Below, piece by piece: positions 1 through 64,000 of a DNA stretch of 64,000 nt. The notes under the pieces are model-generated. The model saw only the letters and a list, made by a program, of their open reading frames with translations, ran no database searches and was not told where the DNA came from. Within the stretch, counting starts at the first letter, position 1. Every line of letters begins with the position of its first letter. The DNA comes from Podarcis bocagei. Taxonomy: Eukaryota. The translations under genes were made by a program, and so were the position numbers. Where the stretch lies: NCBI GenBank assembly GCA_964188305.1, contig OZ076893.1; one strand, 5' to 3'.

Positions 1-235
1 CCCACGGACCCTAGAAGTTGGCTGCTATGTCTGACGTGCCAAAATATTCCCCATGCCTGGACTATAGTGTTGCACCTTTGATCATTCTCTCTTTTCTTTA
101 TTCAAAAAATTATTATACAGTAGCACTGGGCACATCACTATATATGTCGATAATCTTCTGCATGGGTCAGGACAATTCATTTTTATACTACCATTCCATA
201 ATTGCTGAGCAAGAAGTACTTTGCATGTAAATTAA

Positions 236-237
<2 letters not shown>

Positions 238-275
<38 letters not shown>
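238..275. repeat. (GT)n microsatellite
   Basis: Pure GT dinucleotide run. Confidence 0.97.
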
Positions 276-277
<2 letters not shown>

Positions 278-1321
278 ACATGCACATTCAGATATATATG
301 TACACACATATCTATTTCCATGGCTTCAAGGGAGATTTAAGCTTCTTTTCCCAAATATATACCTACCAGTATATTATGGGGGACAAAGAGAACAAGTCAA
401 AAATTATATTGGACTAGTGCAAACTCCTTGCAGATGACTACACATTTTTGTTTTTATCCCAGACAGATATTAGAAGTCTGCCTTTCCATTGCTTCTAGTG
501 TTATAATCTGGTGTGGAATTCTACATCGAATTGTTTGCTTTTGCAGTCTAGATGTGGGTACAGGGATTATAAAACGTTTTGTTGATCGGTTTGAGCAAAA
601 TACAAAAACTTGGTTAGTCACTGAAGGATTTTGCAAAGGAAGAGCAAGTTTTTAATCCTCCGCCCATCCTCACCCCCTTTACACTTTTCATTTGCAGGTA
701 GCTGCATATCTGGTAAGTGTTCCTCAAGGGTGTTTCAAAGTCTGATTTCCAATTATGTAAATCAAAGTGGCTAGGGCAGCATTATCTAAGATTAATTAAA
801 AAAGAAATCACCTTTTATACAAAGCTTCGGAGCAACATTTTAAACACATAGGGTTGGATTACTCAACACAGAGGCACCACATACATTTTCTCCTTTTGAC
901 GTGCTGTACTCCTGTTTTAAGTTCTCGATTTCAACCCACAAGTTACTATTTCGGTAAATGTTTTCAAAAGTATTAGTGCTAAGCCAAAATATTCTCACTC
1001 TCATTTTAATCAGTAGTTTTGAAAATCTGCCCTCCGGCGCTAATAAACTAGAACTGAAATTTAGGAGACGAGAACTGTGCCTGTGTAGTTTAATGGAAAG
1101 CTCCTGGTTACATTAATGGGGGAAAAAACTTTAATTATTTCAGGAAAGTTTCTTAAAAATAACTGTGGTAATTTATTACCCAAGTTTGCATGCCTGCACA
1201 GACTGCTGTTTAGATGTACCAATGGCTAATCTATTATGTGCAGCGGTGACTTTCTGCTTGTCTATTCTCTTCCCCCATCCAATACTGTTCCGAGGGTTTT
1301 TCTGATCCTGATCTTCTAGAG

Positions 1322-1685
1322 CAGGGCGTCCAACAGGTCGATCGCGGGCTCCTTTTCCTTTTTTTTGCCTAAGAGCACCCGGCTCCAGCCCCTCGCCCCT
1401 CCCTGCATTTTCTCCTGATCTCTGAAACAGAAGACGGAGTTTTTGCTGTGAGGCAGATTGCTTCCACAGGGATCTTTCGGTGAGCAACTAATCCCCTTCC
1501 CCCTTTATTTTTTCCCGAACCCCCCAAAACCGAAACTTTCCTCCAGTAGTCCAATAAAACATGGCACTTCCCCTCTCACAAAAGCTCTGCAACTTTGACC
1601 TGAACCCCAATAAAATGGGGGTAGATTACTTCCAGTTTTTATCTCTATGAGTAGATCGCAGTCTCCTGGAAGTTGGCCACTCCTG
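1322..1685. mobile_element. Non-autonomous hAT (Charlie-like) DNA transposon
   Basis: Imperfect TIRs CAGGGCGTCCAAC...GTTGGCCACTCCTG; 8-bp flanks TTCTAGAG (1314-1321) and TTCTAGGG (1686-1693), 7/8 match, nTCTAGAn-type target. Confidence 0.7.
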
Positions 1686-2064
1686 TTCTAGGGCAGGGGG
1701 GAAGAAAGCTCTATTTGTGCTCTTGGCTTGTGCTCTTGAAGTTAACATCTATCATTCATGGGCAGGTCACTTCACAGGGATTTTTCAAAATCAAATATCC
1801 ATGTATGAATTAGACCTACCCAATCTCCAGGAGTGATTGTGCAAATTGGGAACAGCAACTTTTTGTCAGTAAAGATGCAGAAAAATACATCTCAGGCTTA
1901 TCATTAAAACGCTGTCAAAGAAAGAAGGGTCCTTCAGAAAACGGACATCTAGTACCAATATAGTTGGTTTTCTGAATCACCTAGTCACTTGAGTTAACTT
2001 TTTCTTCCTCATTGGCCCACATTAGTAAGGGCCAGGGTAGTTTAAAACTTAGGGATGCCTGCTA

Positions 2065-2408
2065 AAAGGGACCCCTGGACATTAGGTCCAGTCATGACCA
2101 ACTCTGGGGTTGCAGCGCTCATCTCGCTTTATTTTCCGAGGGAGCTGGTGTACAGCTTCTGGGTCATGTGGCCAGCATGACTAAGCTGCTTCTGGCGAAC
2201 CAGAGCAGTGCACGAAACACCATTTACCTTCCCGCCGGAGGGCTACCTATTTATCTACTTGCGCTTTGATGTGCTTTTGAACTGCTAGGTTGGCAGGAGC
2301 AGGGACCAAGCAACGGGAGCTCACCCCGTTGCGGGGATTTGAACCGCCTACCTTCTGATCGGCAAGTCCTAGGCTCTGTGGTTTAACCCACAGCGCCACC
2401 CGCGTCCC
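2065..2408 (-). mobile_element. Sauria SINE (Squam1/POMSINE-like)
   Basis: Minus strand begins with a tRNA-like head, GGGACGCGGGTGGCGCTGTGG (A box)...GGTTCAAATCC (B box); body closely matches copies at 29710 and 60125. Confidence 0.88.
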
Positions 2409-3177
2409 CACTAGTAAGGGCCAGGGTCGTTTAAGACTTAGGGATGCGTGCTATACTTCCCCAATTTGGGGATCTCCACATGCTGTTGGCCCATGACTCC
2501 CGCCATCTCTGACCATTGACTATGGTATCTTGTGCCCATAGAGGTTGGGAGCCTATTGGCATCTCGAGGCAACTGGGTTGGGAAAGTCTGGGTTAGAGTG
2601 TCAGATTAGGACTGTTGAGTGAACTTGGGCCAGTGACTACCACTTAACCTAATAGATTTCAATAGAGGATAAAATGGGATAGTGGTTGTGGAGCCCCAAT
2701 TCCTTGGAAGACAGGTGAGATATATAATTAGACCGCAATGATACATACACATACCTGGGAGCAAGCTCAGCTGAGCAGTCAGGTAAAGGACTCCATGTGT
2801 GTTTATTTATTCATATCTAAAATATTACACGTCACCTTTTCTCATATTGTTCAAACAATATTCTCATATTGATAAGCAAAGAAGTCAGACAGAATTCCTA
2901 TTTACCAAATGCAAACATTTTTAGTGATGCACAAATGACTCCAATACACAAAATTGTGTGTATAGCATATTCTTTCACAGATGCTGTCATTTTCCTTTTG
3001 CTTGAATGCCTTGCATTGAAGAGTGAAGTGTCCATATGCTCTTGCTCTTTGGTTTCAAACACGTTATTGTTCATTACTAAGGATGGAAAGATAAGTCAGT
3101 TTCTGCTCCCTCAGTTTCTCATCTTGAACTCAGATCTCCACATTTCTGCAACAATTTTCAATTATCATCATAATCAC

Positions 3178-3585
3178 TGTGATGGGATGATTAGCTGCTT
3201 GTGCGTAAAATCGTGGTTCCTCAGAGTTTGTGCAACTCCACAAACCTCTGTGTGTGACAGAGCTCCTCAAACATGTCTGCCCTAGTCACTTGTAGATTCC
3301 GACAGTGGTTGTTTTCGGAATCGTTTCCAGCATAAGAGCTCCTTAACGGAAACCCGCCTTCTGGACTCACGGCGTGACAGTTTCCGGCGAGGCGTGGGTC
3401 TCCCTATGGGAGCTTCAGATACCTCCCCACTGTTCTCGCTGGAAGTGTCTCTGAGCCCTCCCACCTGCTCGCATTCCCTCAAAGATCCACTCCTCCCCCT
3501 GCTGGTTCCTGCTTCAGCTGTTGAGTCTCTGTCTACCTCCCTGAGCCCCTCCACCACCTGTTCCTCCGATGGCAGTTCCCTGACA
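3178..3585 (-). repeat. 3' LTR of Gypsy element
   Basis: Direct repeat of 8220-8627; differs only at 3218/8260 and 3276/8318 (T vs C on + strand). Confidence 0.97.
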
Positions 3586-5591
3586 TCCACCTCCCCTCCA
3601 GGGCCCCCCTCACCCCCTCCCGTTTCCCCTCCTCTGGGAGGTGAGGAGGTAAAACCCCGAAAAGAATCTTCTTCATCTTCAGACGTCTCGAACAATTCCC
3701 TCCATCGATCGCCGTCCTGGCTCGCTGAATCCTCCTCCTCCTCGGAATCTGTGAACCCCTCCAACTCCTCTTCTTCGTCGGTGGTGGCAAAGTATTCCCT
3801 CCGGAACCTCGCTACAGGCTGAGGTTTACGTGGGAACCTCTGATGAAAAGTTTCTATTAAAACCTCGTCATTGACATCCTCTGCCCTGACCCAGGTGTTT
3901 TCTGACTCCGGTTCCCCTTCCCACATTACCAAATACTCTACTTGATCTCCCTTCCACCTGGAATCGAGGATCTCCGCTACATGGTAGCTTTGTTCCCTTT
4001 CCTCCATTGCTGGTCCCCGAGTGACCCTCCCTTCTCTGTCCCCTTTATACAGTGACAGCAATGACCTGTGGAAAACTGGGTGCAGCTTCATGTGGTTCGG
4101 TAACCGGAGTCTGAAAGCCACTGGATTGACCTGTTGTGTGATTTCAAATGGGCCCAATCTTTTGGGTCTTAACTTCTTACAACCCCCTTTGAAGGGTAAC
4201 CCTTGGGTTGACAGCCACACTTGGTCCCCCACCCTAATGGTTTCACCTTCTCTCCTGTGTTTGTCTGCCTGCCTCTTATATTCCTCCTTGGCCCTGTCTA
4301 AGTTAAGTTGGAGCTGGCGATGGATCGCTTCCATTTCTTCTACGAACTGTTCGGCAGCTGGAACGCTCCATCTCTCCCCTTCCCCCCCTGGGAAAGCCCT
4401 GGGATGGCACCCGTAATTAGCCAAAAAGGGGCTCATCCCCGTGGACACGTTCTCCGCATTGTTGTAGGCAAATTCTGCCAATGCCAACTTCTCCACCCAA
4501 TCATTCTCTCTGTCATTAACATAACACCTCAAATATTGCTGGAGGATGCCATTGGCTCTTTCCGCCTGCCCATTGGTTTCAGGATGCCGGGCAGTCGAGA
4601 AATTAACCTCTACATGCAGTAAGCTCATGAGCTTCCTCCAGAACCTGGAAGTAAATTGTTTCCCTCGGTCTGAAACCACCCTCAAGGGGGCGCCATGCAA
4701 CCTAAACACATTTTCTACAAACAATTTAGCTGTTTCTTCTGCCGTGACCGCATGTGAGCAGGCTATAAAGTGTGCCATTTTGGTTAACAGGTCTACCACA
4801 ACCATGATGGCTGTTTTCCCTCTGGACCTTGGCAGATCAGTCATGAAATCTATGGCCACTGCTTCCCATGGTCTTTCTGGTGTGGGTAGCGGTTCTAACA
4901 ACCCTGCCGGCGCCCGCCTTTCCCCTTTGGCTCGCTGGCATTGGTCACAACTCCTCACATACTCCCGCACGTCTTCCCTGACCTTAGGCCACCAAAATTC
5001 CCTGGTCACCAGCCACATGGTTCTGTGTTGCCCAAAATGCCCCGCTGTGGGGCTATCGTGCAGCTGCTTGAGTACCTTCCCCCTCAACTCTCCTTCAGGT
5101 ATATATAACGCTCCCTTGTAGTACAACGCCCCGTTTCTCTCCTCAAAACCTCCGGGTTTATCTCCCTCCCTCCTGAGTCCCCTGAGTTTGTCCTGTGCGT
5201 ATTCATCGTTCTCCGTTCCCTCTACCAGTTCTCTTTGCCCCACCAATGCCGCCCCACACACCCAGCGGTCCTCTGGAATGACATGTCTCTCTTCGGGTGC
5301 TCCCTCTCCCTCCAAATATTCAGGTTTACGTGAGAGAGCATCCGCCCTAACGTTCTCTGGGCCTGGCACATAACAAATCTCAAAGTTAAATCTGGAGAAC
5401 TCCTGGGCCCATCTCAACTGCCGTTGGTTGAGCACTCGTGCCGTTCTCCAATACTCTAGGTTCTTGTGGTCCGTGCACACTTGCACCTTATGTTGTGCGC
5501 CAATTAGCAGGTGCCTCCATCTCCGAAAAGCCTCATGAATAGCAAGAAGTTCTCGATCGTACACCGTGTAGTTCCTCTCGGATTTAAGCAC
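3282..5591 (-). CDS. pol: pol, 3' part: RNase H C-terminal part, integrase (HHCC, DDE, GPF), chromodomain, acidic tail, LTR-encoded basic tail
   Basis: RH motifs RELLA, TDHKNL, ADALSR; zinc finger HDSPTAGH...CDQC; DFMTD, VSDRG, ERAN; GPF; chromodomain YHVAEILDSR...YLVMWEG...NTWV. Out of frame with the 5' part of pol at about 5588. Confidence 0.93.
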   Translation of the reverse strand: MLKSERNYTVYDRELLAIHEAFRRWRHLLIGAQHKVQVCTDHKNLEYWRTARVLNQRQLRWAQEFSRFNFEICYVPGPENVRADALSRKPEYLEGEGAPEERHVIPEDRWVCGAALVGQRELVEGTENDEYAQDKLRGLRREGDKPGGFEERNGALYYKGALYIPEGELRGKVLKQLHDSPTAGHFGQHRTMWLVTREFWWPKVREDVREYVRSCDQCQRAKGERRAPAGLLEPLPTPERPWEAVAIDFMTDLPRSRGKTAIMVVVDLLTKMAHFIACSHAVTAEETAKLFVENVFRLHGAPLRVVSDRGKQFTSRFWRKLMSLLHVEVNFSTARHPETNGQAERANGILQQYLRCYVNDRENDWVEKLALAEFAYNNAENVSTGMSPFLANYGCHPRAFPGGEGERWSVPAAEQFVEEMEAIHRQLQLNLDRAKEEYKRQADKHRREGETIRVGDQVWLSTQGLPFKGGCKKLRPKRLGPFEITQQVNPVAFRLRLPNHMKLHPVFHRSLLSLYKGDREGRVTRGPAMEEREQSYHVAEILDSRWKGDQVEYLVMWEGEPESENTWVRAEDVNDEVLIETFHQRFPRKPQPVARFRREYFATTDEEEELEGFTDSEEEEDSASQDGDRWRELFETSEDEEDSFRGFTSSPPRGGETGGGEGGPGGEVDVRELPSEEQVVEGLREVDRDSTAEAGTSRGRSGSLRECEQVGGLRDTSSENSGEVSEAPIGRPTPRRKLSRRESRRRVSVKELLCWKRFRKQPLSESTSD
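3586..3599 (-). other. Polypurine tract (plus-strand primer)
   Basis: GGAGGGGAGGTGGA on the minus strand, abutting the 3' LTR. Confidence 0.85.
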
Positions 5592-7248
5592 ACGGTCTCC
5601 ACTCTGACTCCTCCTTCCCTGGCTGCAGAAGAAGCACCGCCCCTATGGCTCTGTCTGATGCGTCTGTTTCGACTCTCATCTTTTTTTGTAAATCCACATG
5701 CAGAAGTTGTTCTTCAGAGGCGAAGGCCCTTTTTAGCTCCTCAAAAGCTCGCTCCGCCTCCTCAGTCCAAACAAATTTCTTCTTACTGCTGAGACAGTCC
5801 GTTATGGGCGCCGTCAGGTGGGCAAAGTTTCGGATGAACTTACGGTAAAAGTTCCCAAACCCTAGGAACCTCTGCACATCCTTCTTTGTTTTGGGTGTTT
5901 TCCATTCCAGCACTGCCTGGACCTTGCCGGGATCCATAGCCAATCCCTTGTCTGACAGGCGGTACCCCAGGAACTCCACCTCCTTGGTATGAAACTGACA
6001 CTTCTCCAGTTTCACCCACAGCCGGTTGGCTAGCAGCCTGCGCAACACTTCTCTGACGTCTCTCACATGCTGCTCCTCATTCTCAGAATACACCAACACG
6101 TCATCCAGGAAGGCCACACAATTCTTGTAAAGCAAAGGCCCTAGTACGTGGTTCATCAGCGATTGAAAGCACGCTGAGCCTGCTTGTAATCCAAATGGCA
6201 TAACGAGATATTCAAATGCCCCCAAAGGGGTGAACATGGTGGTTTTCCATTCATCCCCTTTCCTTATACGTATCAGATTGTACGCCCCCCTTAGGTCCAG
6301 CTTGGTAAAAATCTTTCCCTTCCGCACCCTGTTCAAAATGTCATCTATTCTAGGCATGGGAAAGGCCAATGGTTCTGACACTGCGTTTAAGGCCCGAAAG
6401 TCACACACAAGTCTCGGCTTGTCCGTGTTTTTCTTATCCACAAAAAACACTGGACTACCTCCCACCGCTCTTGACTCTCTGATGAAACCCCTCTTCAGGT
6501 TCTTGTCAATGAACTCTCGTAACTCCTGCATTTCTCTGTCTGACATGGCATACAACTTGCCTGCGGGGAGCTGCGCCCCAGGCAGTAAATTGATTTGACA
6601 ATCGAAGGGTCTATGCGGGGGTAGTTGGTCAGCTTCCCTTTCGCTGAACACATCACTGAGATCTGCGTATTGTCGTGGTACCTTCACCTTCTCCGTTACT
6701 TCTGTCCCTGCTAGGGTAGCTTGGGCTCCTGCTGAACCCTTTCCCTCCCTGCAGTGTTCTAAGCAATGTGCGGAACCAAAGGAAACCACTCTCTGATGCC
6801 AGCCCACCAGTGGATCATGTAACGCCAGCCAGCTCATCCCCAAAATAATGGGAGCCCCTCCCAAGGTGGCCACATTAAACGCTATCAGTTCTGTGTGCCT
6901 TGCCACCTTCATTATCATTGGGACGGTCTGCAAGCTGACTTCCCCTCCCAACAGCTCCCTGCCATCGATCGTGGTCACCTGTAGGGGGTTGCTTAAAGGG
7001 ATCGTCTGTATCTGGTGTTCAGCTGCAAACTCTTTGCTCATGAAATTGCAGGAGCTGCCTGAGTCCAACAGCGCCTTAATCTTCAGAGGGTATCCGTTTT
7101 GCAACTCCAGTGACACTTCTATCACTAGGGCAGGTTTGGGAGGTTCTGGCGTGGGCACTTTCACTGCTCTTTGGCCTGGCTGCTGTGCCCCGACGGTGGC
7201 AGCCAGGCGTTGGCTTTTACTTGCTCCGATATCTCTTCCACTCCTCCC
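5584..7248 (-). CDS. pol: pol, 5' part: aspartic protease, reverse transcriptase, RNase H N-terminal part (-1 frame relative to gag; frame open from 7248)
   Basis: LLDSGS protease motif; RT motifs KLDLRGAYNLIRI, MPFGL, FLDD; RH TDAS; terminates prematurely at WRPCA*. Confidence 0.93.
   Translation of the reverse strand, partial: GRSGRDIGASKSQRLAATVGAQQPGQRAVKVPTPEPPKPALVIEVSLELQNGYPLKIKALLDSGSSCNFMSKEFAAEHQIQTIPLSNPLQVTTIDGRELLGGEVSLQTVPMIMKVARHTELIAFNVATLGGAPIILGMSWLALHDPLVGWHQRVVSFGSAHCLEHCREGKGSAGAQATLAGTEVTEKVKVPRQYADLSDVFSEREADQLPPHRPFDCQINLLPGAQLPAGKLYAMSDREMQELREFIDKNLKRGFIRESRAVGGSPVFFVDKKNTDKPRLVCDFRALNAVSEPLAFPMPRIDDILNRVRKGKIFTKLDLRGAYNLIRIRKGDEWKTTMFTPLGAFEYLVMPFGLQAGSACFQSLMNHVLGPLLYKNCVAFLDDVLVYSENEEQHVRDVREVLRRLLANRLWVKLEKCQFHTKEVEFLGYRLSDKGLAMDPGKVQAVLEWKTPKTKKDVQRFLGFGNFYRKFIRNFAHLTAPITDCLSSKKKFVWTEEAERAFEELKRAFASEEQLLHVDLQKKMRVETDASDRAIGAVLLLQPGKEESEWRPCA
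7150..7221 (-). promoter_or_regulatory. Putative -1 ribosomal frameshift signal (heptamer, 6-nt spacer, H-type pseudoknot)
   Basis: Lies in the gag/pol overlap; perfect 10-bp stem GCCTGGCTGC/GCAGCCAGGC (7208-7199 / 7183-7174); loop GGGCAC is complementary to downstream GTGCCC (7158-7153). Confidence 0.72.
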
Positions 7249-8174
7249 TCAACAGCTCCCACCATCCCTTGCCATTCCTTCCTCTGGGGGCAGACAGTGG
7301 CAAAGTGACCTGGCTGTTGGCAGAGATAGCACTTCCGGGCGCCTTTTCCCTCCTTCCTACCCCCTTCACTGGGCTTTGAAACTGCGCGCGCGCGCGCTGT
7401 TCCGATTTCCATCGGCTCTGCCGGCGGGAAAGCTGGCTCAGGAATGTCTGGAATGCGGAACTCCTTCCAACGTTCCCCCTTACCTTCCCGCCTCTCCAAG
7501 GCTCTCGCCTCCTGGCGCGCTCCTATGGTCAGCGCAGATTTGGTCAGCTGATCCATAGAAACCGCTCTGGGGCTCCGGGACAGTTCGTCTTTCACAGCCG
7601 AAGAAAGACCTTCTTCAAATAGCATCTGAATAGGTGCCGCCGATAAATCCCACCCCAATCTGTGAACCAGCATGGTGAACTCAGTCCAGTACTCACGGAC
7701 AGATCGGCTTCCCTGCTTGCAAGCCATTAACTGTCTGCGCACCACTCCCTCCTCAATATCGCTGGAAAACATGAGATCCATTGCACGAAAGAACTTCATG
7801 GTGTCCTTTAGGACGTCATTATGCGTTGCCATCAGGGGTCTAACCCAGTCCCTCGCCCCTTTTTCAAGATGCCCAATCACAAAAGCCACTCGCGATTCCT
7901 CATCAGGGAATTCATCAAACTGCACATTGAGGGCATATTGCATCTCTGTTCTAAAGGCATGGTAGTCCTTGGGGTCCCCCCCAAATTTCTGCACCAATCC
8001 TGGTACCTTTCTGGTGAACTGGGTGGCTCTCCCCTTCTTGTCTGCATCCTGAGCCCTTCTCTCCTCAAGCCTCGCCGTCTGCAGCGCCAATTGGATTTCC
8101 AACACTCTGTACCTTTCTTCCAAGCTTGGACCAGCTCCAACCCCTGCTCCTTCGGTTCCGGCTGGGTCGCTCAT
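7161..8174 (-). CDS. gag: gag (retrotransposon capsid domain plus CCHC zinc knuckle)
   Basis: Starts MSDPAGTEG at the first ATG after the PBS; FGGDP motif, QGSRSVREY MHR-like motif, PMEIG motif, CYLCQQPGHFATVC knuckle; frame intact. Confidence 0.92.
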   Translation of the reverse strand: MSDPAGTEGAGVGAGPSLEERYRVLEIQLALQTARLEERRAQDADKKGRATQFTRKVPGLVQKFGGDPKDYHAFRTEMQYALNVQFDEFPDEESRVAFVIGHLEKGARDWVRPLMATHNDVLKDTMKFFRAMDLMFSSDIEEGVVRRQLMACKQGSRSVREYWTEFTMLVHRLGWDLSAAPIQMLFEEGLSSAVKDELSRSPRAVSMDQLTKSALTIGARQEARALERREGKGERWKEFRIPDIPEPAFPPAEPMEIGTARARAVSKPSEGGRKEGKGARKCYLCQQPGHFATVCPQRKEWQGMVGAVEGGVEEISEQVKANAWLPPSGHSSQAKEQ

Positions 8175-8206
8175 GATGCCTTCTCCTGCACAGGCAGCGT
8201 ACAGAG

Positions 8207-8217
8207 ACTGTCGGAAT
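8207..8217 (-). other. Primer-binding site of self-priming (Tf1/sushi) type
   Basis: ATTCCGACAGT begins 2 nt after the 5' LTR, lacks the TGG of tRNA-type PBSs, and is the exact complement of 11 nt inside the LTR (8348-8338). Confidence 0.8.
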
Positions 8218-8219
8218 GC

Positions 8220-8627
8220 TGTGATGGGATGATTAGCTGCTTGTGCGTAAAATCGTGGTCCCTCAGAGTTTGTGCAACTCCACAAACCTCTGTGTGTGAC
8301 AGAGCTCCTCAAACATGCCTGCCCTAGTCACTTGTAGATTCCGACAGTGGTTGTTTTCGGAATCGTTTCCAGCATAAGAGCTCCTTAACGGAAACCCGCC
8401 TTCTGGACTCACGGCGTGACAGTTTCCGGCGAGGCGTGGGTCTCCCTATGGGAGCTTCAGATACCTCCCCACTGTTCTCGCTGGAAGTGTCTCTGAGCCC
8501 TCCCACCTGCTCGCATTCCCTCAAAGATCCACTCCTCCCCCTGCTGGTTCCTGCTTCAGCTGTTGAGTCTCTGTCTACCTCCCTGAGCCCCTCCACCACC
8601 TGTTCCTCCGATGGCAGTTCCCTGACA
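8220..8627 (-). repeat. 5' LTR of Gypsy element
   Basis: TGTCAGG...CATCACA on the minus strand; direct repeat of 3178-3585. Confidence 0.97.
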
Positions 8628-8938
8628 ATCACCATCATCATTTTTTTTTAAAAAAAAAACAAACACCAAAAACCAAAATCTTCATGAAAATCCTTTGGCA
8701 TTTTAGTTCAAATCACACCTAATCAACAAAAAATTGTATGTGGCTTTGATAAATGTGCACATGTTTGCAAGCAATTTCACCCCATATCCTGCATTTTTAA
8801 TGTTCCATTAATATATTCATTTTTGCACACTTTTTCCTAATCTATGCATTTTTATTAACATTAGTTGGAGAACTGCATCCTGTTTTGTTATGTTTTCGTA
8901 TATGCTGGAAGCTGCCCAGAGTGGCAGGGTACAAATAA

Positions 8939-8999
<61 letters not shown>
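8939..8999. repeat. (AAT)n microsatellite
   Basis: Pure trinucleotide run. Confidence 0.95.
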
Positions 9000-9633
9000 G
9001 TAAATAGAAGTGCAAATTGTGAAGGATAGCTATCTTTCAATTTTCATATTGTGTTGGAAGGTGTGGGTTTCATAAGTTTAGTTTTAATTGTGAAATGATC
9101 TTAATCTCCAATAAATGCCATTCGATTTGTAAGCAGATTCCTATTATTGTTATTGTTATTTTACATTTTGTGCGAAAACAATTGGTTTTAATGAGCATTT
9201 TGGAAGCCTCATTTGTGCCTCCCTGTTCATTTGTTCCAAGGGTGGCTATACAGGTGATTACCCAGTGTAGCACCTGGAGCTCTTCCACATCATCCTAGGT
9301 AAAATATGCAAGCTGGAAGTGCTCTGGCAGAATTCTGCCTGGTCCTCTTCTTTTCGAGACAGGCCCTCAGGCCTTAGCAGCCTTTAATCAGCTGTAACTG
9401 GAGTGAAGCTGTCAGCTCTTTGCTTGCACCGTGTCAGCTTTAGTATTACTTAGAGCATTCCTGACAATACAGATTTAACAGGCAACCTGTGGGGTGGCAA
9501 AGCATCTTTTTCATAGATGAAACTTTCCAGAGCTATAGCATCAACAGCTATGCCAAGGTTGTCAATGCTTGGCCTGGAAAGATACTCTGTTGTGTCCAAT
9601 AGCTGCAAGGCAATGAAAAACTTAAGCAGCAGC

Positions 9634-10045
9634 TAGGGACGGAAGGATCTGTCAATTTTGGTTCTCTCAGCTTCTCATTTCTCCAATTTTAAAGTCAGTT
9701 CTCTACATTACCACCACAGCAATTCCCCCTTTTTAAGAAATAAAATAAAAAATAAAATCCTCATGAAAATTCACCAGCATTTTAGGACAAATTTCTCACA
9801 ATAAGTACAATTTCCAATGCAGTTTTGACTAATGTACACCTTTCCCAAGCCAGTTCCCCTAATATAATGCATTTTTGTTTTTGTTTTTTCACTAATATAT
9901 TCCCATTTTTGCACTCTTTCCCATAATATAGTCATTTTTGGAAACACTGTTTGGCTGGAGAACTGCATTACAAAATTCAGATACTTGCATGAAGGCTAGC
10001 TATGTTTCAATTTGTGTTTTGTTTTGGAAAGTGCAAACTGGAACA
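9634..10045. mobile_element. Degenerate copy of abundant lizard MITE-like repeat
   Basis: Starts TAGGGACGGAAGGATCTGTC; shares CAGTTCTC.ACATT and GGAGAACTGCAT..CAAAATT motifs with other copies; boundaries approximate. Confidence 0.6.
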
Positions 10046-12657
10046 GAGGTACGTTCTACTGTATTTTTATTGTAAGTCACCATGAGTTGGTTTTACCCTA
10101 TATTCCCTCATGGGCCAGGTGTAAGAATTGGGTAGAGCAATAGCTGTGACTCTTACCTCTGCCTACATTCCAGCTATGCAAAATTCAGGTGTGTTCCTGC
10201 ATCCCTCCCTCCATACCCTCCATCCAGGCAAGCAAGAGACATGTGGTCAAGGATACCTTCCAACCAGGCAAAAGCACTGGAGGAGGATGTGGAACAGGAC
10301 TGGTTTGGTGTGTATCCTGAGGAGAGGGAAAGATCTGAGGGCTGGACAGAGATGCCTAGAGGGCCATATTTGGTATTAGGCATTGAAGTTAGGGTAGCAA
10401 AAATGCAGCTTGGAAGCTCAAATCATATATATGATTTGATATATTGAATATATATATATGAATATATATATGAGAGAATGACATTCTTCTTAAGAAATTA
10501 ATCCAATGTCCAGACTTTAATATTCACAAACTTCTAATTTCCAAACAACTGTATTTTCCTCTCTTTCCTGAGCTCAAGACTCAGCCTTCTGTATCTCAAT
10601 TAGGCCACACCTTGCAGCTCCTATGAGAGATTTCCACTTTCATCTTCTCCTTCAGTTTTGCTCTCTTTCTTCCAAGCAGGAGAAGCACTCTGACACTCTA
10701 TTCCACTTAGCAGCATTCACAGTGGATTATAAAACACAGTAATCTTGCATCACATAAAATAGAGTCTCTCCTTCACTAGATACCTCCCATTTGACCGTTA
10801 GCCAGTCACATGAAAACTACTAGAGAACTCTCTAGAATTCAGTTACCAACCAATCATATTTAAACACATAAGAATGCATACAACCATTTACAATTTCAGT
10901 GGATTAAATTACTATTCTCAACATTAGGGGGAGTCTCCACTCGAACAAAGGCCCTTCCATTCACAGAGTGACTTTTTGCACCTTAGAATCCAATCTAATA
11001 TTGCCATTTGGCGTGCTGGGTTAGCCTATGACAAAGACTTCTCTTCGTGGAACACTTTAAAAAAAGAAAAGAAAACACTTTTAGTCAAGTCAGTGTACTG
11101 TTGGTGGGTTGTTTATAAACCAATTAGCTGTGAAAGATAATTTGTCTCCAAGAGCAAGATTCAAAGCCAGGGGAAACTGACTGACGGAGAAAAATGGCAG
11201 AAGGGAGGTTAATATGTTGACAGACTCAAAGGCAGATATGTCTCGGCCTGTACTCTCAATGAGCATAGTTCACCGAGCTGGCCTTGATCCGTGCCTTCGA
11301 CAACCAACACAATAGCAACAGTGAAGCAAGGAGAGGGTACAGGGCCCTTTTTGGCAAAAGGTTTTCGTACGCTGCTGTGGGGCTGACCAGATAGAGATTT
11401 TCACGCTATTTGAGGCAAGCGGGCTCCCCGCCTGAGACTTATTGTCATTTGCAACTGCAGCGTTTATGCTGAGCTTTGTCCCTCTTTCAGCTGGTGACAA
11501 TGGGGCAGGCTCCAGGCACCTTGTTTTCCTAGCCCGAGGGAGGAAGTGACAGAAGGCCGGCCTTATTTACCTTCATGGCTTCCCCCATGTAATCTGGTTA
11601 ATCAGGTGGCTAATCAAGGACACAGAGCATCCCCTCGCACTAGGCATGTACAATGATGGCTCATTCATAGTCAATACAATGGGGTGCTTAAGTCATTCCA
11701 TGCCTTGCCAAAGACATTTTTCTTCCGCTTTGTTTGGTCACTCGAGAGAGTTCCTTGCCCTCCCCTCTCCACCCCTTTCTTCGTGCAGGCATATGTTCCC
11801 GCTCCACCCCATTGCAGCTGGACGGGTGGGAGGGGGAGCAGCTCTCCAGTTTTGTGTTGTTTTATTAGAAGCCAATGAATCGATTTAGTGGCAGTGTGAT
11901 GCGGAGGGTTAAAGTAGTCTCTGCATGTGTGCATACATTAGCGCTCTGCTATTTGAAGTCTTAATAGCAAGGTGACCTCAGAGACAACAGTGCTCGTCCT
12001 AACTTTGCTCGGCAATCTGGCAAGTGTGAAAGAAAACAAGCCAATGTTTCAGGACTCAAAGAGATGCATAAAGCAGACTTCCTCTCCGTGTTTGTGTGTG
12101 TGTGTGTGCGTGCGTGTGTATGTGTGTGTGTGATGCAATGGAGAAACCCTTTAATGTAGAAAATGGATGCTAGTGTCTTAAGGTACATCCAGTTCAGACA
12201 TTCTTAGTGACTTTTCACTGATGTTACAACAGGATAATTGAAATCTGAACAGGCTTCAGCAACACAGAAAAAAATTACTCCATATATTTTCTACCGCAAT
12301 ATCAAGAAAGGAGGTGAAAGGGATTTCTGTGTGTGTGTTGGGGAAGCAGGTGAGGTTTCTAGGCTTCACACAGAATTAAGAGATGTACAGGGGGGAGAAT
12401 TTCACAGCAAATGTTGGCTCTCAATAGCATTGTGCTGCAGGAGAAACTGCTGAGACAGTGTTCCTATGTGAAAGGCTGGTTGAAAGAAACCAGTGCTTTT
12501 GAAACTTTTTACACAATTTTACACATTCAGATAACAATGGCCCATGTGCAGAAACAGGCTATCATTTACAGGATCCACTCTTGACAAATGTACAGAATCC
12601 CTTTAGGAGTCTGCTACATGGAGAAGGAAAAGACCAAAAAGAGACACTTAATAGCAT

Positions 12658-13168
12658 TTGTTGTTGTTTAGTCATTTAGTCGTGTCCGACTCTTCGTGAC
12701 CCCATGGACCAGAGCACGCCAGGCACTCCTATCTTCCACTTCCTCCCGCAGTTTGGTCAGACTCATGTTTGTGGCTTCGAGAACACTATGCAACCATCTC
12801 AGCCTCTGTCGTCCCCATCTCCTTGTGCCCTCCATCTTTCCCAACATCAGGGTCTTTTCCAGGGAGTCTTCTCTTCTCATGAGGTGGCCAAAGTATTGGA
12901 GCCTCAGCTTCACGATCTGTCCTTCCAGTGACCACTCAGGGCTGATTTCCTTAAGAATGGATGCGTTTGATCTTCTTGCAGTCCATGGGACTCTCAAAAG
13001 TCTCCTCCAGCACCATAATTCAAAAGCATCAATTCTTCGGCGATCAGCCTTCTTTATGGTCCAGCTCTCACTTCCATACATCACTACTGGGAAAACCATA
13101 GCTTTAACTATACAGACCTTTCTTGGCAAGGTGATGTCTCTGCTTTTGAAGATGCTGTCTAGGTTTGC
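12658..13168 (-). mobile_element. Bov-B (RTE LINE) 3' fragment
   Basis: ORF 12668-13129 encodes KAMVFPVVMYGSESWTIKKA...DAFELWCWRRLLRVPWTARRSN...LEKTLMLGK, the characteristic Bov-B C-terminus; (CAA)n tail. Confidence 0.93.
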
Positions 13169-15351
13169 CTAGTATCGGCCATATACTTGTACAACAGTGT
13201 GTGCACTGCCTAGTGCTTTTCCCTTGCTCTGTTGGCTTGCCAACATTAACCCAGCTGAAACGACAGCATCAAAGGCAATTTGTATTGAAGACAAGTAACA
13301 ACTGGGAGCCAGGACTCATTGGAGTAACAAGGCAGGAAGTTTCATTTCACCCTGACCGCCGCCACCTCCCGGGAAACAAGACCATCTCCCTCCACATCAT
13401 CCACCCTCCTTTTCATTAGCACCTTTACAACACATTATCCTTGTCCTAATCCTCTGGCCATTTTAGGGATTGGGGGTCATTAGTGCACTTGCAGGGTTGA
13501 TCTTATTGTGCTGGAGGTGTGAATTGATCATCAAAATGACAACTGGTGACAGGCATGCTCTATTGGTTTCCTCCTTTGATTCTTGATTGCACATTAATAG
13601 TTTGGAGGGTGTGATGCACTGCTTTTGTAAAGCCTACACAATTCAATTTGGAACCCCCACAACCCTCCTCCCCCCCCCCCATTTTCCGTATACTTCCATG
13701 AGAGGCCTTACCTCTATGAATTTGTGAAATAAAATATAAACAGTGTGAAATAAGGAGCTTGTCGAGACCACTTTACTGGAGTCTAGTGACCCTCTTTCCA
13801 TTCTTTCACCGCACACTTAGGAGGATAGACTTTTGTATTTGGAAAAAGTGGTGGTAGTGGCCTTGTAGGGTAGGTTGATGAGGAAGTAGGTTTGCCTCAG
13901 GCTACCTTATTTTCTGCCTCGGGACAGAAAATAGATTTGAAACAATGATCTCCTGATTCTTAATCGACTTTCATAGCTACTGGAAGTAGTGGGACTCATT
14001 TCAACATAGCTAACATAGAAAACTCGGTCCTGATCAACTGTCTTCATCACGAGCAAATGCACTGCGGTGTTTCTTCAGCCGAAAGGGCCATTTACTATAG
14101 GGGTTGTGTGCTGGTGGTTGGTTGAGGCAGGAGCAAAAGTATGGAACTCTTACCTTTCCAGCAGGCTATATATAGTCACAGAAAAGCCAAGAATTTCTAC
14201 AAACACATCCTTCCTTCCTTCCATCCACCCATCCAAGCGAGCAAGCAAGAGGCATTATTAAGGTTCAAGAACACATTCCAGCCAGACAAAAGCAACCCAG
14301 AAGGAGCAGAGCAGGCCTGGAGAAGGCAGCAGCATGGCCTGGGGACAGTCTCAAGGGCCACACAGAGATGTCCAGAGGAAAACATTCGGCCCCTGGGGCC
14401 TAAAACCATTTGCTTAACCTAGCATCTATTACATGCATATTGGCTGCAACTGATTTTTTTAAAGAAAAACATTCTATTGCAAGCAGCTTTTTTGGTGCAG
14501 GGAAATTATTATCAAACCCCACCCAACAGGAACATTTCTCACCTTTCCCAACCTGCCGGCTGTTAAAGAAGGTGCATTTCTCACCAGGCAAAGGTGATCA
14601 AAGAAAACCACATAGTGCTATGGAAATCAATCTTGATCAAATGATGATAATTAATCTTCATCATGAGTGACATTCCCACCCTTCCTGTGGTATCATGAGC
14701 CCCCAAACTACTCAGGTCACTTGTGTGGGCTCTCTTTCTTTCTCTCTTCTTATTTCAAATGCTGCCTTTGATGAAGATGACATGGGAATCTCTAATTATT
14801 TTAATGGGGCTAATTAGAGAATGATATACATTCATTATTATGGAGAATGCCGAGAGTAGATTGCCTCTCAAAGCTGCATGGCTTGCTACTTTTAGTGTGT
14901 AGCGTCTTTCCCAAAGAAAATGAGATTTTTTTCCTCTGGTCCACAAGGAAACTGTACTGCAGTTGAAAGATTTTGTGGCTAAATTGGAATCACCCTTTCA
15001 GCAGAAAGTAGTCAATGACACTCTTGAATTACTTGGTGTCCTCCTGATTCATACAGTGTATCTCATAACAAGAATTGTATTTCATAATTATATAATTGAA
15101 TGGTCTTCAATTTCAATATCTGCCTCAAAATCAGCACATTTGAACCATGCAGAAAAATATCTACCCTACATTGTGTGTTTTTATATTTTTATTGTCCATT
15201 TATTCCTCTTGCTGCTTCTTGACATTCTTTTCCTACCTTTTTGAGGTGGGTGTAGGGGCTCACATTTTGCACCCCACCATATGGCTGCGGAACTGTATTG
15301 AAAAATTTGGAGAACTATGACTCTTGAAGGACAACTGAGTTTAGGTTTCCG

Positions 15352-15836
15352 TGCAGAGACATCACCTTGCCAACAAAGGTCTGTATAGTTAAAGCCATGG
15401 TTTTCCCAGCAGTGATGTATGGAAGTGAGAGCCGGACCATAAGGAAGGCTGATCGCCGAAGAATTGATGCTTATGAATTATGGTGCTGGAGGAGACTCTT
15501 GAGAGTCCCATGGACTGCAAGAAGATCAAACGCATCCATTCTTAAGGAAATCAGCCCTGAGTGCTTACTGGAAGGACAGATCGTGAAGCTGAGGCTCCAG
15601 TACTTTGGCCACCTCATGAGAAGAGAAGACTCCCTGGAAAAGACCCTGATGTTGGGAAAGATGGAGGGCACAAGGAGAAGGGGACAACAGAGGACGAGAT
15701 GGTTGGACAGTGTTGTCGAAGCTACCAGCATGAGTTTGACCAAACTGCGGGAGGCAGTGGAAGACAGGAGGGCCTGGCATGCTCTGGTCAATGGGGTCAC
15801 GAAGTCGGACACGACTAAACGACTAAACAACAACAA
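15352..15836 (+). mobile_element. Bov-B (RTE LINE) 3' fragment
   Basis: Same C-terminal peptide (ORF 15367-15858); ends CGACTAAACAACAACAA. Confidence 0.93.
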
Positions 15837-17420
15837 TTGCTCAGGAAGTGAGAATTAAGCAGCTTCACCTTTAAATGCTAAGAGAATTGCATTTCCCTTC
15901 AAACCATAGTTGCAACCTGTTTCTGAACAAAATGTGAAACTTTAGGACACTTGTTCATTCCCAAACCTCAGAACTCAAGATCAGATCAAAGGATCATCTA
16001 GCCCAGCATCTTAGTCAGTCAAAATAGCCAACCAAGTGCCAATGGGAGGAGGACAAGGAGGACATGAGCACAGCAGCACTTACCTCACTTGTGTTGTCAT
16101 ATAAATGGGAAGAATTGTGGAGGTGAGACGTTAGAATTAAGTGGGAGAGAAAAAGAGAACATGAACTCTGAGAACATCTGAGTTTTGTGATTTGGAATCT
16201 AGGCATAATACATTTTGTATTATTATACATTTTGTCCATGGTGTTCAAATAAAGATTTGTGTCATCTGAAAAATACCATGCCAAAGATTCAGATAATTTT
16301 GGAACAGACCAAAATTAATTGTCTTCACGCAAAGACACACACACACACACTTCTGATATTGTCTTCAAGGGGGGGGGGAAGCTAAAATAACAAGACTACA
16401 GGACTTTTGAAGGCAGGAAGGAACATCAGAAGGAAAGGTACTAACAGCAATTCCATTATGCCAAAAAAACAAAGCAAAACCTCTTAATGTAGCTACTGTC
16501 ATGTGGCATATGAAAAGCACTTCTTGCATGGTTTCAAGGGCACTGTAACTTGCCTGTGCCAAATTGAGCAATTTAATGAGAACAGACAGCACAGTTTGTT
16601 AAAGGAATAACATTGAATTAAGGGCATTGACTAGGAGATTGGGTGACTTCCATCCATTAACTTCTATTAGTATCTCTGGCATTTTAATTGTCCTCCAACT
16701 ATACATTCAGAAAACTCTGTTCCTCATAGCAGGGTATTGATAGGAGACAGGTACCCTGAGCCTGTGTTTCATGTTTAGGAGCTAAACAGCAATTCTTCAT
16801 GTTCAGACTTTCCTGAAATGTATGGCTCTGCTCTAGAAAGAGAGGCACTTACACTGCTGCTTCTGTCATTGAAAAGAACAGGGAACCCTACACACTCCAG
16901 AGATCCATGTGCCTATCAGATCTCTGGCAGAGTTCTGGATCAGATCCACTTGGCTGTCCTAAATGTGTCTGGCAAGTTGTTGTCGCTGACTTAATAAGGC
17001 AAACATACTTGGAATGCCTACACCTTCTTATTCAAGCTCAACAGAGGAACCTAGGAAGTCTCATAGCTCAATATTGCCATGTTGGCTGCCATGGCTCTCC
17101 AGGGTTTCAGGCAAGGTGTAGTTTTTCTAACTCTACCTTACCTGGAGGTGCTGAAGATTGAGCCCAGGGCCCTCTGTATGGAGATCAGATGCTGTAAGCC
17201 TAAGATATGACCCTTCCATATTATTCTTTGGAATTTAAGAAACTGGGATATGGAATTTGTGGAATAAGATGGAACTGGAATAACATGGAATGCTGAATAA
17301 TTGTCCAGTTGCTCATACTCATTGAAAGGAGTGGGTTTTCAGAATAAGTGCATAATCTCTTTAATTAAAGCAGCACTTTTTAAAACGTGGAAACTCAGCT
17401 TGCTTTATAGTGTTTTATTT

Positions 17421-17555
17421 CAGGGTTTCCAAATCTGAGTTTCCAGCTGTTTTTGGACTACAACTCCCATCTTCCCTAGCTAGCAGGACCAGTGGTCAAG
17501 GATGGTGAAAATTGTCGTGCCAAAGCAGCTGCAGTCCCAAGTTTCAGAAATCCTG
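17421..17555. mobile_element. Short hAT-like MITE (GGACTACAACTCCCA family)
   Basis: Termini CAGGGTTTCCAAA...TTTCAGAAATCCTG; internal inverted arms; 8-bp flanks match 6/8. Confidence 0.5.
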
Positions 17556-20425
17556 GTTTATCTCACATGTCTATTAAAAAAAAACAGATTTTTACCCAAT
17601 TAAAATAAATACAACAAAAGTGAGTCCTCTGCTGCCTGCCATAGTGAGGTCAAAGGCAAATTTCTGAGCATCTCCAGAGTGTGGAAAGGTATGACAATTT
17701 GGTGCGAGGATGCCAGAGTTGGGTTGAGGAGGCAGAACTAGAAAGGCCTGTGCTACTTAACTCCTGCAGCCCACTCTCCCTATTTTTGTGGCGCCCCCTC
17801 CCTGAGATATGGCACACATGGCAGCTTTAGGGTTGAGTATATATATCTTTGCCTGAACATAGAATTGACTCTAATAATTTCTCTACTCTGTGTAGCTGGA
17901 TGGCAAAACTTGTTACTGGCAGCTAAAGGCCAGGCTGCCATTACAAATAGACTTCGCTTGGTTGCTATGGGCAGGGTTGGGCAGAGAAAGACAGTGATAT
18001 GTAGAGATCTGGTGTGCACATGGAAGTGATGGAAAATTTGAGATTTTTGAGTTTCAGATCAATGGGATCCAGGGCCGAGGTAGGGTATGGGTTCCTTGTG
18101 GGACCTGAAGAAAGCAGTAGATCAGAAAGGCCTCTCACAACATGTGGCCTCTGAGGTACTGACCAATTTTCCCAGATGCAGGCGCCTGGATGGCTTACCC
18201 TACTTAGAAGCTAGTTATGTTGGGAGTAAAAAAAAATTCAGCCCAGTTGTGTTTAGTTGTAGATCATTTTATAAGTAGCTAATAAATTGTTGCCCTAGTT
18301 CACACAAACAGTTGTATCTCAATTCATTCTCTGGGGTGTGCCCACAAATGGATCATAGTGACCACATGTTTCTTTGACAGGAAACCTTAGAGTGTTTTTT
18401 TTTAAGGACTGAAATGGTTAACAGGACAGACATCTTCTTGTTTTGTCAGTTTCAGTTAGAGACATCTTATTTTTAAGTCTCTTCAAAGTGATATTTGCTT
18501 TCTTCCCTTTGACAAGCTGTGTTCTCACTTCATATAATCCAAAAGGGCTGTGATCTTTTCTCAGACAAAATGACAACTGAAGTCTTGTCTATACAGATTA
18601 CATTAAGGGGATCACACAGTATTGGAACATTCCAGGATCATCAAGAAAAGTGATAACAGTTATTTAAGATAAATGTAGTCACTGATTCCTATTTTCCTGC
18701 CACCAAAGTCATTACAACTATTCAAATAGAAGATTAAGGAAAGCAATGGCCCAAAGCTCTGAAATGTCTTAGGAAAGAACAAACTGTAAATGGAGCATCT
18801 GCCTCACTGGATATGTAAAAGGAAAGTGAATAATTTAAGTATTGGTTCGAAAGAGAGGACATTCAGAAAAAAGAGGGAGAAAGTGTCCATCAGATCAAAC
18901 AGTGTAAGGAAGTAATTGATAGGGCTGTGCAGAGGCACAACCCCTGCTGATTCACCCTGGGGTCCTGATACGAGGCCCCTGGATTGGGAAGACCACATTC
19001 AGGAGATGTGGAATCAGGCAAGAAAAAGGAGAGACTGGGCAGGACTTCCTACCTTGTCCCCGGAAGATGCGGCCGGTCAGGTGGGTCCCTTCCAACTTTT
19101 TTTGTGGTTTTGTGCCTGATGCCTGTCTCTCCTTCTAGCCATCTAACCTGACCTTCAGTGATGAGGGGCTTCCCCCCTCCAACTTGAATGATAGCCAGAT
19201 CTCCCCCCCCCCATATAGGTCCAATTCAGTTCTGGGCTTATGACTCAGCTGAGTCTAGTGCACAACCCTAATTAGTAGGCCTGTGCGCAGCCTCCACTTC
19301 TTGAGATGCAAGTGCAGCTGCCAATGTGGTTTTAATAAATCTGTTTCATTTCACATTTCATATTTTTTCAAAATTGTTGAGGAAACCAATAGGCTTTGAC
19401 TCTCTTCCTTCCAGCCCTCCTCTCTTAACCTACCATTTCCTTTGTCCACCAATGTGAAATAACCATAAGTGTTTTGTTCAACATTAAATGATCCAAAACT
19501 ACCCAGAATAGAGTTTTCTGAGGGGGAAAACTGCTAAATAATTTCATCACTCTTCCCTCTTCAGCAGAACAGACTCTCCAGTTTTGCCACCCATAAATTG
19601 TGTGGAAAATTTTAGAAAGCCATTTTTTGCTCAGCAAAGTATGGTAAGTGTCAGCTTAGATAACAATGTTTAAGGTTAAAATGCTTTTGCTAAGCACTCA
19701 TTTGGGCTTTGCAAAGGGTATCTGACAGTTCAAACCACTTCATGAATGGCTTGGAGCCTTTGCTTCTGCAAGCAGTTTGGTTCGGGCCCTGATCTGTAAT
19801 GGAATACACAGCTCTAACTTAGACGGAGAACAGAAATATTTGGTGTCCCCTGTGAATTAGCTTTTAAAATATATTTATTTCTAACTAGTGGGTGTTTACC
19901 AAATGGTGCTAATGTGTATGGATATATGCTCATAGTTGGCCCATCTCTTGGGACCCTCATGTCTGTATTTCATTTGTATTTTTCTTTCAGGCTCCTAATT
20001 CCTTCCTCGCTTCCCTTCAGTTCTCTTCAGCTATAGTTCTTCGGTTGTGGCCATGTTAGCAAAATGGACGCCACTTGTTGGAAATGTGTAAGGAAAGAAA
20101 CATGAGCTGAAGACAGTTGATTGCTTGCATAATGAGGGGTTGTTGTTTTTGTTGGTCCCGATCCTTTGAAAATGTGTTCATGCTTCCTGATGTTCTGTAC
20201 CATCACTTAGGGATTAAACCTATAGACAAGAATGTGGCATAAAGCAAGGCGACATAGCTTAAACCAGCATAAAAGATACACCAGATCTAAATTCCTTTCA
20301 GCAGTGAGGTTACTGCCGGCAGGGCCAACCTAAGCCTAGCAGAGGAAAACCCTTTGAAATAGCACTGGATTTACAGCACCAAGAAATGCCCCATTGTCAA
20401 GGCTTGGCACCAACTTTAGAGCTGT

Positions 20426-20683
20426 GGGTGAGCCAGTGTGGTGTAGTGGTTAAGAGTGGTGGACTCGTAATCTGGTGAACCGGGTTCAATTCCCTGCTCC
20501 TCCACATGCTGGGTGACCTTGGGCTAGTCACACTTCTCTGAAGTCTCTCAGTCTCACTCACTTCACAGAGTGTTTGTTGTGGGGGAGGAAGGGAAAGGAG
20601 ATTGTTAGCTGCTTTGAGACTCCTTCGGGTAGTGATAAAGAGGGATATCAAATCCAAACTCTTCTTCTTCTTCTTCTTCTTCT
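20426..20683 (+). mobile_element. Squam3-like tRNA-derived SINE
   Basis: A box TGGTGTAGTGG, B box GGTTCAATTCC, CORE-like TGGGTGACCTTGGGC, (CTT)n tail; homologous to copies at 32014 and 35688. Confidence 0.8.
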
Positions 20684-21124
20684 TGACTCTGGGACAGTGG
20701 ACATATGCCGGTGGATATATGCCAGCATTATATGACGCTGAGCCAAGGATGAGGGAATTAAGCTGCCACAGTCTGGCTGCATCAGGAATCTTCTGGCTCA
20801 GCCAGAGATCCCCCCCCCCCCCCGGATCCTAACCCACTTGCCTCAGAGGCTTTTGCAATAGGAGTGCTCCCTTTGTAGCTGGCACATTATCTATTAATCT
20901 GTTTACTATATTTATATCCCACCCTTCCTCCCAAAGGTCCAAGGCAGGAAACATACAATAAAAAGCTGCTGAAAATATGGCTGCGTTGATTATTCTTCCC
21001 ATACTTCAAGATCTATCCAATATGACATTCTTTGCTGTTGGTTGGTAGACATGCAAATGGATCTGTGATTAGTTGTGGGTACTTCTGTAACAGATGCTTA
21101 TGTTGGAAAGATAATTGCATTTTC

Positions 21125-21585
21125 AAGGATGGAAAGATCTGTGAATTTTCGTTCTCTCAATTTGTCAATGTTTTCCATCTTAAATTTGGTTCTCCACGTT
21201 TTTGCAGGAATTTGTACCAGATGGGTGGGGTATAAGTAAATTGTTGTTGTTGTTGTTGTTAAAAAGCACGTGAACATTTTTCAGCATTTTCATGCAAATT
21301 TCTCCTAATCTTTTTGTTTGCAGTTCCGAGCAATGTACGCATTTTTTCAAGCAATTTCTCCCAATATAATGCATTTTTCTATGTTATCTTCACAAGTACA
21401 TTCACTTTTACACACACTCCCCCTTAATCTATGCATTTCTCTAATCATTGGTGGGTTGGAGAAGGGCATTGCAAAATTTGGATATAGTGTGGATTTTGAA
21501 GGATGGCTGTGTTTCTGTCCTTAAACTGCTTTGGAATTGAATTTAAATTCAGCTTTAAAGGCAAACTGCATATCCCCCATTCCTG
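21125..21585. mobile_element. Degenerate copy of abundant MITE-like repeat
   Basis: AAGGATGGAAAGATCTGTG start, ...CCCCATTCCTG end; same internal motifs as the 62732 copy. Confidence 0.55.
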
Positions 21586-22631
21586 CACAGAACAAAACAA
21601 AACAAGGTCCCTTCCTAGGCAGTTCTTAGGTACATACCTATCTCCAAGTTGAAGTGTTGCACCTTCCCAAAATACAATTCATTCCCATCTCTCCCCTTTT
21701 AGCTTTCCAGTGGTGCCTCCCCTATCTGTGCTGACAAGCCATTCAGGAGGACAAAGTGGCCAGTCACAGGTGTGTGGGACATTATTATGGAAGCCATACA
21801 AATATATTTGCCCTTGAGATTGTTTATTGCTTTTAGCTATACTTTTTTTTCTTGCAATGGAGCCTTTTTACCATAGACTTAAAATCTGCCCGTAATCTTA
21901 CATGCAACTTGCCTTCAGATACTTCTCTATAAAGAAATTACGCATGGAAATTCTTTTTATGACTTTTTATTGAAACCACAACTCTGCAGCCAAAACTGAT
22001 TCTGTTGGAAATTTTGCCCAAAGCTTTGTCTTGGTTATAGAAAGAAATTATAGGTGTGGCCCAATTTCTGAATTAGCATAAACATTTATTTTATGTGCAT
22101 AAGAGAAATGCCTTTGAAACCTCTTGCCAAAGGCTCCTCCTTGCCTTCTGGTTATTATACTGGAATCACAGACACAAAAAAGGAAAAAAGGAATAAATTA
22201 TTCCAGGTCTAGCCTAATCAGATTTGAAATCTTGTCCTAATATCATTTGTCCTCATCTGTTCTGATAACCAGTAAGGGTTTATTGAGACATGTGGAAAAC
22301 GAACATGGTTATGTGGAAACGTATTGAGATATTTACTATATTTTAAAAATATTTACTGTATTTTACCCGTTCATATTGAAACTTCTAATTACATTAGATA
22401 GGAGGCATATGTTACAATAAAAATAGTTTGTTGTCTCTCGTGGTTTCACTGTATTCAATTTATTTAATTATTTATTTAGAATTACCAATTTAGGAAGGAA
22501 TAGAGAGGATGGATGGCAGGAAGGAACTTTGGGGTCTCAGGGTGAAACAACAACAAAAAGATCAAACTTAAACATTGTGGGCATTTTCTATAACTTAATC
22601 CTAAACTTCCCAATTCTCTGTGACACTCAAA

Positions 22632-22747
22632 CAAGGCCGGCCCAAGACATTTTGACACGTGAGGCAAACCGGAATAAAGATCTATGCTGGGATATCCTAC
22701 CCTTGTGGATCTTGCCACCTCTTGCCTCATGGGTGGGGCCGGCCCTG
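22632..22747. mobile_element. Short hAT-like MITE
   Basis: TIRs CAAGGCCGGCCC / GGGCCGGCCCTG; flanks CACTCAAA / TACTCACA (6/8). Confidence 0.55.
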
Positions 22748-23039
22748 TACTCACACTGAACTGCTGTTCACTTAAGTTTTGCTCAGAGTAGAACCACTGA
22801 AATTAATAGCCCTAACATAGTTACATGGAATACCACCATTGGCTTCTATCTCTCACTGCAATTCATGTGCAAGTTCTTGCTTGTGGTAGATATTTCCCAA
22901 CCCACGAGGGTTACTTGTAAGTAGAATACCCCCTAAAAACAGTTATAATTTATAGAAGCATATGTAGCTCGTAACTGCCCAACCCTTTATCATTTGCTGA
23001 AAGGGCTTATGAATGAAAGTTTTCCTTCAGTGTGTGTTA

Positions 23040-23041
<2 letters not shown>

Positions 23042-23097
<56 letters not shown>
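23042..23097. repeat. (AC)n microsatellite
   Basis: Pure dinucleotide run. Confidence 0.97.
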
Positions 23098-23099
<2 letters not shown>

Positions 23100-23972
23100 T
23101 CTTGGACTTACATTTTCTACATCCTACTGAGCCTGATTCATTCCTCGCTTAACTTCAGTAGCCATTTAATTTCATGCACCAAAGGATGACGAGGGCGTTG
23201 AAGTAAAGGTTGATGTTTTGCATGGCTACATCAGGGGACTTTTACAATTCATTGGCTTGGAAAGTAGTAGGTGAGGATAAAGCTAAAGTGTTCTTGAAAG
23301 GGGGCGGACGGAGACGCAAATGCAAAGTTAGCTTTATTCCATTACCCTGACGAGATTGAAAGTTTTGAATATTTAGTACGGAATGCAGCCATTCCAATTA
23401 GGCTTCTTTCAGTATGGTGTGCGCGCGCATTCAATTAATAGAACATTTTGTTTCCCTCCTCTTCCCTCACCCAGCCCCTGCCTGCACCCAGCCTCGTGCT
23501 TCCACTCGAAGATGCTGGCAAAATACTGCTCACTTGGCATTAGGAAAGCTCTGTGTATAAGACGGCGGTGCCAACAAAGGAAGATTCAGTGCCGATTTCA
23601 TGAGGGGAAAGAGCATTATAGCAATTACTCAATTGGCCTGATTTCTGTCAGCTTTCCAAAGGAAAGAGTGAGGAGGCCAAGGCTTCATCAATGCATAAAC
23701 AACACCTAGAATTACTCATAATGAGCCACTGATGTTTGGTGCTTAGGTCACAGGGATGTGGAGCTGTTGGCAGCCTCACTCGTTCCCACTTCCTTTGAGG
23801 GTGGGGAGAGCTGAAAATTCAGTAAAAAAAGAGAGAGAGAGAAACTTGGTTTGGAGCAATCTGTGAATTTCTTCCTGCCACTCACAATAGGATTCAAAGC
23901 ATGGGGTGGGGGGAAACCAAGTTCACACATTATGCTAAATGCAAATACAAGCTGTCTCTGCACGTGTATGAG

Positions 23973-24492
23973 TAGGGATGTTGGAGAAGTCGAGTGAAAC
24001 CAGAAATGGGAGCAGAAATTGCCAGTGCTCGCTTATTCATACCACATCCAGAAGGGAAGGGAATCCAGCAAATATGATCAGCATCCTTGATGCTTTTACT
24101 TCTGTGGGAATGAAAAGGCTTAGGAACCAGGGGCTTTGATTTGTTGATTTAGTTTTCAACATTTAAACGCCAAATAAAGCCAAGGCGGCTTACATCTTAT
24201 AGTAAGAGTGCTTCGGCTGGAAAACGGAAGCTTCCACCTTTATCTGAGTTTTGTGAGTATGTAAGAGAAAATAACATACAAAAAATGTTTCATATTAGGA
24301 TGACTTGCCTACTGAAATGTGCACATTAGTCAAAGGTGCTGCTCACTAGGAGAAATTAGCACTAAAATGCTGGAGAAATTTCATGAGGATCCCCCCCCCC
24401 CATGCAAATTGCTGCAGAAATGTGGAGAACTGAATTGAAGATTGGAAAAATGAGAAATCGAGAGAATCAAAATAGAGAGCCTTCCGTCCCTA
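23973..24492. mobile_element. Degenerate MITE-like repeat (reverse orientation relative to 9634)
   Basis: TAGGGATGTTGGAG start and CTTCCGTCCCTA end; right part is the reverse complement of the 9634 copy start. Confidence 0.5.
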
Positions 24493-24519
24493 GCTGTATC
24501 CAACAGTTCTGCTCACAGT

Positions 24520-24619
24520 TGTTGTTTAGTCATTTAGTCATGTCCGACTCTTTGTGACCCTATGGACCAGAGCATGCCAGGCACTCCTGTCCTCCACTGC
24601 CTCCCACAGTTTGGTCAAA
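24520..24619 (-). mobile_element. Very short Bov-B 3' end
   Basis: Matches the tail of the 12658 copy; flanked by direct repeat CTCACAGT (24512-24519, 24620-24627). Confidence 0.85.
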
Positions 24620-25952
24620 CTCACAGTAGACCCATTCAAATTAGTGCATCTAGGTTTGTTATGGCCATTTATTTCAATGGGTCTTCTCTGAGTAGGACTA
24701 ATATTAGATGTGATTCAATCTCAATAATGTAGCATAGTACACAGTATGATTTTTTTGGGGTCTCATATTGTTTATTTATATGCCTCCAGATACCAAGATC
24801 TTGGGATCAATCTAATCACCAATCTTTACTTGTTCCATTTCAGAGCAATAGCTCAACAATATCCTACAAATCATTTTATTAAACAAAGAAAGCAAGTATC
24901 ATTTTGCCCAGCTGAGGCTGAGGTTACTCCGAAATACGTATGTATATTGTTGCTGCCTTAGTTTATTTCCCCCCTGGAATTGAGATATATAAAAATGTAA
25001 GTCGTCCAAGTGCGAAAATGTGCATTGTGGCATTGAACTGGGGAATGTTTATTTTTCGAATTAATTCTGCAAATATTCCATGGCAAAAGGAATACTGCCA
25101 GTCCTTGTGGAAAGGACATTTATTTGGTTTCATGCCACCAGGAAAACAACACACACGTACACCCAAATGCAAAGGGGCTAGATTATATCCTAAACTCCAG
25201 ATTCTGCAATTCAGCATCATGCCGTAGAAAATCAGTAATACATCACGGCAGAATTGCTTTCCCCCATTGCTCGTGATTGAAGATGGGCATGTGTTCTGGC
25301 ATCGGCGGGCGACATTAGCTTTGATTAATGCCAGAATTTTGAACGTAGCAACTGAGGGACTGCACACCTGCGAGGCAGACATGCTTACCTAATGGCTGTA
25401 GTTGTTAAATGCAGGAGTGGTTAATCAAAGTTTCAACACAAGGTCTGAGGTGGGAGGAGAACCCGGCTTAATTAATGTGCCAGATACCCATGCCAAAAGG
25501 TTGCTTAGATTATTTTCAGGCTGAAAAAGAAGTCTCAGAGAGTAGGGTAATTCCCAACATCTGTGAGCATTTTTATTGGCAGCTCGTGTCGAAAGCCTAC
25601 TTGGTGTGTTGGGGTGTTTGGCCACATTCTACCAAGCTGATCGGACAAGCTTTCCTTGCCCATAACAAAGTGAACGGATCAGTGCTGAAGAGCCATGTAG
25701 CCCCTGGGCAAATGCAAGAAGGACTGAAGAGACAGGTCAACTGGTCTGCATGCAGAAGATCCCAGAAATCTACAATTGGCACCATAAGATACGCTCTCCT
25801 TGAAATACTGAAGAATCACTGCCCAATTTAATTCTGAATAAAGGTCTGGAAGCAGACCTTTGAACCGTGTCTTAACTCTGGGTTACCATGCCACCTTATC
25901 AACTCTAAATACATAAACACAAAGACAGCAGAGATAAACTGTGAACAGCTTA

Positions 25953-26750
25953 AAGGTACCTGTCAGGGAACTGCCATCAGAGCTGGAAGCGGAGGGAAGG
26001 CTCCAAAGGGATGGCGGAGAGGGTCCCAGTAGGGAGAGAGGGAGCCCGTCTGCTGGGGAAGGAAATCAGTGTAACACCAGTAGAGAAGGGGGGCAGATGG
26101 GGGAATTGGGGAGGAGGCTCCAAGACTCCTCGCTGCAGACCAGCGGAGAGAGTACGGGTACTCCACTGCCCACACTCTCCCTGCGCAGAAGACTTCCGCG
26201 CAGGGAGAGTAGGAGGAGACTTGGCGTCAAGGAACTTTTGTGCTGGAAGAAGTTTAAGAAACGCCCACTGACGGATTCTGCCAGCGACTGAGACAGTCAC
26301 GATGCTGGAGGCTGTTCAGTCAGAAAGGGTTAACCAGGTAACCTAGCCCGGAGTGGCGGCAACTTATGCACGAGCAACCCCTAAACCCATTACAGTACCC
26401 CTGCCCGTACGGGCCAGTCGTGTCCGACTCTAGGGTGGTGCGCCCATCTCACTTAAGAGGCCGGGGGCCAGCGCTGTCCGGAGACACTTCCGGGTCACGT
26501 GGCCAGCGTGACGAAGCTGCTCTGGCGAGCCAGCACCAGCGCAGCACACGGAAACGCAGTTTACCTTCCCGCTAGAAAGTGGTCCCTATTTATCTACTTG
26601 CACTTGGGGTTGCTTTCGAACTGCTAGGTGAGCAGGAGCTAGGACCGAAAGACGGGAGCTCACCCCACTGCGGGGATTCGAACCACTGACCATACGATCG
26701 GCAAGTCCTAGGCGCTGAGGTTTTACCCACAGCGCCACCCGCGCCACCCC
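25953..26750 (-). mobile_element. Sauria SINE (different subfamily) interrupted near its 3' tail by a solo LTR
   Basis: SINE body 26395-26750 with B box GGTTCGAATCC on the minus strand; tail remnant AAGGTACC at 25953-25960; TSD TGAACAGCTTA at 25942-25952 and 26751-26761. Confidence 0.85.
25961..26394 (+). mobile_element. Solo Gypsy LTR related to the full-length element
   Basis: TGTCAGGGAACTG...ATTACA; TSD GTACC (25956-25960, 26395-26399); open frame 25962-26291 homologous to the LTR-encoded pol tail. Confidence 0.93.
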
Positions 26751-29016
26751 TGAACAGCTTACTGTTACAATAGCATTCACAGGGCATTTGTTTTAGTTAC
26801 CTTTTTGACTCGATGCTGCATCCTATCCTGTGCTTTAAATATGGTGTTTACAATTGGGTGTCTTTTTGCCTTTTACTTTTTAATAATAATTTACTCCCAA
26901 TTTTCCATCCATTTTAAGTGTGTCTGTCCCCCCCCCCCCTTGTCGCCAAGAGGCTTCTTGTGATTGTTTTGACATGACTGTGTTTTGAGTATTATACCCT
27001 GCTTTTACTTTGGACATGACGAAGAGTCAATCTGAAGTGTGTGTGTATACACACACACACACACATATATATATATCTCACATAAAACAGTAAAAGAATT
27101 ATCAATATGAAACAGGTAATGGGTGGTATTTGCCTAAACAGTTCCACTAGTGCAGTGACTTTTAGCTGTGCAATGTAACTTTCTCACCCTCTCCTCTTCC
27201 CATGCCCCCTAAATTTGCTTTGGGGTTTCCCCCCTGACCCTCTGGAGCAGATTTAGGGGAGGTGTGGGGACACACAGGGATATGAGAGGGCAGGGAAGCT
27301 GCAATGCACAGCTAAAAGTCAATGGCCAGCATAATAGTTCAATTGAATATTGCCCCAAATTGACAGAATTAAAAAAAAACAAAAACAAGTATGCATAACT
27401 AAATTATATGTCTGGTTAGGCTTCCTGTGATAAAAAAGATTTTTGCAGGTGTCTAAAAGAGTATAATGAATGTGTCTGCCTAATGCTTGGTGGTGCCACA
27501 CTGAAAGTTTGATTCCTCATGGATGCTTAATGATTATTATATATGTATACGTAATATAGCTCAGTAGCAGAGATGAAACCCTGCGAATGATCTTTGAAAT
27601 CCACTTTATTTCGTCTTCATCTGGGGGTAGATATTTTGTGTCATTTTAGATGATCCCCATCACTCTTTGGATGAACACTTACAGTGTTTAATATTTGTAA
27701 TTTTTATTAAGTTTTTAATATGTATTTTGTGTTTAGTGTTTTTATCACCGTAGATTGTTTCAGGATGCCTCTGGGTGTGGGAAGTGATGTATAAACAGAA
27801 TAAACACAACTTCACATCCCATCAGCAGATAAGGGCCATAAATTCGTTGAGAAGTTCTGTATACAAGCCCCATTGAAAGGAATATGAGTTCTGCAAGAGC
27901 AGGGCTGGCTCCCATTCCCTTCAATGGAGCTTGTGGAGGAGAAGTTCCCAGCAGCCTGTGCCCCATGATCTTTTTGTCAGCATTTCTTTACAGATCGCCA
28001 CAGATTTCCACCCATCACCTCCTTAAGCAGTTCTTCTGTGGATTTCCCTCGAGGTTTTCTTTGATAAGGAAAGATCACAAAGGGATCTTTAAAGGACTCT
28101 GCCTCTCCCTCCCACTGCTTTGCCCTTTGACCTTTCGGGAGCCAGGGCCACACCAGACTTCATTTGTACTCTATTTCCTGGTCCCTCTCAGGTTGAGCGC
28201 TCTATGTTTCCACAGCAGATTAATGACAGCTAATAATATCTGATATATCTGGACATTGCTACATAATGAGTTGCAGTCCCACAGGGTCTCTGAAGTGTCA
28301 CCACTAACAAATTCACCAGACCTGCACATAATTAGCATGTAAAAGGAGTGATCATGCAGTAAATCTGTAGGGGAAGATGGATAGCCCGGGGGGGGGGGAG
28401 AGAATTAAAAGGAGAAGGGGGAAACACACACACACACACACACACACAGGCACAGTCCTAATGCTCCTTCCAAAATGTATGCTTCCTGGCATGAATATTT
28501 TCTTGATAACAAACTGCGAACAGGTTACCTTTACAGTAACATTATTCCTTCCATGGCTGATAGGCAGAATTTCATTACGCCACTGCTAATGTTACAATAT
28601 TTCTGTAAAATGTCACCATATGTAAATGAGAAGTAGGGTCGGTTTTCTCCTTAGCTGCCTTTTTTTTTAAAAAAAGGGGGGAAAGATGAGTTATCCTTTT
28701 TTATTGTGGGCTGGTTGTGCCTTTTGCTAGTTTAGTAACTTGCGAGTATGATGTCATTATATACATTTTTCTCTGCTGGGAAAGAAATTGTCTGGGGGGA
28801 AGATGGACACGTGATGGTGTCATGATGCAACTTAAGTGATCCAGTTTTTTTAAAAAGAGGGGGATAACTCAGCATAGAGATTCCTTCTTCATGCAATGCA
28901 TAAAGTATGGAACCTGGTCCCACAAGAGGCACTGATGGCCACCAACTGATGGCTATCGAAGCCATGGTGGCTATGCTCTGCCTCTGAAGTTGGAGGCAGC
29001 AATAATAATAATATTA

Positions 29017-29294
29017 TCTGAAAGAGCGTCTCCACCCCCATCGTTCTACCCGGACACTGAGGTCCAGGGCCGAGGGCCCTTTGGCGGTTCCCTCACTGCG
29101 AGAAGCCAAGTTACAGGGAACCAGGCAGAGGGCCTTCTCGGTAGTGGCACCCGCTCAGTGGAATGCCCTCCCACCAGATGTCAAAGAGAACAACAACTAC
29201 CATACTTTTAGAAGACATCTGAAGGCAGCCCTGCTTAGGGAAGCTTTTACTGTTTGATGCATTACTGTATTTTAATATTTTGTTGGAAGCTGCC
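29017..29294 (+). mobile_element. L2-clade LINE 3' fragment
   Basis: GAGGGCCTTCTCGGTAGTGGCACCC...TGGAATGCCCTCCC (RAFSVVAP..WNALP-like L2 ORF2 end) followed by an AT-rich 3' UTR. Confidence 0.7.
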
Positions 29295-29709
29295 TTCCAA
29301 TTATTATTATTATTAGTAGTAGTATTTGTATTTGTATTTCCACCTCAAAGGAAGATCTCAGTCAGTTTAGCTATACACTTCCCATTCTGCTCTACTTATG
29401 GCCTCACAATCCCCCTCCCCATGTAAGAATTTGTGATGAAACTGGCTGTACATTTTTGGATGATGGAGGGACAGAAAGTGACCTTGCACTTGCAGACTGT
29501 CACCTCTCTGGATGTGGTTAAAGCACCTTTGAACTGACATCAGATGAAGCACTGTTTTGTGAGGTATCAACCGAAGACACAACCACCTCTAGACTTTTAT
29601 ATGACTGATAGCTCAAGGTGCTTTGTTTACCAAATTGTAATGACTGGCAGCTACTAGCCCGCCTTTGAGAGTGGAGGAGCTGGAGGGAAACATAACTAGC
29701 AAAGATGAT

Positions 29710-30066
29710 AAAGTAAAGGTAAAGGGACCCCTGACCATTAGGTCCAGTCATGGCCGACTCTGGGGTTGCAGCGCTCATCTTGCTTTATTGGCTGAGGGAG
29801 CCGGCATACAGCTTCCGGGTCATGTGGCCACCATGACTAAGCCGCTTCTGGTGAACCAGAGCAGTGCACGGAAATGCCGTTTACCTTACCTTACCTTTCC
29901 TTTCCTATTTATCTACTTGCACTTTGATGTGCTTTTGAACTGCTAGGTTGACAGGAGCAGGGACCAAGCAATGGGAGCTCACCCCATCGCGGGGATTCGA
30001 ACCGCCAACCTTCTGATCAGCAAGTCCTAGGCTCTGTGGTTTAACCCACAGTGCCACCCGCGTCCC
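29710..30066 (-). mobile_element. Sauria SINE
   Basis: Homologous to the 2065 copy; (ACCTTT)n tail appears as AAAGGTAAAGG on +; B box GGTTCGAATCC. Confidence 0.9.
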
Positions 30067-31013
30067 AGCAAAGTCTTGAATTTAGCAGCAGACTGGTGAA
30101 GCACTAGAGCAGCAAGTGTTGTGTACTGTCTGCTTACAAAAGCTGTGATGCAGCTTTAGACACGAGCCCTGCATGTGTGGGTGCTCTTCCATACAAATCT
30201 CCAGTACTCCTTCTAGGCAGGGCAACTGGCCCCACAAAAAATGTGCCCCTTAAAACTTCTGACTGCCTTCAGTTGCCAAAGATGATCAGAGAGAGGCTTC
30301 GTTCAAAGAAGCAACTGAACATATCAATGTTATTCTGTGAAGTGAATATTTTGTACTGGAAGTCGTAATGCTTCTCATTGCAATTGCTGGTTTAAAGGAC
30401 CAGCAACGTCTGATGTCTCCCTGTCTCCCTCTCTCTTCTTCACACACAAATTCCAAGCAGAGCAACGAAAGGAACTAGGGTTTTTTTTATTAAAAAATAA
30501 AAATCAAGTGAAGGTCACAAAATGCCTGGCTCTCAGGAGGGAAATGTTTTAAAAAGCAGCTTTAATGATAATTAACTGACAATGATTGATAACCAGTAAT
30601 TAGAGGCACAGCTCCAGAGCTGTGCCATTCATTTTATGTGGTTGGGGTGTTTTGTTTTTGTCTGCTTATTTCTCTAGCATAATACTATAATGCAGAAGTG
30701 GACGGACATCAGGTTTGTCGGAGCTACTTTGTTTTTTGCAAGAAACTCAAGAACCTGAATCAGAGCCTAGTGCAAAGGACACGCCATAAGAATTAAAGGA
30801 CAGCGTGCCTTTGAGCCTAGGGAGTCATTTTCAACATCAGCTCTGAAATGGGCTCCTGGTCCTTCCGCAAAATAGTCCACGTTTGCTCTCTACATTTCAG
30901 CACCCTACATTAGGTGGGGAAAGTCCTGTTGTTGTCGTTGTTAAACAATTGCTGATTTACTGCAAATCACCCAGTGATCTATCAGTCGATCATGATCTAC
31001 CTTCTGCCCTACC

Positions 31014-31409
31014 TGTGATGGACAAATATGCCAACTTGTTTTGTTCAGTTTCTTACTTTTTCCAATCTTCATTTCTCCACATTTTCACATCAGTTTTCTC
31101 ATGAAAGTTCAAAGACTTTAAGGTGCAAATTTCTCCTTAATATACACATTTTTGTAAGCAATTTTGCCTACTATATACATTTTGCATACAATTTCTGCCT
31201 AACATAACATGTTTTGTACATTATTCTCACTATAAAAATAGACATGTTACCTTGTTATATGCATCTTTGCATCTATTATTTGGTTGACCACCTGCATTGC
31301 AAAATTCAGAGACATATGAGCTTCAAAGGATGGCTATGTTTCATAAAATGCAATTTTCACAGATTCATCTTTAAATGAAAACTTAATCAAATTTCTCCTC
31401 TGTCCCTGA
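31014..31409. mobile_element. Degenerate MITE-like repeat
   Basis: Internal motifs shared with the 9634 and 62732 copies; ends TTCTCCTCTGTCCCTG. Confidence 0.5.
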
Positions 31410-32013
31410 TAGACAATGGGGATACACAGCAGAGAGGTTACCATTGTTTTCGCTTTTCAAGGAACCCCATGTTTTCATTTGGGATTTTCCCAACAAATTG
31501 ACAAAAAACTTCAAATGTTAAACACTCTTCAAACACATAACTACCACTTGGATCTGGCTCAAACATGTTGCATTACCCATGTGAACACTGGGAATGCTTG
31601 GAACTGTCTTACCGCTGAGTCAGACTTAGATGAAGGTACATTTTATGTCAACCAATGCCTGCACGTTGGTGGTCCCTAAGCAATGGCTTCAGATTCCTGT
31701 GCTGGTGAGTGACTTCATTCTTTTTTCTTTTTTTAGCCGTTACCCACTATAAGAATTTGGTGCATTCTCATATCGAAGTGCCAACTCAAATGCTGTCTCT
31801 ACAGAAACTCAAAATGGCTTTGATCTGGCTGGTAAGTTCAGCTGTGGGCCATCATATGCAGGTAGCCCAGCATATGTCTGAACTGGACCAACCAGATTTC
31901 TCATCAAGGTTAGTTGGAGACAACTCTATGTTCCCCCAAGCTGGCTGATGCCTCCTTCTTGTGTACAGATGGTATTGAGTTGGCTGCATAAGGAAAGGCA
32001 GTCAGAAAATATT

Positions 32014-32251
32014 AGAAGAAGAGTAGTTTAGTCTTGATATCTCACCTTTCACTCCCCTTAAGGAGTCTCAAAGCGGTTAACAAACTCCTTTCTCTGACTC
32101 CACCACAACAAACACTCTGTGAGGTGGGTGAGACTGAGAGACTTCAGAGAAGTGTGACTAGCCAGCAGCTGCATATGGAGGAGCGGGGAAGCAAACCCAG
32201 TTCACCAGATTACGAGACCACCACTCTTAACCACTACACCACACTGGCTCT
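32014..32251 (-). mobile_element. Squam3-like SINE
   Basis: Reverse-complement homolog of the 20426 copy with an internal deletion. Confidence 0.8.
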
Positions 32252-32257
32252 CCATTA

Positions 32258-32585
32258 TTGGCATCCATCTGTCTTGAAAGACAGTGGAGTGCACCTCCAG
32301 GGGTGAAGTCACACTACTGTGTTAGCAGCACTAAAGTGACCTCCCAGTAGGCAAACCTGGGCAGTGGGTATGGAGGTTCTGGGTTACTCAGATAGCAAGT
32401 CCTTGGCCTTGCTGATGTGGTCCAAAGGAAAGTGGAGCAATATGTTTGGCACCAGCTTGGCTGCAGGAGTTGCCAGAAGGAGGCATACAAGATGCCATCC
32501 AAACATCTTAGGGACCCCATTTTGGATTTTTGTAGGGTATACACCTTAGCCTTCCTGAAGATGCCCTGCAAGGGCAGTGGAAGAG
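32258..32585. mobile_element. Probable interspersed repeat, possibly RTE-LINE 5' UTR-derived
   Basis: Resembles, from memory, a recurrent lizard repeat (GGGGTGAAGTC...GTTTGGCACCAGCTTGGCTGCAGGAGTTGCC); no second copy in this window, so class is uncertain. Confidence 0.3.
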
Positions 32586-35500
32586 TTTTCCTTCTCCTAA
32601 ATGGGCTATCTTCCCTCAGATATGTGGGGAAGGGCTTTCCATCTTCCCAGTGCATGTGTTGGCTCAAATCTGGAAGAACAATCCATGAGGAACAGAAGAT
32701 TGTTCTAGGGTGTAAATCATCCTTTCTGCAGCAACAGCTATGTTGTTTTGTTTTGCCGATTTAAAAAAAAAAATGAAATCACTTACTTCTTCAGTAGTGT
32801 TATTTTCTTCAACAGGACTGCTGATTGGGCAGTTTGTTTGTTTGTTAAGTTAGCTCTTGAATTAAATTGTGTTTCATGCTTTCAGCAGTTTTGCTGTATG
32901 TATTAAAATGTCTACACAAGTCCCAATCCAGCAAGAATGATCTATAAGCACAAACAGGTTCTTTCCTAAGGGATTGTCCCTACTGCCAAAATAAAAGGGT
33001 TCTGTTGGCCAGAGAGGGACACACCCAGCCCCTAGAGTTAGTTTAGAGACATATAAGATGTATTGACTGGAATCCAAATAAGTCATTAGACTCACACAAG
33101 GCGGTTGTGCTGGCCTAGTGAAATTTTTGACCTTCTTTTCCCCTTTGAACAGCTGACCCCACCCCCAAATTGCCATATCCCAAAGAGCTAATGCAATGAC
33201 TCTTGGTGACAAAAGCAATTTGCTGAATAGGAGACTGTTGCTTTAGAAAAAAAAGTGGGTGGAAATCCCACTTGAACTCATGGAAATAGTCTCGCTCTCT
33301 CGCTCTCCCCCTGCTCTCTCTCTCCCTGCTCTCTCCTTCCCCTCCTTTATTAAGATGTTCTGCCCTTAGCAAGGAATGGGAAAGGATCCCCCCCCCCCAC
33401 CAAACTCTTTCACTGGGCAAGGATCTGTAATAACATTTGAATTACTTCCTCCCAAATATCACCAGTATGAGTGGCATCACAATGTATGACATTGTCAATA
33501 TATTCAAATTTCATCTTACCAAACAAACATGGGAACATGGGGGGCAGAACTCTTGTTTTGCTCTGGTCTGGAAGGAGAAAATACTTGTACATTTCTGAAG
33601 CACAGTTGGATTTACCCCTTGTGTTTGATTGAGCACTGATGAGGGAACCCAAATAGAAGTGAATCTACAGTGAAGGGAGGCAGCCTTACAAGTCTTAATA
33701 TTGGGTTTTACCTCTCCAAACTGGAATCCCATTAAGTTGATGTGATATCACAATATCCCACCCGCTCAGAGTATTGTTTTCAGAAGTAATACTACTACCA
33801 ATACTGTTGATAATAAACAAACAATGCTTTTTAGCTTTCAAAATACTACATGCACATTATCTCAGTAATACTGTTCTGACTCTGAGTATAAGGTGGTTCA
33901 GTGGCAGAATGGGACTGTAATGTCAATTTTGTAGATTTGTGATTCACAAGCGACTGCTATAGAATATTGACAAACAGGCCATTTTGAGAAATGCAAGCCT
34001 GGTTGGTGAGAATTCCTTACACATGATCCAGGCCAGGCAAAACTGTAAGCTGTTGGAGACAACAGGCAAGGTAGGACTGTTGCAGGTCAGGAAAGGAGGC
34101 TGAAGGCTGGATAGCTAAGTAGGAAGACACCTGAAGACAGGGAGCCAAGAGGCAGGGTAGCTGGAGGGTATGGTGCACCCTCCAAAATTTCACATATCAA
34201 AACAGGTCCAGTCATGCTTAGAATATCTCTATTCTTATGCCAAAGTTCACTATCTGAGAGCCATTGGCCACCTTACACTCCACTGCTGCATGTCACTGAG
34301 GGAGCATCTTTGCTCATATGCATTTCCTGTGTCCTGAAGCAAGTGGGTTACCTAACTTTAAAAACAACAACTCAAGAAGGTCTAATGTCACAACAGATCT
34401 GCTTGTACTTGCAGAACACCTGTAACTCAAACGTCTTCAGCAGCTTTTCATATCTGGGCTGGCAGTCATGCAGTGTGGAAGGGGAAAAGGGAAGGGAGCT
34501 GCCTGCACATATTAACAAGGTTTTTTTGGGGGGAGGGGTTTTAGGGCACCCTTTCAAATCTCCTCAAATGGGAAATGCAGGGCTAAGTGAAAATGGCCTT
34601 CCACAATTCTCCATATTCTTTGTGGGTGCTGAAAATGGAGAGGGTTTTGCCAAATACACTTGAAAGCGTAAGCACACAAGAGTTTCTCCTCAGAAAAGTC
34701 TCTTCTGAGAAATTCAGCATGTTTGTTGCTGAACAGAACTTTATTGTCCATTCGTTTTCATGCATGAAGGAAGTCTAAGAGAAGAGAACTGGAAGGGGTA
34801 GGGCCAAGCGTACTCCTGACTTCAACAATATTAAAATAATATATTTAGCATTACATATAACATATTAAAAATAGGCCCACATTATGCACCCCAAATCCAT
34901 AGATGTATGGAGCAGGTAAAAAGGCTTCCCCAAGTGGTTAATCAAGGGGCACAAAAAAACTAATAATCCTACTCAGCCCCCTCAAGGGCCACTGGCTGAT
35001 CCCATGTTGCTCAAGAGCATGCGGTTGGGCTTGCCAAAAGAAGCTGCAGTTGTCAGGTAGTATCACCCTTATAGGGTAATGCAGTGCTCCCAGTTATTGG
35101 CTGCAGAGCAGCCAAGGAAAACTGCCATCCCTTGATCCTGGAGGAGAGGTGTGCATACTTACTCCAAACATGGTGGAGACAAGCTCACCTCCACATTATC
35201 AGCAGGCATGGCATTGTCCAAGAGTTTAGGATGAGCCCAAACTATAGCAGAAACAACGTTTCACCAGGAAGAGGCACCATTAAGTGGAGACCATCCCTGG
35301 TTGAAAGTGATAATGACAACATAATTCATAGAATCATGGAATCATAAAATTGTAGAATTGACCCCAAGGTTCATCTCTCCAACCCCCTGCAATGCAGGAA
35401 TATGCAGGTGGCCAGGATGGGCATGGAATCAGCAGCCTCAACGTTATCGGCACCATGCCTGAGCTTTTTGTAGTGCATGATGCTGCAGCACTGTTTTTAC

Positions 35501-35687
35501 AAGCACAGCAGCCCTGACAGAAGGACGTGAAATAGATGCAGAGGCCTAGAAAGATAGAGGACAGAAAGGTAGTGAAGGCACTGAGTTCATGAAAGGCAGG
35601 ATTAAAGAAAAAGGGATGCTGTGGGGGGAAACATGCATGTAAGCAAGAGAGACTGTAGAGGAGAGGAGTAAGGGGACGGATGGGTAA

Positions 35688-35940
35688 GAGAAGAAGAAGA
35701 GGAGTTTGGATTTGATATCCCGCTTTATCACTACCCGAAGGAGTCTCAAAGCAGCTAACATTCTCCTTTCCCTTCCTCCCCCACAACAAACACTCTGTGA
35801 GGTGAGTGAGGCTGAGAGACTTCAGAGAAGTGTGACTGGCCCAAGGTCACCCAGCAGCTGCATGTGGAGGAGCGGGGAATCAAACCTGGTTCCCCAGATT
35901 ACGAGTCTACCGCTCTTAACCACTACACCACACTGTCTCT
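35688..35940 (-). mobile_element. Squam3-like SINE
   Basis: Full-length reverse-complement homolog of the 20426 copy, with (CTT)n tail and tRNA-like head. Confidence 0.82.
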
Positions 35941-37793
35941 GTTTGGAATGGGCAGTAGTGCGATTGGGATCCAAAGGGGCAGCAAAGTCAAAGATGTGAG
36001 GATTCTGGGTGGCGGGGAGGATTAGATTGTACATATGGAAATGAACTGGCTGGCAAAGCCTGTCTGAAAATGTTGGGTCCTCCATCATTTGTGAACAAGT
36101 TGCTCTCAGTGCTTCAAAGTAATCTCTGGCTGATAGACCAGTAGACCCAATTATTAAGTGCTGCACGGTCTCAGATTTAAACGTTGCCCCGTAATGTTAC
36201 CCTTCCATCCATTTGCCTTATCAGATACGTAGCTCTCAGTCTCCATACCTGGCATAGGAATTTGATTATCTTAAATGGTTTTGAATGGGCCTTAGAGAGG
36301 AAGGAGTTTGCACACAGAGGAAACAAAACGCACACAGGATAAAGTTGGTGGCTCATAAGTTTGGTTTCCTATAAAGAAAATTTTTGTGCCTGATTGCCTC
36401 CCAATTACATTAGACAAATCTGCCGTGTTTGATAATTACATTATTACATTAAACAAATCCAACAACGAATTAGGATTGCCTTTTGTTTACTTACGACAGT
36501 CTAGTCTAAAAAATGAGCAAGGATTTCAGACATTTATAATAAAAGCAGAATGACGAAAAAGACCTCTCTTTTTTTAGTATGCATTAATGAGTTTGTCCCC
36601 CCAAAATATATGCAATAATATGGGAAATTAAGTTATAAATGTAGGGATGTTCTCCGAGTCNNNNNNNNNNNNNNNNNNNNNNNNNNNNNNNNNNNNNNNN
36701 NNNNNNNNNNNNNNNNNNNNNNNNNNNNNNNNNNNNNNNNNNNNNNNNNNNNNNNNNNNNNNNNNNNNNNNNNNNNNNNNNNNNNNNNNNNNNNNNNNNN
36801 NNNNNNNNNCAGGCTATGGCAAAGGCAAGTCAGACCTGAATTCATCAAATATATATTATCACAATATTACATGTTCACTTCGATTCCAAGCAAAGACAAA
36901 CATCCTCACTCACCAGTATCTGCTCAGTGCATTTGTATTATTCATGAACAACTCTGTGATCTATTATACATACAAAACTGATTGTACGTCGCTTGCCCCA
37001 GGCTACAAGGCAGAGACACAGAATTAATTTTATTATATACACATGCATGATAATTGTGTAGGATTCGGTCAAATATCAAACCCTGCTCCTGCGCTCCATT
37101 ATTTTACTTTCCAAAAAGGGGTCTAAGGTCAGCAGCAATTTCTCTTTGGTGACAGTGAAACTCTTTGTCATTTAGAGGAGAAACTTGCTGGATACTAATG
37201 AGCCTAGAGCTGAGCAGAATGGCTGTACAACACTCCCCTTTCCCCTCAGCCCCCACTCATCACCAAAGGGAGTAAAAAATATATAACTTTTGCTCAGACT
37301 GTCATCAATTTCTCCCTTCTCTCACACATTGACATCCTTTTATGGTTTCATTGATTCAAGTTTCTGCATTGACCAAAGGCACAGACAGAGGGAAATCCTT
37401 CATTTTTAAAAAGAATTCTGTGGAATAAAATTAATTTTTTTGCAACCCATGCCATTTTGAGAGCCAACACAGCTAACCTTGCAAGTTGTATGTGAGAAAG
37501 TTCAAATCTCACAAAGGCACTATGATGGCCTTTTGATCTCCTTTTAGTCTTAGTTCTCCCATCAACTGTTGGGGGGCCATCATAGTGAAATATATTCTGG
37601 GGTTGTTGCAAGGAGGCCTGAGAGAATATACAGGAAGTGATGTGGACACTTGAAAGTGCTGGATAAAGGCTGGGAACTCATGTGGGGTGATGGGGAAGAA
37701 TTGGAAGTGAGGGCTCAAGATGCGACTCCAGCAATACAAACTGCAGAATGTGCCCTAAACCTATAAAGCGTGTTCTCCTTCATGGAGAGCATG

Positions 37794-38572
37794 TGTTGCG
37801 GTGGGGGCTAGCAAGACACCCCACTGTTGCTGGGCGGGAAAGAATTTGGCCATCATTAGCAGAGGGCTGGCTGTTGCTGGGGAGAATAATATGTTGTCAT
37901 TTTTTGATAGACAACCCTAGTCTTTAAATGCCCTGCACGCAGCATTGAGCTTCCTCTTTTCGCTGTGTGCGTCAGATCACCCGCTCCCCCTCCCTATTTT
38001 AGACTGTTCACTTGACCTTGCTATGCCTGTCATTGGGTCGTCTGCTCTTGGGGCAGGGGCCCGGTAGGAATTTTGTCCATTTGGCTGATTAGCTGGTGCA
38101 ATTTGGGTTTTGCCTACTGTGTAGCAAATCGTCACAACTTGTAAGGTTGCGGTTAGGCATTGGTTTGGGAATTGGTTGGTGGAGGGGTGTGGATTTGGCT
38201 GTGCCTGCCCCTCCAAAAGTGCTGCTGCTGCAAGGGTTTTCCGTTAAAGGAACCCTGGGGCTCGCCATGCTTTTGTCCGAACCCTGTCAAGGGGCTAGGG
38301 CCACGCAAGAGCCCCTGGGAGCATTTGGGGAGAGGTGAGGCATGGTTCCCAGTCCCGTCTCTCTCCCCGGGTGTCTTACCCTTTTCTGACTTCGTGCGAA
38401 TGTCAGACTGTCCCCGTGCGGGGTCAGATAGATGCAACCAATGCCTAAGCAACCACTCACATTGCTTGTAATTTAATAAACTTGTGGCCAAAATTATGCC
38501 AAAAACCTTAAACAAAAATAATGTGTCACTTGTGTTTTCTTGAAGGGTGTCTTGGGGACCTCGACACGCAAC
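37794..38572 (+). mobile_element. LTR-like solo terminal repeat (possibly Ngaro/DIRS tyrosine-recombinase type)
   Basis: GTTGCG...CGCAAC termini; AATAAA at 38475; shares motifs CGTTAAAGGA, GTCCGAA, GGCTAGGGCC, CCAATGCCTAA and AATAAA.TTGTGGCCA with 59369-59908; no clear TSD. Confidence 0.5.
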
Positions 38573-40738
38573 TGGTGAAAAAGAGAAGAAGCTGCAGGGT
38601 TGACCTGGACTGTGACGCTGAAAATGCTTCAAGTCAGGTCTAGCACCAGAACCATCTTCATAATGCCCTTGACTGAGCCTTCTTCTCTGCAGGGGGCCAA
38701 GCTGGTGGTGAATGGAAGTATTAGGCAACAGCATCACTTAAATGAGCTCTGAGTTGCCATTTACACTTCCTACAATATACTGGAGTGCCACTAGCAAAGC
38801 ATCACTCCGAGGCATTGTGGGAAATTCAGGAAGCTTTGTGGTGGGCGGGAGACATGTTTCACATGGTGTTGGGGCATGGCAGGCAATTATGAAATCACAA
38901 ATGTAACTCAGATCGGCCACTAGTGACAAGATTACTGGAGGTAAAAGATGGTAGAGGAGATTTCAATGAACACCTTAAGGCATCATTAAATGGTGGGGCT
39001 GGTTCTTTAAATTAGTTATCCAGGGCTAGTGGGGGAATGGGACCCCCTAGAAGTCTGTTCTTTAACTCTTGCCCCCCCCCCAATTGCTAAAGGGGCTGGG
39101 CATGGGAAAAAAGACAGGACTAACTCAGGAGACCCTAGAAGGTGTGGTGAAGAGGAACCGGGGTAGATCTGATCCTCACTTCTGAGCCAAGGTGAAATTG
39201 CTTTTCGTGCTGGTGTTTCTGAATGAGCTGTATAGTAGTCCCATTCTTTCCCTTCATTGGGGCACTGAGATTTAAAATAAATGGATTAATTATTCCATTC
39301 GCAAATACAAGAGCTGCCTTCAGTAAAGTTGTGGCCCTCTGTTAACTCCACTGAATTCTCTTGTCTCTTTATTTTGGGGTCTACGGGGGGAAAGCAGATA
39401 GTGACATTTGAAGAAGGTAAACCTTAAACTGAAGCAACGGGACTATAGCTTTTACAATATAACACAACCTTTGGGTCACTTCAGGCCATTTCCATGGGGT
39501 TTGCATGCGGTGGTCTTTGAGACACAGCATTAACCCAATAATAATTAAAATGATCTACTGTACTATTAACATTCTCAAATCTTGAAAGCAAATGGAGCTG
39601 CGCCTGCAGCATAGCGCTGACTAATTAAAGAGAATACAGTTGTAAATGGCTATTGTAAGCAGTTTCCTTTCAAAAAATACAGCGCCAAGGAGTGTAGTTT
39701 ATGGCAGTGGGAGAATTAGGGGAATTGATCAGCACTAAACAGAGGCCAGTGGAGGCAGGGAATAGTAACTAAACCAACTTTCTTGCAATATTCAATTTTA
39801 AAGCATAATCATTTATTAATTCTCTTTTAGTAGAGGATCTGTGTGCTGGCTAGAAGCAGAAGGCAACTGTGCACTTTTAAGGTGTATAGGAGTGAAATGA
39901 TAGCTGGCCCTGATGTCTATGGATTTGCATTTATGATTCAGCAGACTCTGAAGGAGACAGCATGATTCAGAACCGTTAAACACAAAATATTTTATTCAAG
40001 TTGGCACCCCTGGAGTCAACAAAGCCATACTTAGGAGATCTGCCACAAAATGTTGCAAGTGTATTCTTTTTCTAACAGAAGTGGTCATGTTCAGGGTTCT
40101 AAACATCTCAGCATGTGTTTTCCATTTTTCCTTTCCCATTGGCACTCAACATTCCATAATGCTCTATTTCCCTATTGGACTGTTTGAGGGGGATTTTGTC
40201 CCCTTAATTTATGATGTATACAGTTATAAATATAGTAATGTATAGACAGANNNNNNNNNNNNNNNNNNNNNNNNNNNNNNNNNNNNNNNNNNNNNNNNNN
40301 NNNNNNNNNNNNNNNNNNNNNNNNNNNNNNNNNNNNNNNNNNNNNNNNNNNNNNNNNNNNNNNNNNNNNNNNNNNNNNNNNNTAGTCAGCATGGAATTAT
40401 GGTCCACCCCCCTCACTGTTGTTCACTTTTAGGTGTCAGTGGAAGACCTATTTATGAACATGGCCTGCAGGGAGATAAATTTGATTCGAGTCCAGCAGTG
40501 TGGTAATGTTCTGGTGCATTATATTGGCTTACTTTTTTGTAGATGATTTTACAATTGTTGTATTTATTTATTGTTTATTTCATAATATTTATATACTGCT
40601 TGATTGTAAGAAAAGACCTCAAAGTGGGTAAAGACCTCAAAGCAGTTGTAAATGGTGATATGTTGTTGTTGTTGTTGTTTTGCAGACTGACTCTGGTTCC
40701 CTTAAGAAAAAGGGTGATATACAAACACTGACCTTAGT

Positions 40739-40740
<2 letters not shown>

Positions 40741-40793
<53 letters not shown>
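40741..40793. repeat. (CAA)n microsatellite
   Basis: Pure trinucleotide run. Confidence 0.95.
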
Positions 40794-42003
40794 GTAAACA
40801 AACAAGTAAAAGCATTTCAGTTTTGTCCTTTAAAAATAAATAAATCTGAAATTTGAATTTGAAATGAATTCATCTGCAGGTGCTGAGCCACAGCTCCATT
40901 TTAGCTTGTATGGCAGAATGTGATACTTTTAAACTGTTGCAAAAAACACACACAAAAAAGCACACCACCAGTACAATAAAAACAGCTATTTCATGCACAA
41001 TAATGACTATGCAATGAGGAGGCGGGAAATGATAAAGATGATTATATACGAGGATTGGAATGGAAATAGTGGCAGCTGCCACAATCAAGCAGCTGTGAGT
41101 GTTCCAGTAGCAAGAGCGGAACAATAGCAAACCTTCCGCCCCACCCTCCATTCTGTAGAATCACGTTCCCCTATATAGTGTACAGTTCAACTCTTATAGC
41201 CCATGAAACTCAGTTGGCAGAGATACTTCATCCAACAGACTTACAGAGAAGGTACTAAAACAGCTGAGGAGCGTGAGGTAGCCTGGAAGCTGAAATGCAG
41301 TGCTTCTGCCATTATTTCGTCTTCCATGGTGCATAACCGTGAGCTGGTAGGCCTACAATGGTCTGTGAAGGCTTCCCAGAGATCCTGGGCCCACAGAGGT
41401 AGAAAAGAGTCCACCCAGAGTGCCAGAGAGATTATTGCTGCTTTAGTCTCTGGAGACAGAAAGCTTTCCGGGTTATAAATACTCCCATTCCATTCCTTTT
41501 CTGGTATGCATTCTCAGTAGAGAGATGGCCTCAGAAAAGAAGGGAAAGAACAAAGCCCCCACAGAGCCATGGAGCCCACACTCTGCCCCGTGGGAATGCA
41601 GCTGAAGTAGAGCCAAACAATAGGGCTTGGTAAAGGTATAACAAGGATGAGTTGAGGAAACGTAGTGACTCAGGTTGCCAGAAAAAGAGGTTGTGTTGTC
41701 GCCCAGCAGAGCTCACTTTCTTAGGGAAAAGAGGGGGACAAGAAGTCCTGTTGTACAAGTGGAAGTCATTCTGCCTGCACATTTTAAAAAACTGAATAGC
41801 ACCCTAAACTGTGACCCTAGTATAGGCCCTTTTATACACATTTCTTAGCTGGAAAACTAGATGACAATCTGAATTTCAAAGGTTGGTTTTGTTTTGGTTT
41901 GCATATTGCTTCTGAAAGTGCAAATTTGGTGTGTTTGCCTATAGATGAGAACTGGATCGTATTTCTCCTCAATCCTTACTATTTGGCCACCTAGAATAAA
42001 GTA

Positions 42004-42253
42004 CAGTGGTACCTCGGGTTAATTTGTACTTAATTCGTTCTGGAGGTCCGTTCTTAACCTGAAACTGTTCTTAACCTGAAACTCTTCTTAACTTTAGCTA
42101 ATGGGGCCTCCTGCTGCCGCCACACCGCCGGATCATGATTTCTGTTCTCATCCTGAAGCAAAGTTCTTAACCTGAGGTACTATTTCTGGGTTAGCAGAGT
42201 CTGTAACCTGAAGCGTATGTAATCTGAAGTGTATGTAACCCGAGGTACCACTG
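42004..42253. mobile_element. Tc1/mariner (Tigger/pogo-like) MITE
   Basis: Perfect TIRs CAGTGGTACCTCGGGTTA / TAACCCGAGGTACCACTG flanked by TA dinucleotides. Confidence 0.92.
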
Positions 42254-43077
42254 TAGTCCCCTTGTTGCCCTTTCAAATTGCCATTGCAAGGGCTATTGTT
42301 ATATAACAAGAGCAAAACTGCTGTTCCTTTCTGGCTAGTTCTGGCGCCTTCCCTGTAACATTTGGATGACTGAAATCATGTGGCGGGTGCAGATGATGTA
42401 GAACATTATCTTATCAGCCCTGTCAGTGAGGTAGAGACACGAAGTGGGAGCTACTCGGACAATGCGCGCTTACCACATGATTTCAGTCATCCATAGTTCC
42501 AGTCATGGAGAGGAACGCTAACATAATATAGTGGATATGCATTTAAACCATGTCGCTCGTAACAAAATATACGCCAGTTAACATCAACATTTTGCTCTAG
42601 CTACTTTGTGATTTCCTACTCCTGTGGTGCGATGAGATTTGGAAGCAATTTTCTTGCTTTCTGCATTTGATCGCACACTTAACATCTGCAAGGAGGCGAG
42701 GAAGCCCGATTTATTTTGCTCATAGTCGTGTCAAATCTGACATGAACTCTAAACAAAGAGCAGCGATTGTTGTTACATTGCATTTCATCACTTTTGCATA
42801 CCAAAGTCCACCATGTTTATATGTCTTTCTGAAGATACCATCTGAACGGAGACTGTCTTCTTAAACCTGACAGATGTTTTGCATTACATTGGTGTCTGTC
42901 TCACTTCATTGTTCCTCAGTAGCATAGTGGATAGTCAACGATATTCAAGTTTTTCAAAAGATTCATGAATATCCACAATTCTACCTTGTTAAACTGGCAG
43001 GCTACAGACGCCTAAATCCTTGCACACTGAGAGTTGCTTCAAACATTACAACAGAGGAAGTGGAACTGACTCAAAGC

Positions 43078-43416
43078 TGGGGTGGTGGATAAATCTGCTT
43101 GATTTCCATTTCCTCTCTAATGCACACAATACACAAAATGAAACGCAGCTATCCTTTAAAATCCAAATTTTGCAATGTAGTTCTCCAGCCAAAATATGTG
43201 TAGAAAAATTGATATATCAGGGAACAAGTGTGCATAATAAGCATATATTAGGCAAAATGGCATAACGTGTATAATAAGAGAAATGTACACTAACATGCTG
43301 GCACATTTGCATGAGAACTTTGCTTTAAAATCACAAACTGATGCAGACGTGTGGCCTGCTGAACTCAAGATTGGAAAACTGGGAGAAGCCAGATTCAACA
43401 GAGTCATCTGTCCCTA
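43078..43416. mobile_element. Degenerate MITE-like repeat (reverse orientation)
   Basis: Contains AATTTTGCAATGTAGTTCTCCAGCCAA and ends CATCTGTCCCTA, as reverse complements of the family motifs. Confidence 0.5.
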
Positions 43417-43810
43417 ATGCTAAATTAGATGTGATGGCAGGAGACCTATTGGTTTAAACCCAGATCTGTTCTAATCATGTATAAAACATTTGTTATGCCC
43501 ACACAGCTAGGTGATTATTAAAGCAAAATCTGTGCACACAGCTGAGTGGTGATGTTGAGGCCACAACTTCATTTCCCATGCTATGACGCCCTGGGTGCTT
43601 TTTTCATCAGTTCTGGTAGTAAACTTGGATGAGGGGCGGAGAAACACGGGGAGGGGCAAGATTACAGGAAGATAATGAAGGGGTTTTAGACCATTTCAGA
43701 ACCCTTTAGCTGCATCCCCCTTTGTTCTATAGATCAGACTCCCACAAGGCATCTTTCTGGGATTGGGGCAGACACAGATTTCGACAATGATATGGGGTTG
43801 CCCTATCATC

Positions 43811-43933
43811 TGTCAGGGAATGGTCAGAACAGGAAGACTGGGAAGTGTGCATTCAGTCTGATCAGCTTCTCTCCAAAGAGGAGGGGGAGGGGGAAGCTTT
43901 GCCCCCCTCCCTGCCTACAGCAGTTTCAGGAGA

Positions 43934-43997
<64 letters not shown>

Positions 43998-44364
43998 ATA
44001 CCATTCAAGGAAGAATTGCCTAGCTACGAGATAGTGGAGGAGGAAGGGGAGGCGAAAGCGCAGCCGGCAGAGACCTCCCTGGAGAGTATGGGGAATCCTC
44101 CATCTCCACGGGCCCGTCAGTCCCTCCACATCCTAGAACAGAGAAGGCAGAGGGGTGGGACTCCTGGGACTTCCTGTTGCTACTCAGGATGTTGTTGGGG
44201 ACAGAAGAGGTGGGTCTCAGAGTAGCCAACGTCCCTCTTTGTGCAGAGACATGGATTCTTGTCTTGCAACCAGATGACTGAATAAAAAGGACTATAAAAT
44301 ACAAACTGCTTGTTATTCTTGCCTTTGATGCTACCAGAGGGGGGTGGACTCTCCACACCTGACA
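43811..44364 (+). mobile_element. Solo Gypsy-type LTR (distinct family) containing a (GA)n microsatellite
   Basis: TGTCAGG...CCTGACA 7-bp inverted termini; TSD TCATC (43806-43810, 44365-44369); AATAAA at 44281; (GA)n at about 43937-43994. Confidence 0.9.
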
Positions 44365-46040
44365 TCATCTCCAGTTTGGCACTTGTGCTTTCTCTTCTGC
44401 TATCATTGGATGCCTTCATGTGAGCCTGTATATTTCCATGCAAAAGGGTGTGTGCGCACACATGCGTGAGTGTTCTGTCTCCATATCAGGAGGGTGTGTG
44501 TACATTTCCATAAGGAGATGTCCACTTTGGCTCTCTGCCTTTACACGAGACTCGGGCTGCTTCCAGACAGGTGCTTACTGCGGGATGCTCATGCATGCAG
44601 ACTTTTCGCAGCATCCACCTAACCTTACTGACATCAAAATAAGATCTTGGGGGGTTTATTTTTGCATTGAGTCTGGAGTTTTCCTTTCCTTTCCAATAAA
44701 AACCCGACAGGCTTAAAACACAGCAAGAACCTGTTGCCAACAGACAATTTGAAATATTAAGCTTCCGTCTGAAATAACCCTCAGAAGTGGCAGGAGTAGA
44801 AATATGTGACGCTCGTGTTTGCTCTTTAGAATCTTTGGACCATGATCTTTTATTGCCTTTTAATCACTAAACAGAGAAGAGGATGCCCTAGAATTGGGGA
44901 GGATAGAGGCACAGGGAGGGGGAGGCAGAGGAGTGAACAGCTGCAAACAGGAAAAATGCATTTAAAGGACAACATAGAAATGCCACTTGGGATGTGAAGC
45001 AATTCAAAGACCTTGGAAAGTAGACCTAAGACAAGGAATATGAACCCATGCTTCTTTATTGTATTTCACTAAAATGAAGCTAGGAAAAGAGCATCCAAAA
45101 TCTGATTTGGCTCATCTTTTCATACCTCTCTGACTTTGACAGGCAAGAAATGAAAGCTTTGGTTGGCTCCTGTAGCAGATTACTACAGGCCATTCATAAT
45201 TAATTCCAAGGACTTGAGAAGCTACCTGCAAAAAAAAGTTGAAATGTAAAACATTAATACATTTAAGCAAGAAAACTGTCAGTTCTGTTTATTTAAAGTT
45301 TATTTATATCCAACCCTTTCTCCCAAAGGAGCCCAGGAACCCACACAGATTTATATGTCACATTAACATATTTAAGCAACAAAACTCTCAGATAAGGGCA
45401 TATTTTTAAAAAACCCACTTTGTTCTCAAAGCTTCAGTGGTTAATTTTGGTATGGAACAAGTAACCAAAAGAAATAACATTTCCAGTGAGAGCTATTATG
45501 CCTTCACTTTTTCAACACCTAGGCTCAGATTTCTGGAGGGCCGTTATGTTATGCGAGCTATGCTTTGTCACTCTGGATAGCTGCAAATACATTTTCTAGT
45601 ATTTTTGAAAGGTTACACATCTCAAACCACTCAGGTTAACACGTTCGTTGAGAACTATGCTCCCACCACACACAGAAAAGGATCGCTCAGGTTGAGAAGA
45701 GATGAAGCAGGGTCTGTCCACGAACGAAGGAAATTGTGAGAAATAATTCAAATACAACTGAAAAATCCGCCTTGAGTGAAAAATGTCTTGGCTCTGTTTG
45801 ATACACAGATGCTTGTGGTATAGCCTGTAATATTTACTTGCAACAACCCTGTGGAGGCTTCATAAGCTTCTTGAACTTTAAAGGATCCAGCGTTGAAAGG
45901 ATGCAAAATCATCCCTTTCTCATCAGGCCTTTGGCTATTGGGTGGGATGGTTTAATGTAGTTATTTAAAAACAGAATCGTCTTTCAGATTGCTTGTGCTT
46001 AAAATATTGTAAGTGTCTTTGAGCTGCCATGACAAAAATG

Positions 46041-46494
46041 CTGTACTTTCCCATGTATAAGACTGGGGGCTTTTTTTCTCTCTCTTTTTTTTTTTTTTTT
46101 GGTAAAAAATAATGTTAATGGGGAGGGGGCATCTTATACACAGATAGTGCATTGTGAGGACATGGGATTGGTTGCTGCCGTGAGTTGGAGATTGTTATTG
46201 GTGGATGTGGCAAGGGCTGGTGCTGATTGGCTGCCGCTTCGGCAATTGGGCAGCCGATTTGATGCTTTTGTCAGTGAGGGGACAGCGGATAGGTGCCTTT
46301 TGTGATACATGCTAGCAGCAGTTGATCTTTCTTGCGGGTGAGCAATTTTTGGCAATCCCCCCTAACTCTGGGTCACCCCTCCAAAAAAAGCTCAACAACT
46401 CTGGGCAATCCCCCCCCCAATTATCTTAATTTTGAGTTCCCAAAATTAGGGGGTGTCTTATACATGGGGGCGTGTTATACACAGAAAAATACGG
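46041..46494. mobile_element. Tc1/mariner-superfamily (Tc2/pogo-like) non-autonomous element
   Basis: Degenerate TIRs CTGTACTTTCCCATGTATAAGAC / GTGTTATACACAGAAAAATACGG followed by TA. Confidence 0.65.
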
Positions 46495-49400
46495 TAATAC
46501 AATTTAAGCAAAAAGACTGATGGCAGCCTATCCTTGGCTGAAATGTGGAGCAATGACAAGTCTGGCAACACCCAAACAAGCTGTCATGATGTTATAGATT
46601 CTTCATAAATATTCTGTGGAGCAAATTAAACTCTCACTGATTCCAGCATGCATCCAGGGAGGTGTACGCACAGGAAAAGGCTTCTTAATACACATACCCC
46701 TACAAGAAAAAGTGATAGACAGATGGACAGTTTAATGTGTGAGGTTGGAATTTTAATCTGCTTTAATGATGATGAGTACCGAACCAGGAAGTGGTAGCTA
46801 TTCCAGTTTAATTAAGTAAATGGGTGTGATCATAAACATATTATTCCCACCCTCTGTTATTTCAACAAGACACACTTATTCTTATTTCTTCCTAGATTGC
46901 AGCACATACATTTTTATTTTTGTTTATTTCTTGGAAATTCATTAGTTTAAGTGAGCCAGTATGATCACATTTTTATTTTTATTTTTTTTTTGGGGGGGGG
47001 TATTTGTATATAGACTACTTTGCTTTTCAGATACAGTTATTTGTATTTATTTACAAGAAAAAAGTTTCCATTTCTATTGGGCTTAAGGCAGTTTATGAAT
47101 ACACAAATTACATTAAACAAATCTAAACCCTAACCTTAAAATAAAAAGCAGGAGATGGAGGGACATCCCCAAAGGACCGAGAAAACGTGAACGGTATCCA
47201 TTAATGGCCTTTTGATTCAAAACAAGTTGTGACTGCCTTCTGGGTAGCAGATAATGATAGAACAGGTCTAAACAGCAGCACTAAAACAGAAAATAGCTTC
47301 AACAATTTTACTTCACAAGGTGAGGAATCTAGCATAAAGCATTCACCTGTTGATCCCAACTTGAGAGGAGAGTTCATAAATTATATGCGTTTTAGCTGGG
47401 ATTATATCCCCCACCCCACCCCACAATAGCAGAATCCTCATTATTCCTTTTAATCATTTTGGTTTACAGGGCAGGAATCCATGTTCTAAAGCACAACCAA
47501 ATACGACGATATCTCGCAGTCTTATCGTACACAGGTTCGGCCAAGTGAAACTGTATTTAGCCACTTAATGTTGCTACACAAGAAATGGAGGGCAATTCTT
47601 TGCCTGGAAAGTTTATGTTGGCAAGAAGTGTGGAGCTGCTTGGGTGAAAGATTATCTGGCATTTACTGCATCAATGTACTTTGGTTAATCTTGCAGAAAG
47701 GTTCCACATTCAAAGAAAAGTCAATTAAGAAAAAAGCCACATGTTTTTGCAATGGCCAAGAGGGTATTCAAGTGCATGAGGGAAACATTTCCATAATAGA
47801 TACAGAAAATAACAAGCCTTGAATTATATTTGTAGCTTGCAGAATGAGCCAGGGATTGACTAGCAGGTGAGCACAAAATAACACAAAATAACACATCTTC
47901 CTGGCCACTTCTGAGCACTATGTACCTCCTAAACAGTGGCTTCTTTGAAGCATCGTTTTTATATATGTTGAAATTTAAGCAGGAAAATAAGCAACATCCC
48001 AATTCTGAGCTCAGCTTCAGTAATGCATTTTCCGCTAATTATTATGCCCTTTAAAAAAAAGAAAAAGCCCAGAATGGTATGCTCAAACGATTTCTCGGAA
48101 CCAACACAAAAACATCAATCACATGACTGCACGCTGCCAGTAATAGCAAATTCTATTAATATTCACCTAAGAAAACCAGTTTGTTGACCTAAAGTACTCC
48201 TGCTTGCTATTTTATTCTTTGGAAATTATGTAGATCCTGAGGGATAACTGTACCGAGGTTTTGATGCAAATATTAAAATTCTATTTAGATGTACAATGCC
48301 TTAATGCAAATTTTTANNNNNNNNNNNNNNNNNNNNNNNNNNNNNNNNNNNNNNNNNNNNNNNNNNNNNNNNNNNNNNNNNNNNNNNNNNNNNNNNNNNN
48401 NNNNNNNNNNNNNNNNNNNNNNNNNNNNNNNNNNNNNNNNNNNNNNNAGCCAGATGAAGGTAATTTAGGTTCCCCCCCCCCTTTTCTTCTCACAGTTATA
48501 TCATGAAGGATATCTTAAATTTCATTAGTACAACAAAGGGGTGAGAAGTTAGACAATAAAAAAAAGAGATGAGTGAATTTGACCTTTCTTGTTTCATTGC
48601 AGGCAGAAAACATACATCTTTCTAAAGTATTAGTAATATTTCTTCGGCTCCCATCTCTGGGAAAAAACTTTTTTTTATTATTAGCAGCTATGGAACATTA
48701 GTATGTAAAAGGTCAGATTCATTCCAATACTCGCAGGCCCTGCTGGTGCCATGATACTTAAGAGGGCTACTTATAATTTCATTTGCCATGATTGCTTTGA
48801 TATAGGGGTGCAGGAGCAGCAAGGAAGGGCTAAGGTCTCTGCTTCAGAAAGTATTATTTTGGAACCAGATTTAGCTTAGAAGAGCCTTGCAAAAAATCGA
48901 CACACAAGAACTTTTTAATGGGTACACTGTGGGGTTAACAAAACTTAACCATTAGGTTTCGACGCACATTAGCAAAGCAACAGTAGAGGATGTAACTTTG
49001 GGTTTTGTTTGTTTGCTTTCCTTCCAGGGAATTTGCCTGAAATCACAATGAACTCAGTAGATCTCAAGGGCATCTTATGGATCTGCAACCACAAATGAGC
49101 AGAAATGTGGCATTTTTCTCATCAGAGAACAAAGAAAAAGACCATATTTCTGATACTATTTCTGATGTTTTTCAGTTGCTCGTCCACATGCATCCTTGAA
49201 AAAGAAGACCGCTGTTCACAATGTTCTCAAAATATTAGGAATATAAAAAGACTCTTGCCAGATTTAGGCCCATCTAAATCCAACTTCCTCTTTTTCCCAA
49301 TGGCAAGTGATATTCTCCACGATTTTGTCTGTGTGATTATCATTCACACACACACACACAGAACCCCAGAATTATCTAACCATGCAATTCTATCCATGTC

Positions 49401-49601
49401 TGCTGAGAAATAAGTCCCACTGGATTCAATGAGACTTACTCCTAGGTAAGTGAACACAAGGACAGGAAAGGTATCTTCAAGAAGACAAATGAGAGTGAGC
49501 TCAGATGCATAGAGCCAATGAGAAGAAGCAGGATACTGAACTGAACACGATTAATACAGTAATTGAACCAGTTGTCTGAGATCCCTCACTGTTATCTAGC
49601 A

Positions 49602-49966
49602 GTAGGGTTGGAGCAGAAATTTGGCTCATTTCACCTTTTAATGCAAACTTACCTCATTGCACTCCCCAAAACATGCACTTCTCTGAATTTTGCAATACAG
49701 TTCCCCAACCAAAGATGCGTGTATTAGGAGAAAGCATGCCTAAGAAAGCATATAGCGAAAATAATATACAAAATTTTATTGATTAGGGGAAACTTGCATT
49801 CAAAAATATGTATACTAGCTGAAATGGGCACTAAAATATTAATGAATTTTCACAAGGACTTTTTTTAAAAAAAGGCAAACTGATGTAGATACATGGTGAA
49901 CCAAACTTAAGATTAGAAAAAGGATAAACTGAAAAAACTGAAATCAGTTAAGTTCATCTACCTCTA
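49602..49966. mobile_element. Degenerate MITE-like repeat (reverse orientation)
   Basis: TAGGGTTGGAGCAGAAAT start; family motifs present in reverse complement. Confidence 0.5.
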
Positions 49967-51352
49967 ACTGATAGGCATGGTGATATTCAGGCTGAAGGAG
50001 TGAATCCCTGTTGCAGTCTTAGTACTTGGCTGCAATTTTTTAACTAGAGGTGCTCACCTTTCCTTGCTGTTGCTACATTAACAAGCTCCCATCTGCTATC
50101 CGGGAGCTTTCAAGGATGCTAGCCTTAAATGCTGACCGAGACATCAAATTCAAAAGCAGAACCAAAGGAAGTCAAGTTGCCTGGGAAAACACAACACAAA
50201 GTTGTTCTATCAAATGGAAGGCCCTTGTACTTATACTCCAATGACAGCACTGCAAGGCCTATCATGGCCTGAGCTTTTGATTTTCTCCTTTCTAGAGCCT
50301 TTAATAAGGCATCTAAACAAGGTGCCTTGGAAGAGCTTCCTCACATTCTCCAATATAGTTTCTTCTTAATTGGAAGCATAAGCTGATGCAGCACGATAAA
50401 TAAGAAAATTGCTAGACTTCTGTTATTCCCAAAGGTCATTTTTAGAAAAGATTGAGAAATATGTTCATGTTGGAAATTAAAAAATAAAGCCGTAATAATA
50501 TTGCTACTGTAATGGCAAAAACTCAACTCTATGTGATGTTTAGCACTAGACTGCTCATTACAGTCTTCTGCTCCTTCTCAGATACGTGGGAGCTCTTTGA
50601 CTGGATAAATACCATTTGCTCGGCATGTTATTGCTGTTTCGTTACTCATTTCTCTCTTTCTGTGTTTTACTTTAATTGTAGCAATCATAGCTTCATATTT
50701 GTAACTGATGTGATTATCAAGGGCATGCCTCTTCTTTAGGAATAACACAGAAGAGGAGAAGGAGGAGGAGGGGGTAAAATTATCTAGCTTGGGAAATGAA
50801 ATCCTAGGAGGGCCAGGGCTATTGTTCCCATTATACTCAGGCCTTGCAAAACTTCAGCAGATACCTACAGAATTCTTGTATGCAGAAACAAGGCTGGCCA
50901 GTGCATGGGAGCATAGCATGCAATGCCTAGCTTAAAATGATACCTTCTTAAGGTTAAGGAAGTCTCTGGACTTGGTAAGAGAAACTTAACTGGTGCTTAA
51001 AAAAAAACACACCAAAGAGGCCAAACTCATGATGATGATGATGAATTTCATTTTTGTGCTCATGGGGCATCCTGAAGCAATTTACAATTTAATCACATAT
51101 ATAAAACAGTTGCATATATGAAAAAAGTGGAGGCAATTGCATATATCATAGACTCATAGAATTGCAGAGTTGGAAGGGACCACAAGGGTCATCTAGTCCT
51201 AACTCCTGCAATGTAGGCATCTCAGCTAAAGCATCCATGACAAATGGCCACCCATCCCCTGGTTTAAAACCCTCAAAGGAAGGTTTATAAACAAGACAGG
51301 AAAATTGGCTTCCAGGTGGAGAAATCAAAATTAGAAACAGAACTGCTAGAAC

Positions 51353-51520
51353 CAGTGGCGTAGCGTGGGGGGTGCAGGGGGGGCGGCCGCACCGGGCGCA
51401 ACATCTGGGGGTTAGGGTTAGGGGGCGCAAATCCACGGGTTAGGGGGCGCAAATCCACGGGTTAGGGGGCGCAAATTACTTGCCTTGCCCCGGGTGCTGA
51501 CAACCCACACTACGCCACTG
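51353..51520. mobile_element. hAT MITE with telomere-like internal repeats
   Basis: TIRs CAGTGGCGTAG / CTACGCCACTG; perfect 8-bp TSD GCTAGAAC (51345-51352, 51521-51528). Confidence 0.95.
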
Positions 51521-51542
51521 GCTAGAACCCAATGCTAAGAAC

Positions 51543-52196
51543 TTGTCTAGAATGTATAACTTGTTGCTGAAATGGAATACACAAGATGAAACAGTTAAAT
51601 CAGCTATGATTAAGTGGGCACAGGACATTGGTCATAACATTATGTTTGCTGACTGGGAACAGTTGTGGACCACCGGTTTGAAATTTACGGCATGTAATGC
51701 CTTAAAGGAAAATATTATGAAAATGATTTATAGGTGGTACATGACCCCTGTCAAGCTAGCAAAAATTTATCATTTGCCTGATAATAAGTGTTGGAAATGT
51801 AAAGAAACTGAAGGTACCTTTTACCACCTTTGGTGGACATGCCCGAGGATTAAGGCTTTCTGGGAAATGATATATAATGAAATGAAAAAGGTACTTAAAT
51901 GTACTTTCCCTAAGAAACCAGAGGCCTTTCTCTTGGGCATAGTCGGCCAATTGGTGCCAAAGAAGGATAGAATTTTTTTTATGTATGCCACCACAGCAGC
52001 AAGAGTACTTATCGCAAAGCATTGGAAGACTCAAGATCTACCCACTCTGGAAGAATGGCAGATGAAGGTGATAGACTATATGGGACTGGCGGAAATGACC
52101 GGCAGAATCCGTGACCAGGGGAAAGAGACGGCGGAAGAAGATTGGAAGAAATTCAAAATTTATCTTAAGAAACATTGCAAAATTAATGAATGTTAA
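51543..52196 (+). pseudogene. L1 ORF2 C-terminal fragment with cysteine-rich knuckle
   Basis: CWKCKETEGTFYHLWWTC (CX2CX8HX4C) then FW; frame is open and continues upstream once the MITE is removed. Confidence 0.88.
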
Positions 52197-55100
52197 AATG
52201 TCGAGGGAAAAATGGGGGTTACAGCAGTAAAAGATTAAGTAAAAGAAAAGAATAAGGGAAAAATTAGATAAAATTAAGTTTTGTTAGGATTTGCTGAAAT
52301 AATTTTGGAAATTGGGATGCAGAAAGGGGAGGTATGGGGAAGTCGATGAAGTAAGGTTTAAGGAAAAAAGGATATGAAATTATACATGTTTGTTTGTTTG
52401 TTTGTTTGTTTGTTTGTGTTTATAAAAACTTTGTAAAACCAATAAAAATTTCATAAAAAATAAAAATAAAACCCTCAAAGGAAGGAGAGCCCGCAACCTC
52501 CCAAGGGAGTCTGTTGCACTACCAAACAGTTCTTACTATCAGAAGGTCTTCCTGATGTTTAGTCGGAATCTCTGACTAAGGATTTATAGACCTAAAAACA
52601 ATTCTAAACAAAAATGGTTCGAAACAACAAAGGCACGTGCATAAAATCATTCCAAATTTAAGGGAGATACCAGCTGGGATAAAGATTTTAGTAGGCTCCC
52701 CCAACCCTCCAGAACAGATTTGGAGGTTTCCTTAGATGCATAATTTTCTAGATTCCCCCCACCCCTAGAACAGTTGTGTGTGTGTGGAGTGCACTGTGGC
52801 AGAGATTCTAACTGGGACGCTGCATGTTCCTCCGTAGAGCCTGAGGAGTGCTTTTCAGGGTTTCTCTCCTGTTGGATCAGAGTGCATGGGTATCTTACCA
52901 CACTGCTATCTCAAGTGCTTTCCAGAAAGATAAAGGACTACAGCTAATCTGTCTCTTATTTTCTTCCTAGGCCACCATCAATGAACTCAGGCCATGAATT
53001 CTAGTCCCATGAAAATCCCTTGGCCATCTGTAAATTGCATTCTTCTCTGTTGACGATTGGGACCTGGACAAAGCACAGAATGCAGAAGCTGAGAATCTCT
53101 GCTTGAGATCCAATACCTAGAACGGGAGGGTGTAGGAATCTTCCTTAGATCTAAGGAAATGCAGTCTTATTTGCTTGTTTTGCTAAGCAAGTTCTTCTTT
53201 AATTGTTCTGCGCGGTCCCCCGCAAGGTTACATGCAGTCCTCAGAATTCACCTGGCAGCTTAAATTCATTTGTTCTATTATCATAGAAAGCGCTGTGTGA
53301 AATATCTAACTGTAGGCTGATGTTTCAAAGATGATTTGTTTTGAGCAGACTTTATAGAGTTCCTGTAGATCACAGCTCCTGAAGGACTGCTGCCTCTGCT
53401 GCAATCCTCATCTTCAACAGTCATATTCAGAGCGGCTCAGAGCAAATGTACATAAAATACTGTAACAAAAAAACAATTTGTTTGGTATTCTAAAACCTCT
53501 CATTATGGAAGGGCAAAACAAAGTTATTGAAGTTCAAAATTCAAATGAATTAATTTTTGAAAGGTCAGATTTGGAGATTTTATATGTAAATTAATACTGC
53601 TGAGATTATTCTGTGTGCTTTTCATTTCTAAGTTTGACTTTTTGGAGCTACCTAACTTTCAGGTAATTATTCAACTTCATTAATGCCCATACTCNNNNNN
53701 NNNNNNNNNNNNNNNNNNNNNNNNNNNNNNNNNNNNNNNNNNNNNNNNNNNNNNNNNNNNNNNNNNNNNNNNNNNNNNNNNNNNNNNNNNNNNNNNNNNN
53801 NNNNNNNNNNNNNNNNNNNNNNNNNNNNNNNNNNNNNNNNCAAGCGTGCCTTCCTCTTAGCATGTTTCTCCCTTGCGTCCTGAGTTTGAGTGTCTTCAAA
53901 GCCCATGACACCTTTGGTAAAGGCACACACATTTTCAAACCCCAGTGTTCCTAGACTGGCTCAGAAATCAAGAAAATGAAAAGAAAGCAACAGAATCACA
54001 AATGGAGGAAAATCAGTGGCTTTCAACCAGTGTGTCATGGCAGCCTGGGTTGCCTTGAATGATGGTTGGGGTGCTGCGGGCAACATTGGCCTTTGTCTCT
54101 CTTTCCTCCCCTCCCTTCTCTGATTCCGTATCACACATCTCTGTCTCCCAAAGGCTTGCACAGCTGTTTGTTGCAGCATCCCTGACTATAAGCTCCCCAG
54201 GTGAATGGTGCCTCTGCACTTCTCTTTGGGGTGGGGGGCGGGGCATCTCAGAGACCGGGGCAGCAGCAGTGGCTGCCCAGAGGTCTCCCAAGGAGAAGGA
54301 AGAGGAGAGAAGGCTGAGGGAACACACCACAAAGGAGAGTGTTTGAAAATGGGTGAGAGACTGCCAGCTCTGCAGGCAAGGGGAGACATAACTGGGCTCC
54401 TGAGCCCCACAGGGGTGTCACAGAAAGAATGTAGTTAGTCAAGGGAGTCGTGGGCTCAAAAAGGTTGTAAACCTCTGAAGTGAATTATTATAAAAAGAGC
54501 AGAACAATAAAACAATTATTCAATACTATTTAATTCTAAGACGTTTTCCTTGTTCTTTGAAACAGTCACATACATACACTCCAAAAATTTGTGAGAGCAT
54601 CCTGCAACTTGTACTCAGAGTATACGAATGACACAACAAATAAGCAAAAGGTAGCTGTGACTGATTGCTGCAATTATTTTTTTTAAAGGACCCTCCAGTA
54701 AGAATGTTAGAAAATGGCTTTTTAATCATCTGTAGGATTACTAATATGATTGCCTTTTAATAGTTTTTAAATATGCTGTATACAGAATTAGCTGTAATTC
54801 CTTTACAGGGCAGAAGAATTCTTCCCTAGAAACCAGTTTACTTGATGCAGAAGCCCTGAATGACAATGTGGGGCATCCCAAAGGAAAATGCCAGAACGGC
54901 TGCTCTGTAAAGAAGGCACAACACAAACGCTTGGGAAATGGAAACGAAACAGGACAATTTCAGTGTTTGTTGCCCACCTTGCCCCATGGGTCCAAAGCAA
55001 TTAAATTTATTTCAGCTATGAAGGGAACAAAAGAATAGAACCAGATTCCCCCCAAACACAGAGACACTTTCATAACTTCTCATCCATTAAGGGCAGAGGG

Positions 55101-55339
55101 AAGGCATAAAGTTAGAAGAGAGAATTAAACAGACAAAGAAGAAGAAGATGAAGACATTTCTGGTCATCACTGGCTATAAATTGTTTTGGGGACAGAAGAG
55201 CAGCCAGAAAATATAAAGGGGCCTGAAATGAAATATTTCATAAAGGGTGCCGTGCCTTTGTGAGGAAGGACAAGTATAAAGTCATTGAGAATTGGAGAAT
55301 ACAGATCCATATTGCTGTAAGCAAAACCCAATTAGGAGT

Positions 55340-55594
55340 TACAGATAAGACCTATTACAGTCGTTAAGAGTCGTTAAGACGTTAAGAGTCGTCAACAGGC
55401 TCATCTCAGCTATCTGCCAATCTCCCATTCCCACCACCCTTCTGAGTAATACCCCTCCCCACCTTCTCACTATATAGAAGGGTCTGGCAACTTCTGTTTC
55501 AGTGTATCTGAAGAAGTGTGCATGCACACGAAAGCTCATACCAAGAACTAACTTAGTTGGTCTTTAAGGTGCTACTGGAAGGAATTTTTTTATT
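55340..55594 (+). mobile_element. Penelope-like element terminal fragment
   Basis: 12-bp direct repeat CCAATTAGGAGT (55328-55339, 55595-55606); hammerhead motif; typical reptile PLE end TTAGTTGGTCTTTAAGGTGCTAC. Confidence 0.82.
55504..55541 (+). ncRNA. Minimal type I hammerhead ribozyme motif
   Basis: GTAT-CTGAAGA-A-GTGTGC(AT)GCACAC-GAAA-GC-TC-ATAC: core boxes, 6-bp stem II, palindromic minimal stem III, GTAT/ATAC stem I. Confidence 0.72.
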
Positions 55595-57071
55595 CCAATT
55601 AGGAGTATTTGCTTAACAATATCTCCCCAGGTTAATTTTTCCCTCATAAGTGCTTTGAATAGAGTACACCAAGCTGGTGGCCTCCAGATGTCAATGGACT
55701 ACAACTCCCATCGCTCTGCTGGCTGAGGCTGGTGGGAACATCTAGAGGGCACCAGCTTGGCCAAGGCTGGAGTAGAGCAAGTCTTTGTTTGGGAGCAGCC
55801 ATGTTGTTTTTTTCTGGACAGTTCTCTCTGAGAGTGATGGAATGTTGCTGCCCAGGGGAATTCTTCATTCATTTATTTTTTATTTACTCCCCACACAATA
55901 GGAAGATAGGAAATGGCCTTGTGGTGAGACCATCTACCTAAGCTTTGCCTACACTGACTGGCAATGGCTCTCCGGGGTTTCAGACAATCATATTTCCCAG
56001 TTTACTTGGAGATGCCTGGAAAAGTCTTCTCTCTAACACTGAGCCATGGCCCGTCCCCTAGAACTGAAGGAGTCAGATAACTTGTGGACAATTTACGATC
56101 AGCAGAAAGAGCACGTGTGGTAGACCCACACATGAAGAAAACAAGACAGGAACCAGATTGTTGCTTGTAATGGAAATACTATCCACAGACTGTCTCCTTT
56201 ACCATGCTGTATTTCCCAGGGAGAGTTCAATGCAGAAGCTCTCATGAAAGTATGGAAGGTGACAATTTATTGTTGCTAACAGACTGATTAATGAAAGCAT
56301 TCAAAACGCAGCTGTAGCAAGCAAAGGCGTTAGCAAGGGAAAGGCTTAAGTACTGCCTGGGAGCATCAGGAAACTGAACCAACGTTGTGAATGCCATCAA
56401 ACTGTCTGTGTTGTAAGTGCTTTGATAGCTGATTCCTCTAGCCTCCAACTAGCGAATGCTTCCTTTAAGCAGCTTCAAAACAAGTTTAACAGTGTCAGGT
56501 GTCTGAGGAGAGGAAAAGGTTCTGTGAAGGGATTATGTCTCATGCAATTGCTGGTTGTTATCCAGCAAGTGATTACTAGGTAGAACCTAGAAAGAACCAG
56601 GAACTGTGTAGTATTAGCTCAGCCATAATGGTTAATCCAGAAGCAGCTGTTTTTCTTCTCCATCCTTTTTTTTTTTAAAAAAAGTCACAGATGACCTCCT
56701 CCCACTCTGATTCCCATTATTTTTAGGAATCAACTTTTCAACACACACACAACTTGGGATTTCAAACATGTAACCGGTAGGATCTATTGAATTCCCTGAA
56801 CGGTGTGCAATCCACAGCTTAAATTTCATGGGTTGCCTTTCAGGAACTAACATACTTACTGTTGATTTAACTGGTGCCTTTGGTTCGTTTTTTTCATATC
56901 CATGGCGTCATTTCCTTCTGACACTGAATCACTGAATCAAGTATTGAAAAATGGATGTACACATGCAAGTTACATTTTGAGGTGTTAGTTTTAACTTGGC
57001 TTGGGGATCCTTTGGCCTATCACTAAATTTAAATGTTGCAAACTACCTTCTGATCTTTGGATGAAGGGCAG

Positions 57072-57503
57072 TGTAATGTGTATGGGTTGCTCGTGCATAA
57101 GTTGCCGCCTCTCCAGGCTTTGTTGCCTTGCTAAACCTTTCAGTCTGGGCAGCCCTTCACTTCGTGGCTGCCTCAGTCGCTAGCAGAATCCGTCAGTGGG
57201 CGTTTCTTAAATCTTTTCCAACATAAAAGTTGTTTGACACCCAGTCTCCTCCTACTCTCTCTGCGCGGAAGTCTTCTGCGCAGGGTGGGTGTGGGTAGTG
57301 GAGGACCCGTGCTCTCCCCGCTGGTGTCCAGTGAAGAGTCCTGGAGCCCTCTCGCCGATTCCCCCATCAGCCCCTCTAAATCCCTGGTGTTGCGCTGATT
57401 TGCTTCCCCATCTGCGGAGCTGCCTCTCTCCCTGCTGGGCCCTTCTCCAGCATCATTTGAGAGCCTTCCCTCCACCTCTAGCTCCACTGTCAGTTCCCTG
57501 ACA
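57072..57503 (-). mobile_element. Solo Gypsy LTR, sister of 25961-26394
   Basis: TGTCAGGGAACTG...ATTACA on the minus strand; TSD GGCAG (57067-57071, 57504-57508); open frame 57502-57173. Confidence 0.93.
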
Positions 57504-58589
57504 GGCAGTATACAAATTTAATAAATAAATAACTGTGACCCACATTCGATATAAGTAATTGGAATTCGGGTTATATTTATCTGTGCTGTGGGTGCTAATG
57601 GTCTCAATATAATTTTGGCTCTATAAAGCGAATTATCTTTGCTTCAATGATGAAACGGCTTCTATTTGAGATGAATTTTCTGCAGTAACTTAAAACCAGT
57701 ACATGGATGATTCAGATGGTTTTCCACTCCCCCCGTGATAGTCACTGTTTCTCTATGCTATTAATTGTCTAGCATGCTTTTGAAAGGAGTTTGTCAGGTT
57801 GAAAGTACTTGGTCGCTGTTGTTGTTGTCTGTCTTCCTCATATCTANNNNNNNNNNNNNNNNNNNNNNNNNNNNNNNNNNNNNNNNNNNNNNNNNNNNNN
57901 NNNNNNNNNNNNNNNNNNNNNNNNNNNNNNNNNNNNNNNNNNNNNNNNNNNNNNNNNNNNNNNNNNNNNNNNNNNNNNNNNNNNNNNNNNNNNNNNNNNN
58001 NNNNNNNNNNNNNNNNNNNNNNNNNNTTTGAAGAAGCAAGACGGAGTTTACCTAATAGTTAATGAAATTAAGCCTTGTTGTTGCCAACATTCTTATTTTA
58101 TACCTGATGCAGTGTTTAAATGTTTATGAATAAAACAGCAACCGCTGAAAGCAGAAATGTTGAAATGTAATTACTGGTAAGTTATAATGCACTTGAGGAC
58201 TCATTATGCCAGACTTGAGGAGTTTTTTTTAAGATCACCAGTGTAACACAGCCTCCAAAAACGCAGAGGTTTTCACTGGCTAAAAGCGGCAGAAGTTATA
58301 AAGACTGTCAAATTTCTCCTGGCTCAATGGAAATGTTGTTGATTGTGGTCGTATGATTTATGGGTATAATATTTTCCACTCATTACGTGGTTGCATTTCA
58401 GGATTGTGACATGATTTGCATATGTGAATATCCCTGCAAATTAACTTCTGATGAGTGCTACATCTGTCTGGCTAAAGAAGCTCCCATCTTAAGAATGAAT
58501 CCAGCTGCTGCAAGGAAGGGAGATGCTGGAAAAGGAATGACAAGCCGAAACCTTCAAAGTTAAAACAAAAGAAAAATATTAAGGACAAT

Positions 58590-58596
58590 TTCTTTC

Positions 58597-58637
<41 letters not shown>

Positions 58638-58652
58638 TTTCTTTCTTTCTTC
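58590..58652. repeat. (CTTT)n microsatellite
   Basis: Near-pure tetranucleotide run. Confidence 0.92.
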
Positions 58653-59024
58653 TCAAGCTATCAGTGTCTCTGTAAACCACATCTCCCCCACCCCTTTGAC
58701 TTTAAAAGCACACTAACACATTTTTGCACCCATAATTGGGACGTCAGCAGAGGCTGACTTGTGCCAGAATGAGCATCTATTCATCTGGTGCTTTGCTGTG
58801 AGGACTTGTGCCAGAGCGCCGGACCAAAAAACGGGACATTCCAGGATGCAAACAGAAGCCATGATTCACTTCACTTAAATTGGGACCATTGGGTGTTTTG
58901 CACTAAATATTCAAGAAGAAGTGTGAATATTCAAGAAGAAGTATAGATGTTAAAAGAAGTGGGAAAGGTAGATTGCACAGACTGGACCTTGTTTGCCCTG
59001 ATAGATGACGTTCTTCTAGATAAT

Positions 59025-59059
<35 letters not shown>

Positions 59060-59368
59060 CGCGCAAGCAATCCTGTTGATTCTCTTGCATGTCTCAGTGG
59101 CATTTGATACTATTCACCATGGTATCCTCTTGTTGGTTTCACTCCTACATGCAGGGTCAGTTCCAAAGAGTAGGAGTGGGTGGCTGTATCAGCTCCCTGG
59201 GATGGGAAGCCAGTGGCCCTCCAGATATTACAGGACTACAGTTACCATCATTGCTGGTTATGCTCTCTGGAGCTGATGAAAGTTGAGTTCCCCAGCATCA
59301 GGTTCCCCATATTGGCCCATAATATGCTTTACATCCAATGCCCCTACCGATCTTCAGGAGGAGGGGGG

Positions 59369-59908
59369 GTTGCGGGATCACGACCCCGCCCACACTCGCT
59401 CCCGCGAGGCTAGCGCCAGCCTCGCGGGAGGCAGGGGATTCCCTAATTAGCATCCCCTGTAGCGCCAGCCAATTGGCTGGCGGCAGGGGCGGGCCTTCGA
59501 AAGGCCATTTAAGGTCGGGGCAGCCCTTGGCCGGGGTATTGTCATGCAGATGAGGTTGGGGGGGAGGAACGCCATCACCTCCCCCAATGCTTGAAGGGTA
59601 GTTCGTTAAAGGACTCCGAGGGGCGACGCCTCGTCCGAAACCTACGGAGGCTAGGGCCTAAAGCGCCCCCCCGAGCGGTAACCCCTCGGGGAGCGCCTAG
59701 GGATATGCATCTCGGGTGGCTCCCCCTGTTGGTGTTTAACCCTTCCCGGTTAGACCGGATAGTCGGTTAGGGGCCAATGCCTAAAGCCAATACCCTTCTT
59801 TCCTGTAATCAATAAAGTTGTGGCCATTTAGGCCCATTAACCTAAAGCTTTGTGTCCGTTGTCTTCATTTATTCCACCCGTGGGGGGGGGAGGGAATAGC
59901 CACGCAAC
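59369..59908 (+). mobile_element. GC-rich, hairpin-rich LTR-like solo terminal repeat (possibly Ngaro/DIRS type)
   Basis: GTTGCG...CGCAAC termini; CCAAT, GGGGCGGG and ATTTAA promoter-like series; AATAAA at 59811; motifs shared with 37794-38572; CpGs retained. Confidence 0.55.
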
Positions 59909-60124
59909 AAGGGGAAACAGCTGAAGAAATACCATGCCCATGAAAAGCAAGAGGGCTGCTTTGTCATTCCTTAGGAGTATCACACGTTCATGAGTCTTGT
60001 GGTGGATCACAAATGAAAAAGAGCAAGATAAATCCATTAAAATAGCATCGGAGTAACATATAAGCAGGTTATGGCTATAGTTACTAGAAAGCTCGCATTT
60101 CATAACTGACCTCAATGAGGCTTA

Positions 60125-60474
60125 AAAAGGTAAAGGGCAAAGGGACCCCTGACAATTAGGTCCAGTCGTGACCGACTCTGGGGTTGCAGCGCTCATCTCG
60201 CTTTATTGGCCGAGGGAGCCGGCATACAGCTTCCGGGTCATGTGGCCAGCATGACTAAGCCGCTTCTGGAGAACCAGAGCAGTGCACAGAAACGCCGTTT
60301 ACCTTCCCGCTGGAATTTATCTACTTGCACTTTGATGTGCTTTCAAACTGCTAGGTTGGCAGGAGCAGGGACTGAGCAACGGGAGCACACCCTGTCGCGG
60401 GGATTCGAACCACCGACCTTCTGATTGGCAAGTCCTAGGCTCTGCGGTTTAACCCACAGCGCCACCCGCGTCCC
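60125..60474 (-). mobile_element. Sauria SINE
   Basis: Homologous to the 2065 and 29710 copies; 16-bp TSD ACCTCAATGAGGCTTA / ACTTCAGTGAGGCTTA. Confidence 0.9.
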
Positions 60475-60508
60475 ACTTCAGTGAGGCTTACTTCTGTGTA
60501 AATGTGAT

Positions 60509-60509
60509 G

Positions 60510-60553
<44 letters not shown>
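60509..60553. repeat. (AAT)n microsatellite
   Basis: Pure trinucleotide run. Confidence 0.93.
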
Positions 60554-60554
<1 letters not shown>

Positions 60555-60933
60555 TCTTTATTGTCAATGTACAAACTGTGTGCAATTAAATTAACCAAAT
60601 TAGAATTGTGCTGTAAATTTAAGCAGCCACTGATCTCACCCAGTTCTTTCAATGCCAATAGAAACAGAAAGGCCATACTGTGCTTTCAAAAGATGCTTTG
60701 GCTTGGACTCCGGAGAGTTTCAAAGAGATGGAGTTCCTTAATTGACACAGCCACTGGAAACATCTATCTCAAGAGTACAAAGTGTATGAACCACATCTGT
60801 AAAATTGTAACATCTGCTGAAACCAATCTGTTGCCCAAATATGAGTCATTCCAAATTGTCCTGATAGGAAGGAGCGGATCCAGAGGAAGTTAGTCACCCT
60901 TTAGTCTTTAAATAAGACAAAACTTATTTAAGT

Positions 60934-61205
60934 CATAAGATCATAAGAAGAGCCCTGCTAGATCAGGTGAAAGATTTATCTTGTCCTCCATCCTGTTCTC
61001 ACAGTGACCAATCAGATACCTACGAGAAGCCTGCAAGCAGGACCTGAGTGCAAGGACCACTTGTGGTTCCAAGCAACTGATATTCAGAGGCATCTTGCCT
61101 CCGATGCTGGAGGCAATACATAGCCATTGTGGCTAGCAGTAGCCATTGATAGCCTGGCTGCCCATCAATTCACCTAAACCCCTTTTAACCCATTCAAGTC
61201 ATTGG
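60934..61205 (-). mobile_element. CR1-like LINE 3' UTR fragment
   Basis: CATAAGATCATAAGAAGAGCCCTGCTAGATCAGG terminal-repeat signature; degenerate relatives near 15970-16130 and 28935-28998. Confidence 0.65.
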
Positions 61206-62731
61206 ACATAACTACTTACCTGGAAGGGCAGACACCTTGATCATGCCTTGACTACCTCTTGTAGGAATGGGACTAACTTGTCCCATGGGTTTCAATGAAG
61301 ACTAAATCATCATACAGTGTCCTCTGGAGCCAACTGTTTCTGTTTATACGCCCCTCCCACGCAAAGGAAAAACGGAATTATGTCTTCATAACCCGTAAAA
61401 GCAGTGTGAGACTTGAAAACACATATATTCACCCCCCCTCCATTTTAAGTTTTGTTATAAACTTGGGAAAATAAGGTTTTATGAAAATGCTCACTGCTGT
61501 TGCTACTAGTGGATACTACGATGAGAGTTCTAGCAGAATTACCAAATGCAGTGTAAAGTAATAGACAAGAGCAGAGCAATCCTATAAATCCTTACTCAGA
61601 AGTAGGTCCTACTGTGTTCAACGGACCTTACTCTCAGGGAAGCAGGGATAGGATCACAGCCTGAGTACCAAGCAAAGGTGCAGCAAAACTGGGTAACGTT
61701 GATTTCTGAGTCATACATGACCCTGGGTCCTACGTACTACAGAAACTAGTCAACCAACACACTGGAACTGTGTACATTTACAGATTTTGAACCGTTCTTT
61801 GGGAAAATAACGGCTTATTGGGGTGTGGAATTTAANNNNNNNNNNNNNNNNNNNNNNNNNNNNNNNNNNNNNNNNNNNNNNNNNNNNNNNNNNNNNNNNN
61901 NNNNNNNNNNNNNNNNNNNNNNNNNNNNNNNNNNNNNNNNNNNNNNNNNNNNNNNNNNNNNNNNNNNNNNNNNNNNNNNNNNNNNNNNNNNNNNNNNNNT
62001 ACAGTGGGTTTCAGCCACCAGACACATATTCAATACAAATCAAGCAGCCTGCATATTATCCAGCTTAATGTGAGTCTACTTGTGATATTTTATCGCCCCT
62101 TCACAATGGTGGCTTAGAGAACTATATTTTCTATAAGATCGGGGGCAGAGACCAGAACCTTCTAATGACCCCATGTTGATTTCTTAATGAAGCTATCCAT
62201 CTGCATTATTTACCTGTAGCTGGCAATTACTCACGGAGTTAATCATTTTTCTATAATATAAGCTTTCTGTGTATGTAGCAAAATCAGCAAACTGGTACAG
62301 AGACAATATACATGGCATTGATAAACCAATGAATTTTAAAAGGTCCATATGGATTTCCAAAGACATGACATAATAGGACTCTCTCATGCACTACCATAAG
62401 TGGTTTTCCAGCACTGATAATATCTGACATCATGTCTTTTCAAATAAGCAAATCATATCTGGTTATTATCTTGGGATTTCCACCAATAATTCTTGTCAAT
62501 TGTCTCTTGATTTAGGCACACCATTGAGGGAAGACCCAGTATGATGTGGCAAAACCTGCATTAATGATCAGGAAGAGAACAGTAATTTTCAGGGGTCTCC
62601 ATGGTGACCATAAAATGTGTATAAAGACTCTAAAGGCACATTATACTTCTGATAAAGTGTGAATGTGATAAACAGGTGTGCGAAAACACACTGATAATAT
62701 AAGTACACTCCTCAAGATCGTTTGCAGCAAG

Positions 62732-63141
62732 TAGGGATGGAAGAATCTGTCAGTTTCATTTCTTTCAGTTTCTCATTTTTTCCAATCTCAAATTCAGCTC
62801 TCTACATTTCTTCAGTACTTTGCAGATTAAAACAAACAAACATGAACATTCTTCAGCATTTTAGTGCAAACTCCTCCTAATAGAGACATTTGTGTATGCC
62901 ATTTTGACTAAAGTGCAAATTTTTGCAAGCAATTTCTCTTAATGGGCTGTATTTTCACAAATACGTTCGTTTTTGCACATGCTTCCACCTCATAGATGCA
63001 TTTTTGTGAACACTGGTTGTGGTTGGAGAACTGTAAATTTTAAAGGGAAGCTGTGTTTCAGCTCGCCCATTGTTTTGGAAACTGCAAATTTTATAGATTT
63101 GCATTTAAATGTGAACTAAATCAGATTTCTCCCCATCCTGA
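62732..63141. mobile_element. Best-preserved copy of the abundant MITE-like repeat (probably hAT)
   Basis: TAGGGATGGAAGAATCTG / CAGATTTCTCCCCATCCTGA imperfect TIRs; 8-bp flanks GCAGCAAG / GCAGCTGC partly match. Confidence 0.6.
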
Positions 63142-63479
63142 GCAGCTGCCTCTCAAATGAACACTGTTGGGTGGGTTGGTGTGTAAGCTACATGTGATGA
63201 GTGAGGAGTGTGCATGAGCATGCTAGTTCTGCTTACCCCTTCCTCATCACTGTTGACCTCTGCATGTTGCAGACCTATTGGCTACAAAGGAATACCTCTT
63301 TGACTAATGGAGATGCCTGCACATTTTTGAAACCCTGGAAAAATCAACGTTCTGAGATATGTGGGCACTTCCATGAGTACTTGAAGTTTCTTCCCCACTT
63401 CAGATACATGGGGGAGCCTGACAGGGATGGAGGTGCAGAGCTAAAGGACTCACACATACTCTCGCCATCTCATGTGCTA

Positions 63480-63917
63480 CCGTATTTTTCATCCTATAGG
63501 GCGCACCGGCCCATAGGACGCACCTCGTTTTTTGGGGGGGGGGATGCGAGGCTTCCAGACACTCGCCCAAAGCACGGGGAGCCCTCCGGAGGGCTCCCCG
63601 TGCTTCGGGCGACAGGCTGCCACCCCAAGCCTCGCACGCTCGGCGGGACCTCCTGCCGGGTGCGCAAGGCTTGTGGACACTCGCTGGGGCTGCAGGCTGC
63701 TGCCCGCAAGCCTTGTAAGCCTGCGGGAACTCCCACCGGGCTTGCAAGGCTTGCGGATAGCTTCCTGAAGCCTGGAGAGCAAGAGGGGTCAGTGCGCACC
63801 GATGCCTCTCACTCTCCAGGCTTCAGCGAAAGCCTGCATTCGCCCCATAAGACGCACCCCGATTTCCCCTTCATTTTTGGAGGGGAAAAAGTGCGTCTTA
63901 TGGGGCAAAAAATACGG
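63480..63917. mobile_element. Tc1/mariner-superfamily (Tc2/pogo-like) MITE
   Basis: TIRs CCGTATTTTT / AAAAATACGG with TA on both sides; subterminal CCCATA(A/G)GACGCAC repeats; GC-rich internal palindromes. Confidence 0.88.
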
Positions 63918-64000
63918 TAATTAAATCCTAATCAGAATGCCCAGATTGAATTTATGTTCTATTGCAAAGCGGGGGAACCTTCTGAGACCCACCTACCCAC

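Follow-up and report, generated by a model that had tools for sequence, protein, structure and literature searches.

A conserved basic module encoded in the LTR at the end of a Podarcis chromovirus integrase frame that runs through the predicted U3

Introduction

Protein-coding sequence that overlaps the U3 region of a long terminal repeat (LTR) is familiar from lentiviral nef and MMTV sag, which are separate accessory genes, and the integrase of the retrotransposon Ty1 carries a C-terminal tail that is not known to be LTR-coded. Among chromoviruses, the polyprotein reaches into the 3′ LTR for every CRM group A element of plants, where the LTR-coded CR motif is a putative centromere-targeting domain (PMC3059260), and read-through into the 3′ LTR is also described for Beetle7 and Bingo1-4,7 (PMC3605345). 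In Ty1, the C-terminus of integrase is disordered and has a bipartite NLS whose linker contains a targeting domain (PMC9673352). A further relevant motif is the TIM, which consists of a short helix, an acidic linker of 8-16 aa containing S/T, and FxGF, and which binds LEDGF/HRP2 (PMC9987994, 10.1101/624023).

Here we describe a retrotransposon of Podarcis bocagei that resembles these systems in part. Like CRM group A elements, it has a frame that passes the polypurine tract (PPT) into the 3′ LTR, and its LTR-coded part is conserved, as is the putative targeting domain of CRM. CRM group A elements are, however, primed by tRNA-Met, and in them the CR motif replaces the chromodomain, whereas our element keeps a chromodomain upstream and is self-primed. 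For these two reasons it is not a member of CRM group A, despite a CRM group A-like layout. Our LTR-coded module and the CR motif were likened by layout and description rather than by sequence comparison, and no Pfam family matches the module or the rest of the tail. With the Tf1/sushi group (GyDB V-clade: sushi-ichi, Amn), the element shares its domain order, a chromodomain at the C-terminus, separate frames for gag and pol, a CCHC Gag, and self-priming from a PBS complementary to the LTR (10.1101/2022.12.06.519325, PMC6317226); by self-priming alone, it fits this group. Unlike Tf1/sushi, the clade of the element has a tail of 180-390 aa behind the chromodomain, FxGF motifs, and a fully coding U3. 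In contrast to nef and sag, the U3 frame here continues pol in frame and forms its end.

Results

A young chromovirus with a broken pol frame

The window (the whole stretch of 64,000 nucleotides analysed, from contig OZ076893.1) contains a 5.45-kb Ty3/Gypsy LTR retrotransposon on its minus strand, at 8627-3178 (Table 1). The LTRs have TG...CA termini, the domain order between them is PR-RT-RH-IN with a TSD on both flanks, and the integrase carries a C-terminal chromodomain; the element is thus a Ty3/Gypsy chromovirus, and a young one. Its integrase SH3 domain is of the Tf2 type (Pfam), and among named sequences it is most closely related to Podarcis muralis proteins. In the window copy, pol is split into two frames at RNase H, which overlap at 5584-5642, so this copy would not make full-length integrase. 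The break is present although the two LTRs differ at only 2 of 408 nt, and many other copies have a single pol frame of 1328 aa.

Fourteen of 40 element matches, together with many near-identical copies, lie on one 96.5-Mb contig of the same genome, which we guess to be a non-recombining chromosome. Elsewhere in the window, ORF fragments at 12668-13168, 15328-15858 and 51501-52196 resemble, by eye, C-terminal remnants of LINEs (RTE/L1-type).

Table 1. Positions of the element's features in the window
Feature	Position	Strand	Remarks
5′ LTR	8220..8627	-	408 nt; 2 differences from the 3′ LTR
3′ LTR	3178..3585	-	408 nt; predicted U3 = 3585-3307
TSD GTGAT	8628-8632 + 3173-3177		both flanks of the element
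PBS	8207..8217	-	complementary to the self-primer
Self-primer, 11 nt, predicted transcript 5′ end	8338..8348	-	LTR nt 280-290; fold pairing and covariation
gag (capsid, CCHC knuckle)	7161..8174	-	PF03732, PF00098
pol, first piece: protease, RT, RNase H start	5584..7248	-	frame broken in RNase H in the window copy
pol, second piece: remaining RNase H, integrase (HHCC, core, SH3), chromodomain, tail	3282..5642	-	
Chromodomain	3837..3986	-	PF00385, E 8e-12; 45.3 bits against a cut-off of 25.1; HP1 alignment
First TIM-like motif	3753..3806	-	helix-like stretch, 8-aa acidic linker, LEGF in the window family
Second TIM-like motif	3651..3704	-	helix-like stretch, 9-aa acidic linker, FRGF
Polypurine tract (PPT)	3586..3599	-	in-frame reading GGEVD
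U3-coded linker, 62 aa, predicted disordered	3399..3584	-	pN/pS 0.57-1.16; pLDDT about 41-57
U3-coded basic module, 30 aa	3309..3398	-	Arg-rich run, then hydrophobic-x-L-x-W core (predicted short helix)
Start of predicted R	3282..3306	-	self-primer copy (3306-3296) shared with the last 7 codons and the stop

The integrase frame continues into the 3′ LTR

The second pol ORF (786 aa) remains open across the PPT. Its first codon within the LTR, encoding Val, starts at 3584, which is LTR nt 2, and it ends with a TAG at 3284-3282 (LTR nt 302-304), so that 100 codons of pol lie within the LTR. An earlier note on this DNA, made from the letters alone, had proposed just such a course for the frame, from LTR nt 2 to a stop at nt 304 with about 100 LTR-coded amino acids, and both the codon count and the C-terminal sequence agree with it. 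The open frame goes beyond chance, since only 1.35% of 10,000 shuffles of LTR nt 2-301 are free of stops and the remaining two sense frames of this segment contain 5 and 3 stops. The same note overstated the rarity of the arrangement in taking a pol stop before or near the PPT as the Gypsy norm, as read-through is known in chromoviruses (PMC3059260, PMC3605345). An antisense ORF of 178 aa (3286-3822) was rejected as a gene and is a shadow of the pol frame.

The read-through is conserved across copies and lineages

The earlier note had pointed to other copies as the place to look for the read-through, and there a stop before the LTR is an exception rather than the majority situation that would count against it. 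Among the 30 copies of the same genome that match best at the DNA level, 27 stop at LTR nt 304, two at nt 265, and only one before the LTR. Of 30 loci of divergent families found with protein P0004 as query, several being duplicates of each other, 27 could be read and three could not; 23 keep the basic module and four have early stops. With the more distant query P0012, whose score comes mostly from the integrase core, 15 of 30 loci keep an open frame across the module; in 14, scattered stops or shifts interrupt it, and one locus went unread. A further subfamily has a stop in the 3′ LTR at five of 10 loci, but in each case that element's own 5′ LTR is free of it (four independent cases), so these stops arose after insertion.

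Across lineages, most of which were chosen by protein queries that contain the tail, the lengths from LTR start to stop are all equal modulo 3. The U3 lengths of 279, 285, 306 and 309 nt are all multiples of three, whereas the lengths after the stop (92-104 nt) are unconstrained. Additional in-frame LTR variants stop at nt 283, 349 and 379. A profile of the module found only five proteins among 7,989 scored candidates, four of them from Podarcis muralis. A match to the module lies in P0279, a Podarcis muralis protein annotated as phospholipid-transporting ATPase, and reflects either a gene-model error or LTR exonisation.

The basic module is under purifying selection

When the window family is compared with five divergent copies, the 30 codons of the module have a pN/pS of 0.25-0.26, with saturated synonymous sites. 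This level of selection equals that of the chromodomain (0.26-0.37 in the same comparison; 0.30-0.39 for the FxGF region), and the U3 linker reaches 0.83-1.16. Across nine lineages, every one of the 36 pairs gives the module a pN/pS of 0.11-0.42 (Fisher p from 6e-14 to 0.052); these pairs are not independent of one another. The other sense frames over the module have values of 0.65-3.16. By codon position, 21, 12 and 27 of the 30 columns are variable. The antisense frame mirrors the signal of the module, but is interrupted by stops in four of the nine lineages. The module is under purifying selection at the protein level, while the linker is only conserved in frame: its sequence drifts and its length changes in frame.

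Self-priming places the predicted U3/R border within the frame

The PBS (8217-8207) pairs with LTR nt 280-290 over 11 nt, forming the main duplex of the predicted fold. In the three-duplex pretzel structure, the central duplex is clear and the flanking duplexes are partly predicted (z -2.1, with 9 of 200 shuffles as good); an alignment fold of the pretzel, with three rows only, was uninformative. Thirteen other elements were checked for a self-primer, and among the five for which a 5′ LTR was fetched, four have exact 11-nt matches and one has a 9-nt match. Across families, changes in the self-primer and in the PBS are compensatory. Pairing of 9-11 nt was also found at five of 12 loci of a second family described below. 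With regard to the sequence variants of the self-primer (window 3296-3306; L064, L086, L089, L103), which covary with the PBS, we observed that the overlapping codons (L-S/T-E/D-S) change only synonymously or conservatively.

A self-primer at LTR nt 280-290 predicts that the transcript starts at nt 280 and that the U3/R border lies at 279/280. The predicted U3 would thus be LTR nt 1-279, wholly coding from nt 2, with the stop 25 nt into R. In other elements, too, the distance from the primer start to the stop's end is 25 nt (24-26 before allowing for offsets of the hits). Together with the selection on the module and the conserved frame of the linker, this border supports the earlier suggestion that U3 serves as coding sequence. 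As U3 is templated by the 3′ end of the RNA, any replicating RNA must include the basic module.

U3 may also act as a promoter, the other role proposed for it. The predicted start lies in a CCACT context, which we likened to the initiator consensus. Neither LTR (3178-3585, 8220-8627) contains TATA, AATAAA or ATTAAA, in contrast to the clear AATAAA of LTRs from mainly fish Sushi elements (PMC3601003). Four raw RNA runs were compared with the 3′ end of the window element and the 5′ end of a related copy, and gave 118-273 reads each, on both strands, many of which run into unrelated flanks. We found no poly(A) tails among the loose read ends shown and no pile of starts at the predicted site in the four runs, and at this low depth no canonical splice joint. 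The reads look like passive transcription and say nothing about transcript ends.

A tail-bearing clade and a second family

A profile of chromodomain plus tail, searched against 1.84 billion representative proteins, found P0012, P0013 and P0063. P0012 is 65% identical in integrase, and its tail closes with a basic run that has an LLCW core; comparable cores terminate the tails of P0063 and of a P0013-like second family of the same genome (L145:595-759, minus strand, and L142-L153), which is 52% identical over integrase. The U3 of this second family has 678-682 nt (about 226 aa) and a frame that is open from LTR nt 2 in six of eight copies. Its tail ends in an Arg-rich run and an L-x-W core, and the stop lies 22 nt into its own self-primer. 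The U3 frame is joined to pol in only one of nine copies (L145), and also in protein P0063. The other copies are frame-shifted in G runs before the PPT, through either an error of assembly or slippage in replication, and P0013, the query, has a shift there too, which biases this sample.

The tail-bearing rows form one clade (100/100) in a tree drawn with midpoint rooting and without named sushi or Tf1 rows. In the remaining retrotransposon-like chromodomain proteins from that search, tails are mostly short (30-50 aa) and contain RGRP motifs. Among these, the chromovirus-like integrases P0053, P0073, P0083, P0116, P0121, P0127 and P0133 have RGRP (AT-hook-like) motifs followed by a Gly run and another 10-30 aa up to an SPE[YF]-like terminus, which, judged by sequence, may represent a short read-through past the PPT.

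Chromodomain, TIM-like motifs and basic module

The earlier note had proposed a three-part targeting tail, consisting of a chromodomain, acidic FxGF motifs and a basic helix. The chromodomain departs from the Y-W-Y cage: in the alignment with HP1 its third aromatic cage position is Glu, and in the aligned divergent lineages the first cage aromatic is missing as well. The window chromodomain may therefore not read methyl-lysine, and this degenerate cage weakens the three-part proposal.

In sequence, the FxGF motifs upstream of the PPT resemble LEDGF-binding TIMs such as those of MLL1, JPO2, IWS1 and JIL-1, with a helix, an acidic S/T-containing linker of 8-16 aa and FxGF (PMC9987994, 10.1101/624023). 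Unlike host TIMs, they occur in a retrotransposon integrase and in tandem, the first of the two reads LxGF in the window family where divergent lineages have FxGF or FxGW, and their binding is putative. The TIM layout occurs at least once in nine of nine lineages, and also in P0004, P0012 and L156. It was found in one of 33 other retrotransposon-like chromodomain proteins, and that one is the clade member P0012. The pattern is absent from the second family (L145) and from P0063; in the second family, the linker before FxGF is rich in S/T rather than acidic. The helicity of the helix-like stretch is of low confidence in the model. When a 67-aa segment with both FxGF motifs was modelled in complex with residues 290-385 of P0161, its LEDGF IBD, the prediction, run without alignments or controls, scored 0.15 and 0.16, under the mark of 0.34, and counts neither for nor against binding.

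The tail as a whole is reminiscent of the Ty1 integrase C-terminus, which is likewise long, disordered and acidic, with CK2-type sites and a basic, bipartite-NLS-like end (PMC9673352). This likeness is one of description, and Ty1 belongs to a different superfamily, Copia. The classical bipartite NLS consists of two basic clusters 10-12 aa apart. Each of the 14 scored tails shows this pattern, but so do 19-42% of shuffles, which makes it weak evidence for the putative role of the basic module as an NLS or in nucleosome binding. The conserved hydrophobic core of the module suggests a specific partner. An AlphaFold model has low confidence beyond the chromodomain, including a short helix at residues 217-224, within the module core, and matches in the PDB cover the chromodomain only and not the tail.

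Discussion

The integrase frame of this chromovirus is open through the PPT and is conserved across copies and lineages, its terminal module is under selection, and the self-primer and the PBS covary. We consider the best explanation, to which we assign a probability of roughly 55%, to be that the integrase frame of this clade continues past the PPT and across all of the predicted U3 to end in a selected module that likely serves as a nuclear-import and chromatin-docking signal for the integration complex. Transcription would start at the self-primer, and the 3′ end of the genomic RNA would carry U3, as in standard retroelement replication, so translation of the normal genomic RNA would yield the tail within Gag-Pol, and the tail would remain on integrase. 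The disordered linker could keep the module away from the catalytic core. In the module, the Arg/Lys run would act as an NLS and touch chromatin, with the hydrophobic L-x-W core as the binding site for a single specific partner. Such a core would be superfluous in a mere NLS, so its conservation counts against a function as NLS alone. The FxGF motifs just upstream of the PPT may tether integrase to TND-domain proteins, for example LEDGF/HRP2, and such tethering could make up for the degenerate methyl-lysine cage of the chromodomain. Against the best explanation counts the second family, in which pol continuity was seen in one of nine copies.

A more far-reaching proposal, which we regard as tentative and on balance doubtful, is that a vertebrate chromovirus clade has dropped methyl-lysine reading and instead targets integration through tandem TIMs that dock on LEDGF/HRP2 and through a new type of LTR-coded helix, whose DNA would be at once U3 and core promoter and whose end would be the primer for reverse transcription. 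If this reading of TIM-based targeting is true, it would represent convergence on a lentiviral host factor through a different interface.

The module could also work inside the particle rather than in targeting, with its Arg-rich run binding the element's own RNA or cDNA, or RT, in packaging, self-priming or reverse transcription. We judge this unlikely, although Arg-rich runs are well known to bind nucleic acid and all selection data on the tail would fit a role in the particle equally well. In addition, the C-terminus of Ty1 integrase stimulates RT in cis (PMC9673352). However, the module sits behind the chromodomain and the TIM-like motifs, which is the usual place of a targeting domain in chromoviruses, and its conserved hydrophobic core would suggest a protein as partner.

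It is rather improbable that the U3 frame encodes an independent small product, released from integrase by the protease or made from spliced RNA, in the manner of accessory genes such as nef and sag. The second family would fit such a protein, as its U3 frame is more often intact than it is continuous with pol. In the window family, on the other hand, the 100 LTR-coded amino acids include no Met, most copies of other lineages as well as P0063 are continuous with integrase, and the low-depth RNA reads contain no canonical splice joint.

Least of all do we expect an accidental read-through, in which U3, being purine-rich, is simply poor in stops and the sequence near the transcript start is kept as promoter DNA or as self-priming RNA structure: the near-neutral linker between families, the constraint on the last seven codons as self-primer RNA and the position of the module directly upstream of the predicted start site would agree with it, but it is largely refuted for the module, whose amino acids are kept at saturated synonymous sites with an uneven distribution of variable columns over codon positions, whose other sense frames contain stops and lack constraint, whose antisense signal comes with stops, and whose U3 varies in length by multiples of three as the post-stop region does not.

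Read-through into the LTR is known; the variant described here is that of a chromodomain-bearing, self-primed vertebrate element with a selected LTR-coded module. In the literature, we found neither a U3-coded integrase tail in vertebrate chromoviruses nor FxGF motifs in retrotransposon integrases, most subscription papers being outside the search. The best explanation given above would make the element a vertebrate counterpart to the plant centromeric retrotransposons with their LTR-coded targeting domain, with selection that can be measured on a module that is short and has no name. The whole of a U3, 279 to 678 nt long, can code for protein, a point of importance for annotating LTRs and for interpreting the solo LTRs of these families. 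Should the FxGF motifs bind LEDGF/HRP2, the element would be a retrotransposon that uses the HIV integration cofactor through motif mimicry.

What the first reader, a model, noticed from the sequence alone, without database searches (positions are those of the whole stretch)
26181..26291. Codon-level signature of purifying selection inside solo LTRs
Seen: both solo LTRs (25961-26394 and 57072-57503) keep the frame starting at LTR nt 2 (VREL...) open for 109 codons, versus 100 in the full element, a frame-preserving 27-nt difference. Their last 36 codons (26181-26288 vs 57283-57176), aligned by hand, show 8 synonymous third-position changes (AGG/AGA, CTT/CTG, GGC/GGT, AAG/AAA twice, TTG/TTA, TGC/TGT, GCC/GCT) and only 2 conservative replacements (E/Q, K/R). 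The motif RRESRRR..VK[EQ]LLCWK[KR]F[KR]K.PL..S.SD* is shared with the more divergent full element. Inference: the LTR-encoded peptide was under protein-level selection in the active source lineages, so the read-through is functional rather than accidental.
Basis: seen in the sequence. Interest (0 to 1): 0.75.

Follow-up and report, generated by a model that had tools for sequence, protein, structure and literature searches.

The report
Lizard retrotransposon integrase tail inside LTR
A lizard retrotransposon's integrase gene runs on into its own terminal repeat, and the last 35 amino acids encoded there were kept by protein-level selection while the element was jumping, likely as a nuclear-entry or chromatin-docking signal, so the thousands of leftover solo repeats carry a fossil of that selection.

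Summary
The counts are right (8 synonymous and 2 replacement codons in the last 36). Both solo LTRs come from a lizard Tf1/sushi-type chromovirus. Its pol frame passes the chromodomain, an acidic spacer and the polypurine tract, crosses the inferred U3 and stops 22 nt after the self-primer. Between lineages, pN/pS over the terminal 36 codons is 0.06-0.14; in the F lineages the 27-codon core matches RT and integrase. Among copies of solo family B it is about 1. Selection therefore acted in replicating ancestors, not on solo LTRs. The last 8 codons overlap the self-primer and are partly dual-constrained; the 27 before them have free synonymous sites. The block holds the only bipartite-NLS pattern in the 1,328-aa pol examined. 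Two more distant chromovirus families in this genome also read into their LTRs and end in basic blocks, one with the HMGN nucleosome-binding core RRSARL. Function is untested. About a third of sampled older 3' junctions are out of frame. Plant CRM elements set the precedent for LTR-encoded integrase tails; ten literature searches found none for vertebrates. Verdict: new variant of a known kind.

The parts
25961..26394 (+). Solo LTR, lineage A (434 nt, TG...CA, 5-bp TSD)
25962..26291 (+). LTR-encoded frame, 109 codons + stop: fossil of the integrase C-terminal tail; here no start codon and no upstream pol
26184..26288 (+). Conserved terminal 35-codon basic block
26211..26264 (+). Bipartite-NLS-type pattern (two basic clusters, 10-residue spacer holding LLCW); pattern recalled, function untested
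26267..26277 (+). 11-nt self-primer, complementary to the PBS of full A-type copies; inferred U3/R border and transcription start
26174..26210 (+). Inverted repeat, strong only in lineage A (-17.0 kcal/mol vs -7.5 in B and -1.9 in F); not the cause of the conservation
57072..57503 (-). Solo LTR, lineage B (432 nt, 5-bp TSD); frame 57502-57173; self-primer 57187-57197
3178..8627 (-). Full chromodomain Ty3/gypsy element, lineage F; LTRs differ at 2 positions; pol is split into two frames inside RNase H in this copy
8220..8627 (-). 5' LTR of the full element; self-primer 8338-8348
8207..8217 (-). [quoted passage not shown]
7164..8174 (-). gag (Retrotrans_gag, Ty3_capsid, zf-CCHC)
5587..7248 (-). 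pol 5' part: protease, RT, start of RNase H
3282..5642 (-). pol 3' part: RNase H, integrase, SH3, chromodomain (3837-3986), acidic spacer, polypurine tract and 100 LTR-encoded codons; stop at 3282-3284
3178..3585 (-). 3' LTR of the full element, carrying the in-frame integrase tail; self-primer copy 3296-3306

Best explanation
The two solo LTRs are leftovers of a lizard Tf1/sushi-type chromovirus whose pol frame runs through the polypurine tract into the 3' LTR, and the terminal 35 codons show purifying selection between lineages but not among solo copies; this block likely serves as the integrase's nuclear localisation signal. SHOWN: read-through in frame with the chromodomain; low pN/pS between lineages; neutral drift among solos; an 11-nt LTR/PBS complementarity inside the last 8 codons. 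INFERRED: that 11-mer is the self-primer and marks the start of R, so the tail spans all of U3. Each reverse transcription copies U3 from the RNA's 3' end into both LTRs (textbook), which is how a coding signature reaches solo LTRs. The mature integrase would be zinc finger-core-SH3-chromodomain-long acidic disordered linker-basic tip. The tip would bind importin-alpha through its two basic clusters and carry the pre-integration complex into the nucleus. The conserved LLCW spacer would offer a docking surface for a host factor, as the linker of the Ty1 bipartite NLS does.
For: Net between-lineage pN/pS for the terminal 36 codons: 0.06-0.10 (unweighted sites) or 0.09-0.14 (transition-weighted) for A1-B, A1-C, A1-D, B-C, B-D, F1-F2 and F1-F3; 0.00 for F2-F3. 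Within 30 B copies: 0.77 or 1.08. Private changes in B copies 10N:3S vs 2N:9S between A and B, Fisher p=0.012; pooled with A1 17N:7S, p=0.009. In F lineages the 27-codon core has pN/pS 0.00-0.08, like RT (0.05-0.09) and integrase (0.07-0.08), with pS not reduced: 0.46 vs 0.32 in RT for F1-F3. Arg AGR/CGN and Ser AGY/TCN codon switches occur at identical residues. In frame with the chromodomain: 14 of 14 plus 28 of 30 F junctions and 18 of 30 A/B-type junctions. A degenerate codon pattern for the motif hits 7,735 sites vs 24 for the reversed control. In 39 of 40 sampled sites the stop lies exactly 17 codons after the pattern start, and five LTR length classes all keep the frame. The only bipartite-NLS pattern and the most basic 20-mer of one 1,328-aa F pol lie in this block; the pattern is kept in 140 of 144 parsed copies, of 150. 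Precedent: Ty1 integrase has a C-terminal bipartite NLS whose linker binds AC40 (PMC7459421).
Against: There is no functional test. The NLS pattern is a recalled regular expression and common in basic sequence. The related G family ends in a basic run plus LLSWC without the bipartite pattern there. 12 of 30 A/B-type junctions, including 5 of the 6 closest to solo A, 9 of 26 G junctions and 3 of 16 H elements are out of frame before or at the LTR. The slips lie at different places and the G ones do not form a clade, which fits decay or assembly error, but dispensability in cis is not excluded. The A1-A2 and A1-A3 terminal estimates have intervals spanning 1. Pairwise comparisons share branches and are not independent. 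The predicted primer:PBS duplex dominates in only 4 of 7 folded leaders.
Confidence: 0.5

Rival explanations
1. Same coding constraint, but the basic tip is a chromatin tether or targeting module: an arginine anchor for the nucleosome acidic patch, or a CR-motif-like host-factor contact, working beside the chromodomain. This is not exclusive with nuclear import.
For: Family H in this genome encodes RRSARL inside its 3' LTR in 12 of the 13 read-through elements, of 16 fetched, with pN/pS 0.11-0.15 for the basic block on 4-5 changes. Two Anolis entries end in RRSARI. RRSARLSA is the HMGN core that binds the acidic patch (PMC12487698). The finding's family has P/S-RRESR, with the same R..R spacing as RRSAR and RRSSR. 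The plant CR motif lies in the 3' LTR and is linked to centromere targeting (PMC3059260).
Against: The finding's family has an almost invariant Glu (34 of 35) where HMGN has Ser; that an acidic residue there blocks HMGN binding is recalled, not checked. No Pfam or PDB match to the tail. Insertion-site bias was not analysed.
Confidence: 0.3
2. The tail is translated and selected for another integrase-side job, such as RNA/cDNA binding, particle assembly or protein stability, with acidic linker and basic tip acting as a charge-balanced disordered arm.
For: AlphaFold2 gives a folded chromodomain, a disordered linker and only a low-confidence helix at the LLCW core. The acidic-then-basic layout recurs in three families with unrelated linker sequences.
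Against: Strict retention of spacing and of L-L-x-W suggests a specific partner rather than charge alone.
Confidence: 0.13
3. The conservation is DNA/RNA-level only (core promoter, self-primer, hairpin), and the open frame is a by-product of a T-poor, purine-rich U3.
For: The self-primer lies in the last 8 codons, where pS is mostly lower (0.10-0.25 vs 0.19-0.48 in the larger within-family comparisons). The Leu-Leu codons sit 27-32 nt upstream of the primer, at the recalled TATA position, and L/F swaps keep them T-rich. The Trp codon is 23-24 nt upstream of the primer in both the A/F and G families.
Against: Strong third-position bias (entropy 0.56/0.26/0.99 at positions 1/2/3 in the 18 codons outside the search pattern). 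pS is as high as in RT. Codon-family switches occur at fixed residues. The hairpin is lineage-specific. Primer variants differ only by synonymous or conservative changes. Sequence after the stop shows pN/pS 0.3-1.6 with wide intervals in all but the two sparsest between-lineage comparisons.
Confidence: 0.04
4. The host selects on peptides made from the solo LTRs themselves.
For: The frame is still open in 25 of 30 A-type and 30 of 30 B-type copies.
Against: Those copies were picked for closeness to the query and are young. pN/pS within B is about 1 and private changes are mostly replacements. The frame has no start codon of its own and lies upstream of the inferred transcription start.
Confidence: 0.02

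Closest known systems
Tf1/sushi group chromoviruses (GyDB Fungi/Vertebrates cluster, V-clade)
   Same: Chromodomain at the integrase C-terminus, CCHC gag, gag and pol in different frames, PBS complementary to an LTR-internal stretch (bioRxiv 10.1101/2022.12.06.519325, PMC6317226, PMC4600332, PMC2774666; passages read).
   Different: Most relatives end soon after the chromodomain (median 12 aa in 81 parsed of 122 proteins). Here 180-360 aa follow, 100-218 of them LTR-encoded.
Plant CRM group A centromeric retrotransposons (CR motif / PTD)
   Same: [quoted passage not shown]
   Different: The CR motif takes the place of the chromodomain. Here a chromodomain is kept upstream of the PPT and the LTR motif is an extra, basic module in a self-priming vertebrate element. 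Sequence similarity to the CR motif was not tested.
Ty1 integrase C-terminal bipartite NLS with AC40-binding linker
   Same: Two basic clusters with a conserved linker at the extreme integrase C-terminus (PMC7459421; abstract and passages read).
   Different: Ty1/copia order, 29-aa linker; functional analogy only.
HMGN/Dsup nucleosome-binding motif (RRSARLSA)
   Same: Core RRSARL in the LTR-encoded tail of family H; RRSARI in two Anolis entries (PMC12487698, passages read).
   Different: The finding's own family has RRESR, not RRSAR; binding is untested in all.

Membership tests
Ty3/gypsy LTR retrotransposon | LTR-gag-PR-RT-RH-IN-LTR order with TSD | tested here: met
   Pfam order; LTR pair and 5-bp TSD
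Chromovirus | Chromodomain at integrase C-terminus | tested here: met
   PF00385 E=8e-12; HP1 chromodomains are the best PDB matches
Tf1/sushi group | PBS complementary to an LTR-internal self-primer rather than to a tRNA | tested here: met
   Exact 10-13-nt match starting 2-3 nt after the LTR in 11 of 16 copies with a 5' LTR, five primer variants each with its own PBS; 8 further stretches held only one LTR; similar 10-12-nt matches in G and H
Tf1/sushi group | Three-duplex 'pretzel' leader structure | tested here: inconclusive
   Primer:PBS pairing probability 0.95-0.97 in 4 of 7 leaders, 0.42, 0.02 and 0.01 in the others; side duplexes not tested for covariation
Tf1/sushi group / V-clade | Placement in an RT-IN tree with Tf1, sushi-ichi and Amn elements | not tested
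   Reference sequences were not on hand; nearest named hits are lizard, fish and frog chromodomain elements
Plant CRM group A | Pol extends into the 3' LTR | tested here: met
Plant CRM group A | CR motif in place of the chromodomain; tRNA-Met PBS | tested here: not met
   Chromodomain present upstream of the PPT; self-complementary PBS
Classical bipartite NLS | Two basic residues, 10-residue spacer, 3 of 5 basic (pattern recalled) | tested here: met
   A, B and F tails; 140 of 144 parsed copies; absent from the G and P0010 motif ends
Classical bipartite NLS | Importin-alpha-dependent import | not testable with these tools
   needs a reporter or binding assay
HMGN-like acidic-patch motif | RRSAR(L) core in the finding's own family (A/B/F) | tested here: not met
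   RRESR/RREAR/RSERR in 35 sampled LTRs
HMGN-like acidic-patch motif | RRSAR(L) core in related family H | tested here: met
   12 of 13 read-through elements, of 16 fetched
HMGN-like acidic-patch motif | Nucleosome binding through the acidic patch | not testable with these tools
   needs EMSA or structure

The most novel reading that the evidence does not exclude
Lizard Tf1/sushi chromoviruses have turned the U3 of their LTR into the coding region for a second chromatin-engaging module. A long acidic tether ends in an arginine anchor (the HMGN core RRSARL in family H and RRSARI in Anolis, RRESR...LLCW in the finding's family) that docks the intasome on nucleosomes alongside the chromodomain: a vertebrate counterpart, by convergence, of the plant CR motif.
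Probability: 0.3. Interest if true: 0.72.

Novelty: new variant of a known kind. Interest (0 to 1): 0.52.

Why it matters
How vertebrate chromoviruses enter the nucleus and choose targets was not addressed in the papers found. This gives a short, natural, selection-validated peptide to test, and a comparison set of three families in one genome with different tips, one matching the HMGN core. It also shows one stretch of DNA serving as promoter, reverse-transcription primer and integrase C-terminus at once, and it warns that apparent purifying selection in solo LTRs can be inherited from the active element and need not mean host co-option.

Tried and rejected
Host selection on solo LTRs: rejected. 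The antisense frame sharing third positions also scores low (0.08-0.35 for the terminal block); rejected as a shadow because it has stops in A and B and first/second-position synonymous switches fit only the sense frame. Hairpin at 26174-26210: lineage-specific. A frameshifted replicating clade in G: off-frame copies scatter over trees with many near-zero branches, so not supported, with limited power. RNA: no RNA holder listed. Four raw RNA runs of the same species label gave 78-118 reads each, mostly from related copies, with no usable start or end peak (one 6-molecule start at 26294 coincides with the end of alignable sequence); this is uninformative on expression, TSS or polyA site. One search found nothing because its length setting excluded 1,328-aa proteins. 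hhalign of the tail alignment with P0010 and P0033 aligned only the chromodomain and acidic part; their terminal-motif likeness is by eye, although hmmsearch covered profile positions 1-246 for P0010. No Pfam or PDB match for the tail. AlphaFold2 model mean pLDDT 57, not used for fold search. The ESM Atlas gave no result. Earlier-finding look-ups were empty. Literature searches listed no paper on an LTR-encoded integrase tail in vertebrate chromoviruses. The library lacks most subscription papers, including Butler et al. 2001 (seen only as a citation), and Repbase/Dfam were not searchable. G-family terminal block: only 1N/2S changes, too few to judge.

Full report
Observation. Solo A (25961-26394, +) and solo B (57072-57503, -) are 81% identical LTRs with 5-bp target-site duplications. 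From LTR nt 2 both are open for 109 codons. Codons 74-109 differ at 8 synonymous and 2 replacement codons, as reported; codons 1-73 differ at 13 and 23. A scan-corrected null gives 6 of 4000 hits with all 59 differences, or 56 of 4000 at matched density. The pair alone is therefore suggestive (p about 0.002-0.014) and needed outside copies.

What the element is. The window holds a full element at 3178-8627 (-): gag with CCHC, protease, RT, RNase H, integrase, SH3 and chromodomain; its LTRs differ at two positions. In this copy pol is split inside RNase H. The 3' frame continues from the chromodomain through an acidic spacer and the polypurine tract into the 3' LTR for 100 codons. The closest named proteins are Podarcis muralis entries, so the host is a lizard. 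The PBS is not tRNA-like: it is the exact complement of a 10-13-nt stretch inside the LTR in 11 of 16 copies with a 5' LTR, with five primer variants each matched by its own PBS. The five misses had no exact match of 10 nt or more at that site. Part of this covariation may be built into replication itself (recalled). [quoted passage not shown] I infer that R starts at 26267, that the tail covers all of U3, and that the stop lies 22 nt into R. Folding supported the duplex in 4 of 7 leaders.

Selection test. I used pairwise counts on natural copies and net divergence between groups. Copies came from searches of this genome, each scoring only the best 40 or 150 of 2,400-7,100 candidates, grouped by distance, with LTR mates, duplicates and gapped copies dropped as listed in the script. 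For the terminal 36 codons, net pN/pS is 0.06-0.10 unweighted or 0.09-0.14 transition-weighted in seven comparisons (A1-B, A1-C, A1-D, B-C, B-D, F1-F2, F1-F3), with upper bootstrap bounds of 0.34 or less, and 0.00 for F2-F3. A1-A2 (0.21-0.29) and A1-A3 (0.03-0.05) have too few changes to bound. Within 30 B copies (29 with an exact TSD) it is 0.77 or 1.08, and within A1 0.42 or 0.58 with wide intervals. Private changes in B are 10N:3S against 2N:9S between A and B (p=0.012; pooled with A1 p=0.009). The linker (codons 1-73) is weakly constrained: 0.4-0.9 in the larger comparisons, lower between close A sub-lineages. In F lineages the 27-codon core matches RT and integrase in pN/pS and has no deficit of synonymous change. 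Single-copy comparisons of older A/B-type elements are noisier: 0.14-0.41 in ten, 0.79 and 1.15 in the two closest pairs, one failed. These comparisons share branches; A-B, C-D (0.21) and F1-F3 are separate contrasts.

Breadth in the genome. A degenerate codon pattern for seven motif residues hits 7,735 sites against 24 for its control. I picked 40 of the first 100 listed to cover codon variants. Of these, 39 were LTRs, all with the stop 17 codons after the pattern start; 34 had the motif in frame with LTR nt 2, in five length classes that differ by multiples of three (two classes rest on one element each); five were single off-frame copies. In the 18 codons outside the pattern, entropy by codon position is 0.56/0.26/0.99 (35 copies).

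The RNA/promoter rival. It holds in part. pS is mostly lower in the 8 codons over the self-primer and R. The Leu-Leu codons sit at the recalled TATA distance and stay T-rich even through L/F swaps. It cannot explain the arginine block, where AGR/CGN and AGY/TCN switches keep the residue, and the local hairpin is strong only in lineage A.

Results against. 12 of 30 A/B-type 3' junctions are out of frame, including 5 of the 6 nearest to solo A (the set includes near-identical duplicates on one contig and two rearranged loci). The 1-2-nt slips lie at different places, mostly in purine or C runs. Young F junctions are in frame in 14 of 14 and 28 of 30. Expression, start and end sites could not be shown.

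Relatives. Among 122 chromovirus proteins examined, 81 could be parsed. The median tail after the chromodomain is 12 aa; of 13 tails over 120 aa, ten are Podarcis entries, one is unnamed (P0010) and two are mis-parsed fusions; two Anolis entries have 116 aa. Two further families were checked in DNA here. G (LTR about 784 nt) reads 215-218 codons into the LTR in the same register and ends in a basic run plus LLSWC just upstream of a 10-12-nt self-primer; 9 of 26 junctions are off frame and scattered on the tree; pN/pS over 215 codons is 0.41. H reads about 110-116 codons into the LTR in 13 of 16 fetched elements (chosen by ORF length) and carries RRSARL in 12, with basic-block pN/pS 0.11-0.15 on few changes. 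The Anolis tails end in RRSARI; their LTR position is inferred from a PPT-like peptide only.

Mechanism. AlphaFold2 gives a folded chromodomain, a disordered linker and a low-confidence helix at KELLCWKR. The tip holds the only bipartite-NLS pattern and the most basic 20-mer of the one F pol scanned (pattern recalled). I favour nuclear import (0.5), by analogy with the Ty1 integrase bipartite NLS whose linker binds AC40 (PMC7459421; abstract and passages). A chromatin tether is the main rival (0.3), because family H carries the HMGN core that binds the nucleosome acidic patch (PMC12487698; passages), although the finding's family has Glu where HMGN has Ser. That the block was translated and selected in active lineages I put at about 0.93.

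Comparison and novelty. An integrase tail encoded in the 3' LTR is established for plant CRM group A elements, where the CR motif takes the chromodomain's place (PMC3605345, PMC3059260; passages). V-clade chromoviruses are known from amniotes (PMC2774666; passages), and an LTR-structure survey modelled Sushi LTRs with no hit for 'ORF' or 'open reading frame' in its text (PMC3601003; passages). Ten searches (listings only, except the papers named) showed no account of such a tail in vertebrate elements. The library is partial, repeat databases were not searchable and no supplements were read. Verdict: a real, well-supported coding signature inherited by solo LTRs; a new variant of a known architecture; function untested; interest 0.52.

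Noticed in passing
L234-L245, L214-L233 (family G, LTR about 784 nt): Second chromovirus family whose pol reads 215-218 codons into the 3' LTR and ends in a basic run plus LLSWC just upstream of a self-primer; 9 of 26 junctions are off frame by 1-2-nt slips in the purine run.
   Followed up: partly
L276-L291, L261-L275 (family H): Third family with a single long gag-pol frame; its LTR-encoded tail carries the HMGN core RRSARL and stops about 45 nt before the self-primer; sub-lineages differ by a frame-keeping 18-nt indel.
   Followed up: partly
P0173, P0176 (Anolis entries), P0177, P0010 (unnamed): Other long acidic-then-basic integrase tails: RRSARI in the Anolis entries, an R-rich end in P0177, an LLCWKRR end in P0010.
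   Followed up: no
F1 vs F2 LTRs (L061-L090 vs L091-L097): pS is 0.03 over codons 1-64 but 0.37 over codons 65-100, suggesting recombination between lineages inside U3.
   Followed up: no
G000:C19: This contig holds a large share of the listed hits for several families, many near-identical; looks like a repeat-rich, amplified chromosome.
   Followed up: no
P0030 (Podarcis entry named 'Gla domain-containing protein'): Its N-terminal part matches this LTR frame, so a gene model has absorbed the LTR; artefact or exonisation not checked.
   Followed up: no
window 3286-3822 (+): The antisense shadow frame is open for 178 codons in the full element but has stops in solos A and B.
   Followed up: partly
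window 2059-2409, 26572-26748, 29715-30067, 60133-60475: Dispersed short repeat family, one copy just downstream of solo A; recalled as Sauria-SINE-like, not tested.
   Followed up: no
window 12692-13143 and 15353-15804: 452-nt inverted pair, 94% complementary, 2.2 kb apart; probably two copies of a repeat in opposite orientation.
   Followed up: no
81 hits such as P0045, P0097: Fish-type relatives (19 of 38 proteins parsed) have an RGRP-type basic run right after the chromodomain, where the lizard families have acidic sequence; the basic signal may have moved into the LTR.
   Followed up: partly
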